DNA of 64,000 nt from Trichosphaerium sp. ATCC 40318 (taxonomy: Eukaryota; Protista; Tubulinea), in assembly GCA_038496445.1 (NCBI GenBank), contig JALMLS010000486.1, forward strand, positions 50,271 to 114,270, written 5' to 3'. Shown here one piece after another: positions 1 through 64,000 of the stretch. The stretch's first letter is position 1. Every line of letters starts with the position of its first letter. Under the pieces are notes generated by a model. The model was not told where the DNA came from and searched no databases. It was given only the letters and a program-made list of their open reading frames with translations. The translations under genes and the position numbers were made by a program.

Positions 1-148
1 AGCATTAAAATGACTTATTGTTTTTTTGGTGAAACGAAATTTCGTTGTTTTTTGAATTTAAAACGCACAACGCTGCTTAAGATGGTTGTTGTATAGAATA
101 CCACAATATGTAGATCAGTTGGTACGCTACGAAGCCGTATTTGAGGGC

Positions 149-2783
149 ATGTCAAGAAAATTAGCGTTTCAAAGACCTAAATCTCTTAAACGTGCGTGTT
201 ATTGTTAAAAGAGGTGTTAATAGTTATATTAATGTACTGTTACGTTTAAAATTAATGACGTACAATATAGAAGCTATAAGTAAGGCTACTAAGCGTAAGC
301 CGTTAAACTACTGGTTTAAACGGTCAAATCAGAGGGCTTTATTCAATAAAATTGCAAGTGAGCTTGATGTTAAGGTATTAGACGACTGGTATAGATTCCA
401 CAAGAATGACGTTATCGCTCGTGGTGCTACGAACGTTCTAGAGAAGTACGATGGTTCTAATACCATAATTTTTTTTTTCTCTCACTTTGCATGCGCTCAA
501 TCTTCCTCTAAAGGTTTCACTATGGATCATTCGTTCTGGCAATGCAAACATTATATCCGAAGCACAACTGGGTAGGCAAAAACTTCAGGTACTTGACCCT
601 CTGGAAGAGGTCATTTTGTACTATTTAAAGAAGATTCCTTGAACTCAATTTTTTTTTTAGAAGTGCACCACAACGATACTGGCAGAATAAGATTCACCAG
701 TACAGTGTTTTAAATGAAATAGCAGAAAATCTTACAATAAAAGAACTTGATGATTGGTATAAAGTATCGACAGACAACTTCATTGCAGCGAAAGGATACG
801 GTTTACTCTCCATGCACGTGACTGTTTTTTTTTCAATGAACTTTTCGAAAAAAATAAAGAACTCTTACGCTCTAGGAGCTCAAGACGTTTTATACGTTTT
901 CTTTATTATTCAATCAATTGTATTTATTTGGTGTGTAGGTACAATAGTTCTATATCAAGTATTTTAGAATCACATTTTCCTCAACATCATTGGCAAATAT
1001 GGAAATTTAAAAAAGTACCTCAACATCATTGGGACAGTAAAGATAACCGTTATAAAACTATAAATGATATAGCTGAGAGGCTTGGGATAAAACATCTTGA
1101 CCAATGGCATAATTTTAACAACGCTGACATTGCCGAAGAAGGAGGGAATAAAATCACAACGAGGTAACCTCCTTTTCTTTTTATTCCGCCATTATAAAAT
1201 ACCGTTGTAGGTACATGACTTCTTTGATGGGATCTCTACAAGATCTTTTTCCTGAGTTTGAATGGGATGAGAAGCGGTTTAAAAGGTTCGTTGCTTACCG
1301 ATTTGTAGTATACCAAAGACTACTTTCTCTGAGCGTGTCATACATTGCAATTGAATTAGGATTGATGCATTGCATTTATCGTTGAAAATGCAAGACCATG
1401 ATACTGTTTTTTCTCTTTGTTTCCCTTCGTTCTTTTTCTCACATGTTATCGGATTTAGAGCTCAAGTCGTCAATCGTTTGATTAATCATCACGACATTGA
1501 TAACCAAAGGGCCAAGTTTGACTATATCGCTGAGACTCTCGGTGTTAAACATTTGGGTCAATGGCAAGAGATTTCATTTGAAGATATGAGGTCTATGGGT
1601 GCTTTACGTGTCCTTAAAAAATATAATGGATCTATTGAGAAGGCAGTAAAACGTATATATAGTGGTTTCAAGCATCCAAAGTGGTTTGGTTTTTGGCAAA
1701 AAGAGCAACAATTGAAGTTCCTTAAATTTGTTGCTGGAGCATTAAAAATCAATAATTCTGAGTCTTGGTTAGATCATTCATGTATTGACTTTTATGCCTT
1801 CTTACTTCGTTTTAGGTACCGTGTTTCAGCACCACAGATATCAGCCTTGGGTGGTATATCTTTCTTACAGTACTTCCCAAACGCCTTGAAGCTTATTGAC
1901 CCAAAATTTCCATGGGATTTTAAGAAGTTTGGTACTTCATCAAAGAAGCATCAACTGTAAGTGTTTTTTTTATTTCACGTTTTTTAATTACCACGTGCCC
2001 ATTGTGACCCTTGTTTTCTACCAAAAAACGTAGATTGCACTTGTTTGCGATTATTTGAGACTCATCTGTAAAGCGGTTGTTGACATTCTGATGCTTGCCA
2101 CTTTGTTTTTTTTGTTTATTCAATTTAGTCAGATGAAAAACTTTGTAGCTTCTCTCTTCCCTGATATTTCTGTTGAAGAAGAGCATTATATAGGTACAAA
2201 GGATTCAACGGGCACTATTCTTACAGTGGATGTCTTTGTACCTAAACACAATATCGCCTTTGAGTATCAAGGTAACAATTTTGTTTTTTCTATTTAGTTA
2301 TTGCCTCGTTTAACTTCAAGAAACAGGGGAACACCACTTCCATGATAATCCGTTTCCACATGCTTTACCTGTTCTAGCTCACCACGTTAGTGATATTGAA
2401 AAGACACATGTGTGTAGTGAACAAGGTACAGAATTAGTAAAGGAAACGATTTTACATTCCGTTTTTTTTATGTACTTTGTGAGTTCTTGGAATTTTAAAG
2501 AAAGTCTAGGTATTACCTTGATTACAGTACCTTATTGGTGGCGTGGTGATATAGATACTCTAGCGGCTACCATTAATGATCGTGTCCCTCATTTGAACCT
2601 TGCTACAAGTCCTGAAGCTACTCCACTTTCTCAAGTACCTCCTACATCAGGCAAGCTTTTTTTTTATATTGTTTGCAAGAGTTATTCGTTTGTACTTACT
2701 TTATTGTAGAATCACTTGCAATCATGGCTCCTGTACAAACAATGTTTGCAAGTAACCTTTCAGTACCGAGACAGGCAGTGTAA
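149..2783 (+). CDS. Multi-exon protein with about 5 degenerate helical repeats (about 70 aa; YW..xxQ..F..IA..L.IK.LDDWY) and a C-terminal PD-(D/E)XK/RAP-like endonuclease-fold domain; start uncertain, may lie upstream
   Basis: Hand-spliced repeats NYWFKRSNQRALFNKIASELDVKVLDDWY, RYWQNKIHQYSVLNEIAENLTIKELDDWY, HHWDSKDNRYKTINDIAERLGIKHLDQWH. C-terminus LTVDVFVPKHNIAFEYQGEHHFH...LGITLITVPYWW. Stop TAA at 2781-2783. Confidence 0.7.
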
Positions 2784-2974
2784 ATAAAACCTGAAAGACT
2801 GTTGAGCTAAAAAATTTACGAGGTTATTCTAAATCTTTTGTTTTTTGATGTTATAAACAATCCTTATTGACCAATCTTGAAAATAGTATTAAATGAAATC
2901 CAAAAACACGTGAGAATTCTACAGCACTTTTGTTATTCAACATCCTACGCAGTATATTTAATTATTAGAAGCAA

Positions 2975-4111
2975 ATGGACCCAAAAACAAACAGTGAGAC
3001 TTGTTTAAAGGATAGTAACGAGTTATCAAGTAATGTAGAGATATTAGACATTCCAACAGAGGTAATCGCCTATTTACTTGAGTTCCTGGCTATTTCTGAG
3101 CGGTTTACGGTTTCTCAAAGCTGTAAGCTTTTATCAGAGGTAATACACCATCACGTTGGATACGGAGTAATCAAAGTTCGATCGTCTCTTGATTGCTCCC
3201 TCCTCTGTGGAAGTCCGCTCTTAAAAAATACAGAAATATGGTTCAAGGAGTTCGCTGATGTACAAGACAAAGACTTGACATTTCTATCTGGTGCTAGGAA
3301 ATTATACTTCTACCATAATGAACGTATAACAGACTCAGGAATGAAGTCTATACACGGTGTATGTGACTTGATAATATCAGGTTGTCCAGGTATCACTGAC
3401 AGAGGAATAATACCACTAGTGAAGCAACTCAAGTCTATTTATTTGTATAACTCTGGTATAACAAATATGGGCATGAAAGCTCTTGCTGGAATTCCAGATA
3501 TTAGCTTTCCGTTTTCAGGAGTGACAGATGAAGTATTGCACGTGTTATCTGGAGTACATACAATCAATTTGTATCGTTGTAGGCTCATTACAGATGCAGG
3601 AGTTTCAAGCTTAGCTGGAGTTCATACAATAAATTTGAGTGACACGTGTATAACAGATGAAAGCCTTAAAGCGCTAGCTGGTGTTCATACAATACATCTT
3701 GCAGGTTGTAATGGTATCACTGGATCATGTATGGAGTATCTAGTAGGTGTTCATGAAATTGATCTATCCTGTTGCAAAAATATAAGCAAAGAATGTATGA
3801 AGCATCTAGCAGGTGTACATATTATCAATTTATCATGGACAAGAGCAACAGATGAATGGATTGCTCCTCTTTCTGGTGTTTATCAAATTAGTCTATCAGC
3901 ATGTGGTGGTATCACTGTATCATCTATGAAATATCTTTCGAGTATTCGTATCATTAGTATATTATATGTACATGTAACAGATAAGTGGCTTTATTCACTT
4001 CCCACGTGTGTAAAGAAAATAGACATTGGTGATGCTAAGTCTGTTTCGGAGAGATGCAGAAAAGATCTCAAAGCGAGAGGTGTTACAATAAAGGAATACA
4101 TAGATGACTGA
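2975..4111 (+). CDS. Intronless F-box/LRR (FBXL-like) protein
   Basis: 378-aa ORF. F-box ILDIPTEVIAYLLEFL..ERFTVSQSCKLL. About 22-aa LRRs LAGVHTINLSxCxxITD. Confidence 0.85.
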   Translation: MDPKTNSETCLKDSNELSSNVEILDIPTEVIAYLLEFLAISERFTVSQSCKLLSEVIHHHVGYGVIKVRSSLDCSLLCGSPLLKNTEIWFKEFADVQDKDLTFLSGARKLYFYHNERITDSGMKSIHGVCDLIISGCPGITDRGIIPLVKQLKSIYLYNSGITNMGMKALAGIPDISFPFSGVTDEVLHVLSGVHTINLYRCRLITDAGVSSLAGVHTINLSDTCITDESLKALAGVHTIHLAGCNGITGSCMEYLVGVHEIDLSCCKNISKECMKHLAGVHIINLSWTRATDEWIAPLSGVYQISLSACGGITVSSMKYLSSIRIISILYVHVTDKWLYSLPTCVKKIDIGDAKSVSERCRKDLKARGVTIKEYIDD

Positions 4112-4141
4112 ACATGAGGTATTTCAGGTATTTGAACAGAG

Positions 4142-5040
4142 ATGACCAACCAACCAGACATCCATCAACAGACAACACCCAGTCTGCCCAGCGGAAACTA
4201 TGCCTTCTTTTTTTGTTTCAAAATCTTTATTTTCTTTACACTCGATCATTATGTAAATAAACCATTCACCCTTGCTTTGTGCTTGAGCTATCAGGGACAG
4301 ATATGTTCCTTTCCTTCAAGACTGTCTTTGTTGCTTATTGGGCAAATGACTTGTCTAGATATATTTATTCATCCCTCATGTCGTATAACTTAGCTAAGGT
4401 TATAAGACGAGTTGTTACAGGCACGTGGTATGGAGAATTCTGGTTTTATTAACTTTATTACATATACGACACATAAATCAAAATTCAATGTAAATGTAGC
4501 TTCGCTGCTTGTTACAACAAGTCTAACGAGTAATCTCATCTTATTCCATCATCTGGAAATTTCACAAAGTTTTAGCCACAATTTAATTCTTTGGAGGTTT
4601 ATTCACGTTAAATACCTCTTTTCTTCCCAATACTAATAGAGATGCATAGTAGATGTGCCCCAACATCCCCACCGTGGCATTCCCGGTATTATACTTCGAT
4701 GACGATTCAACTGAATACATCGGGATGCCAATGTAATTGTTTATACTTCGAACGACTGTCTCTGACACAATTACATTCATGCGTTGGGGAACCATACTTC
4801 GTTGCTCAGGCAACGAAGGAGCAAGTGCTTCTTCGTAATTTAGGCACTCTGTATGGTGCAAAAGCACCATCAGAGTCCATCATACCATGGGGCACGCTAC
4901 GCTACCACCTCTTTTTTTTTCCATTGTCTTTCTTGCTATTATGATAAATAACAAGGATATTAAAACATGGGTATGGTGGGTCACAATTACATTAGTAAAG
5001 TGTAGATGATATTGCCATGCGAGGGCAATAATGGACTTAC
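4142..5040 (+). pseudogene. Probable degenerate multi-exon gene relic
   Basis: Exon-like blocks alternate with T-rich intron-like blocks. Splice-like sites look damaged (GAAACT, CTCG), a CAG|GCACGTG donor-like site occurs at about 4422, and in-frame stops are present. No clean spliced ORF found. Confidence 0.3.
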
Positions 5041-5324
5041 AAAAAGGTAGCCTTGCAGATTTTTTTTCATGTTCTTTTTTATAAATACAGTTCCAAGAAA
5101 AACAGTTCTTCAAGAGCGCTAACTAGCTTGCTTGTTACTTCCTCAACTATAGTGTTTTCAATTGTAAGAGATTATAGAAGGTTATTGGTATTATTCAGTT
5201 CTACAAGCGTTTGGTACCACACCACAGGAAACTTCACAATTGTGTTTCAATTTTATTTGAAAGCACATGCTGACTTGTTCTCTTTACGATGTCAAAAAGG
5301 AGCATTTATTTATCAGCCAGTTAA

Positions 5325-7676
5325 TTAAACAAATGTTACTTTGTTATGCTTACGACATGCCATGATACTTGGTATAAGTAATGCAAAGAAGATAAACATC
5401 AAACCAAGTACGCCAGCAATAGTAGTCTGCAAAACAAAATATATTAGTTTTTTGAGAAAAAAACCCCATCTCTTCGATGGTCATTACTTTGTACGTACCC
5501 AATGTTTTGTTACATAAGACGTATAACCTTCTTCTTTATTGTGATTTGGATCATAACCGACGGCAATCAATTGAGCTAGCAAGTCGTCATGAACAAAAAT
5601 CCAAAGAAACATGGAATGTATTCAAATAATCTTTAAGTTGGGTTTCATTTCAACATACCTGAAGAGTCGCTAGCGACGATGATACAGTCTCCATAAACAC
5701 ACTTTGTAATACCAATACCAACAAATCTATGAGGCCATTTGATACGCTCTGGGTCTAAAGTAATCCGAAGAATTAATAATTTTTTGTAACTTATTCGAAA
5801 AGTATCATGCCTCTTGCTCCAGGACCCTCGTATTGGAGGAAAGGATGACGTTCCTTTGGGTATTCGTTCTCAATATCCAAATATTCTACTCTAAACCCAT
5901 CTGCAGGATTCCTATTCCATGAACCTCTGAATGACACAAAAGCACCTGAAAGCAAACAAATGAGAATACACTTTTTTTTCTTTTTGGGTCGTACCGCTTT
6001 TATAAAATTCAGGGAAAGATAGATCCGATTTAGATCCTGAGAAGATAATGTCCATTGGTGCTGTATGTGCAGGGAAGCTAAAAAGCGAGTTAGATTTAAA
6101 CTTACATAAAGTTGAAGTACTTGAAAGCAGGAGGTACGTTGTTTCCAGTGTTACGACACCAAGCATCACTAAATTATGATAAGAATAAATGTATGCGATT
6201 ATACTGATTGTATAATGCTCAAAAAGTTTCTTTAATCGACTACTGCATCACCAGAAATTCTCAATAAAAGAAGTGTATTTTTTTGAAATAACAATTGAGA
6301 GAAGTTTCACGTGCGTGTAAGGTGCTCCAAAGTCCGATTCAACCCATTGAGTACCAACAGGTGCCGACGTATATTGAATATCCAAAAGGTACTGAGACCA
6401 GCAATAAGGGTAACCATAGAACTTTCCAGGTTCGCCAAGAATGTTCACTTTAAAAAAAATCGAGTAAGTTGTTGATCAAATAATGTATTATTGAGTGTTC
6501 GTACCTTCCTCTGATGGATTGTCTTGATGAATATCACCTAAAATTCGCATTAGATTGGAACTATGTGATGACTTCTGATGAAGACAAGTGCTGGCATACC
6601 TCCTAGATCGGCGCGGTATAGGTTATCCATTCCGTTTTCAACACCCCAAATAACATCCCATGGTGTTTTTCTCAATGCAATTTCGTTTCTCAATCCATCG
6701 GCATATACGTAACCTTGTTCAAACAAAACAAAGTAAGTTATCATATCTTTTTACTTGTATCTTTTTGTACCTGAGTCCCAGGATACAGGGAATGTAGAGC
6801 TTAGTTCAAAACGGACAACACGTGATCTGATTGAAGTTGGGTCGATATTACCTGCTGATCCACAACTAGAAAGAAATCTTAGGCTCTTTCTTTTTCTTTT
6901 CCACTTGAACGTACCTGACATATATTCTATCATCGTTATCAAATTCCAAAGTCCTTGTATAGTGATTACCACGGCTAGGCATACCAGTAATGATTGTCTG
7001 AGCCTGACCAAGATCTTCTCTTTGACCTGTAATGTAACGCCAGCTATTTTTGTTTAATCATGTGACAAGATGTGCTTATTGTTGTCTTACCGATATACTG
7101 TAGTATCGGAAGATGCGTATAAGAATCCCTTATGTATGTTAATACCATGATTAATGGATGGGGCACCAGCAAGCTTCGCTTTGAGGCGTTGACCATTTTC
7201 TTCCCAAATAACAGTCACCTTAAAAGTCAATTAGCTTTTCCATTCCTATCGGTTACCAAGTAATGATAAGTATGCTTACTTCTTGTTTACCACGTTCTAC
7301 TACAAGTACATCACCATTATCTGCTACAACAAGTCCACGAGGAGAACTCAAACCTTAACTTTGTTTAGCAAAAAAAGTTTTTGATTTTTTGATTTTGAAG
7401 ATACGAATACGTTATTTCACGTGATCGCTTTTTTCTGGTTGATAGACAACAATGATTGTGTTATTAATGGTACCTTCTTCCCAAACAAATGGACAGAAAC
7501 CTTCCGGTACAGAAGCGTATGGTAGCTCTTTTTCAGAAGTAACGCATGCTAATAAGTGCGGTTAATTAAAACTGACTGTTATGGCCAAAACACACGTGAC
7601 ATTACTTTGGTATACCTGAACGTGTGCCAATTATGAAAGCGAATAATAATATAATACTTACAAAACCAAACCTCAT
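5325..7676 (-). CDS. Secreted/membrane-anchored PQQ-dependent glucose/sorbosone (pyranose) dehydrogenase-like beta-propeller
   Basis: Signal peptide MRFGFVSIILFAFIIG. Motifs YADGLRNEIAL, IWGVENGMDNLYRADLGG, FYGYPYCWSQY, FPAHTAPMDI. C-terminal hydrophobic helix. Many introns. Confidence 0.85.
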
Positions 7677-8009
7677 AGTTACGATGTGAAAAGGTTTCAG
7701 AAAAGTAAACTATAAGTCATTGTTAAGTTAGCTTAATTTCAACTCGCTGTGAAGGTAATACTCACGGCAATTTGGTAGTGGCATTTTTCGCCATAAACCA
7801 GAATAGACTGGACATATCAAGTAAAACTACAAGTTATATTGTGACAGCTCCAGTGAACTAAAAAAGGCGAGTTTTCTTACCACATAAATAAACCGGCCTC
7901 AACAAAGCAGCTATCAAATAAAGGAACATTAGATCTCTAAAAATACGGGTTTTATTTTCTTTTTTTCTCCCTTCTCTTTTCTACTCTCGCTACCAAAAAA
8001 AATTGATGT

Positions 8010-9370
8010 CTACCGGAATAGATCATCTATATCCCAGTTCTTAAACTCTAAAAACTCAAAGGATAAAACCTTTCTACCGCTAATACAGAACGCTGATGGG
8101 ACAGGCAAGTTCGTAGAAACAGTTGAAGCAGATGCGAGTTGTGCAAGAATAGCCTTGCTTTTCTCATCTTGTTCCCTTATCATGGCTTCTAGAGTGTCTA
8201 AGACATCCTCTGGTTCTAGTGTCTCATCTTTTTGGACACATGGTAGATTCATTACATCAGCGACTTCACGAGGAAGTACTGTAGGTTTTTCAAACCGAGG
8301 GAGGGGATCCTTCATGTTTAGAGCTACATCTGATGTCGACTTTACAGGTGCATCTAAAAGTTGCTTCCTCTTTTTCTTAAACGAAATACGCCTCTAAAAC
8401 AGGCGACAAGTTAGTGTAGTAAAAAAAAACCAAAAAATTTTCAATGAGTTTTTCTGAAATGCGAAAACGTGTTGTTCGACGTACAGGTGATGAAGATGCA
8501 GATCCAGAACGACGAGTCATATCACCCCTTGATTTTGACTTACGCATCTTACGCTGGTTCATTGGGTGACTAAAATTGTTACTCTTGCTTCTTGTGTGAC
8601 GACGAGATTTTTTCTTCTTTTTCTCTACTTTATATGGTTCTTTGAATGATGAACTCAAAAACCCTCTTGTAACAGGTAGACTCTTCCCTCTTGAGTCTTG
8701 AAGTTTCTCTTTAAGCCTCTTTATCCTCTTCATTATAACACGTGCGTTTACAACGCTCTGTGCTTCTTTTAACTTGAAAGTGACATGAACCATTTCACCA
8801 ACTAGAGTGACATGTATAACAGCAGGAAAAGAAAGGCTTGCAGGAAGAGGGTCTTCGCTGAATGTCAACGAAGATACATACTCTGCAAGTAACTCTAAAA
8901 GCCAACACATCAGTACGAGCAAAGAGGACAAAAATAAAAGGTTGTGATGAGGGTGAAGAAATAAAAAAAAACCAAACAAATGGTGTTTTTTCCAAAAACG
9001 TAAAGCAATGCGCACGTGGATGTCCCAAGGGTTTAAAAATCGCGTGCTCAACGCGTAAGTTTGTAGAATCAGGTGAGTCTACTGTGAGCATGCCTCCATC
9101 ACATGCAGTATCAAGGTTTATCTAGTTTAGCGTCAGGAAAGCGTGCAAGGGAGATATTAAACGTTTTTGACAAATTTTGGTGATTTTGCACAGCCGATAA
9201 ATGCGTACGTCGTAAAATGTAATGGACACGCCTCGCTCTAGTAGCCTGTCACCCGTTTTAAATTGTTTTATTGGTTTTGGTATGAGAGATGAGCGTCGTG
9301 ATCTACTCTTGTTTGATCTGCTACTAGATGAAGATTTTTGGGATCTGGAGTGCTTTCGTGAGCGGGACAT
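8010..9370 (-). CDS. Hypothetical Ser/Arg/Lys-rich (probably nuclear) multi-exon protein
   Basis: ORFs 9122-9370, 8795-9091, 8377-9051 and 8010-8315 join through plausible introns. No recognisable domain. Confidence 0.6.
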
Positions 9371-10049
9371 CTAGTTGAAGTTGAAAGTTAGAATAAAAAT
9401 GCGGTACGAATAGGAAATCACTTCAAGAGAGTTTTATATACATAAAGGCGCGAGGTTAAGCAAGTTATATGATTTTCGTCTTTTACCGCGCAGGGGAAAA
9501 GTTAATGATAGTCTAAAACTTCACTAACCACCGTATTGGCCTCGTATTTAGTGCGTATAGTAAAAATTGTAAATTAGGGTACAACGCACCTTTGAATCTT
9601 TGACTACTCCGCTTAAAAATTGCCTAAAAGATGGCTTGCGTACGCTGTTGCCTGGTTTCCCGGTATACAACTCCGCTTAGTCCAGTTGAGTCAATTTAAA
9701 TTTGTTAGCCTGAGTTCCACCAAATTAAGGCTCACTGTATGGTCCAAACAATGTTTTAGCAATAACCATTACTGCTGCATCCCAAAAACGGAAACCACGC
9801 AATAAAGCTAATCATTGATTGTTTATTCTGCGCTAAAAAATACGTACAACTGCCTAAAGTTCATATAAGACGCAATATTTATTGTACTAAACGATGCAAC
9901 ATGTCACTACCCACGTTTTTAGGCACTCTTTACGCGTAGCACGTAAGATGTTTACTAGCAGGTCATTACATACTGAAACCGGTTTCATTCTCGTTCACTT
10001 AAAGTGGGTAGCATACAAGTCTTAAAAGTTATTCTACAATTGTTTGAAA

Positions 10050-11551
10050 ATGAGGAACACGCTTCATGTACTCAATAGCATCACTAGTAATAGCACTGCT
10101 CCATCAAAACCTTATGTATCAGACGATAACTTATTTTACCTGTATACAGCATCTTCTAGCTTATCTCTTATAGCTAGCACCGTAATGGTAAGTGTAACAA
10201 CAAAAAAACAATCACGTGATATACAATGAACCCACATCAACAAAAACTAATATCTCTACCAGCTTATGAACATTATATTAAAAAGAAAGGTACAGACGCG
10301 ACCTCAGCGTCTTGTACTTCAAGTTTTCATAATAGACTATCTCATTGGATGTACAGACTTACTATCAGCCTATACGTACTGGCGCGAAGAAGACGGTACA
10401 AAAAAGAGACAACAAGAAAGTAATTCTTCTTATTTAAATTCTTTTTAGCTTTCTGCCACGTGCACGCTTACTTGGTGAATGCTAGTGAGCTTCTTCAACC
10501 TTTCATATCTGTGGTTATAGCCATAAACGTTTATTTCTTTTTGGTTAAGAAGAGGTACGCTTGGTACATACCTGTACCGGTCTTTTAAGGTGTTTTTGTA
10601 ACTGTGTCCCACAGTCGCACGTCCCGATTTTCAGAACTATGTTTCGCCTTAGCAATCATACTGTTGGCTTTGTTCTTGAGTGCTTTACCATTTTTTGGTA
10701 ATACGTATGGCAAGGATTATCCGTAAGTAGTTTACTGCTTTAACTTTGTTTTACCCACAAAGTACACTTTAGGTATTGTTGGATTAAACAGGATTCGGGC
10801 AACATTGGCATTGTGCACGTGATTTTTATTTCGCGGTGATGTAGCTCATATTGTTTTTGTTTAGTTGGGATTTGACAGCTTTCGTGATACCTCTCATTCT
10901 ATCTTTTCTTATAATTGTCTTTTTGAACTTGCATGGCGTGTGCCACTTGCACCTCCGTACAAAGGTACTAAAAAAATCCTTTTTGGAGTAGTAAACACTC
11001 TTGTCTTGAGCTGAAGAATTTTGGTTTTTTAGGAGATGAGGTCAATGCACCATGTACGACAAATGAAGTCTTTGGCTTTCTTTAGACTTGTGGGATACCC
11101 TTTCATTATGATGTTGGTTTGGACCGGTACACTAGTGAGATATATAGGATATGACATGAGGGATGTAACTCCTGTACGTTTTGTTACTGTTAAATCTATT
11201 CTAATCATGTTTTTTAAGCCTTCTGGTTTGCTTATTTACATCTTTTGTACACGTCCACTTGTTGGTTTTTTCGATGCCTTATTTTATAGTGTCAGCCAAC
11301 GGTTTGTTGTTCTCGGAGCTTGTTCTTGGTGTTGTACGCGTGTTTTCCCTTTTTTTTTTTGAAATGTTCTATTGTACAGTATAAGCGTTAACTCCTCTTT
11401 TTCTTTAGTCAATGAGCGAAAGCGTTCACGAAACAGCTCGTATTACGATGGTTTTTCAACTGGTGGGCGTTTAACCTTTACACAAGATGAAGATCCTTTG
11501 ATTAGTCCTACTGGCCAAGCTCAAGCTCACGCCAACAAAACGGTTAACTAA
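10050..11551 (+). CDS. 7-TM GPCR, cAMP-receptor-like (CAR/Crl/Git3-type)
   Basis: Spliced TM segments. FCHVHAYLVN (TM3 start), LPFFGNTYG..YCWI, RLVGYPFIMMLVW, PLVGFFDALFY. Confidence 0.8.
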
Positions 11552-12000
11552 AAAAAATCAGAGAGTTTGCGTAGACTACACGTACGTAAACAGTTGCATC
11601 CAATTTTACTTTCTTCCTGATCTTCTTTTTTTCCGTTCTTCAATCTACAAAATTCATCTTTGTGCCAATACCAATTCTTATCTAGCATGTCTCGCTCTTT
11701 TTATGTACATAGCAGCCTTTTTGTACAAAAATTATGGCGCCATCTTGGATTACGCGTGTCTAACCTGCCAATACACGCGCCGGTCCATTGGGCAATCTAA
11801 ATAAATGTTAGAGGATGCGGGATTTGTGAATCCTTTAAGAATCTTTCTTTTTGCCTGTGACACTTGCACTAACAAGTGATCGCGATAAATCACATCTCAA
11901 ATCACTGAGGTTTGACACGCACTACAAAGTTATTTTTGCCTTTCTGATAATAGCTCGTTAAGTGCATTCTTGCTTACCGTGTCACTATCCTTTTAAGCGT

Positions 12001-13397
12001 ATGGCCCAGTCACGCCGCTCATTAGGAGACGAAGATAGCTATTGGTCCATTTCGGAAAGCGAAGATGAGGTAAAAGAAAAAAAAGCAATAAAAGACGTCA
12101 AGAAGGCTACAACACGCGTAACCACAAAGGAAACAAGAGTAAAGGTCACCAAAAAAACAAAAAAACAAAAACAAGAGCGAGTACGCTCAACTAATACCAT
12201 GGTGATATTTACCGCATGTGTAGCTCCCAATATTAGCTGTTCACACTCCCAAAGACGTTACAGTTAAATTAAACGTTGGCGGCCGAAAATATCAAACAAA
12301 AACCTCAACACTAACCATGGTACGCCTCTCAACGCGTTTTCGCGTATCTAAGCTATTTTAGTACCCAAACTCGCTCTTAGCGCGAATGTTTTGCAATGAA
12401 AATCTGGCAAGCATTACACAGCCCAACAGTGACGGAGAATACTTTATTGACAGGTACAATAACGTTGACAGCCGAAAAAACAAACCGATAACGAAAAAAT
12501 ATTACAACCAAATCACAAGCACTTCAAATAGCTTACGTTCGTTTGACAAGCCAATTTTTACAAAAAAACAACTAATGTGCACTCAGAAACGGTCGTTATT
12601 TCGAGTACATATTGGACTTCTACCGGATAGGCAAGATGATAGGTACGCAGTCACATCACTGTTGTTTTATATGCATCTGAACTAAAATTGATGAAATTAA
12701 AAACAGTCGGTTGTAGTTTGTTAACAAACATTTTTTAGTACCAACGACAGTACCTACAGAGGCTCTACAAGAGGAAATTGACTTTTTTCAGTTACCCATC
12801 TCCGTTGATGAGTTGCAGAGCTACCCACGAGGTTAGATTGCTTTAAAGTAAGCTTTTACTCTTAGTCTAATACATTGATAGGTGTCAGGTATTCTAAAAT
12901 GGCATTCAGGAAGGTGAGCTAGGATGACAGAATGTAATGTTGGTATAACGAGTTAATTAGGCTTGTGAGCTATGTGGGGAGAAGTTTAAAGGTTTAGTAG
13001 AGGTAATACGAGCATGTACGTTTAATGCAGCAAAGAATGGATGCTTTCAATGTAAGATTGATTTTATGAAATCCCACGCTTACAAGCGAGCTGTGGCAGG
13101 TACGTAGCTCATTTAACAGCCTCGAAAATAAGCTCGGCTACGCGTGATAGTAAACTTTGCTTAGGCCAACAGCACGGTGGAGGCATTTGGCAAGCTAATG
13201 TTATTGATTTATGGGCAGTGGAATTCCTTCAAGACGATCAAAACCAGCGTATACTTAAACGATATCTAGAAAGAGATGGATATGACTTTATTCTACAACA
13301 ACCTGTTCTAGCGTTGTTCTCTTTGAGTATATTATTTTTTGGCGAGCGAGAAGTAAAAAGGACCGTTGTAAAGGGTCCAAAGAAGGGTGTAAATTGA
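12001..13397 (+). CDS. BTB/POZ (KCTD, potassium-channel tetramerisation type) domain protein
   Basis: VKLNVGGRKYQT, YPNSLLARMF, DGEYFIDRNGRYFEYILDFYRIG, EEIDFFQL after splicing. Confidence 0.85.
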
Positions 13398-13678
13398 TTT
13401 GTAAAATACAGTTGGGAGTACCAACTACAAAACCTCTAAAGTGCTGTGATATTAGTAGTGCTAGTGCTACACGTTTCTCGTTATTTGATAGCACGTAAAC
13501 GTGTAGATGTACAAGTTTGTACTAACATTTGATAAGCGTCGTTGATACGATCGTTGTTAGATAGAAAACTCAGTAATTTTCAAGGTAGTTTTTGTGGGAG
13601 AATACTGGTTGTGGTTTTTGGGAGTATTTTTGAACTAATGTGACTTTCTTTTTTCAAGTTTTGTTTACTAACGATAAG

Positions 13679-16600
13679 ATGCCAATTCGTGGGTTGCAAA
13701 GTGCGGTAATATTGTAAAGTAGGCGTAACACAGCGTAGATTTTTTGGAGAAGCATCACCTCATCAAACAAGCGCCTTTGCAGTACCTTCAAAATGCGAGG
13801 ATCGCTGTAGAGGTGAAATACGAAATTATAACATCAACAATTTCCTAAATCTGTTGTAGGGTCTCCACTGGCTTCGCAGGTAATCTTGACGCTCAATGTA
13901 CGCTATTTACAACAATTTATAAGGGTATCGGAGGCAATTCAGGAGCCTTTACAAGTTGCAACGGGTGGTGTGCCTCTTACGCTATTCGCGAGGATAGGCA
14001 TGGAATTGCAACACCTTCAGTACGTCTAGTTCCACATTAACCCTTTGACATATGACAGGGCCTTGAAAATACTCCCAATATTCGTCTTCAACGGCCTAGC
14101 TGGCTCTCGTGGACGCGAACGTATGTTTTACAACGATGGAGCAAAAAGGTAACGAAAACACTTGCTTACGCACACCAAAAACCTCTATTTCGCCTCAGTA
14201 CCCTAAACACTTTGATGTGGCGTACAAAAAAAATTAAAACTTGCCATTATTGCTTAAAAACGTTGGCTGTTATCGCGACATAAGCGTGTCACTAATTTAA
14301 ATTGATAACTACGCCGCTTTTATTGGCTAACGCTTCACCTAATTTTTAACATTTTTTTTTTTTTCCACAACTAACGATCTAATGCTATTCAGAGGAAAAG
14401 CATGGGAATCCTACTTCGAAGGTGAACTACAACTTTGTGAAGCTCTTTTTAGAGGAGAGAAAATAGCAACAATGACAAATTTTGAAAGCAGCGTCATTCG
14501 TTATTTGTATGCTTATGTTGCAATGCTTAAGAATACTCAAGGAAGGTAAGAGTACATAGTAAAGAGCCACGAAGTGGTTCTAAACCATTTACTTAAAGAC
14601 ACAGACTCTGAACTCATAAACAAATGAGATTTAGTTTTTTCTTTCTTTTTATGTTTCCTCTTTTGTTTTGTTAAAATTTCTTCTCTTAGGACCCTTGAAG
14701 TAATGCGTGCACCTTATAGTGCTTGGGGACAGGTTCGTTAATTTAATAATAGTAGTGCCAACTTGATACTCAATTTTCAAGTAAATTGGTAGTATATCAC
14801 GTGACTAACCCTTTTTTTCAAAATAAAGTTGTTTCAGTTGTCCAAGAATAATAACGTGCATGGTATTTACGGCGGAATTGAAAACTTGTTGTTTCAACCT
14901 TCTAAGCTCATTTTGAACATCAACATAGAAGTACACAAGCCATTTCATTTTGTCTTGATTAATGTTACTTTAGAGACAAAGTTTCGACTATATCGACTAT
15001 TGGGCTGTACTTGAGGAGCTTAAAATGACACCTGACGAGTTTTTGGATACATGTATACTAGCTGGATTCGAACTTTCATCAACGTTTCCACCTCTTCAAG
15101 AAAAGTTCAATTTCATCGCTGCTGTTGATGTTGTCAAGCGTTTCAAAGGTACCATATTATAATATAGCCACTGCATTTCATACTAACAACATTATAAGGT
15201 GGTCTAGGCGCTATAGAACAACATAACGCAGAAGCACGTGTCCAACAATACTTCGATGTTTATCTTCGTGCTCGTTGTTCTATCCAGAATGCTTTAGTTC
15301 TCACAACTGAAGGTGAATGCAAACCTTTGAATGAGGATATATCTCCAAAGCAAGTACTTTTTATCCTCTCACCATCAAGACTGTTGCTTTTTGAAATATA
15401 AATCACGTGATAATTTTATTTTCTTCTTAGAAACCTTGATATCGTTACTGGAAAGCGACTTCCTGATTCTCTATATTTTTTGGTATCTCAAGGAGTTGTC
15501 AACCCTCAGGTTAGTACATATTTCTTCACTGTAACTTTTCTTTTCATTGAGAGGTGGATCCCTTCCAGATTGAGCTCTAACCTCATTGTATAGACAATCA
15601 ATAACTTGATGCATGGGTTCTTACCAGAAGCTGCACCAAGTGTTGAGACTGAGCAGTATAAAACAGCCTTAACAGACTTACTTAACATTCGCACTTTGTC
15701 TCTGTCTTTGTTATCCTCATGCATAAATAACTTTTACACAAATACACAAGTGGTACGCTATCGCTATTCCTTACCCGTTTCATTCGAGTGTTAAATGGAT
15801 GTTAATTCATTGTGTTATAGATTAGCACCAGGTGGTATGCACCTAAAGAGAAGATCCCTGTTAATTATCGTGACAACATGGCTGTTCTTCAACTCACTCA
15901 AGATGTAAGCCAAGAATGTATTTCAGCTGCACTCAGAGCCGTTTTATCCAAGTACGTGGTGGTAATCTCTACCGTCTCTTATCAGTTTCTTTATCAACTA
16001 ACATTGTTCACTATTAGACGACACAACTTTACTGCAGCAGCAAAGATGCTTTGCCAGAACAAGAAACTTTCTGATGCACCAAAGGTACTGGCTTTGTTTT
16101 TATTCAATTCATCATGAGCCTTACATATATCACCAAACAGGATGTATTAACAACTGCTGATGAAGTCCATTGTTGTGTTTTATTGCAAGCCTTGCAGCTT
16201 CTAAAGTACGAAACAGTTTCATCACTTTTTCCTAAAATTCCTTTTACCATTATGACCATGGAAGGCTAATCACTTTATAGGTATACATCTCCTGATAGCA
16301 GAAAGCCAAACGCTTGGTGCCAAGCATACGCTCAATTCTATGAGGAATTTGAAGAAGAAGGCTTGGTAGCACTTGAGCTATTACGCATGAACCAGCTTAC
16401 TGGAGAACAATTGACCAGTGCTATTGTTCCACCTGTTGGTACGGTTTTTTTAAAAACAAATGTAGTTACAAGTTGATTTAACGTGCCTCTTGTAGAAGAT
16501 TCCGATAAGATTAAGGAAGTAACACTCTTATCACGTGTGTTCTCGTTGCTTCAACCAGCGTAAGTACTCGTTTTTCGGTTTTTTTTGTTCAAGAAAGCAC

Positions 16601-17586
16601 CGCTTGAGAATACCTTTTGTGCTCAAAATCATCTCATCAGTGTGCTTGATAATCTTATTAAATGTATTACAGAATGAAAGAGGAACCTTATACTCTACGT
16701 TCACCAATTGACCTTGATTTAATGGGCTTTAACAGCGTCATCAAGGTAATCCTTTTTCGTTTTTTTTTTTAATTGATAATCTGTTTGTTTACCTATTTTC
16801 AATAGGCAACGAACAAATCGATCAGAGAGCTCATTGAAATGATTATCGTCCGCTTGTACGTACAACTATTCAGCTGCAGAAAATATCAAGAAAAAAATAA
16901 GAATACTTCACGTGCCCCAAAATTTTTATGTAATTTATACTTCTAGGTGTCTCACAGAAAAAGCAAAGGTCCCATTCGAAGAATATGCGCATATTTCGCT
17001 ATTGTACGACCTTTCAAAATGAGAATTTATGAAACTGACTCTTTGTTTTTAAATAGTAAGTTACCAGCGTTTCAAGAGAGTAGCACTGTCTTAGGTATAG
17101 CCCTAAAGCGTTACATTCTTGGAAACTCTGTAAATATAAAGGCTATATTCCCTTCTTGCAAGAACATTGACTTGGACTTGGCTAAAGGCGTACGATTCTG
17201 GAATCAGGTACAACCCAACAAAAAATTTTCAAATCCAAAAAAATGTCCGAACCAAGACACCCTTTCCACCCACACCGTAAATTTTAACGTGGATAAACGT
17301 ATATTACATCCAAATACCAATCCACCGGCAAAATTTTTTGCCTCTTATTAACACAAAGGAACTAAAAGTGTTTTTTATTTGGAAAATATTAGATCTCGTT
17401 TGTTCATTTTGTTGTTGAGTTGCTTCTTTTTTTAATACTTTTTAGCTCGTTTCTGCTGTAATGATCCTTGATAAAGCTGGTGTTCTACCAGATAGTAACA
17501 TTGCAGCATTATTTGTAGCAGCAGACAAGGTGTTACAAGAAGAGTTCAAAAACTTCGGAAAAAAAGAAACCGCCACAACTTCTTGA
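13679..17586 (+). CDS. MKT1: Mkt1 post-transcriptional regulator (PIN/XPG-like fold)
   Basis: MPIRGLQ start. EPLQVATGGVP, LPIFVFNGL, APYSAWGQL, CILAGFE, GKRLPDSLYFLVSQG, LELLR, DLDLMGFNSVI match the Mkt1 N and C domain pattern. About 20 exons. Confidence 0.8.
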
Positions 17587-18094
17587 ACACTGCATGACCA
17601 CCCTCATTTTCAAGACGAACTTGTTCCTTTCTTTTACTGTTCGAGAAATAAGATGCAATTTTTCGATCTCAGCCAAAAGATAAATAAAAAAAAACCAAAA
17701 AACTAAATAAAAAAAAACCAAAAAAAAAAATGATTAAATAACAACTTGACGTGAAAGTATATTGTAGATCAATGACAACCATGTTGTTGTTGCCATTCAA
17801 AAAGACTGTTACATTGTTCTGATACTCATACCTCGCTAAACAACAGGATTAGACTTTCAAACCATTCAAGTCAGACTTTTTTTTGCCCAACAGTCGTGTA
17901 ATACTATTGTGGACTACAAAAAGACAAGTACTCCGATAACAACTCTATATCCAACGCATTGCCTACACAATTCTTAAAACAAACCTCATAGCAACTACAG
18001 TTCGATCGACAAGTTCACGTGAGGTCTGGAAATAGTTTACTGAACAACTATCATAAAGACTTTACTTTCTTTTCATAACAACCAACAACAGACC

Positions 18095-18823
18095 ATGTCT
18101 ATGCTCCTACCACTTTTCTTGGCCCTTTTCGCTGCCCTTGTATATCCTCAGATGGATCCTTGTGTGCCTAGAAGCGAAGAGCAAATATACTGTAACGCTG
18201 ATGCTGTGATGAGAGTCAATATTCTACATGAGTGGCTTCCACAACCGGGCCAGTTCTCTAGAAAGTTTTTAGGAGAAGTAACAAGGCTCTACAAACATCC
18301 ATCTGCAAATCCTGCTTACGTAACCATAATAACTGGGTACTTAACACTCACAAAACACTTCACAAGTTTAACTTTTTTTCAGGTTTGTTACTGTTGGTTC
18401 CGCTTTTGACTTTCAAATTGGAAGGGTACATCACGACCTCTACCAAAGCCGCTTGGTATAATATACCACTAATTTGTTTCCTATTAGGAGTACCTTGTAC
18501 CTGGACAAGTAAGCACAAGTGCTACTTCAAACCCGAACGAGATTTTTGTTCATAGATGTTCAATGCATAATTTTTGCAATGTTCCACGTGAGGGTATTAT
18601 AAATTGTGACACTCCTGTTCCAACTGATTGTGTTGCGTGTCCAAGAAACCAACCTATTTGTTTGGGTAGATGCCTTGATTGCTTACAAGTCCCTGGAACC
18701 TGTACTGAATGTCCTACTGCCATCTGTTGCGACAATACTTTATGTCATAGAAGAGACACGTGTACCGAGGGATGTGCGAAGAAAAACTGTTGCGGAACAG
18801 AATGTGTACCAAGCACAAACTAA
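18095..18823 (+). CDS. Secreted protein with TIMP/NTR-like domain and Cys-rich tail (3 exons)
   Basis: Signal peptide. CVPRSEEQIYCNADAVMRV and FQIGREYLVPG resemble NTR/TIMP motifs. C-terminal region of about 80 aa is Cys-dense. Confidence 0.65.
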
Positions 18824-19324
18824 CAAATAAACTACATGTGGAAACACCTCACATTACGAAACTACAAAAAACCGTTCACCGTAATTTTGTTCGAAGTCAA
18901 CCAAGAAAAACCAACTCGTACTTCTCATTATTTCACTATGATGAATCATAGAACGTCTCACTGAACGAGTAAGGCAACAACTTCGTCAAATTCCACTGTC
19001 GAAAGCAAATCGTCGCACAGACGCGCGTACAACGGTTTTTTTTGTGTTAAAACAAGCCAAGATACGCACTGACGCGTATTTAAGCTACCATTGTGTTTTT
19101 TGGATAACAGAAGGGACGGGTTGTAGCGGTTGCTGAAGTACCGTTTAATTACTGGTGGTAGTACTTTTGGACAACGTTTCGGCATTCTTTTCGCTGTTGA
19201 TGTTGAGTTGGACAAGATAACAGTTTAGCGACGTGTTTTTGCAAGCAATATGCACTGAATGCCAAGTTTATTGTATACGTATCATTTGCTTTAACAGCAG
19301 AACAAATTATTTGGTGAGTTTCTC

Positions 19325-19566
19325 TACTTCGTGCCGTCGCCTTGAATTGGCTTCATGAGAGCTAAATAAAGTTAATTACAACGTCAAATAAGCTAATTCT
19401 CACTCGTAGTTGGTTCAGCCTCTTTTTTAACCCATTTTCTCCAAGCAATAGATTGTTGATCGCGTTCCTTCAATTTTTGGGTCTGAAGGTTTTTCTTCAA
19501 GGATTTACGCATTACATCACCAGAAATGTTCATTTGGCGTGTAAAAGTAAGAATGCGAGAGCTCAT
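19325..19566 (-). CDS. Small (about 66 aa) basic 2-exon protein
   Basis: MSSRILTFTRQ...WRKWVKKEAEPT with a GTGAG...TTTAG intron, then LMKPIQGDGTK stop. Confidence 0.4.
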
Positions 19567-19648
19567 GTTGTTTGAAAGCTATTTGTGTGATCCTAAGCGT
19601 ATTGAACGAACTGGACTTTTTTTTTTGTTGGTAAAATTTTTTTTGCGA

Positions 19649-21942
19649 TTATTTTTTTTCTTCTGGCTTTTCTTCCACTTTAACGTCGTTTAAAGCCTCT
19701 GTTACTTGTTCGAGTAGTGCAGGGTTCTCCTTGAGTGCTTTGGTATAGGCCTGGCACGCTTCAATAATGCTGTTGAGCAGAGATTTTGTTTCTTCTACAA
19801 AAACACCTGCAAGCACGCTTCTACCTATGCTACCATCGCCCGTAGATACACCCTCGTACGCTTTTAACTGAATTCTACAGTTAATAATCAACGCCATGTA
19901 CGCCTTTTATGACGTTAGTACATTCCAAGCTTTAGTTGCGCGTGCCTTTAGCTCGTTTTCAACGCTGATTGCGCTTGAGTATGGGTATGTTTTGACATTC
20001 ATCATTTTCTCTACTTCAGGCATTTCACTGGCTTCTCTTACAGCCCATATACGCAAGAAAGCAATAGCTAAAGGTGCAACGATTTTACCATCGCGTAGCA
20101 ATACCCTTGTGTCAACTCTACGCGAAACATTGTTAGATTCAAGGCAAACGCTAGCACCAAAATGCCTTGGCTTACGTGTCTTTAATGTTCCAGTACTTTG
20201 TGGTCAGCGCTGATTTTTCTTTGATGAGCTTATCGCGAGGGTTAAACGATAGAGTGAGTTCAATAGCATTATGTTTATTTCCCTTTGGACAGAAACCCTA
20301 CAAGAAAAAAAAAATCAAAAAAAAAAGTTTTCGTTCGTGAACGATTTTCTTCCTTTGTCTCAAAGAAAAAGCGGTATAAAATGCGACTCTAGCGTCACTG
20401 TGTTGTGTGTGAAAGCGTACTTGGTTCAATAGGAAATCAGAGTTTGTTCTAGGTCCATAAAACATAACAAATTCTTCTCCTTCTTTAAAGTCTCTTCCTG
20501 CTTTGATAATAACTGTATCAGCTTCATCATCATAATCTGAGCTTAGCTATAATTCAAGAAATTGTTAATTCATTGGTACACGTTTTTAAAAGTTTAAATC
20601 ACGTGTACCTGGTCACAACCGTGGTTAATCATATCGAATAATGGGACCATCGCAAGAACTTGTTTGTTTTGACCCATGTTAGTACTCTTCAATCTGTTTT
20701 GACGAGACATCTGAAGCAGTGTCATTGAATTTTATCACAGTTACTCCTGGAGGAACGTACAACTAATGAGTAAGCCCATTTGAATGATGACCATGTAAAG
20801 TACTCCCTGGTGATACCACATTTTGGAAATTGCTAAAAAAAAAGTTGTCAGCAAGGATTTTTTTTGTATTTTTGTTTTTCTTGCGTACTAAGAGGAGATT
20901 ATAAACAATAGTGTATTGTTTGACATAGGAAACAAGTTGTAGCATAGATTGAGCATATAATGGGCATCCTTTAAGAAACTTAAGGTTCTTTAAAGACCAA
21001 AACATAGGCAAATCTACAGCAGTCGCTGGCATGGACTCTAAGAAAAAAATTAGCAAAAAATGCGAATAAACATGGCCGATGGTTGGGTACCAATGTAAGC
21101 CTTCCAGAACGAATTTGGGTTTTGTTCTTCGTATAATATGAATAAAGCTAGTTGTAGAGTAGGAATATCTTTTATCAAAGAACCCTAGTCGTCAGTTGTA
21201 AGCACAAAAGGAAGTTTGGTTTTTTTTGTTAGGATTTTTTTTTATCGTTAAATGTTTGTTATTGTACCTTAGTTATAAGGTCTGCTAGGTTCGTCTTTTT
21301 TGCCTTTTCGGTATCTAGGATTAACTTTGAAGGTACTGAGATGACATCTTTACCAAACTCAAAGTCCTGCCAGAGAGATAGGCCAAAACTGCACAACGAG
21401 ACGAAAAACGTCAGCAAAAAATTGTTATTTTGTCAAATGTCAGGATGTTTAGCCTTTAAAAGCGTATTCAAGTGGTAGAAGGCATCGTTTAAACCGTACC
21501 CGTGTTCTCCAAAGTCCTTGAACTGAAATTTGTCGGCATCTATTGGTGTATAAGCCATTTTTCGGCAGACGTTTTGAAACAGAAAAAAAAAAGTGTACCT
21601 TTGACATCATTATCTATCAACCATTTAATAAACGGCTCAAAGGAACGCTTTCTAGTTTCTTTTGGGTATTAGTTCACTACAATTTTGGCATTTTTAATGT
21701 ACTCTGTTTTGGATCCTTTTGTAGTTGTTGTAGGTTCTGTAGACTGCGTTGGAATGCGCTAAAACGTTTTTCTAGTCGTGAGATAGTGGCTTCATTGCTT
21801 ATTTCGTTTCTAGTAGCAGCCAGGATCTCAGTAGACGCTGAGAAGCGTTAAATAACGCGTACACCGAATAAGGCTGACAAAAAATAACCATACCTTGAGC
21901 AAGCTCTCTAACAGCGTTCTCGAGTCTACGTTGCTGCTTCAT
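19649..21942 (-). CDS. SET-domain methyltransferase, Rubisco-LSMT/SETD3-like
   Basis: SFWKAYI, PLFDMINHG, GEEFVMFYGPRTNSDFLLNQGF, followed by a substrate-binding-like C-terminal domain (ISVENELKAY). Confidence 0.85.
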
Positions 21943-22205
21943 TTGTACACCTCTAACAAACCATTATTTCTTGGCGAAATGTCAACATTTTTCATTTGGT
22001 CTGACGGACACGACAAGCAACGAGCGTCTTTATTAGGTGCTAGCTGGTTTGTTGGCGGACACTAGCGCGTTCAACATATTATTTTAACTTAAAAAACACT
22101 AATTGTACAACTGCCGCGGCGGTTAGTCAACTACAACGCCAATTAATCATTTACGCGTTAAACAAAAAAGTGTTCCCGCGCTGCTCTCCTCAAATACAGT
22201 CAGTA

Positions 22206-23548
22206 ATGGATCCAGCGCTGCAACAATCACGTACTTCATTCACAACAACAAGTAATGACGGTATGTCCAACACAAACACGACAATCAAACGTTTTTGCAC
22301 TAAAATCAAAACCACTATTCTGACACCTCACGATTAGTCATTACCATCCTGAGCAGCGGCGATGAAGAAGATGCGGTTAGCACACGTAAATCTTTAATCC
22401 CGAAGAACGCAACACAAGGTATGACCTTTACAATTATAAATTATCCCAAGCGTAACGCACGTGCGTTGGTTTGTCACCAATAGTATAAATAGAAATTAGA
22501 AATCTTAAATTTTTTTTTTCTCAATGACGACTCATTAACAAAAAACTCACAAACTCCAGTAAACTCTGTGGCTGTAAAACGAGAATTATCGCCTATTGTG
22601 CATTTCCCTACATTCACTGGACCTAACACAAACCTACAACAACGCCAACAAAGTCAATCGTCTCCACAAAGGAAGTCACAAAAACGAAAACAACGATCAA
22701 TCACTGACTTTGTTACAACACCACCAAATAGTCCTTCAAAATCATTTAGGTTTAAGAGGCGGAAAATTGATAATTCCTCTGGTAGTGATGATCTACAGAA
22801 TGAACAAGTTTCTTTTGCAGACTTACTTCATGAAAACGTTCAAAATGAGGATGTACCGCTTACAACACGACTGGAAGGAACACCACAACGCTCAGAAGAG
22901 ACACCAAAGGGCATGACATCTTTGAACACATCAAGCGCATCCCGTACGCCTAGTGTAAGGCCGTTGCTGCCAAAACCATCAAGTGTACCTCCAGCGCAAT
23001 CAGATTCATCAAGTGTTCCTCCATTATCTTTCGACACATCAGATTTACCGCCCATGGATTCATTATCTAACGAACTATCAAGTTATAGCAAACTTGTAGA
23101 TGAGGCACGTGCAAGCAGCTCAAAACAAACGCGTTTGGATGATGTTTCTTCTTCTTCAGTGAAAAGTGGCCTTGCTGCCGTTGAGAAGAACAGAGGCAGC
23201 GACCAAATCGCTGCAGGAGGCAATGAGAGTGGGGATGAGAGTGGAGATAACAATAAGAGCGATGAAAGTGATGAAAGCGAGAGCGAAGAGAGCGAGGAGA
23301 GTGAGGAGAGCGAGGAGGAGGCTCCAAAGAAGAAGCAGAAAAAGAAATACTTTAAGAGTAAAACTCATGGTTCACCAATATACGCTATTCATGGCATTAC
23401 ACGGGCAAGAGGAGCTACTCTTCTTCTTGTTGAGTTTTCAACATGTCGTGGTGAAAAACTGGCCATACCTAGCAAGATCGCACTAGGACTAGACTCCAAT
23501 GTAGTACTGGAATTCTATGAGCACTTTTTAAAGCTTGTTTACAGATAA
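22206..23548 (+). CDS. Low-complexity nuclear protein with C-terminal chromo-shadow domain; no chromodomain seen
   Basis: 3 exons. C-terminus PIYAIHGITRARGATLLLVEFS...IPSKIALGLDSNVVLEFYEHFL resembles the HP1 chromo-shadow domain. Acidic ESE repeats and basic NLS-like clusters. Confidence 0.7.
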
Positions 23549-23791
23549 ATAATAAATAGTTGGCTAACTGTTAGACCAACTTTTGTACAGTGATATTGTT
23601 GTAGTTTTAGCCACTAAAAACGTTTTTTTGACACCTGTCACTAGTATTAAACAAAACGGATTTTAGAACGAACAGTGTTTTGTGAGCGTTATCTAGAGCG
23701 TACTAGGTACGCTGGTTGCACGCAAAAAGTCATGGTCAGTAAAAAGTAAACAGAAACGGCATTGTTTATTCGAACAGTATAACCTGCAAAC

Positions 23792-25111
23792 ATGGCTAGA
23801 AATGAGGAAAAGGCCAATTCTATGCTGAATAGATGGCTTCAAATGAAAACAAATGCTACTACAAAGCCTAAAAAGAGGCGCCCATGGGATGTAAATACCG
23901 TCAAGACCATAGAAGAGTGCGAGACATGGCGTAGCCAGGTAACGCGTATTGTCGGTAAAAAGGTTATGGAGATTCAAAATGGTACAATGAGGCTCCATAT
24001 CATATATTTATTGATATTCTAGCGTCTTTGGAGCCTCACGTTATAAGAGATTTAAACAACGCAATCAACAAGCTGCTCGGTCAGAAACGAGCGTGGGAAA
24101 GGCGAATTCGCGAATTAGGCGGTGCAGTGTACAAGGTAAGCGTTAAAATTCAAAAAAGTGCAAAGCATGCTTATTTGCGTCCAGAATGGGCCAAGAGGCG
24201 GTGAAAGTGGCATAGAAGGAGAAGGTGGCGTTATTATCGCTCCATCTGGTTACAAATACTTTGGCGCTGCGAAACAGCTTCCAGGCGTACAAGACTTACT
24301 AAAACCACAAGGTACACAACTATTTTTGAACAAACGAAAGTTTTCATCACTGTTGACTTTACCCACGCCGATAATGCGTCAACGCAACAATAAACTATCA
24401 TTGTGCCACCACATTAAACCAATAACACCATCAGACCTCTTTAAACTTTATCAGTAATGTCACAAAACACCAACGGCTAAAAAACGCACTTAGGCAATCA
24501 AACAAAGAAGAGAACGCGTGCAGAGATCTATCGTGGTATAAATGCTGATTATTATGGGTTCCGTGATGATGATGATGGATTACTAACTGCTGTTGAGGAG
24601 CATGCTGAGAAGCGTGGTATGTTTTCTTTTTTTTTTTTCTGACAGGTTTTTTTTTTCTTTTTTTTGTTCTTTTTATGCTGATGTTGTACAGCACGTGAAA
24701 ATGCTATTGCACAATGGAATAAGAATACAAAAGAGAAGGAAGGTGATGATTTTGATCCAGAAACAGACTTCCGTTGTGTAGCAACAGATGAAGAGCGATT
24801 GGCTGCACGTGTTTTTGCTAAAAAAAAAATCCAAACTTATTGCTATTTCATTCTCTTAAGGCGCCCTTGATATTTGGCTGACGTTCTTATCTAGGCTAGC
24901 TACACTAGCCATGTTGATGTACCGACTCGAGAAGATATTCAGAATATGCTAGTAGAACAACGCAAACAAGTACGTTTCTTTCTTTTCCCATTCAATTCCA
25001 AAAGTGATTATTTCCTTTGTTGCAATTTGAGACATTTTTTTATTGTCAATGCAACTCTTTACTTACTCTATGATTGCTTAGGCTCTCTTGGATTTTGTGG
25101 ATACCATGTAA
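23792..25111 (+). CDS. ISY1: Pre-mRNA splicing factor Isy1
   Basis: MARNEEKANSMLNRW, IRDLNNAINKLL, GYKYFGAAKQLPGV, INADYYGFRDDDDG. Confidence 0.95.
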
Positions 25112-25788
25112 GCACAATAAATGTAAAATAGCACATACTGGTGTCGAGTATATTTTTTTTGGGATATTGTTCTCTTGTTATTGAAATCACGTTTTTTACT
25201 GCTTGTATACATATTACTGCAAAATAATGTTCATTCTTACTGAGTGCGCATGGAATACAGTTGATAAGACTTTTTTTATTTACAAAGAGACATACCTGTC
25301 ATGGGTTTTTCGGGTTTTTTTCTTCTTTTCATTTTGGATTTGTCATTGCCACTCAAAATTCATTTGTACATACTTTGCACAACGTATTCATAGCCGCTGA
25401 AAATAGAAACCTTTTTTGGTGTATTGTTAGGATTTGAATTAGTGACTAGATGGGGTAAGAGGACCAAATCCGTTTGGAATGCTCACCCACAATACAAATA
25501 AAAGGTATAAATCTTAGTTGTTTTTGTTGTTTGCCCCAGTACAAATGTTAGAGTTTTGCTGTTTGCAAGAACCAAGTAGGTACTTGTTATAATTTACAAA
25601 GAAACAGATGTCATTTTTGCGGTTGTCCTGCCGACTCTATTCTGAGTGCCGACATTGTAGTCTAACTAATTTATCATGTCACACAAAAATTTTTCAATAC
25701 AACTGTTTAAAACTCAGTAAGTACTTTTATTCTCCAAGTGTTTTATCACCTTACTTGTACAACATTTTCCCTAAACTACAAGGACAGT

Positions 25789-27096
25789 TCAATTCTTTGC
25801 AAAAGAACTAAAATATAACTCCTTGGATCCTTCAATCCCATTGTCGTAGTTTTCATCAATAATCAAAGATGGTAGAGCCTTTTTGAGTGCATTTACTTGA
25901 GCACGTGATATTTTTTTAAATTGCCTGCTATATCTTTTACGCATTGTATAACCTTCTCCATGAAGAACAAGTTTAGAAAGTCGAGAAAGACAAGACAATT
26001 TCCCAAGACCGTAATCAGTAATTTTATGACAATACGATAAATCCAAGTATTCCAAGTTTACTAGTGAGCTTAGGCTTTCAAGTACTTCATCAGTAGTCTG
26101 TGTATATTTAAGCCTAAGCTTCTTTAGACTAGTAAGCAAAGGAATTGCACTTAAATATTGGCTGTAGTTATCAAACATTGATTGAATTTGTAATTTTTCA
26201 AGTGATGTTGAGTGTTTTAACTCAACACTTGTTGATCCATGTCCAAATATCCTTAGAGACTTTAAATTCTTCCAGTTCTCTATAAGTATACTACATCCTT
26301 TTGAAACTAGCCTTGCTTTTAACGTAGATGGTATTTCAACATGAAATGAAGTTACCGATGTTATCGGCTGTAGTTGAATTACTGTTTCATAAGACAAGTT
26401 GCAGCCAATGAGTTTGAGCTTTGTAAGATTTGTTAACGATGAAATAGGTTTTAAACTCTTAAAATTATAGGAATATCTTTGGTACTGTGAGTCTACATCA
26501 AAGTCTTGTCCACCAAGTAAATCAAGCCTTTGGAGTGTCGACAGTTTACATACTTCTCTCAAACCTTCACTAGTCACTCCCATGCCTAAAGAGAGATGTT
26601 TGAGGTTTGTAAACACTCTCAACTTGAATAAATGTTCAGTTTTGATCCAAGTATATTTAGCTGCCATTTCAGCTGATTCCTCCTCTGAAAAATGTATTAT
26701 CCTTGGTTTGTATGAACGAAACTCTTGGTGGTATTTCAGCGCGTTTTTTATATGAACAGCTCTTACTTTTGTCACAAACCCGAAATGGTCGATGAAATAG
26801 TTTAACATTCTCACATTATGGACTGTTACCGTTGATTTAATTCCAGTAGACCATAAAAATGTTTTCCACAAAGACGACGTTGATGCGAGACTGTTCTTGG
26901 TCTTTTCATCTAGATAAGCGCTTATACAGTACCACGGGTCAATGCCAAGTGAGTACCAGTCTATTTCGGCGTCTGAGGGGTTATTGGAGCTAGTAAATCA
27001 GTAAGCTACAAAATAATGTCTGACACGAAGCCGATGCACTAGTACGTACTCTGTTATTTTTGTAGATCTACAACCTTTATCTATCAAGTGGTCCAT
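25789..27096 (-). CDS. F-box-like/LRR protein (2 exons)
   Basis: Large exon with LRRs (LVNLEYLDLSYCHKITDYGL). Upstream degenerate F-box-like segment LGIDPWYCISAYLDEKTK. Confidence 0.75.
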
Positions 27097-27494
27097 AGTT
27101 CTTGTTGTGGGATTTCAATACTACTGTGCTGAGAGCAAATTGTCCAGAACAAACAGCTTTTTCAACAAAAGTCATGCCATGAGAACAATTCTTAACGCAC
27201 GTTCAGAATCTACGCTCTTGTGGCAACAAAGAAAAACTCTTGTACCGTATCACATACGAGATTGACCACAGAATCAATAAAAAAGACTATTAATACTATC
27301 ACTGTGAGCACGTGATTAGCTTTCAAAATTGCAAATGATTTATTTAACTGCTGGCACCAGTCGAACAAAATATGAGACATGGAAATAGTTTAGGTTAAGA
27401 GTACAAACAAAATAGCTAAGTCTGTCACTAATCACTAAAGGGCGTGTATCTGACTTAAACCTTGAATTTCTGTGCTGTACCAGAATACACCTCA

Positions 27495-29012
27495 ATGGAC
27501 GAGACTAGAGGCGGGGTACTACCATTTGATTTATTCCCACCAGAGATTCTTGTGTTAATCACCACCAACCTTGATGTGGAGCATGTAGTAGCTCTTAGCG
27601 TTGCTTCAAAATCGTTTAAAATGCTTACAGCTGATAATATTATATGGAAGCGTCTATATGACCAACACTTCACTGTAGCAGCCAAAGGTACCATTTCTAC
27701 TACTCGTTGTACATAACAAACTCGATGAGGTGAAAACATCAAGGCAGCTTTTATCTTTGAGTGGAAGTACGAGGTACTATTATAATACTACCTAACTTAC
27801 TACTGATCCATTTGTTCTGGTAAACAATTAACCAACTCTTTTCTCTGTAGATGACTTTGCTCCAAGTAAACAGGTAAACTAAGCATGGATTTAAATTGAT
27901 TTCACACTCTTATCGGTTGCATAGTTGTCATTACCCGGGCCATGTAAAAAACAGACTCCCAACCAACTTGGAAATCTCCATAGAAGATGCTAAAAGATTA
28001 AGGAAATGTGACAATAATGTACTTGTTTTATTTCTTTGCTAAAATCTTAAATCACGTGATAGATCAAATGTAGCTTTTTTGGATTACGTGGGGTTGGATG
28101 CGTAAGAACTTTTTTTGCATTTATTTTATAGTTCATATCTGGTCTACTGTACTTAAACACTTGGGTATAATAGAGTTCTATAATTGTAAGGTATGTAACA
28201 GATTGGTTCATGAACCAAAATAATGGTGCTGCTAATGGTACGATCACGTTTTCTTGTTGCTTTTTTTTTTTGTGTTTTTGTAGTTTTTGTATTGTACTCT
28301 AACACTGTCAGAAATATATGCAATGACTGTCCATGTAAAAAAAAAGAGAGATTTTTATGCTTGTTTGGACATATATGAGTCGTCTAGTTATGGATGGCCG
28401 TACACAAAAAATTCTTATACAGTTCTCATTTCCATTTTTAGACTTCAACCTGTAAATGTTGTTCTTGATCACTGTAGTGAAATATTTGTTCTCGTTTACT
28501 CTATACAAAGCTACCAAAGCTTAGAATGGTTGGATCACATAAGAAATAGGGTGTTACGCAATAAGAGAAGTTATTGGGCGCCAATGATACTGGTAAATCC
28601 AGCAGTCATAACAGCAATATTTTACATTGTTTTTTTTAGGTTGCAAGTAAGTGTGACCTTGAAGACAAAAGAGTAGTACCTGATGATTTTGGGAAATTTA
28701 TGGCTAGAAAATGGGGTATACCTTTTATAAGCGTAAGCAGTAAGACAGGAGAGAATATTCAAATTCTTTTTTCAGTTGTTGTTGAACTGTACAGACGTTT
28801 TTTACCAGAACAACAAAAAATCAAGTAAGTTCTCAAAGATACACATTTGTATTTTCTTATTAGGCTTGTTCATTGATACATTTCTAATTAAATCATAGGC
28901 GAGAAAGCAAGGATAATTATTCAAAAATTGCCAAGACATTCAGATACCAGTATCAGCGTAGTATGGATTTAAATAGATTTAATATACTCTATTGCATAGT
29001 TAAAACTAAATA
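27495..29012 (+). CDS. F-box fused to a degenerate Ras-family GTPase domain
   Basis: F-box FDLFPPEILVLITTNL...DNIIWKRLY. Spliced Ras-like domain IKCSFFGLRGVGCSSIIVRYV, FVLVYSI, PMILVASKCDLEDKRVV, IPFISVSSKTGENI. Confidence 0.8.
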
Positions 29013-29543
29013 ATGAGTAGGGTATATGTAACGAGAGGATTCGAGATACCTATTCTGAATGTATCAGAGGAATCACGTGCTCCGAGAGACACCGTGTCTA
29101 TATCGTTATCTACGATAGCATGATGTTTAAGCCCTTGTATGTAAGATAATAAAGTAGTTAGAACATAGTTAACAACGTCCTGTTACAGTATACCAGGTAG
29201 GCTATGTCGGGTTTATTTAAAACAGGTCACATTTTTTGGGTAAGAGCATAAAATTTTGAGTTTTCTAGGCGCCTACAATCACTTAAAACCCTTTTGTTGT
29301 ACTAAGAAATGGTACATAATTGGCTGTTTTGTAGGACTTTGGCGACTAAATCTCATAATTTTAAACTTTTCTTTTTAGCTATCAGTCCTCATTGCTGACG
29401 CTTACACAATACACTATCAACAAAGTATAAAAGTGAAGTTTCCATGGTTGCGCACGTGATTTACAATAAAAGTTCGATTGCTACTAAACCATGCCTTAAA
29501 TATTTTCCCATTTTTAACGAGTACAAGTCAACAGCGTGTATTT

Positions 29544-31700
29544 ATGGCGGAAAGCAAAACCGAGAGCGTAAATGTACGGAAATGCAAATTAAAAGGCGAA
29601 AACGACCTACCCTTACAGCCGGTGAGCCGCTGAAGGGGTTTTAGAAAGATAAACGTACAGAAATACAAGATAACGACATAATCTATGACAAGACCGAATT
29701 AATAGGTTCTGGCGCACATGCGAAAGTGTACAAAGGTATTTGGCCGTTTATTAGTATATTCGAGGCTTATATCTTTGTAGGCAAGATTAAGAACACACCA
29801 GTGGCTGTAAAGGAGTACAACGTAAAGCTACATCACAACAGGGTTGAAGAGTTCCGCAAGAAAGTGACATTCCTTACGTACTAAAAATCGATTTTTTTTT
29901 TATCTCACGTGCTCATCTTGATTGCAGGCAAATTAATCATCCAAATATCGTCAACACATTTGGTACAAGCGTCAATGATGGAAAAATAAAGATCATTTCC
30001 GAGTTGTGCAACACTAGTGTTCAGACATTAATTGATGAGGTATTTTTAGATTGTTTTACACAACGTTTTTATGCCCACATTTCTGAATCATTGGTAGAAG
30101 TTTGATTGCATTCCTCTAAAGCTTCGATTACAAACAGCTAGAGATACAGCCATTGGTATGAAATGGCTTCATAATAGATATAAGATGGGACACAGGAACC
30201 TAAAGATTTCAAACATTCTTGTATGTGAAATCAAACAACCTTTTTATCTCTTACTGTGAAGCTCATCTAATGGACCAGCCTAGGTTGGTAATGACGGAAA
30301 TGTGAAAATAGCAAACTATGGACATGAGACATTTAATACAATGATTAGGGGCGATGAGAGTGCAAAAGAAGGTAAGCATCAAACACAGTATAGTAGAAAT
30401 TAAGCCTTAGATAGCTGAGGTTGTCCTAACCAAAGAGACGGACGAAATGAGGGATGTTTATAGCTTTGGTTTTATACTTTGGCAATTATTAATCAGTGGC
30501 AAATCACCTCCCTTTTTGGATCACCACAAAAAGTACTGAGCTCTAGATCTTTTGTCAATGTTAACCTTTTTACTTACAGTTCTAGATCCATCCATGTGGA
30601 AAGGCCTGACATACCAGATGACACATCACCTTTGGTGAAAGACTTGATTCAATCGTGTTGGCACTGCCAACATAAATATCGACCTCCCTTCAGTTGTGTA
30701 GTAGAAAATCTGAGTGATGCTATTGTTGAAAGTGTTATTGAAGATGCAGCTGGGAGATCTTTCTGGTGCAAATACTTTTGTCTTGATAGTGAGGTACTTA
30801 GTATTGTTATTACAATCTAATCTTGTTGAGGATACAATGTTATTCCAAGCGGAATGGCAAGCAACGACACATTCTCAACACAATTTTGCTGACTTGCTAT
30901 CACGTGAGCTTGGTCTCACTGAGTTTGAAGTTGAAGATGGATTATCATTTGATTGTCTTGAAGACTATATGTGTATGACCATCTATTCTTTATGAGGGAT
31001 AACATGAATTAGGTTTAACAGTACAAGTACCAACTCTTGCTTCTGTCATTAAGTCAGGCAATCGTTGTGTACCTAATCATATTACTTGTAAAAAAACACC
31101 TTTTGTCACAATGGAAACCTTCAATGCTGCCTTGCATTGGTTTGGACCTTTTATGTCAAAGAAATACTGCAGAGATGTTATCGTAACTATTCAACAGTTA
31201 CACCAACAGGAGTAAGTTGTGCTTCATTGTGAAATTATCAATATCAAATTGCTGGGTTTTGACAGTTGTGCCACAGGTATTTTCATGGATTTATTGATAA
31301 ACAAACTACCCAGGACAGACTGAATTGGACAATACCTGGTACATTCCTTATTAGATTGTCAACAACAAGGTAACCTTTTTGTTATTTTTTTTATTTCTCT
31401 CATATCATGTTGCTATTTATTCACCTCACACCAAGGCCTGAGTGCCCATTTACTTTATCTGTTATGGAAGAGAAAAACAAAATATATCATTATAGGATTT
31501 GGGGACAGTATGGTAAAGGATATTACAAACGGTACAGACAGCTGTCTTCATTATTGTTTTTTGTCAAACATATTGTGTACTCATCTGTTTTTGATAGATT
31601 TAAGGATGCCAAGCATAAAATATTTGCTAGTATTCCAGAATTGGTTGAACAAGATTTAATACCTAATTTTGGCCTTAAATTTGCAGCCGTTAAAATGTGA
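29544..31700 (+). CDS. Shk-like TKL (pseudo)kinase with C-terminal SH2 domain
   Basis: IGSGAHAKVYKG, VAVK, HRNLKISNIL, ANYG, DVYSFG. SH2 YFHGFI...GTFLIRLSTT. Layout matches Dictyostelium Shk kinases. Confidence 0.85.
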
Positions 31701-32261
31701 AATAATTGCAGCTTAACGATAAACTTAACTGCAGAATTAACAGGCAAAAGCTGAAAAAAAAGCGGGAATACAAAACCTCAAACAAAGACGACAGTCTTAG
31801 CATGCGTTGGGTATACTTTTCCCATTTTTTTCTAGAGCTTTTGCTAGCCTATTCTGTGCGGTTAAGTGTACCATTATTTTAACGGCAGTGAGAAAACATC
31901 ATTTTTGTATTGCTGGTTTAGATGGTTATTGAAACACTATTAAATACTCATATAATCACTATCTTGTATACTCCCTTAAGAATAAGGGCCTTTGATAATA
32001 TATATGTTCGTCATCAAGGGCAGTAAGGTTCACTAAACTCTACACAAATAGTACTATTGTCATGACAGTTGAATACATACTCACCAAGCTCAAATAATGG
32101 GTCCAGTCGCATACAATTTGAAGAGTTTTTAGACAGTCACTTGTTTCTAATGAGGAAAAAAGCAATACATTTATCAAAGTTACAGTCAGCATTTTAAGCC
32201 AAAAGAAACATCTCGGTCTTATTTTGAAAGTAACATTCTTTTTCGATACTCACAAAAGTTG

Positions 32262-34213
32262 TTATATTTCTTCTTCCAAGGAATGTAGTTCTTCATCTGA
32301 TATTAGTACCGATACTTCTTCTTCATCTTCTTCTTGCCCTTCTTTATCGGTATCTGAGTCGTCTATTTCAGCAAGCTGATATGTTTCTCCTTCATCTTTT
32401 TTGATTTTCTTGCTTTCTTTATAGTATGTCCCCATTCTCCCAACCCATATTAGAAGTATGAGAGTAGCAATCGCTACAAAATTGACAACAAAAAGCATCC
32501 AAGGGAATGAACTGTATCCTTGAACAAGCTGTCAGTACAATATTTTGATTCTGCTTCCTTATTTTTTTATTTTACCTAGTTTTGCGAAGAGTGTTGCAGT
32601 CAGCATCGGTATAGCCATCTCTCCAAAACAAGCACCAACTACGAATATACTAGAAAAAGTTCCAGTAACACGCATATATTTTGTAGCTAAGTTGATAGCT
32701 GTTGGAAACTACGAACGAAATTGAGAGTAAGAGCTAGCCAAATAAAAAGGAATAATCAGTACGCTTGAAGCCATTCCCAATCCATACAGTATGACGCTCA
32801 CCCAAAGCCATATAGAAGAGTGTTGTTGCCAAACCATCAATACAGTAGAAATAAAACATATCACAAGGTTACCTTAACAAGGTGTCACGTGCCAAGAAAA
32901 AAAAAGAGAAACGTAAAAAGCAAAAAGCAACCATACCTATCAACATTTGTTCTGCAGTGATATACACAGAAATCGGAATAGCTAGTAGTCTCCCTTGCAA
33001 CAAAGCGTTATTATTGGTATCAAAACATTGATTAAGTAGTGTACAACCATACCAACAGCCAGGGCTCCCCAGAACCCAGCGTTTATGTAGAAGGCTTGGG
33101 TTTCTCCTGCAATATTCATCTTGACAGCATACGTGTACAAAAATCCACCAGCAGTAACTTCAGCACCTACATAAATACACAAGAATAACGCTGTACAAGC
33201 AGTAACTAGGTATTCTGTTCGTCTAGTTCCTTTATGCTTTTCTTCTTGTTTTGATTCTTTTGCTTTTCGCGGAGAACGAAGGATTACAAGGCTTATAATA
33301 GCAGGTACGAACATTGAAGCCATAACCCACCAAGCTATGTTAAGCCCTTGATTTGTACTGTACTCACACTTGGCCGCTGGATCGACATTTGGATGTGCAA
33401 GCTATCAACAGCACGTGATAAGGTTTTCAGTCAAAAATTGACATGTGTCGTATAACGCACTGTGTGTTCCACTTTGTGGTATTTCGACATGAGCCCGCCA
33501 ACAAGCAGAGGTGAGAAAAAAGCTCCGAGACCAAAACTGAAATGAAGTGCTTGCATGTAGGGGTCAACGTTTGTATGAGCATAAAGCCAAATAAGCATAG
33601 TGTTGGCAGCTAAATCAGTTCGTTAACTAACACCTCTAGATGAATACAAGCTGTACCTGTGTCTAAGAATCCCATGCTAGCTCCATTGAAAACAAAGACA
33701 GCAGCAATAAGATACACATTCTTTATAAATGGAAGCGTTGAAGTTGACAGCATTGATGCAGCCAGGCTAAGTGCTATGAGCTTATTACCTGCCACTTTAT
33801 CTACAAGTGGTCCACTTATGACTAATCACGTGCGTTACAAAAAAAGAACCATGCCACAAACTGAACTTGACTTACTAGCGCCTAACAAGTAACCAATGGA
33901 TCTGGCAATGAAAATAAAACCAAGTGTTTGCATTGTCGACTGTAGTTGGGCACATACTACAAAGGACACGGTCAGATAAGCTAATATACGTACTATCGTA
34001 CGTTGTAGGAGGGCTGGGCCAAGACTTGCCGCTAGAAACCCTAAAACGAGAAAAGCGAAGCAATACGTTGCGCAAATCGCTGTAGATTCAGTACTAACAC
34101 GTGTCAGGCCTAATTGTAGTTGTATGAGATAAAACGCACAAGACAAAGCTCTTAAACGCTGACCATCGCGATTTTGAAGGTTTTTTGTCTATTTCTACAG
34201 CTTGAATGTCCAT
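32262..34213 (-). CDS. MFS transporter (MFSD4/NaGLT1-like)
   Basis: LAASLGPALL, GFLDT, PYMQALHFSFGLGAFFSPLLV, IYVGAEVTAGG, FWGALAVG. Confidence 0.9.
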
Positions 34214-35148
34214 TTCAGCGTTGCTGAGTCACCGATTTCGAAAAAGTAAAATTTGAAAAGCGTGCTAATTTTCTGACTATGTTAGCCAAAACTGAATGTG
34301 GCAAAGTTGCTGGCGAGTGGAGAAAAATTTAACGTCATGTGATTTACCGACGAATTCACTTCGAAAATGCCAGGTCTGGTAAGTGGTGTGTAGAAACAGT
34401 TGTTAACTCGAACAAAGCAAGTCTCGCCAGGCATTATCGGATTGCTCATTTCGGAATGAAACGAGTTCATTCGTGTATAAAATGCATTGTTTGCGTCGGC
34501 TTTTACAATCTATACGCTCTTGTGTGTAAAACTATTGCTTGAATGGCAAATTTATTAACATGAAATTGTACTAGCACTGCGCTAAATAAAAAGAGCAATA
34601 TTTGTCAAAATGGATTTGTTTGCATTATAGGAAACGTGTAGCCAATAACAAGTGTAGTTATTTGTCATTAAATTTGAGTATGGAAAGTTTGTGTATTCAA
34701 CTATCAGAGAGCATTATGAATTGTATCAGACAGCGGAGTACTACTAAGCAAACAATACCAGCACGTTTTGTGAACTGAATTAAAAGAGTACTACAATGTC
34801 AGCGTAAATGAAGCCTACACTATGTATGGTGGTGTACCTGTAAATACATAGTTCTTCGGCTTTCCGGCAAATATCATTGTGGCGTTTGTTGCACCCATTA
34901 AGGTTTGATATGGTGATGACATAGTTGCATAATTCTATAACTCTAACGTTGCTCATAAGTATTAAAAACCATATTATGTGCGTACAGTATCACTGCCGGT
35001 TGGAGTTACGTAGTAATCGCAAAGATTAGCATTGGTTAGTGAAAAAGGAGTTGCAAGTGCGTTAAATGACAACTTTGACAGAAGCATTGTTTATCGACGC
35101 AATGATATTAATTGAACGCTAAACTAACATACATCCTATTATATTGCC

Positions 35149-36502
35149 ATGTCTTCTTATTGTAGAGCAATATTATTGTTGGCCTTATTTGCGTTTTTTG
35201 TACAATCACGTGCTTAACCTACATGATGCGATACAGTGCTCTTTTTGGTACACGTGACACTATTTTGTTGTATTTTCCGAATTAACTAAAAAACCAAGGC
35301 TGATGTCAATAACTGGACAGCTGATGGCCAAGGAGACGAGCTCTTAATACGACTAGCCATGGAAGCAGGCTTTAAAGCTAACGTTAGATGTTCGGCCTCT
35401 GTAGCTACTTCTGAAACAACAGAATACGCCATGATTGTAAAGGTCTCTTCGTTCTAACTACCACTAACCAACTTTAGATTATATTACAATCAGCCAAGTA
35501 CGGTAGAGTGCCGCGTCTTTCGATGTCTGCCACTCCAATAATTGTGTCCGAGGAGTTCGCAATACAGAATTTAAAAATGGGCAATATTTCAACAAGAAAA
35601 GAGCATTTCCTCGACATTGTAGATTCTTCACATTCGTTAGCAGCAAACCTTGCAAGCGGTAATCATACTGTAGTATCAAACTGTTCCAAAAAATGTATGA
35701 TTACTGCAAGTACAGGTCCAGATGCATCAGTTATTGCCCAACTCCTCGGTAAGAGCGCACTCTTTGCGTACGAAAAGGTGTGTAATACAATGTCCAATCA
35801 TGTTTACAAATATTTAGGGGTCAATGCTCACTGATAACTCTATATCACCTTCTCTACGCATAGGCCTCTTTGTTGGAATGAATTCGACCGTCACAACGGT
35901 TGGAGAAGTTCTCGTTGGCACTGCTATTGCATACGCTTATTCTAAAAGTCCTTGTGGTACCGTCGCTTACTTCTTATTTCTAAACCATTCAAAAAACACT
36001 CACGTGTTTTAGTAAAACAAGATGTGATTGATGATACACGTATAGTTGATGTACCCACAAATATAGACGGTGTGCTTTAGATACATTAAACAACATTACT
36101 TCTCTAATGCTTTTTTTTTTAGGTCACCTGGTGCTACAACTAAACGGAACCTTACAAATAACAGCTGGTGCTGTAATTGATGTTAGTGGATGTGCGTTCC
36201 TTGATGGTAGTATTATCATTGATGGCCATGACGGACATCCTTTGTTAATAATTAAACTATCATCTCATTGTATTGTCTATGTTTCACAAGTAAATGCAAG
36301 AACTACAGATGGATGTGAACTCGAAATTCGTCAAGGTACTTTTTTTTGAGCCGTTATTTTTGAGTCTTGTTCTTACACGTGTTTAGATATTCACAGCATT
36401 TTTGCTTTACTACCACCAAAATGTAGACAAAAGAGTGGTATTCCAGATACTACACTTTATATTCTACTGATAGTGGCTTGTAACTTTCTTGCGATGCTTT
36501 AA
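35149..36502 (+). CDS. Hypothetical signal-peptide, single-pass membrane protein
   Basis: N-terminal hydrophobic segment, several spliceable exons, C-terminal TM LYILLIVACNFLAML. The 5' exon structure is uncertain. Confidence 0.55.
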
Positions 36503-36705
36503 TTATTCACATAAATCAGTCATAATAAAATAGCTGCACATAAACCTTTTGTACTTTTGTAGGATTATTCAGACAATTTTGAAAATAAAAACACTGTCGT
36601 CCACTAGCAAGGAGAATGAGGTCCATGAAGTGGCTTCCTTACAAAGTTTGTGAAAGAGAATCTGTTGTTGGATACAGTGTGTGAATACTTCCTAAAGTCT
36701 ACCAA

Positions 36706-38245
36706 TCAATCCTCTTCAAGTTTCTTAATAATCTGGGCTGCTGACAGAATAAAGGTTTCTTCAACTACAACGTTCAAGTTAACCACTTTTACATAGCGAC
36801 AGTGAATCACATACCATTGATTGCATCTTTTGATGAAATTTCAATGTACTCCATCCCAAAGTCAGTAGCAAATTCCTAGCACGTTATTAACACTTCAAAA
36901 CAAAGCAAAGATTCGTGTAATACCTTGGCAACTTCAGGGTCAACAATGCGCTCTTCAATTAGATCACTTTTTGTTCCAACAAGCATTTTTATAGTACTCT
37001 CTGATGTATATCTTTCAATATCTTGAAGCCACTTCGTTTTATTGTCAAAAGACTTTTGGTCTGTCGTGTCAAACAATATCAAAGCACAGTGGACTAATAT
37101 AAAAGGATTGTAATTTCCCACTCGAAATCTGTTTGGACCTACAAATAGCTTAAACAACACTATCTTCTAGCTAAGGACTCACTTAAATATTCCCAAACTT
37201 TCAGCTTAACAGTTTTACCATACACTTGTATGGTTTTTACTTTCTACATTTGACATGTGTTAAATCTGTAGACTGTTTCAAAGTAGGCTCAAGAAAAAGA
37301 ATGGTTACCCCTGAGGTATCCATGGGTACATACAAAGTCAACGCCAATTGTGGAGATGAATGAATCTGTATATGTGTCATCAGCAAATCTAAGCCATGAT
37401 ATTTTTTTTTCAAATCTGTAATTTGTTATTGTCTGTATCATTCAAGTTTGCTTATCTTTGCAACTTTTTGCTGTTTGTGACTTTTGGTTTTCGAGTTTAG
37501 TCAGATCTGACAGATCTTGCAACTTCTGTTAGTTCTTACAGAACTGACAATTTTGCTAGAACTACAGACCCTACGTTTGAAATGTGATTCACACTATTGG
37601 AGGCTTGCTGGGCGGAAAAATCATGAATTTGCACTGGCACGTGATTTTAAAAACGCACCAACATTTATTTTATTTTACAAAAATACAGTTACATGGCGTC
37701 CATACCACAATATCACCTCCAGAGATACTTTGAGCACTTTTGGAATTAATCTTTACGTTTTTTTCCTGTTGATGCCTCTTGCCGCTATGATTGTGTCAGC
37801 ACTAGCAAGTGGCAGCGTAGTACATTAGGCAACAAATAACGAGTAATTCGTACCTTTTGGTGTTGTTCGGCTCCTTTGGGTGCTTCTATTGTGAGTGTAG
37901 CATTTACAAGTGCACTTATGCAAAATACTGCAATAGTCTTGTTAGATGATGTGACTTTGATATTGTATTTTTTTCTTGCCTTAAGGTACATAAGCACGGC
38001 AAGCAAGGTACATAGACTGGAGTTGTGGAATGTGATGCATTCACAGTGAACTGAACCTTCAAGTTTTTAACAGATCGTACAAGAACTAGCAAAAGTGACA
38101 AGATCTGACAGATCTGTTAGTTCTTGCAAGATCTTACACTTTAATACTTCTGCCAAACCTGTTGCAAACTTGAATGATACGGACAATACCTGGTAAAAAC
38201 AGAAACGTATTTTTTTGTGCTTGTTACAACTATGACATGGCTCAT
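36706..38245 (-). CDS. Rab1-derived GTPase-like protein with degenerate G1/G3 motifs and no prenylation tail
   Basis: RFADDTYTDSFISTIGVDF, KTVKLKVW, WLQDIERY, MLVGTKSDL. Exon 1 (MSHVIVVTSTKKYVSVFT) lies beyond a MITE-containing intron. Confidence 0.75.
37427..38188. mobile_element. Non-autonomous TIR element (MITE-like, about 760 bp) flanked by TA
   Basis: TATTGTCTGTATCATTCAAGTTTGC (37427-37451) matches the reverse complement of 38164-38188 at 24/25. Inverted subterminal AGATCT/GTTAGTTCTT repeats at about 37500-37560 and 38070-38145. Confidence 0.8.
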
Positions 38246-38587
38246 ATCACAACATCTACAGCATGTTTACAGATGATTTTACAATTTTCACGTGCTGTAA
38301 GTACATGCATACTTCTGGGTACTTCAGGGAATACTGCCTAAATGGCATAATTTTTGGTAAATACCATTTATGATAGCCACATAATATTGTAGTATAACAT
38401 GCAATTTGGAATTAAGGCATGATTATACAGTATGCTATTGTTCAAATAACCACATGGATAGATACACGAAAATAAGATGAATGAAAGGCGCAGTGATTCT
38501 ACTAAGTTTTGTTTAAAAAATAGCGTTTTTGGGTTTGGCTATTTTTTCTTTTTGACCTAGTGTTCACTTAAACGCAGCGTGATATAT

Positions 38588-39300
38588 TTAGGTATCTTTG
38601 TTTGTTGCTTTGTTGTATCGTTTCATGGCCCCTCTTAAACCTGAAGGTAGGCCAGGTACACAATAAGACACTATTTTAACAATAATCTCTTTAGGTAGCC
38701 TTGGAAGATCCTTCAAGCGTCCAATACATAGTTCAAGTACACGTGTCCACATAACCAACCGAAATGACATTGGTACATAGTTATAGAAAAGACCAGACTT
38801 TGCATTATGTGCTGACATGACTACACTGACAATATGTTCGATTTCGTGATCGTTAGTGTAGTTGTTTGATAGGAAACTTACTTTTTCTAGTTCTCGTTCG
38901 TCAAAGGGATCATGGCTTCGCCATTTTGTTACCACAGAGCTTTCCACATCAGCAGTGATACGATTATGGCTCGAAGAGGCGTCTTCTATTGTACAAACCA
39001 ATTCTTTGCTGTAATATCATGCGAAGCGGTACGCATTTGGCTTCAGCATCTTCAATGTTAAAGTCAATGATACTCAAGGCTTCGAGCTGCTTGTGGGTTT
39101 GAAAGCTTTGAGAGTGCCCAACGACTTAAAGGTATTTTTTCATCGGGTAAAACGTCTCCTGGAGATCTACCAAGGTGCGCAACGAGCGTCAAGTAATAAT
39201 GAGGTATGTGTGATGGTTCTTGAAGACGTTTAGACTTGTCTTTTTAGGAATAAGTCAGAGAATGTAGAAAGACTTCTTCTGTCAAGGCACCTGAGCGTAC
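38588..39300 (-). pseudogene. Degenerate LRR-like gene with C-terminal F-box-like motif
   Basis: Intact 3' ORF ends ...LPRLPKEIIVKIVSY. Upstream LRR-like text (QLEALSIIDFNIEDAEAK) is in another frame, with stops. Confidence 0.4.
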
Positions 39301-39665
39301 GCCCGTGACCCATTAATAGGTATTGCCTTAGAACTTCCCGACTACGGTAGCGAGTCAAATGGACGAAAAGCAATTATTAGTTCAGCATCCGAAAAAACTG
39401 GATTTATAAAGTACATAGAGAGGTACAGCTTAAAAGTACTGGCGAAGGTAACATCTAAAACCAAAGAATCACAGAGGTTAATCACGTTAACTCCATTTTT
39501 TATGTTTTAAAACTAGGAGCCTAGCGTTCTATAACAAAGGTTTTTAAGTTAACCATAACAAAAAGGTGACTTACGCTAATCTTTTTTTAGAAGAAGGTCT
39601 TTCTTTACAACTCACAACTCTGCTTCTTTTTCGTTTTTCGTTAAAAAAAGGGTATTTAAATCCTT

Positions 39666-42396
39666 TCAGTCCCTTATTTTGTGCTTTTGTTCTCGTTGAA
39701 TCTCCTCATCGATCAGTCTTCTGTTTTTCTTCTTTTTTTTTGTCTCTTTTTTTTTTTGTACATCACTTGGAATCACCTGTCTCCAATACCAAGCATTTCT
39801 ACGAGATCACCAGTTTTTTCCCTCACAACGAAATTAGAGTCGTCTACCATGAGGTTTTGAGCTTCAGGCACAAGATTTACCGTCTGCCATTCTCCTTGTT
39901 TAGCTTCTTTGTCTTTTTTCTTCAGTTCATCCATTAGGTCTCTAACCAAATTCTTCGCATCTTCAATGTTTGTGTTGTATAATCCAGATACACCCATTAC
40001 AGGTATATGCTTCAAGTTAAGGTCTTCATTGAGCTTATCCTTAAAAATCTTCAGCTCATCAAAAGACGATGCTTTGTCCATTTTATTCGCTTAAGAAAAA
40101 AATGAGAATGACAAGCATCGAAAGAGTTTCTTTTACCAATGATAAGGCTTGCTCTCATGGCTAATCCTTTCTTATAGTACTCTAATTCTTTCTTGAGAAT
40201 ATCGAAATCTTCCCAAGGATCACTGTATTCTCCTGATATGTCCAAAACAAACGCAATCATGTCGCACCGTTCAATATGTCTACAATGTTATTATTTCTAA
40301 ACAAGGCTGATAAAAACGAAAAGCTACCTTAGAAACTGTAAACCAAGGCCACGACCCTTATGTGCGTCATGTATGATACCAGGTAGATCAGCCATTGTAA
40401 TCCTAGAGTAATCTGAATACTGAAGGACACCCATCTGAGGATGAAGTGTTGTGAAAGGGTAGTTTGCAATCTAACAACAAAAGTTAAAGAGATAAACAAA
40501 AAAACCTACAATTACAATCATGTGATAATTGTTCGAATGCTGTAGCATTCTTGGTTTATAAGAAAGTGTTAGCGTGCCTTTGGGCCTGCTTTAGAGAATC
40601 TAGAAAGAAGAGTAGACTTTCCAGCATTAGGGAAACCAACAAGACCGATGTCAGCGATACTCTTTAGTTCTAAAGTGAACCATTTTTCTTCACCAGTTGT
40701 TCCTTCAGTCATATCAGTCTCCTTTGGAGACCTATTCTTTCCAGAAGCGAATTTTGAGTTACCTCTACCACCATTACCTATGTGGATCACTCATTTAGAT
40801 CAAAGACGTCAAAAAGAGGATGAATAAGCGTACCGCCTGAGCATAAAGTAAATGTTTGACCATCTTTGTCCAAATCAACTTGAAAGACTCCAGGAGTCTC
40901 AAAAGAAACCTCAGGCTCTTCCTTTTTATTACGTGCTTTTTTAGCTTGCTTCTTCTTTTTACGCTCCTTTATATCAGTAGCTAAAGCTTCTATGACTTCT
41001 TCTTTTGTATCTTTTCCTTGTTGAAGTTTTAACCATTTTTCGTCCTCATCCTCATGCTCGTTCCTTTGTATTATCTTCTTTTTCTTTGGTGTATTTTTTT
41101 CTACTACTAGATCGTTTACTGGTTTATTATGAGCACCATATTTTCTTCTTTCAGATAACAAAGCTTTGAATGACTTTTCGTCCTCCAATGAATTTACAAC
41201 TAAGAAAAAAAAAAGTTAGTAAGATTAACGGTCACATGTACATCACGTGTACGAAAAATTATTGTGTGCGTACTGTCAATTTGATCATCGTTATTTGTGT
41301 CAAGCATAGGCATGTCAAAATTACCCTGTTTCTCACGCATAGCACGTTGTTTCTTACGTACACCTTTTTCATTTTCTGGTGATAATTTTACAATTGTCCC
41401 ACAAGGTACTTCAACAACAACATCTTTTGCGTTCTTAAACACGAATAGAGTCAATAAAGTATAATTGCAAATAAGCAACCAATATTACCTTACCAGCACG
41501 ACCACCTTTGGCGCCATCTTCTCCATTTTTAGCCTAAAATCAAACAAGTTACAACTTTTTTTTCTTGAAGCAAAAAAAAATCAAATTACACTCGTCCGTA
41601 ATCCATTATTAACTCGTATTAGATGGTGCCATTGGTCTTATACGGAGTATAGAATAGTTACAGGACAATTAGACATTAAGATAATGCACATACGGTTCAG
41701 ACAATCCGGAATAAAAAAAAAAAGAAAAAACAAGCAAGATCTTTGCTGGTGTACCTTGTAGATGCGAACTAAATGTCCTAATCCCCTACATCCCTCAGCG
41801 GCTTTCAAAATGACAGATCCACCTGTCAAAATCAGAACGTTGGACTGAAATCATTGTAAAACAAGGCTACCTCTTCCGCCATCACCACCATCTGGTTTTC
41901 CAACGCGTTTATGTTTTGCTCTTCCAAATGAAACGCCACCTTTACCTCCAGCACCTCCTTGGACGCGTATTTTCATGAGGTCGCGAAATGGGCGCTCCTA
42001 GGCTGTTTTGAGACGTTTTCAATTGGATGGCATTATTAATGAGCTTCATTGTAATTTTAATTACGTACGGTCGTATGGAAGTAACGAGCGCGTTTTTCGA
42101 TGAGTTTATCACTTGATTCTTCTCCAACCTCTCTAGATTCTAAAAACTTCTCCTGCACCAACCAATTAATGTATTTTCAAGCGTAATAGCAGTACCCATT
42201 CAGGTGTTTTCATTTTATCGAATTTACTGCGCTTTTGATCGTTAAAGAACTCTTCTACATTCACCTCTGGTTGTGGAATATCATCCATGGTACTGTAGAG
42301 TCGTACAGATGATATATGCGTTATTCTCTTCATAGCAACTCTTCGTTGCTTAATACGCGTAGAAGCGCACCGAACAGGTGCGCAAATGCACCTCAT
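39666..42396 (-). CDS. Mitochondrial Obg-family GTPase (MTG2/GTPBP5- or GTPBP10-like)
   Basis: Arg-rich presequence. [66 protein letters not shown]. Confidence 0.9.
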
Positions 42397-43842
42397 TGAT
42401 GCAAATGTGTTGTGACTGTAAAAAATGACAGGAAACTCGCACAATATTCTTATTGGCTTTTTTGCCTCAAAGCGAAAACGTTTAAGTGGAAGTCGATATT
42501 AGAGTGCTTGAGTAGGATGTTGAAGTACCAAGCTATTGTATCAAAGGAAAGAAAAGTGCTGACAGGATAGGACTTACTCTGATTTTCATAAATCAAGTCG
42601 TGCCGACATAGAGGAAGAAACAAGGTTTTAAACTATGTACTCAGAAATCCCATGTTTTGTATTTGGTCGTTGAGAGATATAACAGTAATGATAGTTCGCT
42701 ATTCACCTTAGTTACACTTCAGCTACAGAGCTACAACAGGCGGTCAAGACCACTTCCTAACATTTCTGGCACGAGAATAGTTCACTAAAGTTCTTCAAAG
42801 TGCAACCAAATGTTTAGTAGAAGTTACTTTGTAAGTACAAGTGCGAGTTCTTATGTAGCAGTGGTAATAACCAATACGAGAATTATTAGCATCAATAAAT
42901 GAGATTTCGTTGTAATATGTTTATTGTTTGTCTACTGAATCAGTAATGCTTGCTTGTTCTTCTTTTTCATCTTTTTTTACAGTTTTTTTCTTTTTTCCTT
43001 TAGGATCACGCCTTAGTCCATGTTCCTTTAACGCTTGCAAGTAATCCTTACTTAGCGAATATTTATTAACACCAAGATGGTACAGATAAGCCCAGGAGTA
43101 AATACCAGTCTAATAAAACAAAAAAATAAGTAAAAAACAGGAAACAAACAACTATCGCAAGAGACGACTCATAACGTGAATGGTGGACCACTATGCTATA
43201 GAACGTATATATATACACTATTTTACAGGTATTGGAACCTTACAAGACACGAAAGAGAAAAGAAATCAAAGAAAAGGTACGAACATTATGCATGTCATCA
43301 AATGTGATACTGATCGCATAGTTTCCGTTTTGCTTGATATCCATTAACCCAACGTACTTCTTACTATGCGGAGGCTTTGATTGAGATAGGTTATCAGCGC
43401 CGCTACTATTGTTTGGACGTTTAGTTTTAGTTTGACGGTTTTTTTGCTTTTCAAAGCCGTTTTAGCGTTTGGTAGTACCTGTAGACGCGTAGGAACTCTG
43501 CTGGGAAAGAGTGAACGGTGTCATCTTTCCAACAAATTATTAACCGCTTAAATGGCATTAAAAACGCATTAATATACTTCCAAGATGTACCTTATCATGT
43601 TTTTTAAGTGTTAGCTTCTTTGGCACTTTATTATCGTATTTAGGGTCTACATGTATTTGTTTGAACCCGCGTGTACTATTTACATGTAACTTGCGATATA
43701 TTTTCTTGTTTAGACGTGCTGTAGCCAAAATCATAAAAAGCGCCGTTAAAAACGGTCAATTCTAGTTTACAAGCGTCAATTTCATCACAGATACATTGTA
43801 AAACTACTCTAATAACAACTGCGGTGCCGTAAGATACACTTT

Positions 43843-45315
43843 ATGGGTTCTCAAGAAAGTAAGCAAGAAGCCAACTCAGGAGGCGCTCAGGTACAACTCT
43901 CCGCTACTCAACGTGTAAAACAATCGTTTTTAGGTGTATTTAAACGTTTATACGTTTAAAGAAGAGAATATTCTTTACAAGATACCTGGGTTTGGTATAT
44001 ACCATACTGGCGTTGAAGTATTCGATTGTGGCAAGTGTTAAAACGATCTTGTTGTTTCAAAAATTACAAAACAAAAAAAGTTAACGGTCTTCCAGAGTAC
44101 GCTTTTGATGGCAGTTATGGAGGTACTCACAGCGGTGTGTTTACTCAAAAACCAAAGGCCTGTCCTAATTCAGCACCGTGGACTTTTAAGGTATCTATTA
44201 CAAGGTGATAGCATAGAGTTAAAGGCTTTTTTGTAGGAGTCAGTTTCAATGGGTATAACAACACTCACCGAAGCTGAAGTGAAGCTTGTTGTAAAAGAGA
44301 TTGGACATGAGTTCCCTAGATCATCTTACAATCCTGTAACAAAGTACTTTGTTTTTAGTAACGTTTTATCTGACAGTTTTCACTGTCACGTGATAACAAA
44401 GTCTAACGACAAAGGATGTGTATTTTTATTTTTTTCAAATTTAGAAACTGCAATCATTTTTCTTCAGCGCTTTGCAAGCGGCTGGTGGATAAGGATGTAC
44501 CTGGATGGGTGAACAGAGCTGCACGTGTAGGTGGTGGTATTGGTATGACGCTTGTGCTTTTCTTCAAGTTACTTTTGCGTAACGAGTTATTTTGGTAGGG
44601 TTGGGTGAAGTAGTGCCATCAGATAAAGAAGTTGAGGAACGCAAAACGTCAAAGTTTTTAGCCGACAGCAAAGCTAATGAAAAGAATCTTGGTAAAAAAG
44701 CTGCACATGTATGTAACTGTAATAAGGTTACAATATTCTCATGTAGTTGATAATAGGTGTCTTTGATACAAAAGATAAAAATGGATGAGAGTGAATGCTT
44801 AAATGAAGATTCTGATGAAACTTTTAAGAAAATGATCGAGAAACGGAAATGTCTTCTTAAGAGTGATTGTGATGAGCAACTTTTAATTAAATTACCTTTT
44901 AGTGTGCCTGTAAATATATCAAAGATATCAGCAATAGGACCTGAAGGTACCCACTTGAGAGACAGGCAACACAGCAAAACAATTTCTTCGAAGAACATCA
45001 GTTTTTTTAATTTTTTCTTCAATTAATGTTGTCTTACTATGCTCAGATTCGAGGCCACTTAACGTACAATTATTTGTCAATAAACCCAACTTGACGTTTG
45101 ATGATGTTGAAAACTGTAAACCTTCTCAGAGTCTGGTGTTGGGAGAAGAGAAAGAACATAATCTAAATGTTGCCAAATTTAAGAATGTCCAACAAATTAC
45201 AATATTCGTGGTTGATAATAATGGTGGATCTGATCAAACTATTATTGAATCATTTGATTTAATTGGTACATATGGGAAAGGCATGAATCTTTCAGATTTA
45301 CAAGCCAAAACTTGA
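43843..45315 (+). CDS. PPPDE/DeSI peptidase fused to a PITH domain
   Basis: VYLNVY, GIYHTGVEVF, NCNHFS catalytic motifs. PITH LKSDCDEQLLIKLPF, KFKNVQQITIFV. MGSQES N-terminus. Confidence 0.85.
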
Positions 45316-45903
45316 AAAAGAGAAAAAAATAAACAACAAGATAAAAAAAAAGTTGGTATTTACATTTCTAGAGGTCTCGCTCTCAAGCTGTACAGAAAAC
45401 ACTTTTAATAAAAACTGAGGTTGTATTTTATTGCTTGTATAAAAGCGATCCTATAATTCTGCTCGGGGAGTAAGATTTTAGTATCTAAAAGACGGACGGT
45501 AATTACAACCACGCCGCACGTTTTCTTTTCTAAGTACTTTTTCAAAGTTAGTAATTGGTGATGTTAGGAGGCGTAAAGGTGGTGTACAATCACGGCTTGC
45601 TTTATTATAGTTAGGTACTGAACTGTGCAACCTCAATAATTAAACACATCCACATACCCTTCAAATAAACATGCGTTCATTTATCGAGTTTTCACGTGAA
45701 TATTAAGTTATGATAAATAGCGTCCCAGGCCATTGACAACATGTTTTTAAGCTGTCTAGTTGGTCCAACATATGTTTGAAAGACGAGATTAACTGAAAGC
45801 GGGTATTTAGTGAACAAGTGTCAACAAGAACTTCCAATTGCTTTTTCGGGTTTAAAACCCGTTTAAAACAAAAAGTACAATACATACAGGTTGTATAACG
45901 CGT

Positions 45904-47980
45904 ATGGCTGAGTCTTACAGGCAAATAAACAAAAGAAGATGCCAGAAACTGTGTAGAATGCTCACTCAAGGCGAAATCACCTCGTTTGATACACGTAAAC
46001 CTAAGCCAGCGGAAATTGATTGCTTTAGCAGATCGGGCAGCTCAAAACTGCGCGAACAGTTTATCAAAGCTCTGGTAAGTTGTATTTATTGATATACAGA
46101 CGTTTTTAAAGCGCGTTAAAACAGTTTGCTTGATTTCCAGTTTTTGACAAGCTGTAACAGCTTTCTTACGCGATAACATGCGCTATCACGACCACTAGTA
46201 GTGGTTCTACACATTACAACAGAAAATTAAACCAAAACTAGGGTGAAAGCAGAGTAGACAAAGTGACAATACACGCAGCAGGATTGGGTACATACGTTGG
46301 ATGGAGTGTCAACACCATGGTATATTTTCTTGTTTTTTTTTTGATTTCCACAAATTTATTTGCGATATTGTTTTCTTCTTTGTTTCTTACTTCTGCTAGC
46401 CTTCTTTGGACCTTGTGGTTAATGCTCTACATAGCACACTCAAATCTCTATCGCTGTTTGATTTGGACAAACATTGTAATCTCAGCAAACTATTTGAAGG
46501 CACGTGCCAACTACGTTTTAGTTACTGTTTTTTTGTTCATAGCTTGTTGATGTTTTGATTCTACCCTTACAATTTATTTTCTTGCTTGCCCTTACAATCT
46601 ATTCTTAGTACTTGGAAATAGCTGCCCTCCAAATCTAAAAGATCTGCACTTCGTGGCCAAAGCACGTGATAAACCAATCATCACCAAAAACCATTTGAAA
46701 ATGTTTGCTACAGCAAAGTGTCCCAAACTCAAGCGGTTGACACTTGAAGGTGTTGAAGGAGACGGTTTCTTTCATATTGCAGAGCTTCTTGCATCTCCTG
46801 GATTCTCGAAACTTGAGACTTTATCTATTTCTCACACTGGAAGGACGTACCCTGGTGAAGTGTTTTACATTTATGACAAACCTGTCAAATCAATCATTGA
46901 GTTTGCTTCAAGTGCCTCAAATCATCCATCACTGACAAGTCTTTACCTTGAGTTCAGATTTGGAGTGGTTCTAAAGAATGAAAAAGGTAAAAATACTTTA
47001 CTTTTTGTATCCACGTGCAAAACACGTGCCATTTGGTTTTTTATCAAAACTTACTAACCGCGTTGTTTTACACAGTGATGAAAGCTTTGTCACATATTGT
47101 CCAGAATGCAGGACTCTCATTGTTTTCTCTTGAAGTCAAGACTACTCCAGTGTTATCTCAATACGCACATTTGCTTGGAAAAGGATTAGGAGAAAACACA
47201 ACAATACAGAATTACGAGGTTCTCAATGTTGCTTCAGAGTCCCTGGCCCTTGTTATAGCAAAAGCATTAAAGACGAATAATACCCTAAAGTATTTGAAAC
47301 TAAGTCACCTCATAGACGATGAAGGCACGCAAATCTTTGCATTGTTTAAAATTTCGTTTTCTTTAGATAGATTTTTTACCCTTCTCAGTGTTAATTTATT
47401 AGGATCTTATGCGCTAGCACAAGCGTTTGAAGAATCCGATACCCTCAAGAATCTAGACATTAGTAGGAACCAGTTGGCAAACAATAAAGCCTTGAAGCAA
47501 ATAAAGGATACAAATAACAGTAGAACGAAAAAAAAAACAAGATGGGGTAAAATGAAGGGCTCTCACTTGAGAAGTGCTAAAGCGAAAAAAGAGCCAGTAA
47601 GCAGTTTGTCCTTTAGCGAGTCAGCTTCTGTAGAACAAGAAGATCATGTTACCAACATTATAAAGGCTGAATGTAAAGGAACAAAAAAGGATACTGCTGA
47701 GAGCAAGAAGGTAAAAGATGAAAGCTTGAGTGCTAGTACAGTATCAAAGAAAGAAGAGAGTTATTCATCACACAACAATAGAACTAATTCAGTTGCAGAC
47801 TACGAAACTGTTTCACCTTACCTTGAAGCTAATGAACAAAGTGTGATTAGTAAGATGCAGGATAGGATAAATAACTTGGAATCACAAGTTCAATCATTGG
47901 CCAAACTAAGTATGAACCTTCAAGAACAATGCACAGAATTAAATGAGAAACTTAAAAGTTTGATGGCCGAAAGGGATTAA
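45904..47980 (+). CDS. RNI-like LRR protein with C-terminal coiled coil (copy A)
   Basis: CPKLKRLTLEG, ALKTNNTLKYLKL, DTLKNLDISRNQL. Coiled coil MQDRINNLESQVQSL. Confidence 0.75.
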
Positions 47981-48185
47981 TAAATATTAATTTAATTTTA
48001 ATATTTGCACGTGTGCTACGCTGTGTGATTTGTACAAAAATTGTTTCGTTCTCACTCGACCTGTCCTCAGTACTTTCAAGACGGTACTGGCTACTATAAC
48101 AGTCCCTGTTACGTTATCTGACATAAAAGCGCTATCAGAATCTGTAGTAGTACCTGTACAAAAACTGACTTGCAACGACCTTTGA

Positions 48186-49282
<1,097 letters not shown>

Positions 49283-49678
49283 TTTTATTTGAAAATAAAC
49301 AAAATAATTAATAAAAAAAATGTCATACAAGTATACTCCTCTGTCTTGTTGTGACTTTCTACTCCAACCATCACGCGAAATAATCAATAAAAATACATCT
49401 ACAGGCCAGCTTGGGTACTCTACTAGAGCTACCTATCCTCACAAAGCATCTCAAAACCTGCTTTTGGGCTAGGAACTACAACTTTGTTTCAAGTCAAACC
49501 TAGAACTTGACGCCTAGGTTTTCGAATAATCTTAAACTCAATGCTTGTATTCTGGTCGGTATTGACATGCAACAGAACAAATGGGAACTACAGCTAACTT
49601 TTATTATCTAACATTTTATGCCGCACTTTTATAAGGTGAGCGGTCTTTGCCAATTAGAAAAAAACCTGTTAAGAATTC

Positions 49679-51776
49679 TTATTGATCCCTTTCCGCCATT
49701 AACAACTCTACTTTTTCTTGAAGGTTCATACTTAGTTTGGCTAATGATTGAACTTGTGATTCCAAGTTATTTATCCTATCCTGCATCTTACTAATCACGC
49801 TTTGTTCATTAGCTTCAAGGTAAGGTGAAGCAGCTTCGTAGTCTGCAACTGAATTAGTTCTATTGTTGTGTGATGAATAACTCTCTTCTTTCTTTGATAA
49901 TGGACTAGCACTCAAGCTTTCATCTGATAATGGACTAGCACTCAAGCTTTCATCTTTTGCCCTCTTGCTCTCAGCAGCTTCCTTTTTGAGTGCTTCACGA
50001 AATTCTTTGGCCTTTTTTAAGGCATCAAGTTCATCCCTTCTAATTCTAGCCGCTTGTTCTTCATCCACAGATTCACTTGACGAGGTTGCGGACATGCGAA
50101 ATTTTTTTTTCGACTTTACATCACTTTTAAATTTAGGTCTAGTTTTCTTGCCCTTTAGAGCCCACGTAGTTTTTTTCTCTCGGTTATTATTTGTCACCCT
50201 GATTCGATCCAAGGCTTTATTGTTTGCCAGTTCATTCTGTGTAATATCTACATTCTTGAGGGTCTCGGATTCCTCAAATACTTTCGCTAGTGCAAAAGAA
50301 CCTAATGTTAAAAACAATAAGTCAACGTCTAACAATTTTAAACAAAGCAGAGATTTGCGTGCCTTCATCGTCTATGAGACGATTTAGTTTCAGATACCTT
50401 AGGGTATTATTCGTCTTTAATGCTTTTGCTATAACCAGAGCCAAATACTCTGAAGCAACATTGAGAACTTCGAAATTCTGTATTGTTGTGTTTTCTGCTA
50501 GAGCTTGTCCAAGCAAGTGTATATGTCGACATAATATTGGATTCATCTTGACTTCAAGAGAAAACAATGATAGCCCTGCATTCTGGACAATATGTGATAA
50601 AGCTTTCATCACTGTAAAACAACACGGTTAGCAAGTTTTGATAAAAACCCAAATGACACGTGTTTTTGCACGTGGATACAAAAAGTAAAGTATTTTTACC
50701 TTTTTCATTCTTTAGAACCACTCCAAATCTGAACTCAAGGTAAAGACTTGTCAGTGATGGATGATTTGAGGCACTTGAAGCAAACTCAATGATTGATTTG
50801 ACAGGTTTGTCATAAATGTAAAACACTTCACCAGGGTATGTCCTTCCAGTGTGAGAAATAGATAAAGTCTCAAGTTTCGAGAATCCAGGAGATGCAAGAA
50901 GCTCTGCAATATGAAAGAAACCGTCTCCTTCAACACCCTCAAGTGTCAACCGCTTGAGTTTGGGACACTTTGCTGTAGCAAACATTTTCAAATGGTTTTT
51001 GGTGATGATTGGTTTATCACGTGCTTTGGCCAAGAAGTGCAGATCTTTTAGCTTTGGAGGGAAGTTATTTCCAAGTACTAAGAATAGATTGTAAGAGTAA
51101 GCAAGTAAAATAAGCTCTGAATATTCAAAACAAAAAACAAAAACTCTTTCGAAAAAGAAACTATAACGTGCTCTAGTTAGTTGTCACGTGCCTTCAAATA
51201 GTTTGTTGAGATTACAATGTTTGTCCAATTCAATGAGTGATAGAGATTTGAGTCTGCTGTGTAGATTATTGACTAAGAGGTCCAAACAAGGCTAACAGAA
51301 GTAAGAAACAAAGAAGAAAACTCTTTTAAAACGAATTAAGAGAAAGCACAAAAACAATACCATATACGTGACATTCCATCCATACGATCGTCCTAAGCCT
51401 GATGGGTGTATTACTACATCGTCTACTCTACTTTCACCCTAGTTTTGGTTTAATTTTCTGTTGTAATGTGTAGAACCACTACTGGCGGTCGTGATAGCGC
51501 ATGTTATCGCGTAAGAAAGCTGTTACAGCTTGTCAAAAACTGGAAATCAAGCAAACTGTTTTAACGCGCTTTAAAAACGCCTGTATATCAATAAATACAA
51601 CTTACCAGAGCTTTGATAAACTGTTCGCGCTGTTTTGAGGTGCTCGTTCCAACAAAGCAACGAATTTCCTGTGGTACACCTCTCTTTGTGTTAATCGACG
51701 TGATTTCGCCTTGAGTGAGCATTCGACACAGTTTCTGGCATCTTCTTTTGTTTACTTGCTTGTATGACTCAGCCAT
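49679..51776 (-). CDS. RNI-like LRR protein with C-terminal coiled coil (copy B, inverted paralog of 45904-47980)
   Basis: Same exon structure. The central exon translation (MAKARDKP...NEKG) is identical to copy A. Confidence 0.75.
49895..49954. repeat. 30-bp perfect tandem duplication (DESLSASPLS x2) in copy B only
   Basis: TGATAATGGACTAGCACTCAAGCTTTCATC occurs twice in tandem. Confidence 0.95.
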
Positions 51777-52591
51777 TCACGTTATACAGCCTGTGGTATT
51801 GTGCTTTTTGTTTTAAACGGGTTTTAAACCCGAAAAAGCAATTGGAAGTTCTTGTTGACACTTGTTCACTAAATACCCGCTTTCAGTTAATCTCGCTTTC
51901 TCATTTTTAGCCAAGGCGGTTTGCAAACGACGTGGACCAAGTAGTAATTACGCACGTGTTGTCAAACGACTGGGCAGTATTAATACAACACGTGAATAAA
52001 CTCGCTGTTTTTTTTTGGAGAATAATTATTTTACGTGGAGGCTTGCTGTTCCTCAGTCTACTCAACTTATTACGTTAGGTTAAGTGTCACAAGGAAATCT
52101 TAATATAACAATCAAAGATGGTGTTAGCTGTGGACAATAGCGTTGAAATATTTTACAAAAACTATTGCTGAGTACAGTGTAAAACAACATTGACCCAATT
52201 TCGAAAGTATAAGAAAACGTTACAAACCAAATATCCACCAGTTTCCCGTGTACATGGTCAGCGATTTCAAGCTGAACTTTAGATGTTGGTGATTTGTTTC
52301 AAAGTGACTGACTAGTATCATTAAAAAGCATATTTTTGAACAAACCAAATTATCCTCGATATCCATTTCGTCATCACTCATAGCCCTAAACCATTTCCAT
52401 ACCTCGTGTAGCTGGCTATTCTCCTTTGGCTATCTAATTCTCTGACGCATGTTTTTTAGTTATTAAAGGAGTGCATCTTCTAGTTCAACTTTGAAAAGGT
52501 CGACGGCCGTTTAAAGTCAGTGAAAAACGGTGACTTATAAAATAAATTTCCGTAAAATAATACGATAGCTTTATTCATTGCTTTGCAACTA

Positions 52592-55027
52592 ATGAACTTT
52601 TTTACTGCAACTATACTACTTGTATTATTACAAGTTTCCCTTGTCATTGGTACAGTTTAAACTTACTTGTTATGTAAGTATTCGTAGTTGCTAACCAATA
52701 ATATTAAGGTCAAGCCAATTGGCAAGATGTGCGTACTTTGGGCACTGTTGAAACAATATTAAACAGCACAGCTGCAGAAGGAATATTTGACCCGCAAATT
52801 GCTACGGGATTCATTGTACCAAACGCTGGTCCTTCTGTGTGCATGTTTTTCGCTATTAGAGGACTGTCGGGTGAAAATGGAAAGCGCTCACCAATTGGAG
52901 TAGTTGATACTGTAGCTGCAGGCGTAGCAATTAGTACGTATAACTATGTGACAGGAAAAAAGGAAACAAACGAAAACCGCTCCTAAATGTCGACTTCCAC
53001 TTAACCGTTTCCGCCTCTGTACGGGCTTTACGTGCGTAGAAGGGCCAAGGTCGATTACTTGTATGCGTTTCAGGAGGGTTGTGAGGCAAAAAAGCCGAAA
53101 ACGGCACAATATTCGGCTTTTTTGCCGCGCAAAGTGGAACAGTTTAAGTGGTAGTCGACAAGAAAAAAAAAGTTCCTCAAACCATTTAATACTTTTACTT
53201 TAACCAGTTTTGGGTTTCAATTGTACTTACCTTTTTTGGGCAAAGTTGCTTGTATATTTTCATGAGTCTTTATTTACTGTTTTTTCTCTAAGCTTTCCAG
53301 ACTTCCATTCGACCTATCAGGTTTATGGATTCTAGTGGCAACCCTCCTTTGCCAATTGATATAGTGGCTGGACCTAACGAGTTTGCTTTACTTTATTGCG
53401 AAGATCCTGATATTATTCTAAAGAAACGAGGAGAGGAACCACGTTTTACTTGTGAAATGCGGTTTATAACTGGTAATTTAACTGTATGTTTTCTCTTTCT
53501 CGTTGATGACTTTACAACTTTACTTACTTGTTCACGTGTTGTAGGGTTTCGTATTGTCAGATGCATTGGTGCTTAATACTACATCTTTGTTGGGTGATGG
53601 TATTGCTTATGATGCTGGTACACGATTTGTACTGTATATACAACAGCCAACTCAGTCTGGATGACTTTTTTTTTTGAAAGCACAACTTTTTTTTCCATAC
53701 TTGTTTGATTATGTTCCTACTAACTTTGTTTCTTTTTTTGTCGTATAGAGTCCAATACATACATTGTTAATTACATAGATGATAGTCGTACTTTATTTTC
53801 TCTATCAGTTGATGCAGTTACTAAAAATGTGACATACCTCCCATTCAACTGTACTATTCTTTTTATCGTACTTTTTTCTTCTTTTTACTAACACTTTTTT
53901 TCTTTTGTTTAGATACTTCTGATTCGATTCGTTCTGACTTTGCAATTGGTAATGACCATTGTATTGTATCATCTTTTGTACAAGATGCAAGTGACCAAAT
54001 TATTAAACTCTCAGCAATCAAAAACGGGATAACTGTACTTAACATATATTTCATTCCATTCAAGCAACTAAAACCATTTTTCTTTAGTACCTTTACGAGC
54101 ATACTCTTGTCAACATTACAAGTGGTAGTACTAACTTCATTTCTATGGCATATGATGAAATCTCAGAGCTATTTGCTGTTGTTTATACAGTACAAACAGA
54201 CACTGAAAAACGAGTGAAAACAATTATGTTTGAACTAGCTTGTGAAGAGAATCCAACCGTGAATGTCATTGGCATAGTTGATTATAATACAACAACAGCA
54301 GATCCTGCTATCATATCCACACCATCTTCAACAAATTCTTTTCTCGTGTCATGGCAATTAAATCAGAGTTTTTATGCAGCTTCATTGTCCGATTCGAATC
54401 AAGTCACCTCAAGTGTTCTTCCTGCGCTTCCTTTTGTTAATCACTTTTCCCTTCAAATGACATGGATAGATTTATCAAACGCAACTATTGGAGGTTGTGG
54501 TTCAGCTGGAGTACGTAACAATAGCACCTAGCCTAAAAATCTCAGATTGTTGAAACGCTGTTTCTTTGCTTATTGTTTATTTATTCCCTTTGTAGATTGT
54601 AGTGAAAAGTGACAGGTCCCTTCCTATGAATTGCAACTCTACTCTTTTATTTTTAAACGCTAATCCAGATTTCAACTTTATTGAATGTCCTGCTACAGCT
54701 CCACCAACGACAAGCCCGCCGACAACTGCCATGCCAACCATGACAACAGTACCAACAACTAGTGCTCCAGCAAACCCTACTACAAGCATGCCAACCGCAA
54801 CTCCAACAACTAGCTCGCCAACTACTGCTACGCCAACTGTGCCAACAGTACCAACAACTAGTGCTCCGACTACTGTTGCGCCACCAACGGCACCTGTTGC
54901 AACCCTAGCGCCAACTGAGACACCCACAAGTACTACTACTGACAGTCCAACTGTACGCTCAGGAACTACTCAAACACTATGGAACTTTGCAGTGTTTGTG
55001 TGCTCTTTTGTAATCTTTGCTGTATAA
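52592..55027 (+). CDS. Secreted/surface protein with Pro/Thr mucin-like stalk and hydrophobic (GPI-like) C-terminus
   Basis: Signal peptide MNFFTATILLVLLQVSLVIG. PTT repeats at 54690-54950. Ends WNFAVFVCSFVIFAV. Confidence 0.75.
52988..53160. mobile_element. 173-bp intronic MITE-like element with imperfect 27-bp TIRs and an internal 15-bp hairpin
   Basis: TGTCGACTTCCACTTAACC... versus ...GTTTAAGTGGTAGTCGACA. Hairpin GGCAAAAAAGCCGAA/TTCGGCTTTTTTGCC at 53085-53126. Related partial copy at about 42440-42497. Confidence 0.65.
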
Positions 55028-55073
55028 CTACAAGCTTGGAAATAAAAAAGGTCTCTGTTCTAAAACGTATAAT

Positions 55074-57023
55074 TAGTGAAAAGTATAAAATGTCCCAATT
55101 CTAGGTAAAATGTCCCCACTTTTCAATTTTTAAAATGCCTCGCAGAAGTGCCGCAAAGGCTAAAAACATGGCAGAGGCCACAAAGGAAGTACTTTATAAA
55201 CTAAAGAAGCGTAAACCTTCACAAACACTCTCAATTCGTCAAATTTGCATCACAGTGGCTAAAAAACACTGTGTTAAATCAGAATCACTACAAAAGCATG
55301 TTCAGAGGGCATTTGCAAAGGAGAATTCGGAGAATTTCAAATCTCATGGCAACCAACTTTTTACGGATTTTGAAGAAGAAATGTTGGTTGGCTACTGTTT
55401 GAGTTTTAGCAGGCGTCATATTCCTCTATCACGTGCAGCCTTGATATCTATGGCACAAAGTCTGTACAAGAAGAAGAAGTCGACCAGTATGGAAGCTTGG
55501 TGTGATGGCTTCACTGAAAGACACAATATTGAACTCAAAGCCACTGTTTCGAAGACAATTCGCCGCTGCCGTGTATCTCCTGTCACTCTGCCACGTGTAG
55601 AAGCTTGGTGTGATGGTTTTGAGCAATTCTCAGAGATGTATTATATGAACCCAGATTTGATGTTCAATTGTGACGAAAAGTTGATAACAGCATCAAGTGA
55701 CAAGTATCAACACATTACCTTTCAAGATAGAACGATGAAAATTGCTGGGCGGCTGAACAATAACACAAGCAGCCCTCTCACGTTGATTCCGTTTGTTTCA
55801 GCCTCTGGACGCGTACTGGTGTCAATTTATATAATGGCAGCAAAAAACAAAGGTGATGAACAAAAAGTGCATCAAATGACAGTACCCAGACCAACAAATA
55901 CCCGCTCTTCATGGCCTAGATACTATATATTTCATGGTAAAGGGTATGTGACCAACGAAATTTGGCCAAAAATTCTTGATGTGTTCTTAAAGCACTTGAA
56001 AATTTTTCAAGGGGACAGGGTTGCATTTTTATTCCTTGATAGATTGGCCAGCCACATTAAAACAGAATCGTTACAAAAATGCCTTGAACAGCATGTACAC
56101 ACTATCACATGGGTGCCTCATACCTCACATTTCACGCAACCCTTAGATGACAAGCCATTTGCTACCCTAGCTCAGGCATATAAATTAAACAGGAAAATTA
56201 CAATTGAAAGTGGCACAGAGATCAAACATAAAACACGACGTTATGACATAATGGCTGTTGCAGCTGCAGAGACCAAAGCACTGTCTCCCAAAATCTTAAA
56301 ATCGGCATGGAAGTCCGGCATTGTACCCTACAACAGAAAGTTGATCTTAAATCATGCTTCAAAAAATGTAGGGGTCCAACCTAAACAATCACCTTCTTTC
56401 ATCACCGATACTGCTAGAAAAGCCAAAAACGCTATGGATGAGCTATACAGCCACAGCAATCAAGTAAATGCCCTAACAATCGGTCCAATGACAGTACCAA
56501 AAGGGGATGCTTATATTGCTACCCAAATGGTTGAATTAGCAAAAAAAAAAGATAGATAAAGAACAAGAAATTAAACACAAGGCAGAGCTAAGGCAACTCA
56601 AGAGAGATGCTAAACAAAAAAAAATTGAGGAGGAGAATGTTCGTAGAGAGGAGACAAGACAGAAAGAAAAAAACAGGAAAAACTTGCCACTGCTAAGAAG
56701 AAGTACAAAATGAATGTGAGACCTGTCAGATATGTGGCGAGCGCTTATGGAGGGAGGATCTACGTGGGTGTGGTGTGAAGTCTGTGATCAGTATGGGTCA
56801 TGCCCATGCTGCTTAAAAGAATTTGATGGAAAAATGGTTGAAATGCACAAAGAAGAATGTACAGGAGGGCGATCTGGTAACTGGTACTCAACGCAAATGG
56901 ACACATCATGTTAAATCAGAATAAAAAAGTATTTTTTAAGAGCGTAGCATCAATTTTTTGTTCAAAAAAGTGTTGAAAAGTGACATTTTACCTGTGGTTG
57001 GGAATATTTTATACTTTTCACTA
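55074..57023 (+). mobile_element. pogo/Fot1-type Tc1-mariner DNA transposon
   Basis: TIRs GTGAAAAGTATAAAAT.TCCCAA...GGTAAAATGTC at 55076 and reverse-complemented ending at 57021. TA on both flanks. Confidence 0.9.
55135..56914 (+). CDS. DDE_1 transposase (CENP-B-like HTH, DD35D); 3' Cys-rich tail frameshifted
   Basis: FNCDEK, FLDRLASH and QPLDD, with 35 residues between the last two Asp. The ORF stops at 56559 just after an A10 run. Coiled-coil and CxxC segments continue in other frames to 56914. Confidence 0.85.
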
Positions 57024-57386
57024 AATGCGTATCTTGAAAAAAAACCAAAAAAACTCAGTTTTACAAAAAAGAGCTACCGTTAAATATTAGCACATAAAGG
57101 TTCTTTTTGTATATGGCAGCAAATTCGCTTGGTCCAGACCGACTGACATAGTGCCAAAATCACAAACCCTGAAACTTGTCTGATGGAAATATTCGTATTT
57201 CTTGGTCTTTGTACCCACGTTTTGCTACTTTCCAAAATACCTCAAAGTCGTTTACACGTGTTATACACATAGAAGCAATTTAGAGTCTTATTACGTGACC
57301 ATGAGTGAGAATAACACTGACAAAAACGTTAGCCTTTTTTGTGAGTAAAAAGAGGCTGAAAAAAAGTCACAGCCCATTCAATAGCC

Positions 57387-58383
57387 ATGCAACAAGTACT
57401 AATCGCGCTACTACTGCTTTCATGCGCTATACTAGCTAAAAGCGAGTTTATTGAAGCGTTACCAAGGTACTTATTAAATTTAATGTCGTTGCTGACGTGT
57501 GAGACAAAGGTTAACGTGGTCAAACCACTCTGCGCTTGATCCTACAGCATGGCCATGTTCTATTGATAAAGTAGATAATATTGGAATACAGACATTCCTA
57601 ACAACCTACAAAGAAAAGTTACCAGTGATTATAACCGGCTCATCGAATAATTCGCAGTTTGTACAGTCATGTCAAAGAAATAACCTTATTGAGCGCTATG
57701 GTGACGCTACAGTAAGGCTATCAACAGCGAATAGCTATTCGTACGAAAAAAGAGACGAAAAGCTACGTACATACGTAGAAGAGATGATGTTTCCTCAAAA
57801 CGTACCAAATGAATTACAAATACGCCCTTATTAATCAAACAACGTTTAGCTGGACACTCCAGGAGATAAAACGTACTACCATTTTGGTGACAACAACCAC
57901 AAAGAGTTTGAAGACTTGTTCAATGAATACGTCCTACCCAAGTATCTTGATAAGGATAAACCATATGCTATTAGTTTCGGCTTAGCAGGAGATGGTTCTG
58001 GTGTACCTTTTCATTTTCATGGTGCAGTATGGGCCGGTAAGTCGTCATAGACATTTTTTTTCAAGTTGTTTTTTTACTTCGTTAACGGTTTCACTTTTAG
58101 AGGTAGTTCATGGATACAAGCTTTGGTTGCTTTATCCACCTTCGCCTAAACCTGTTTTTGAACCTAATGAAACAACACTCAAGTGGATACAAACACGTTA
58201 TAGGCACATGTCAGGTGCTGAAAAACCGATAGGTAGAGCTCGTAAATATTTTTAGTTCGTGTCATTCTAAACAAGATTGTAGTTTGTGTGTTGCCACCTG
58301 GAGAGTTATTGTACATACCCAATGGTTGGTATCATGCTACACTAAACATGGGAGAGTCTGTCTTCATCTCAGTATTTGTTTAA
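57387..58383 (+). CDS. JMJD8: Signal-peptide JmjC protein, JMJD8-like
   Basis: VRLSTANSYSY, YHFGDNN, SFGLAGDGSGVPFHFHG, KLWLLYPP, PNGWYHATLN. Confidence 0.8.
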
Positions 58384-58781
58384 CCTCAAGAACAGCAAAA
58401 CAAAAGAAAACAGAGTTTTCTTTACCTTGGCCACACAACACGAGTAATAGAAATTAGCATGGATTGAAACCTGTCACAAACATAGCAAGTACAGAAAGAA
58501 TCCACAAACCCGCAAAAACGAATAAATCACACCCAGCAGCTAGAAAGCGAAATAAAAAAAAAAAGACACTCAAAAAAATATCCAAAAAGTTGTTTGCACG
58601 TGATGTGCTGTATGTAGATAATGGTATTCCATTCTGTTAACTAAAACCGTAAATGAGCACATGAGTACTAAAGTGGTGACTGTAAAACTCGAGTATAAAG
58701 AGGTTTCCTTAACGATCTTCAAATTCTCGCTTAGCTGTAAATTGAGTTGCTCAACGCTCGTCGCAATGGATGGCTAAATAA

Positions 58782-60747
58782 ATGAGTAAACGAAAGACTA
58801 CAGGCACTGGTTAGTATAGCACGATTTTGTGTTTTTAACAGCAGATTAATTTTAAACAATACTCTAGGCACTGCCAGACCGCCTAAGAAGCGAAAAACGA
58901 ATGCAAAATTTGATCCAATTGTTCTGTATGATATGTTAAGCGATCGGAACGAGCAGCTCGCTCAATGGACCTCAGACGATAGTTTTCGTTTAGAATACAG
59001 CAAAAAAGGTACATTAATTAAATTATAACAACGACACGCGCTTTCCTTACGTAAATATCCTCTAAAGCTAACGTTAGTAGTTCCTGGGTCAGCTCCTCTC
59101 TCACAATTGATTGGTGGTGCTAAAAATCTTTCGTACTACGGATTCAGTAAGATAGAAGGACGAGACGACTGGTAACGCCTTTATTTGCTTTACAGAGTCT
59201 TTTTTTTAACAATTGTAACATAAATTATTTCTAAGTTTGTTAAAAGGTTTCATCTGCTCGTAGAGAAGGACACAGGAAAGCGTGTATTCCGTCAGCATAA
59301 CAGAGATGATATAGGTGCAAAGGTAAACGACATTTTGGAGTTTTCTTTGAAATTTAAAAAATTTTACGCCTAACACTTTTTAAACAAGATACAACGTGCA
59401 GCTATGAAACACTATGAACCTGCTGGGTACGTTTACAATAAATACATTAAGATAAAATGCAATGACTTGTCAAATTACAAAAGTCTTCTAATTTTTTTTT
59501 TTTTGATGATGTTCACGTTTGTTACAATGTATTATTTCTTACTCGATTTTTAGCACTATAATTGAAAAAAATATAGCGCTTATGATCCGTTACAGTATTT
59601 ATCTATTACACATTCAAGTAATCTTGTCGCTGGGATGCATGTTAACGCAAACGATGGCGATGTTTTAACGCTTCGGATGAAAATAAATAACCTTGAAGGA
59701 GAACTTAATACAGTAAAGGCTAAGCTTGCCAAGAAGGAGAGTGAGGTTGATATTTGGAAAGATCAGTGTTATGCGCTACTTCGCAAAAATAATGACACAA
59801 ACGGCACACAACAAGTGAGTATACAATCATGATTTGTTTCACAAAAAAAATTTTGTAATTTTTTTTTTTAGAACGGACTTGCAAATACTGGTGAGTCAAT
59901 TGCATTACCTGACGCGAAAGTATCCCTAGCCCCTGAAGATAATATATATGAATGCCCTATTTGTTGTGACATGACACATCTTAACGAACTTCGCGGATTT
60001 GGTTGTGGTCATCACTGTACGTTTAAGAAAAATCAAAAAAAAATTTGAAAACCCTCTCCACGTTTCGAAGAAAAGTAAGGCTCGCTGTTCAGGGCCTGGA
60101 GTCTTTTTGAATTTTTTTAAATTATGCTTACACGTGCTTTTTAATAAATAGGTTGCCGATCGTGCTTGAAGACTTACATTTCAAAACAAATCGCAAATCG
60201 AGCTATTCCTATTAGATGCCCTTTCCCTTGTGACCACGAAATTCAACAAGGTGAAATCACATGCCATATTGATCCACAACAATATAAACAATATATGGCC
60301 GCTGTACACGACTCATTGGTTATGCGTAGCGATGACCTAGTGTACGTACAAACAAATCAAAAATTATTACCAAAGTTAGCTTACCATTTTACTAAACAGG
60401 TACTGTCCTACTCCTGATTGCGACCAAGTTGTTCAATGGGATAAAGATCGCAACCCACGACTTCAATGCCAAAAATGTTGCAACACATGGTGCCTCCTAT
60501 GCAAAGTACCTTGGCATGATGGTCTCACATGTCAAGAGTATCAAGCTTCTCGTTTCCTCCACCATTAGATCCAGAACCACTTGATCTTAATATCGGTGAT
60601 GGTGGGTTTGTTACTTGTGCTTGTGGTACTTGGTTGGAGTATACATCTGGCTGTTATGTTGTCACTTGTATTTGTGGTAGAAGAGTTTGTGGCAAGTGTG
60701 GTAAGGTTGTCGAGCCTGGAAACACTTGCTCTCACACCACGTGGTGA
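58782..60747 (+). CDS. HSF-type DNA-binding-like domain + coiled coil + RBR (RING1-IBR-RING2) E3 ubiquitin ligase
   Basis: All splice phases join in frame. LYDMLSD..QLAQWTSDDSF...NLSYYGFSKI..W. CPICC..CGHHCCRSC..CPFPC, YCPTPDC..CQKC..CLLCKVPWHDGLTC, CAC..SGCYVVTCICGRRVCGKC. Confidence 0.8.
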
Positions 60748-60953
60748 TTTTCTCGAAAAAAACGGGAATGGATGATGTAAGAGTAATATTCGGATATTTG
60801 TAAATTTTTTTTAAAATAACTTGTAAAAAGAGAAATAGAAACCAATTGGTTTAAAATTATGACGTGTTTCTGTAAATGCGAAAAAATAGAAAAGTGCGCT
60901 TAATGAATTTTTTGGTTAAGTTGTTTGAAGTTTTTTTGTTTTATTTGTGTACT

Positions 60954-62794
60954 ATGTCTGTGGAAGTGCAGCATAAGATAGTAGTTATTGGAGCAGGTGT
61001 AGTAGGTCTTTCGACAGCAGTTGTTTTGTCGGAATGTTCAAAACTCGACAACAGCACAATACAGATTATTGATAAGGTATTACCACCAGGAAACCAAGCT
61101 TCTGCTTTATCTTCAGGATTGGTAAGCTAATTGTTTATTTAAACACGCATTCCAACCATATACAGGTATACTACCCAGCGCTATTGAGCGAAAAACACGG
61201 GCGAAGCACAATTGAACGGTTTAAGCAATTATCCACCAACAGCGAAGAAACAGGTACAAGCACATTAAACTAACGGCATTATGTGTTCGAATGGTAACCA
61301 TTTTTAGGCGTTGTAATTACACCATCCGTCATTTTGCGCCGAACAGACGAAGGAGGCGTTATAACAAAGCCAGCTGACTTTACTGCTGAAACATTAACCA
61401 AACTCCAAGAACTCGATCCAAGCTTTCGAAAAGCAACTACAGAGGAGCTCAAAGGTGCGTCACATCAAGGTAAACATTCTAAGGGCATAACAAGTTCCAT
61501 AGGAGCACCTAATGGCATGTTTGGACCTCAGCCCGTAATTGCAATGCCAACGTACTTGCAGTATTTAAAAAACAAATTGGATAGTCACAAACGCGTCAGC
61601 TTTGAGCAAGCCAACATATCAAGCCTACGAGAAGTGTTTCAAAAAACAAATGCGTCAGTTATTATAAATGCTGCTGGAATTGGTGCTGGAACACTTACAG
61701 GAGAATCTGTAACTTCATTAAGTACGTTTGAAGCAAAAAGGGATGATTTTCGGATGTTAATCCCTTTTAATGATTTTCGGGGTTTTGTTCTTTAGCGATG
61801 ACGTGTAGTTATACTGGCGAACCGTAAAGCGGTTTTTTGACAAAAACGGCATTAATTTCCCACAATTGATTTCGCTGATTTACCTCTATTCGCGTTTAAC
61901 TATTCGCTTAGGTAGCCATATGATGCTTTTAAAGCATACTGGTAAAACACTCGCACGAGATAATTATGTATCGTACTACGACGAAACTAACCCTCTGGTA
62001 ACACCTACTACTTTCCACGTCAAGATGGGTGCATTTTAGGCAAGTTATACTAAATTTATTGAAATCGTGATTTATACTGTCGATTCCGAAGGAATAGTCC
62101 AATACACAATTTTATAACGTATTTACGGAGCTTTTTTTCTGTTTTGTTCCAAAAAAAACCGATCGGTTGAAAAGTTTTTTTGCGATGTGCCTTTGTTTAA
62201 CGTCTTTTAAATAGGCGGTACAGACACTACAGCTATTGGTAATAATGTTGATGATACAGTTATAACTAATATACTCGCTCGTGTTGATTTAATGTTACCA
62301 GAGTTGAGCTTAAAAGACGCACAGATAGAACGTACTTGGGTACACATTCGATACTTTTCATCAACTTCTAACTTTTTTTTTTTCCTTTCTTATTTTCTTG
62401 TAATTAATCTGTTTAAAGGTTGGTTCACGCCCTATACGTGCTAGTGGTGTTAGATTAGAAGTAGAAGAAACAAATGAAGGACCTGTAGTACACAACTATG
62501 GCCACGGTACTGATATTTTTCTAAAATACAAAAACCTGTTTTTTTGGGTTTTTTTTTTACAAACAAAAAATTATCATCCCTCAATAAAGTAAACTAGCAG
62601 GCTTGGGCATAACAACATCTTGGACGTCTGCAGAAACAGCTGTAGAGCTTGTTATAAAACGATTGAACTATTTTTCTTCCTTGGAGGATTCAAGCTTAAA
62701 GAGGCCGTTCGAGGGTGCTGGTGATGGTGAAGATGATCAATCACCTAAAAAAAGACGTCGTATACAAAGTACAGACAAGAATGTTGAAGAATGA
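60954..62794 (+). CDS. DAO: D-amino-acid oxidase family flavoprotein
   Basis: IVVIGAGVVGLSTA, MPTYLQYL, IINAAGIGA, ILGGT, VGSRPIR..VRLE, VVHNYGHGGLGITTSW. Confidence 0.9.
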
Positions 62795-63476
62795 GTTGGA
62801 GGAGTTTTGTACAAAAAAAAAAAAAATAGTTGTATTTTTATGTGTGTTTAAAAACATTTAAAGTTTTTATTTTGATTAAGTAGAGCTTACTCAAAGCAGC
62901 GTGTTACTCGTTCTTAGTAATTTTGTAAAACACACATTCTCCGTAGCCTGGGATAAATACCTTAGTAAAACAGTTTTCAACAAATTTTTTTTTTTTTTGA
63001 CTTTACAAAAAGATTATCTTAAAATCATTTTCATCAAATATGAGGCATGGAAATTATGCGTGACGATGGACTTAATGAGATTGTCGATAATCGATAATCC
63101 GGGTCAATTCGTGGGATTGCTTTATTTTTAGAAAGACTATAGAGTGTACGTAGACGCGGTGTGATGCCTTTCGAAAATGAACTACAAAACAGGGTCAATG
63201 CACTTCCAATTTAGGTAAAATACATTTATGTACAGAAAAGTAAGTGTAATTTTCCTAGTCAAAATGCGATTTACAAACGCCCTAAACTTGCTAGACGGTT
63301 GATTGTATCAATTGAAGAAGCTCAAAAGTTAGAAATAAGAAAGATGACTGACAGAGAAAGAAATTCTCACGAAGTATCTCGGTACGGCAATTTACTAAAA
63401 AAAAAGAACAATTATAAAACGATTCTACATTAAGTCACCCTCCGGAAAAAGCCAAAGAACTTTCACCAAAACACCA

Positions 63477-63986
63477 ATGCAACGCCTTATCATCCTTGCC
63501 GCTGTTCTATCTGTAGCCATTGCGCTCACCGCTACCAGTTGCGACTTTAAATGCGCTCGCAAGCACGTAACATGCCAGAAAGCCGATATCGCTCCAGGAG
63601 TATGCTCTAACCAACAAGAACACTGTGTAAAGCAGTGCAACAATGGTCTTCCATCTACAAACGATAAACTCAACATGCTCATTAAATCCCAAGACGACCC
63701 AGACAAAGACTTGCTTTGCGTAATACCTTGTGTATTCGAAGGTTTAATTTGTGAGCAAGCATTCAGCAGCAACAGTTCAATCTGCCGGAGAGCTTGGGGT
63801 GCATGTATTAAGTTCATGGGATGCGGAAGCGCTGTCCCAACAGTAGCACCTGTAGAACGCATTGCTGAAGGCAACCCAAAATGCAAGCATGCTTGCCTTT
63901 TGCTAAAAGAGAAATGTATCAACCTTGGCTACAAACCAGAAGTCTGTAACGCAGTAAAACAAACCTGTGATGAACAGTGTCTTTAA
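63477..63986 (+). CDS. Secreted protein with three six-cysteine repeats
   Basis: Signal peptide, 18 Cys, intronless, TAAATAAA at the stop. Confidence 0.8.
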   Translation: MQRLIILAAVLSVAIALTATSCDFKCARKHVTCQKADIAPGVCSNQQEHCVKQCNNGLPSTNDKLNMLIKSQDDPDKDLLCVIPCVFEGLICEQAFSSNSSICRRAWGACIKFMGCGSAVPTVAPVERIAEGNPKCKHACLLLKEKCINLGYKPEVCNAVKQTCDEQCL

Positions 63987-64000
63987 ATAAATCACTGTCA

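Follow-up and report, generated by a model that had tools for sequence, protein, structure and literature searches.

The interval from 58782 to 60747 of the 64-kb window (the whole stretch of DNA that was analysed, positions 1-64000) is occupied by a single expressed gene of a marine microbial eukaryote, in which an N-terminal head weakly resembling the DNA-binding domain of heat-shock factors (HSFs) and a C-terminal RING1-IBR-RING2 (RBR) module are fused in one open reading frame. We read its 439-residue product, with a probability of about 0.5, as a nuclear RBR-type ubiquitin ligase that carries a strongly diverged HSF-type winged-helix head as its targeting part. The structure of the gene and the nature of its C-terminal half were observed directly, and the ancestry of the head and the activity of the protein are argued below with the strength that profile scores, motif comparisons and published work on related enzymes allow.

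The transcript data were Logan contigs from four public runs, carrying three coded organism labels, that were aligned to 58600-60900; L001 (1465 nt) and L002 (1460 nt) are JGI transcript contigs that encode the product (P0001), with the open reading frame at 31-1350. Together with the genomic sequence, the contigs define one nine-exon gene on the + strand, running from ATG 58782 to TGA 60745-60747 (Table 1). Its eight introns, all GT..AG, are absent from the transcript contigs, which describe a single spliced and polyadenylated mRNA of 1392-1465 nt spanning 58752 to about 60856. One contig, X1 (1392 nt), is unbroken across 58752 to 60789. L001 and L002 match the exons of the window at 100% apart from two one-base gaps, and have a poly(A) run after about 60856; their 5′ ends, like that of X1, lie at 58752. 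The encoded protein is identical to the transcript-based gene model, and exon 8 by itself is a 100% match to P0001 residues 262-323. An initial sequence-only reading of this DNA had proposed that the two halves belong to one gene, and a cDNA test for two separate genes bore this out, giving one mRNA with one open reading frame. Two splice sites of that reading had to be moved, however. The acceptor of exon 3 is placed by the transcripts at 59081, giving KKVPGS, and the intron drawn at 59427-59576 needs another 3′ end, since the transcripts give 59427-59553. The acceptor at 59576 is thus ruled out, and starting exon 6 at 59554 adds eight codons (TIIEEKYS).

Table 1. Coordinates of the RBR gene, its exons and introns, and the genes on either side, as positions of the window
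Feature	Position	Strand	Basis
Upstream neighbour, JmjC/cupin-type protein, last exon	58288-58383	+	
5′ UTR, 30 nt	58752-58781	+	5′ ends of L001, L002 and X1
Exon 1, start codon and KRK (residues 3-5)	58782-58809	+	Joint 58809 to 58868, GT..AG, in X1 and X6
Exon 2, PPKKRK (58879-58896), then start of HSF-like domain (F24 at 58909)	58868-59008	+	
Exon 3, PLSQLIGGAKNLSYYGFSKIEGRDDW, putative helix 2, shortened helix 3 and strand 3	59081-59171	+	Joint 59008 to 59081 (72-nt intron) in X1 and X2
Exon 4, FHLLVEKDTGKRVFRQHNRDDIGAK	59247-59322	+	Joints in X1 and X2
Exon 5, IQRAAMKHYEPAG, end of HSF-like domain (about R115, 59395-59397)	59389-59426	+	Joints in X1, X2 and X6
Exon 6, linker and six-heptad coiled coil (residues 162-203, 59662-59787)	59554-59814	+	Transcript joints
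Exon 7, linker and first half of RING1 (C240 at 59953; CPICC...GCGHHC)	59872-60016	+	Transcripts, profile and PDB matches
Exon 8, second half of RING1 (to C287, 60229-60231), RING1-IBR linker, start of IBR (residue 307 at 60289)	60152-60341	+	
Exon 9, coding part: IBR core (to C368, 60530-60532), RING2/Rcat (60616-60735), Cys409 (60652-60654), TGA (60745-60747)	60400-60747	+	
3′ UTR to poly(A) site	60748-60856	+	Poly(A) run of L001 after about 60856
Introns	58810-58867, 59009-59080, 59172-59246, 59323-59388, 59427-59553, 59815-59871, 60017-60151, 60342-60399	+	Transcript contigs
Downstream neighbour, DAO-type FAD oxidoreductase, first exon	60957-61124	+	

Both flanking genes are unrelated to the RBR gene. 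Read from the sequence, the 5′ UTR contains two overlapping three-codon uORFs, 58766-58777 (MDG-stop) and 58770-58781 (MAK-stop), the second of which directly adjoins the main ATG; the pair may represent a form of translational control.

The two gaps each remove one base from the window. In all transcripts, 59566 is followed by a G (...TTGAAGAAAAATATAG) that is missing from the window, as is apparent from the 14 letters that they have between the sides of the joint and from one gap in the L001/L002 alignment. All transcripts also contain an extra base after 60545/60546; X1, X2, L001 and L002 have a T there and X4 has a C, and Ala373-Phe374 is encoded in either case. With the true splice site, the window as assembled reaches a stop soon after the start of exon 6 and the TIIEEKYS stretch is out of frame; with the acceptor at 59576 it reads ...CQEYQASRFLHH, and the IBR frame meets a stop (TAG) at 60566-60568. 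RING2 lies in another frame than the IBR in the window as assembled, whereas a single frame covers both in all transcripts. Thus, the earlier claim that nine exons splice in frame through RING1-IBR-RING2 is true of the mRNA and untrue of the window sequence as assembled. A 47-nt intron at 60522-60568, which would join the IBR to RING2, was rejected; it would delete the last IBR Cys and is used by no transcript.

Because L001 shows no other difference from the window over about 1.46 kb and the two gaps, which are one-base deletions, fall within short A or T runs, we read the gaps as assembly errors, and we conclude that they are most likely assembly indels and not the mark of a null allele. If the window copy were instead a genuine null allele, or if it were a duplicate undergoing decay in a polyploid genome, with the intact transcripts coming from another allele, then two independent frame breaks within one gene would be expected more readily; but such a copy should hardly show zero substitutions relative to L001 over that length, UTRs included, and one-base gaps in short homopolymer contexts are typical of long-read assembly error, so that we consider a non-functional copy very improbable. 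An exact look-up of two other long ORFs of the window, used to gauge the assembly indel rate, found neither on record. The pair of gaps suggests that residual indel errors persist within coding exons of this assembly and, therefore, apparent frameshifts elsewhere in the genome should not be taken for pseudogenes without transcript support.

In the transcript frame, the C-terminal half of the protein is an RBR module, as the sequence-only reading had recognized. The Pfam IBR family (PF01485) scored 53-57 bits in two stretches against a cut-off of 24.3 (residues 307-368), and the piece 60401-60565 alone gave a Pfam IBR match at 2.2e-10. The piece containing RING2 (60529-60744) alone matched the same family at 6.5e-5 (23.4 bits, cut-off 24.3). 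In a PDB sequence search, RING1-IBR matched HOIL-1/RBCK1 (7yui_B) at 9.3e-10 and ARIH2 at 2e-3; RING2 alone against PDB sequences returned noise, with zero real matches. Pfam RING models gave weak matches to RING1 (E=0.007-0.03), in which the C3HC4 ligands are C240, C243, C257, H259, C262, C265, C283 and C287. The zinc ligands of RING2 also follow in canonical order (C397-x-C399-x9-C409-x4-C414-x-C416-x4-C421-x2-C424). Like HOIL-1/RBCK1 and ARIH2, its nearest RBRs by sequence, the protein therefore combines, in canonical order, a C3HC4 RING1 containing CPIC, an IBR, and a RING2 that carries a Cys at the catalytic position, although it is about 30% identical to any known RBR, and this over RING1-IBR alone. 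Unlike known RBRs, it has no UBL, NZF, Ariadne or RWD accessory domain, and its head consists of an orphan HSF-like domain and a coiled coil.

RING2 departs from the HOIL-1/ARIH2 type around the catalytic position. Cys409 is kept in SGCYVVTC and the usual His is missing, as had been noted earlier from the sequence; the stretch reads C409-Y-V411, with Val in the place of the triad His (+2), and no Glu or Gln occurs at the usual distance. In addition, the first zinc pair of RING2 is CxC, not CxxC, and LEYTSGC stands where RBRs have IEK..GC. A Cys-His-Glu/Gln triad is found in parkin, HHARI and HOIP, and mutation of a triad residue inactivates these enzymes in vitro (PMC3940038). One explanation for the altered RING2 is that the module is catalytically impaired, acting as a pseudo-ligase or scaffold that may bind E2 or ubiquitin without being able to discharge ubiquitin. 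The loss of the triad residues and the CxC pair would fit this explanation, but it is hard to reconcile with the conservation of Cys409 and of all zinc ligands, with changes at RING2 codons 390 and 436 that are synonymous, and with RNF216, which is active without the His (PMC7458406), and we consider it improbable. Because the triad is not universal, as the activity of RNF216 without the His illustrates (PMC7458406), RBR ligase activity of the protein is plausible. The likeness to RNF216/TRIAD3, itself an RBR without the active-site His and an active ligase, is limited to this feature; the domains of that protein (SIMs, CUE and MIU) are unlike those found here, and zero sequence match between the two was found.

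The part of the protein preceding RING1 contains a nuclear signal and a coiled coil, both of which had been reported from the sequence and both of which are present in the spliced product. PPKKRK (residues 14-19), to which the KRK at residues 3-5 can now be added, forms a classical, SV40-like nuclear signal. Residues 162-203 comprise six heptads in which 10 of the 12 a/d positions are strongly hydrophobic, a coil that is much shorter than the HR-A/B of HSFs.

A more difficult question is whether the head is derived from an HSF. When the head was compared with 24,736 Pfam families, HSF_DNA-bind (PF00447) was the sole family to match residues 24-118. The score was below threshold (E=0.06-0.07; 14.1-14.3 bits, cut-off 22), but the match was co-linear (residues 29-93 with profile positions 5-70) and repeated in three tight slices; it disappeared in longer slices, and single head exons, which are too short as pieces, gave zero Pfam matches. 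The HSF-like motifs listed in the sequence-only reading are all present in the spliced product, with LYDMLSD and AQWTSDDSFRL encoded by exon 2. Compared by eye with the family motif as we know it, LYDMLSD, W-TSDD-SF, NLSYYGFSKI, DDW-F, F-RQ and IQR occur in what we take to be the HSF order. The GGAKNLS that precedes YYGFSKI presumably takes the place of the recognition helix SFVRQLN, as the earlier reading had it and as our own alignment by eye indicates, with the DNA-contacting Arg replaced by Lys. By the same comparison, the turn between helix 2 and helix 3 would be about five residues shorter than in HSFs.

Other methods returned no HSF. The best matches of the head among PDB sequences were lipases at E of about 0.5, which is noise, and the best match in ESM Atlas language-model features scored 0.79 (<0.8) with neighbours that are not HSFs. 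AlphaFold2 run without an alignment gave a pLDDT of 35 for the full-length protein and 42.6 for residues 18-128, and these models are too poor to bear on the fold. Foldseek searches with them gave zero matches at E≤0.001, and the best Z in VIA searches was 4.6; HSF was absent among the matches, and we regard this result as noise. Thus, of the claim that the N-terminal domain is of HSF type, what stands is that HSF_DNA-bind is its sole Pfam match; the match is sub-threshold and is joined by none from PDB sequences or language-model features.

It is possible that the head is unrelated to HSFs and resembles them by chance, in which case the protein would be a nuclear RBR ligase particular to its lineage, with an orphan head that binds to a protein substrate and not to DNA. 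A Pfam match of only E=0.06 that falls under the cut-off, the lack of any support from PDB sequences, ESM Atlas or fold searches, the missing DNA-reading motif and the zero head relatives from word-index searches are all consistent with this possibility. However, chance would have to account for a single scoring family among 24,736, for a match that runs co-linear over 65 residues, for more HSF-like motifs (DDW.F, F.RQ, I.R) beyond the aligned part and for a coiled coil that comes next, as in HSFs. On balance, we lean slightly toward the view that the head descends from an HSF-type winged helix, and consider the unrelated head the less probable of the two, though a real contender.

Relatives of the protein were sought at several levels. 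Word-index searches with the head, among proteins of 241-768 aa and of 75-240 aa, returned P0001 itself only. A word-index search with the whole protein yielded P0004 alone, a generic RBR that is 31% identical over RING1-IBR and lacks the HSF-like part, and an exhaustive HMMER search with exon 8 as the query returned P0001 and two spurious weak matches only. A scan of metagenome contigs gave a single weak IBR locus (L003). In the searches as run, no orthologues were found that show a conserved domain combination, and literature searches found no HSF-RBR fusion. The earlier statement that no such fusion has been described therefore still stands, the architecture having been found in neither the literature nor the databases, which for the head itself means by word index only. 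Among the runs, seven of seven substitutions are synonymous, as is the T/C variant at the gap site (all eight). Because all differences between strains or runs are synonymous, the part from the coil to RING2 appears to be under purifying selection. We conclude that this expressed, lineage-restricted gene encodes an RBR ligase that combines a nuclear signal and a coiled coil with an orphan head, HSF-like at most, and we infer its function.

If the head is indeed an HSF-type winged helix, the N-terminal domain, about 95 residues long, would be a strongly diverged member, with a shortened recognition helix and the Arg to Lys replacement, and it would serve to target the protein by binding to DNA or chromatin or to a partner related to HSFs. 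The sequence-only reading had offered two roles, a chromatin-targeted E3 or an HSF mimic that would ubiquitinate HSF, both of which are hypothetical. The coiled coil would make dimers or trimers, RING1 would recruit a charged E2, ubiquitin would pass to Cys409 as a thioester, and the Cys409-bound ubiquitin would then be transferred to proteins held near the head. A more specific form of this mechanism, in which a functional HSF-derived DNA-binding or HSF-docking head places an oligomeric RBR ligase on promoter elements or HSF trimers and leads to ubiquitination of chromatin-bound factors, seems unlikely. A search for HSEs near the gene found none.

The accessory domains known from RBR ligases include ubiquitin-like, zinc-finger, RWD, helicase and Ariadne domains; we came across no description of an RBR whose head is a winged-helix DNA-binding domain, whether of HSF type or another. 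If the proposed mechanism is true, one polypeptide would directly link sequence-specific DNA recognition of the heat-shock type to thioester-type ubiquitin ligation, which is undescribed for any RBR. A head that binds DNA or HSF would make the protein a compact natural E3 that reads a promoter element directly, and would give a way into the question of how degradation ends stress transcription. Should the head prove to be no more than an orphan domain, the gene would simply add to the lineage-specific RBRs.

What we take to be the HSF family motifs, L[YW]xM[LV]SD, W..(D/G).SF, L.xYGFxK[IV] and (D)W.F, are shared by the protein, as are the heptads that follow and a nuclear signal. Unlike HSFs, the protein scores below the family cut-off and has no activation domain, the RBR module being in its place. 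Skn7-type proteins of fungi join an HSF-type DNA-binding domain and coiled coil to a response-regulator receiver, and the DNA-binding domain of Skn7 is a clear member of HSF_DNA-bind. The protein described here presumably follows the same logic, an HSF-type head and coil fused to an effector. It differs from Skn7 in having an RBR ligase as its effector and a head that is no more than HSF-like.

Elsewhere in the window, a search of all 64 kb (1-64000) with Rfam gave zero families at the gathering score. A large inverted duplication is formed by 46180-47998 and 49712-51500, with arms of at least 1.8 kb that are 77-98% identical and inner ends that lie about 1.8 kb apart. Each arm contains a long ORF (47015-47980 on the + strand and 49679-50368 on the - strand) and a perfect three-unit HSE-like sequence, TTCTTGAAGGTTC.
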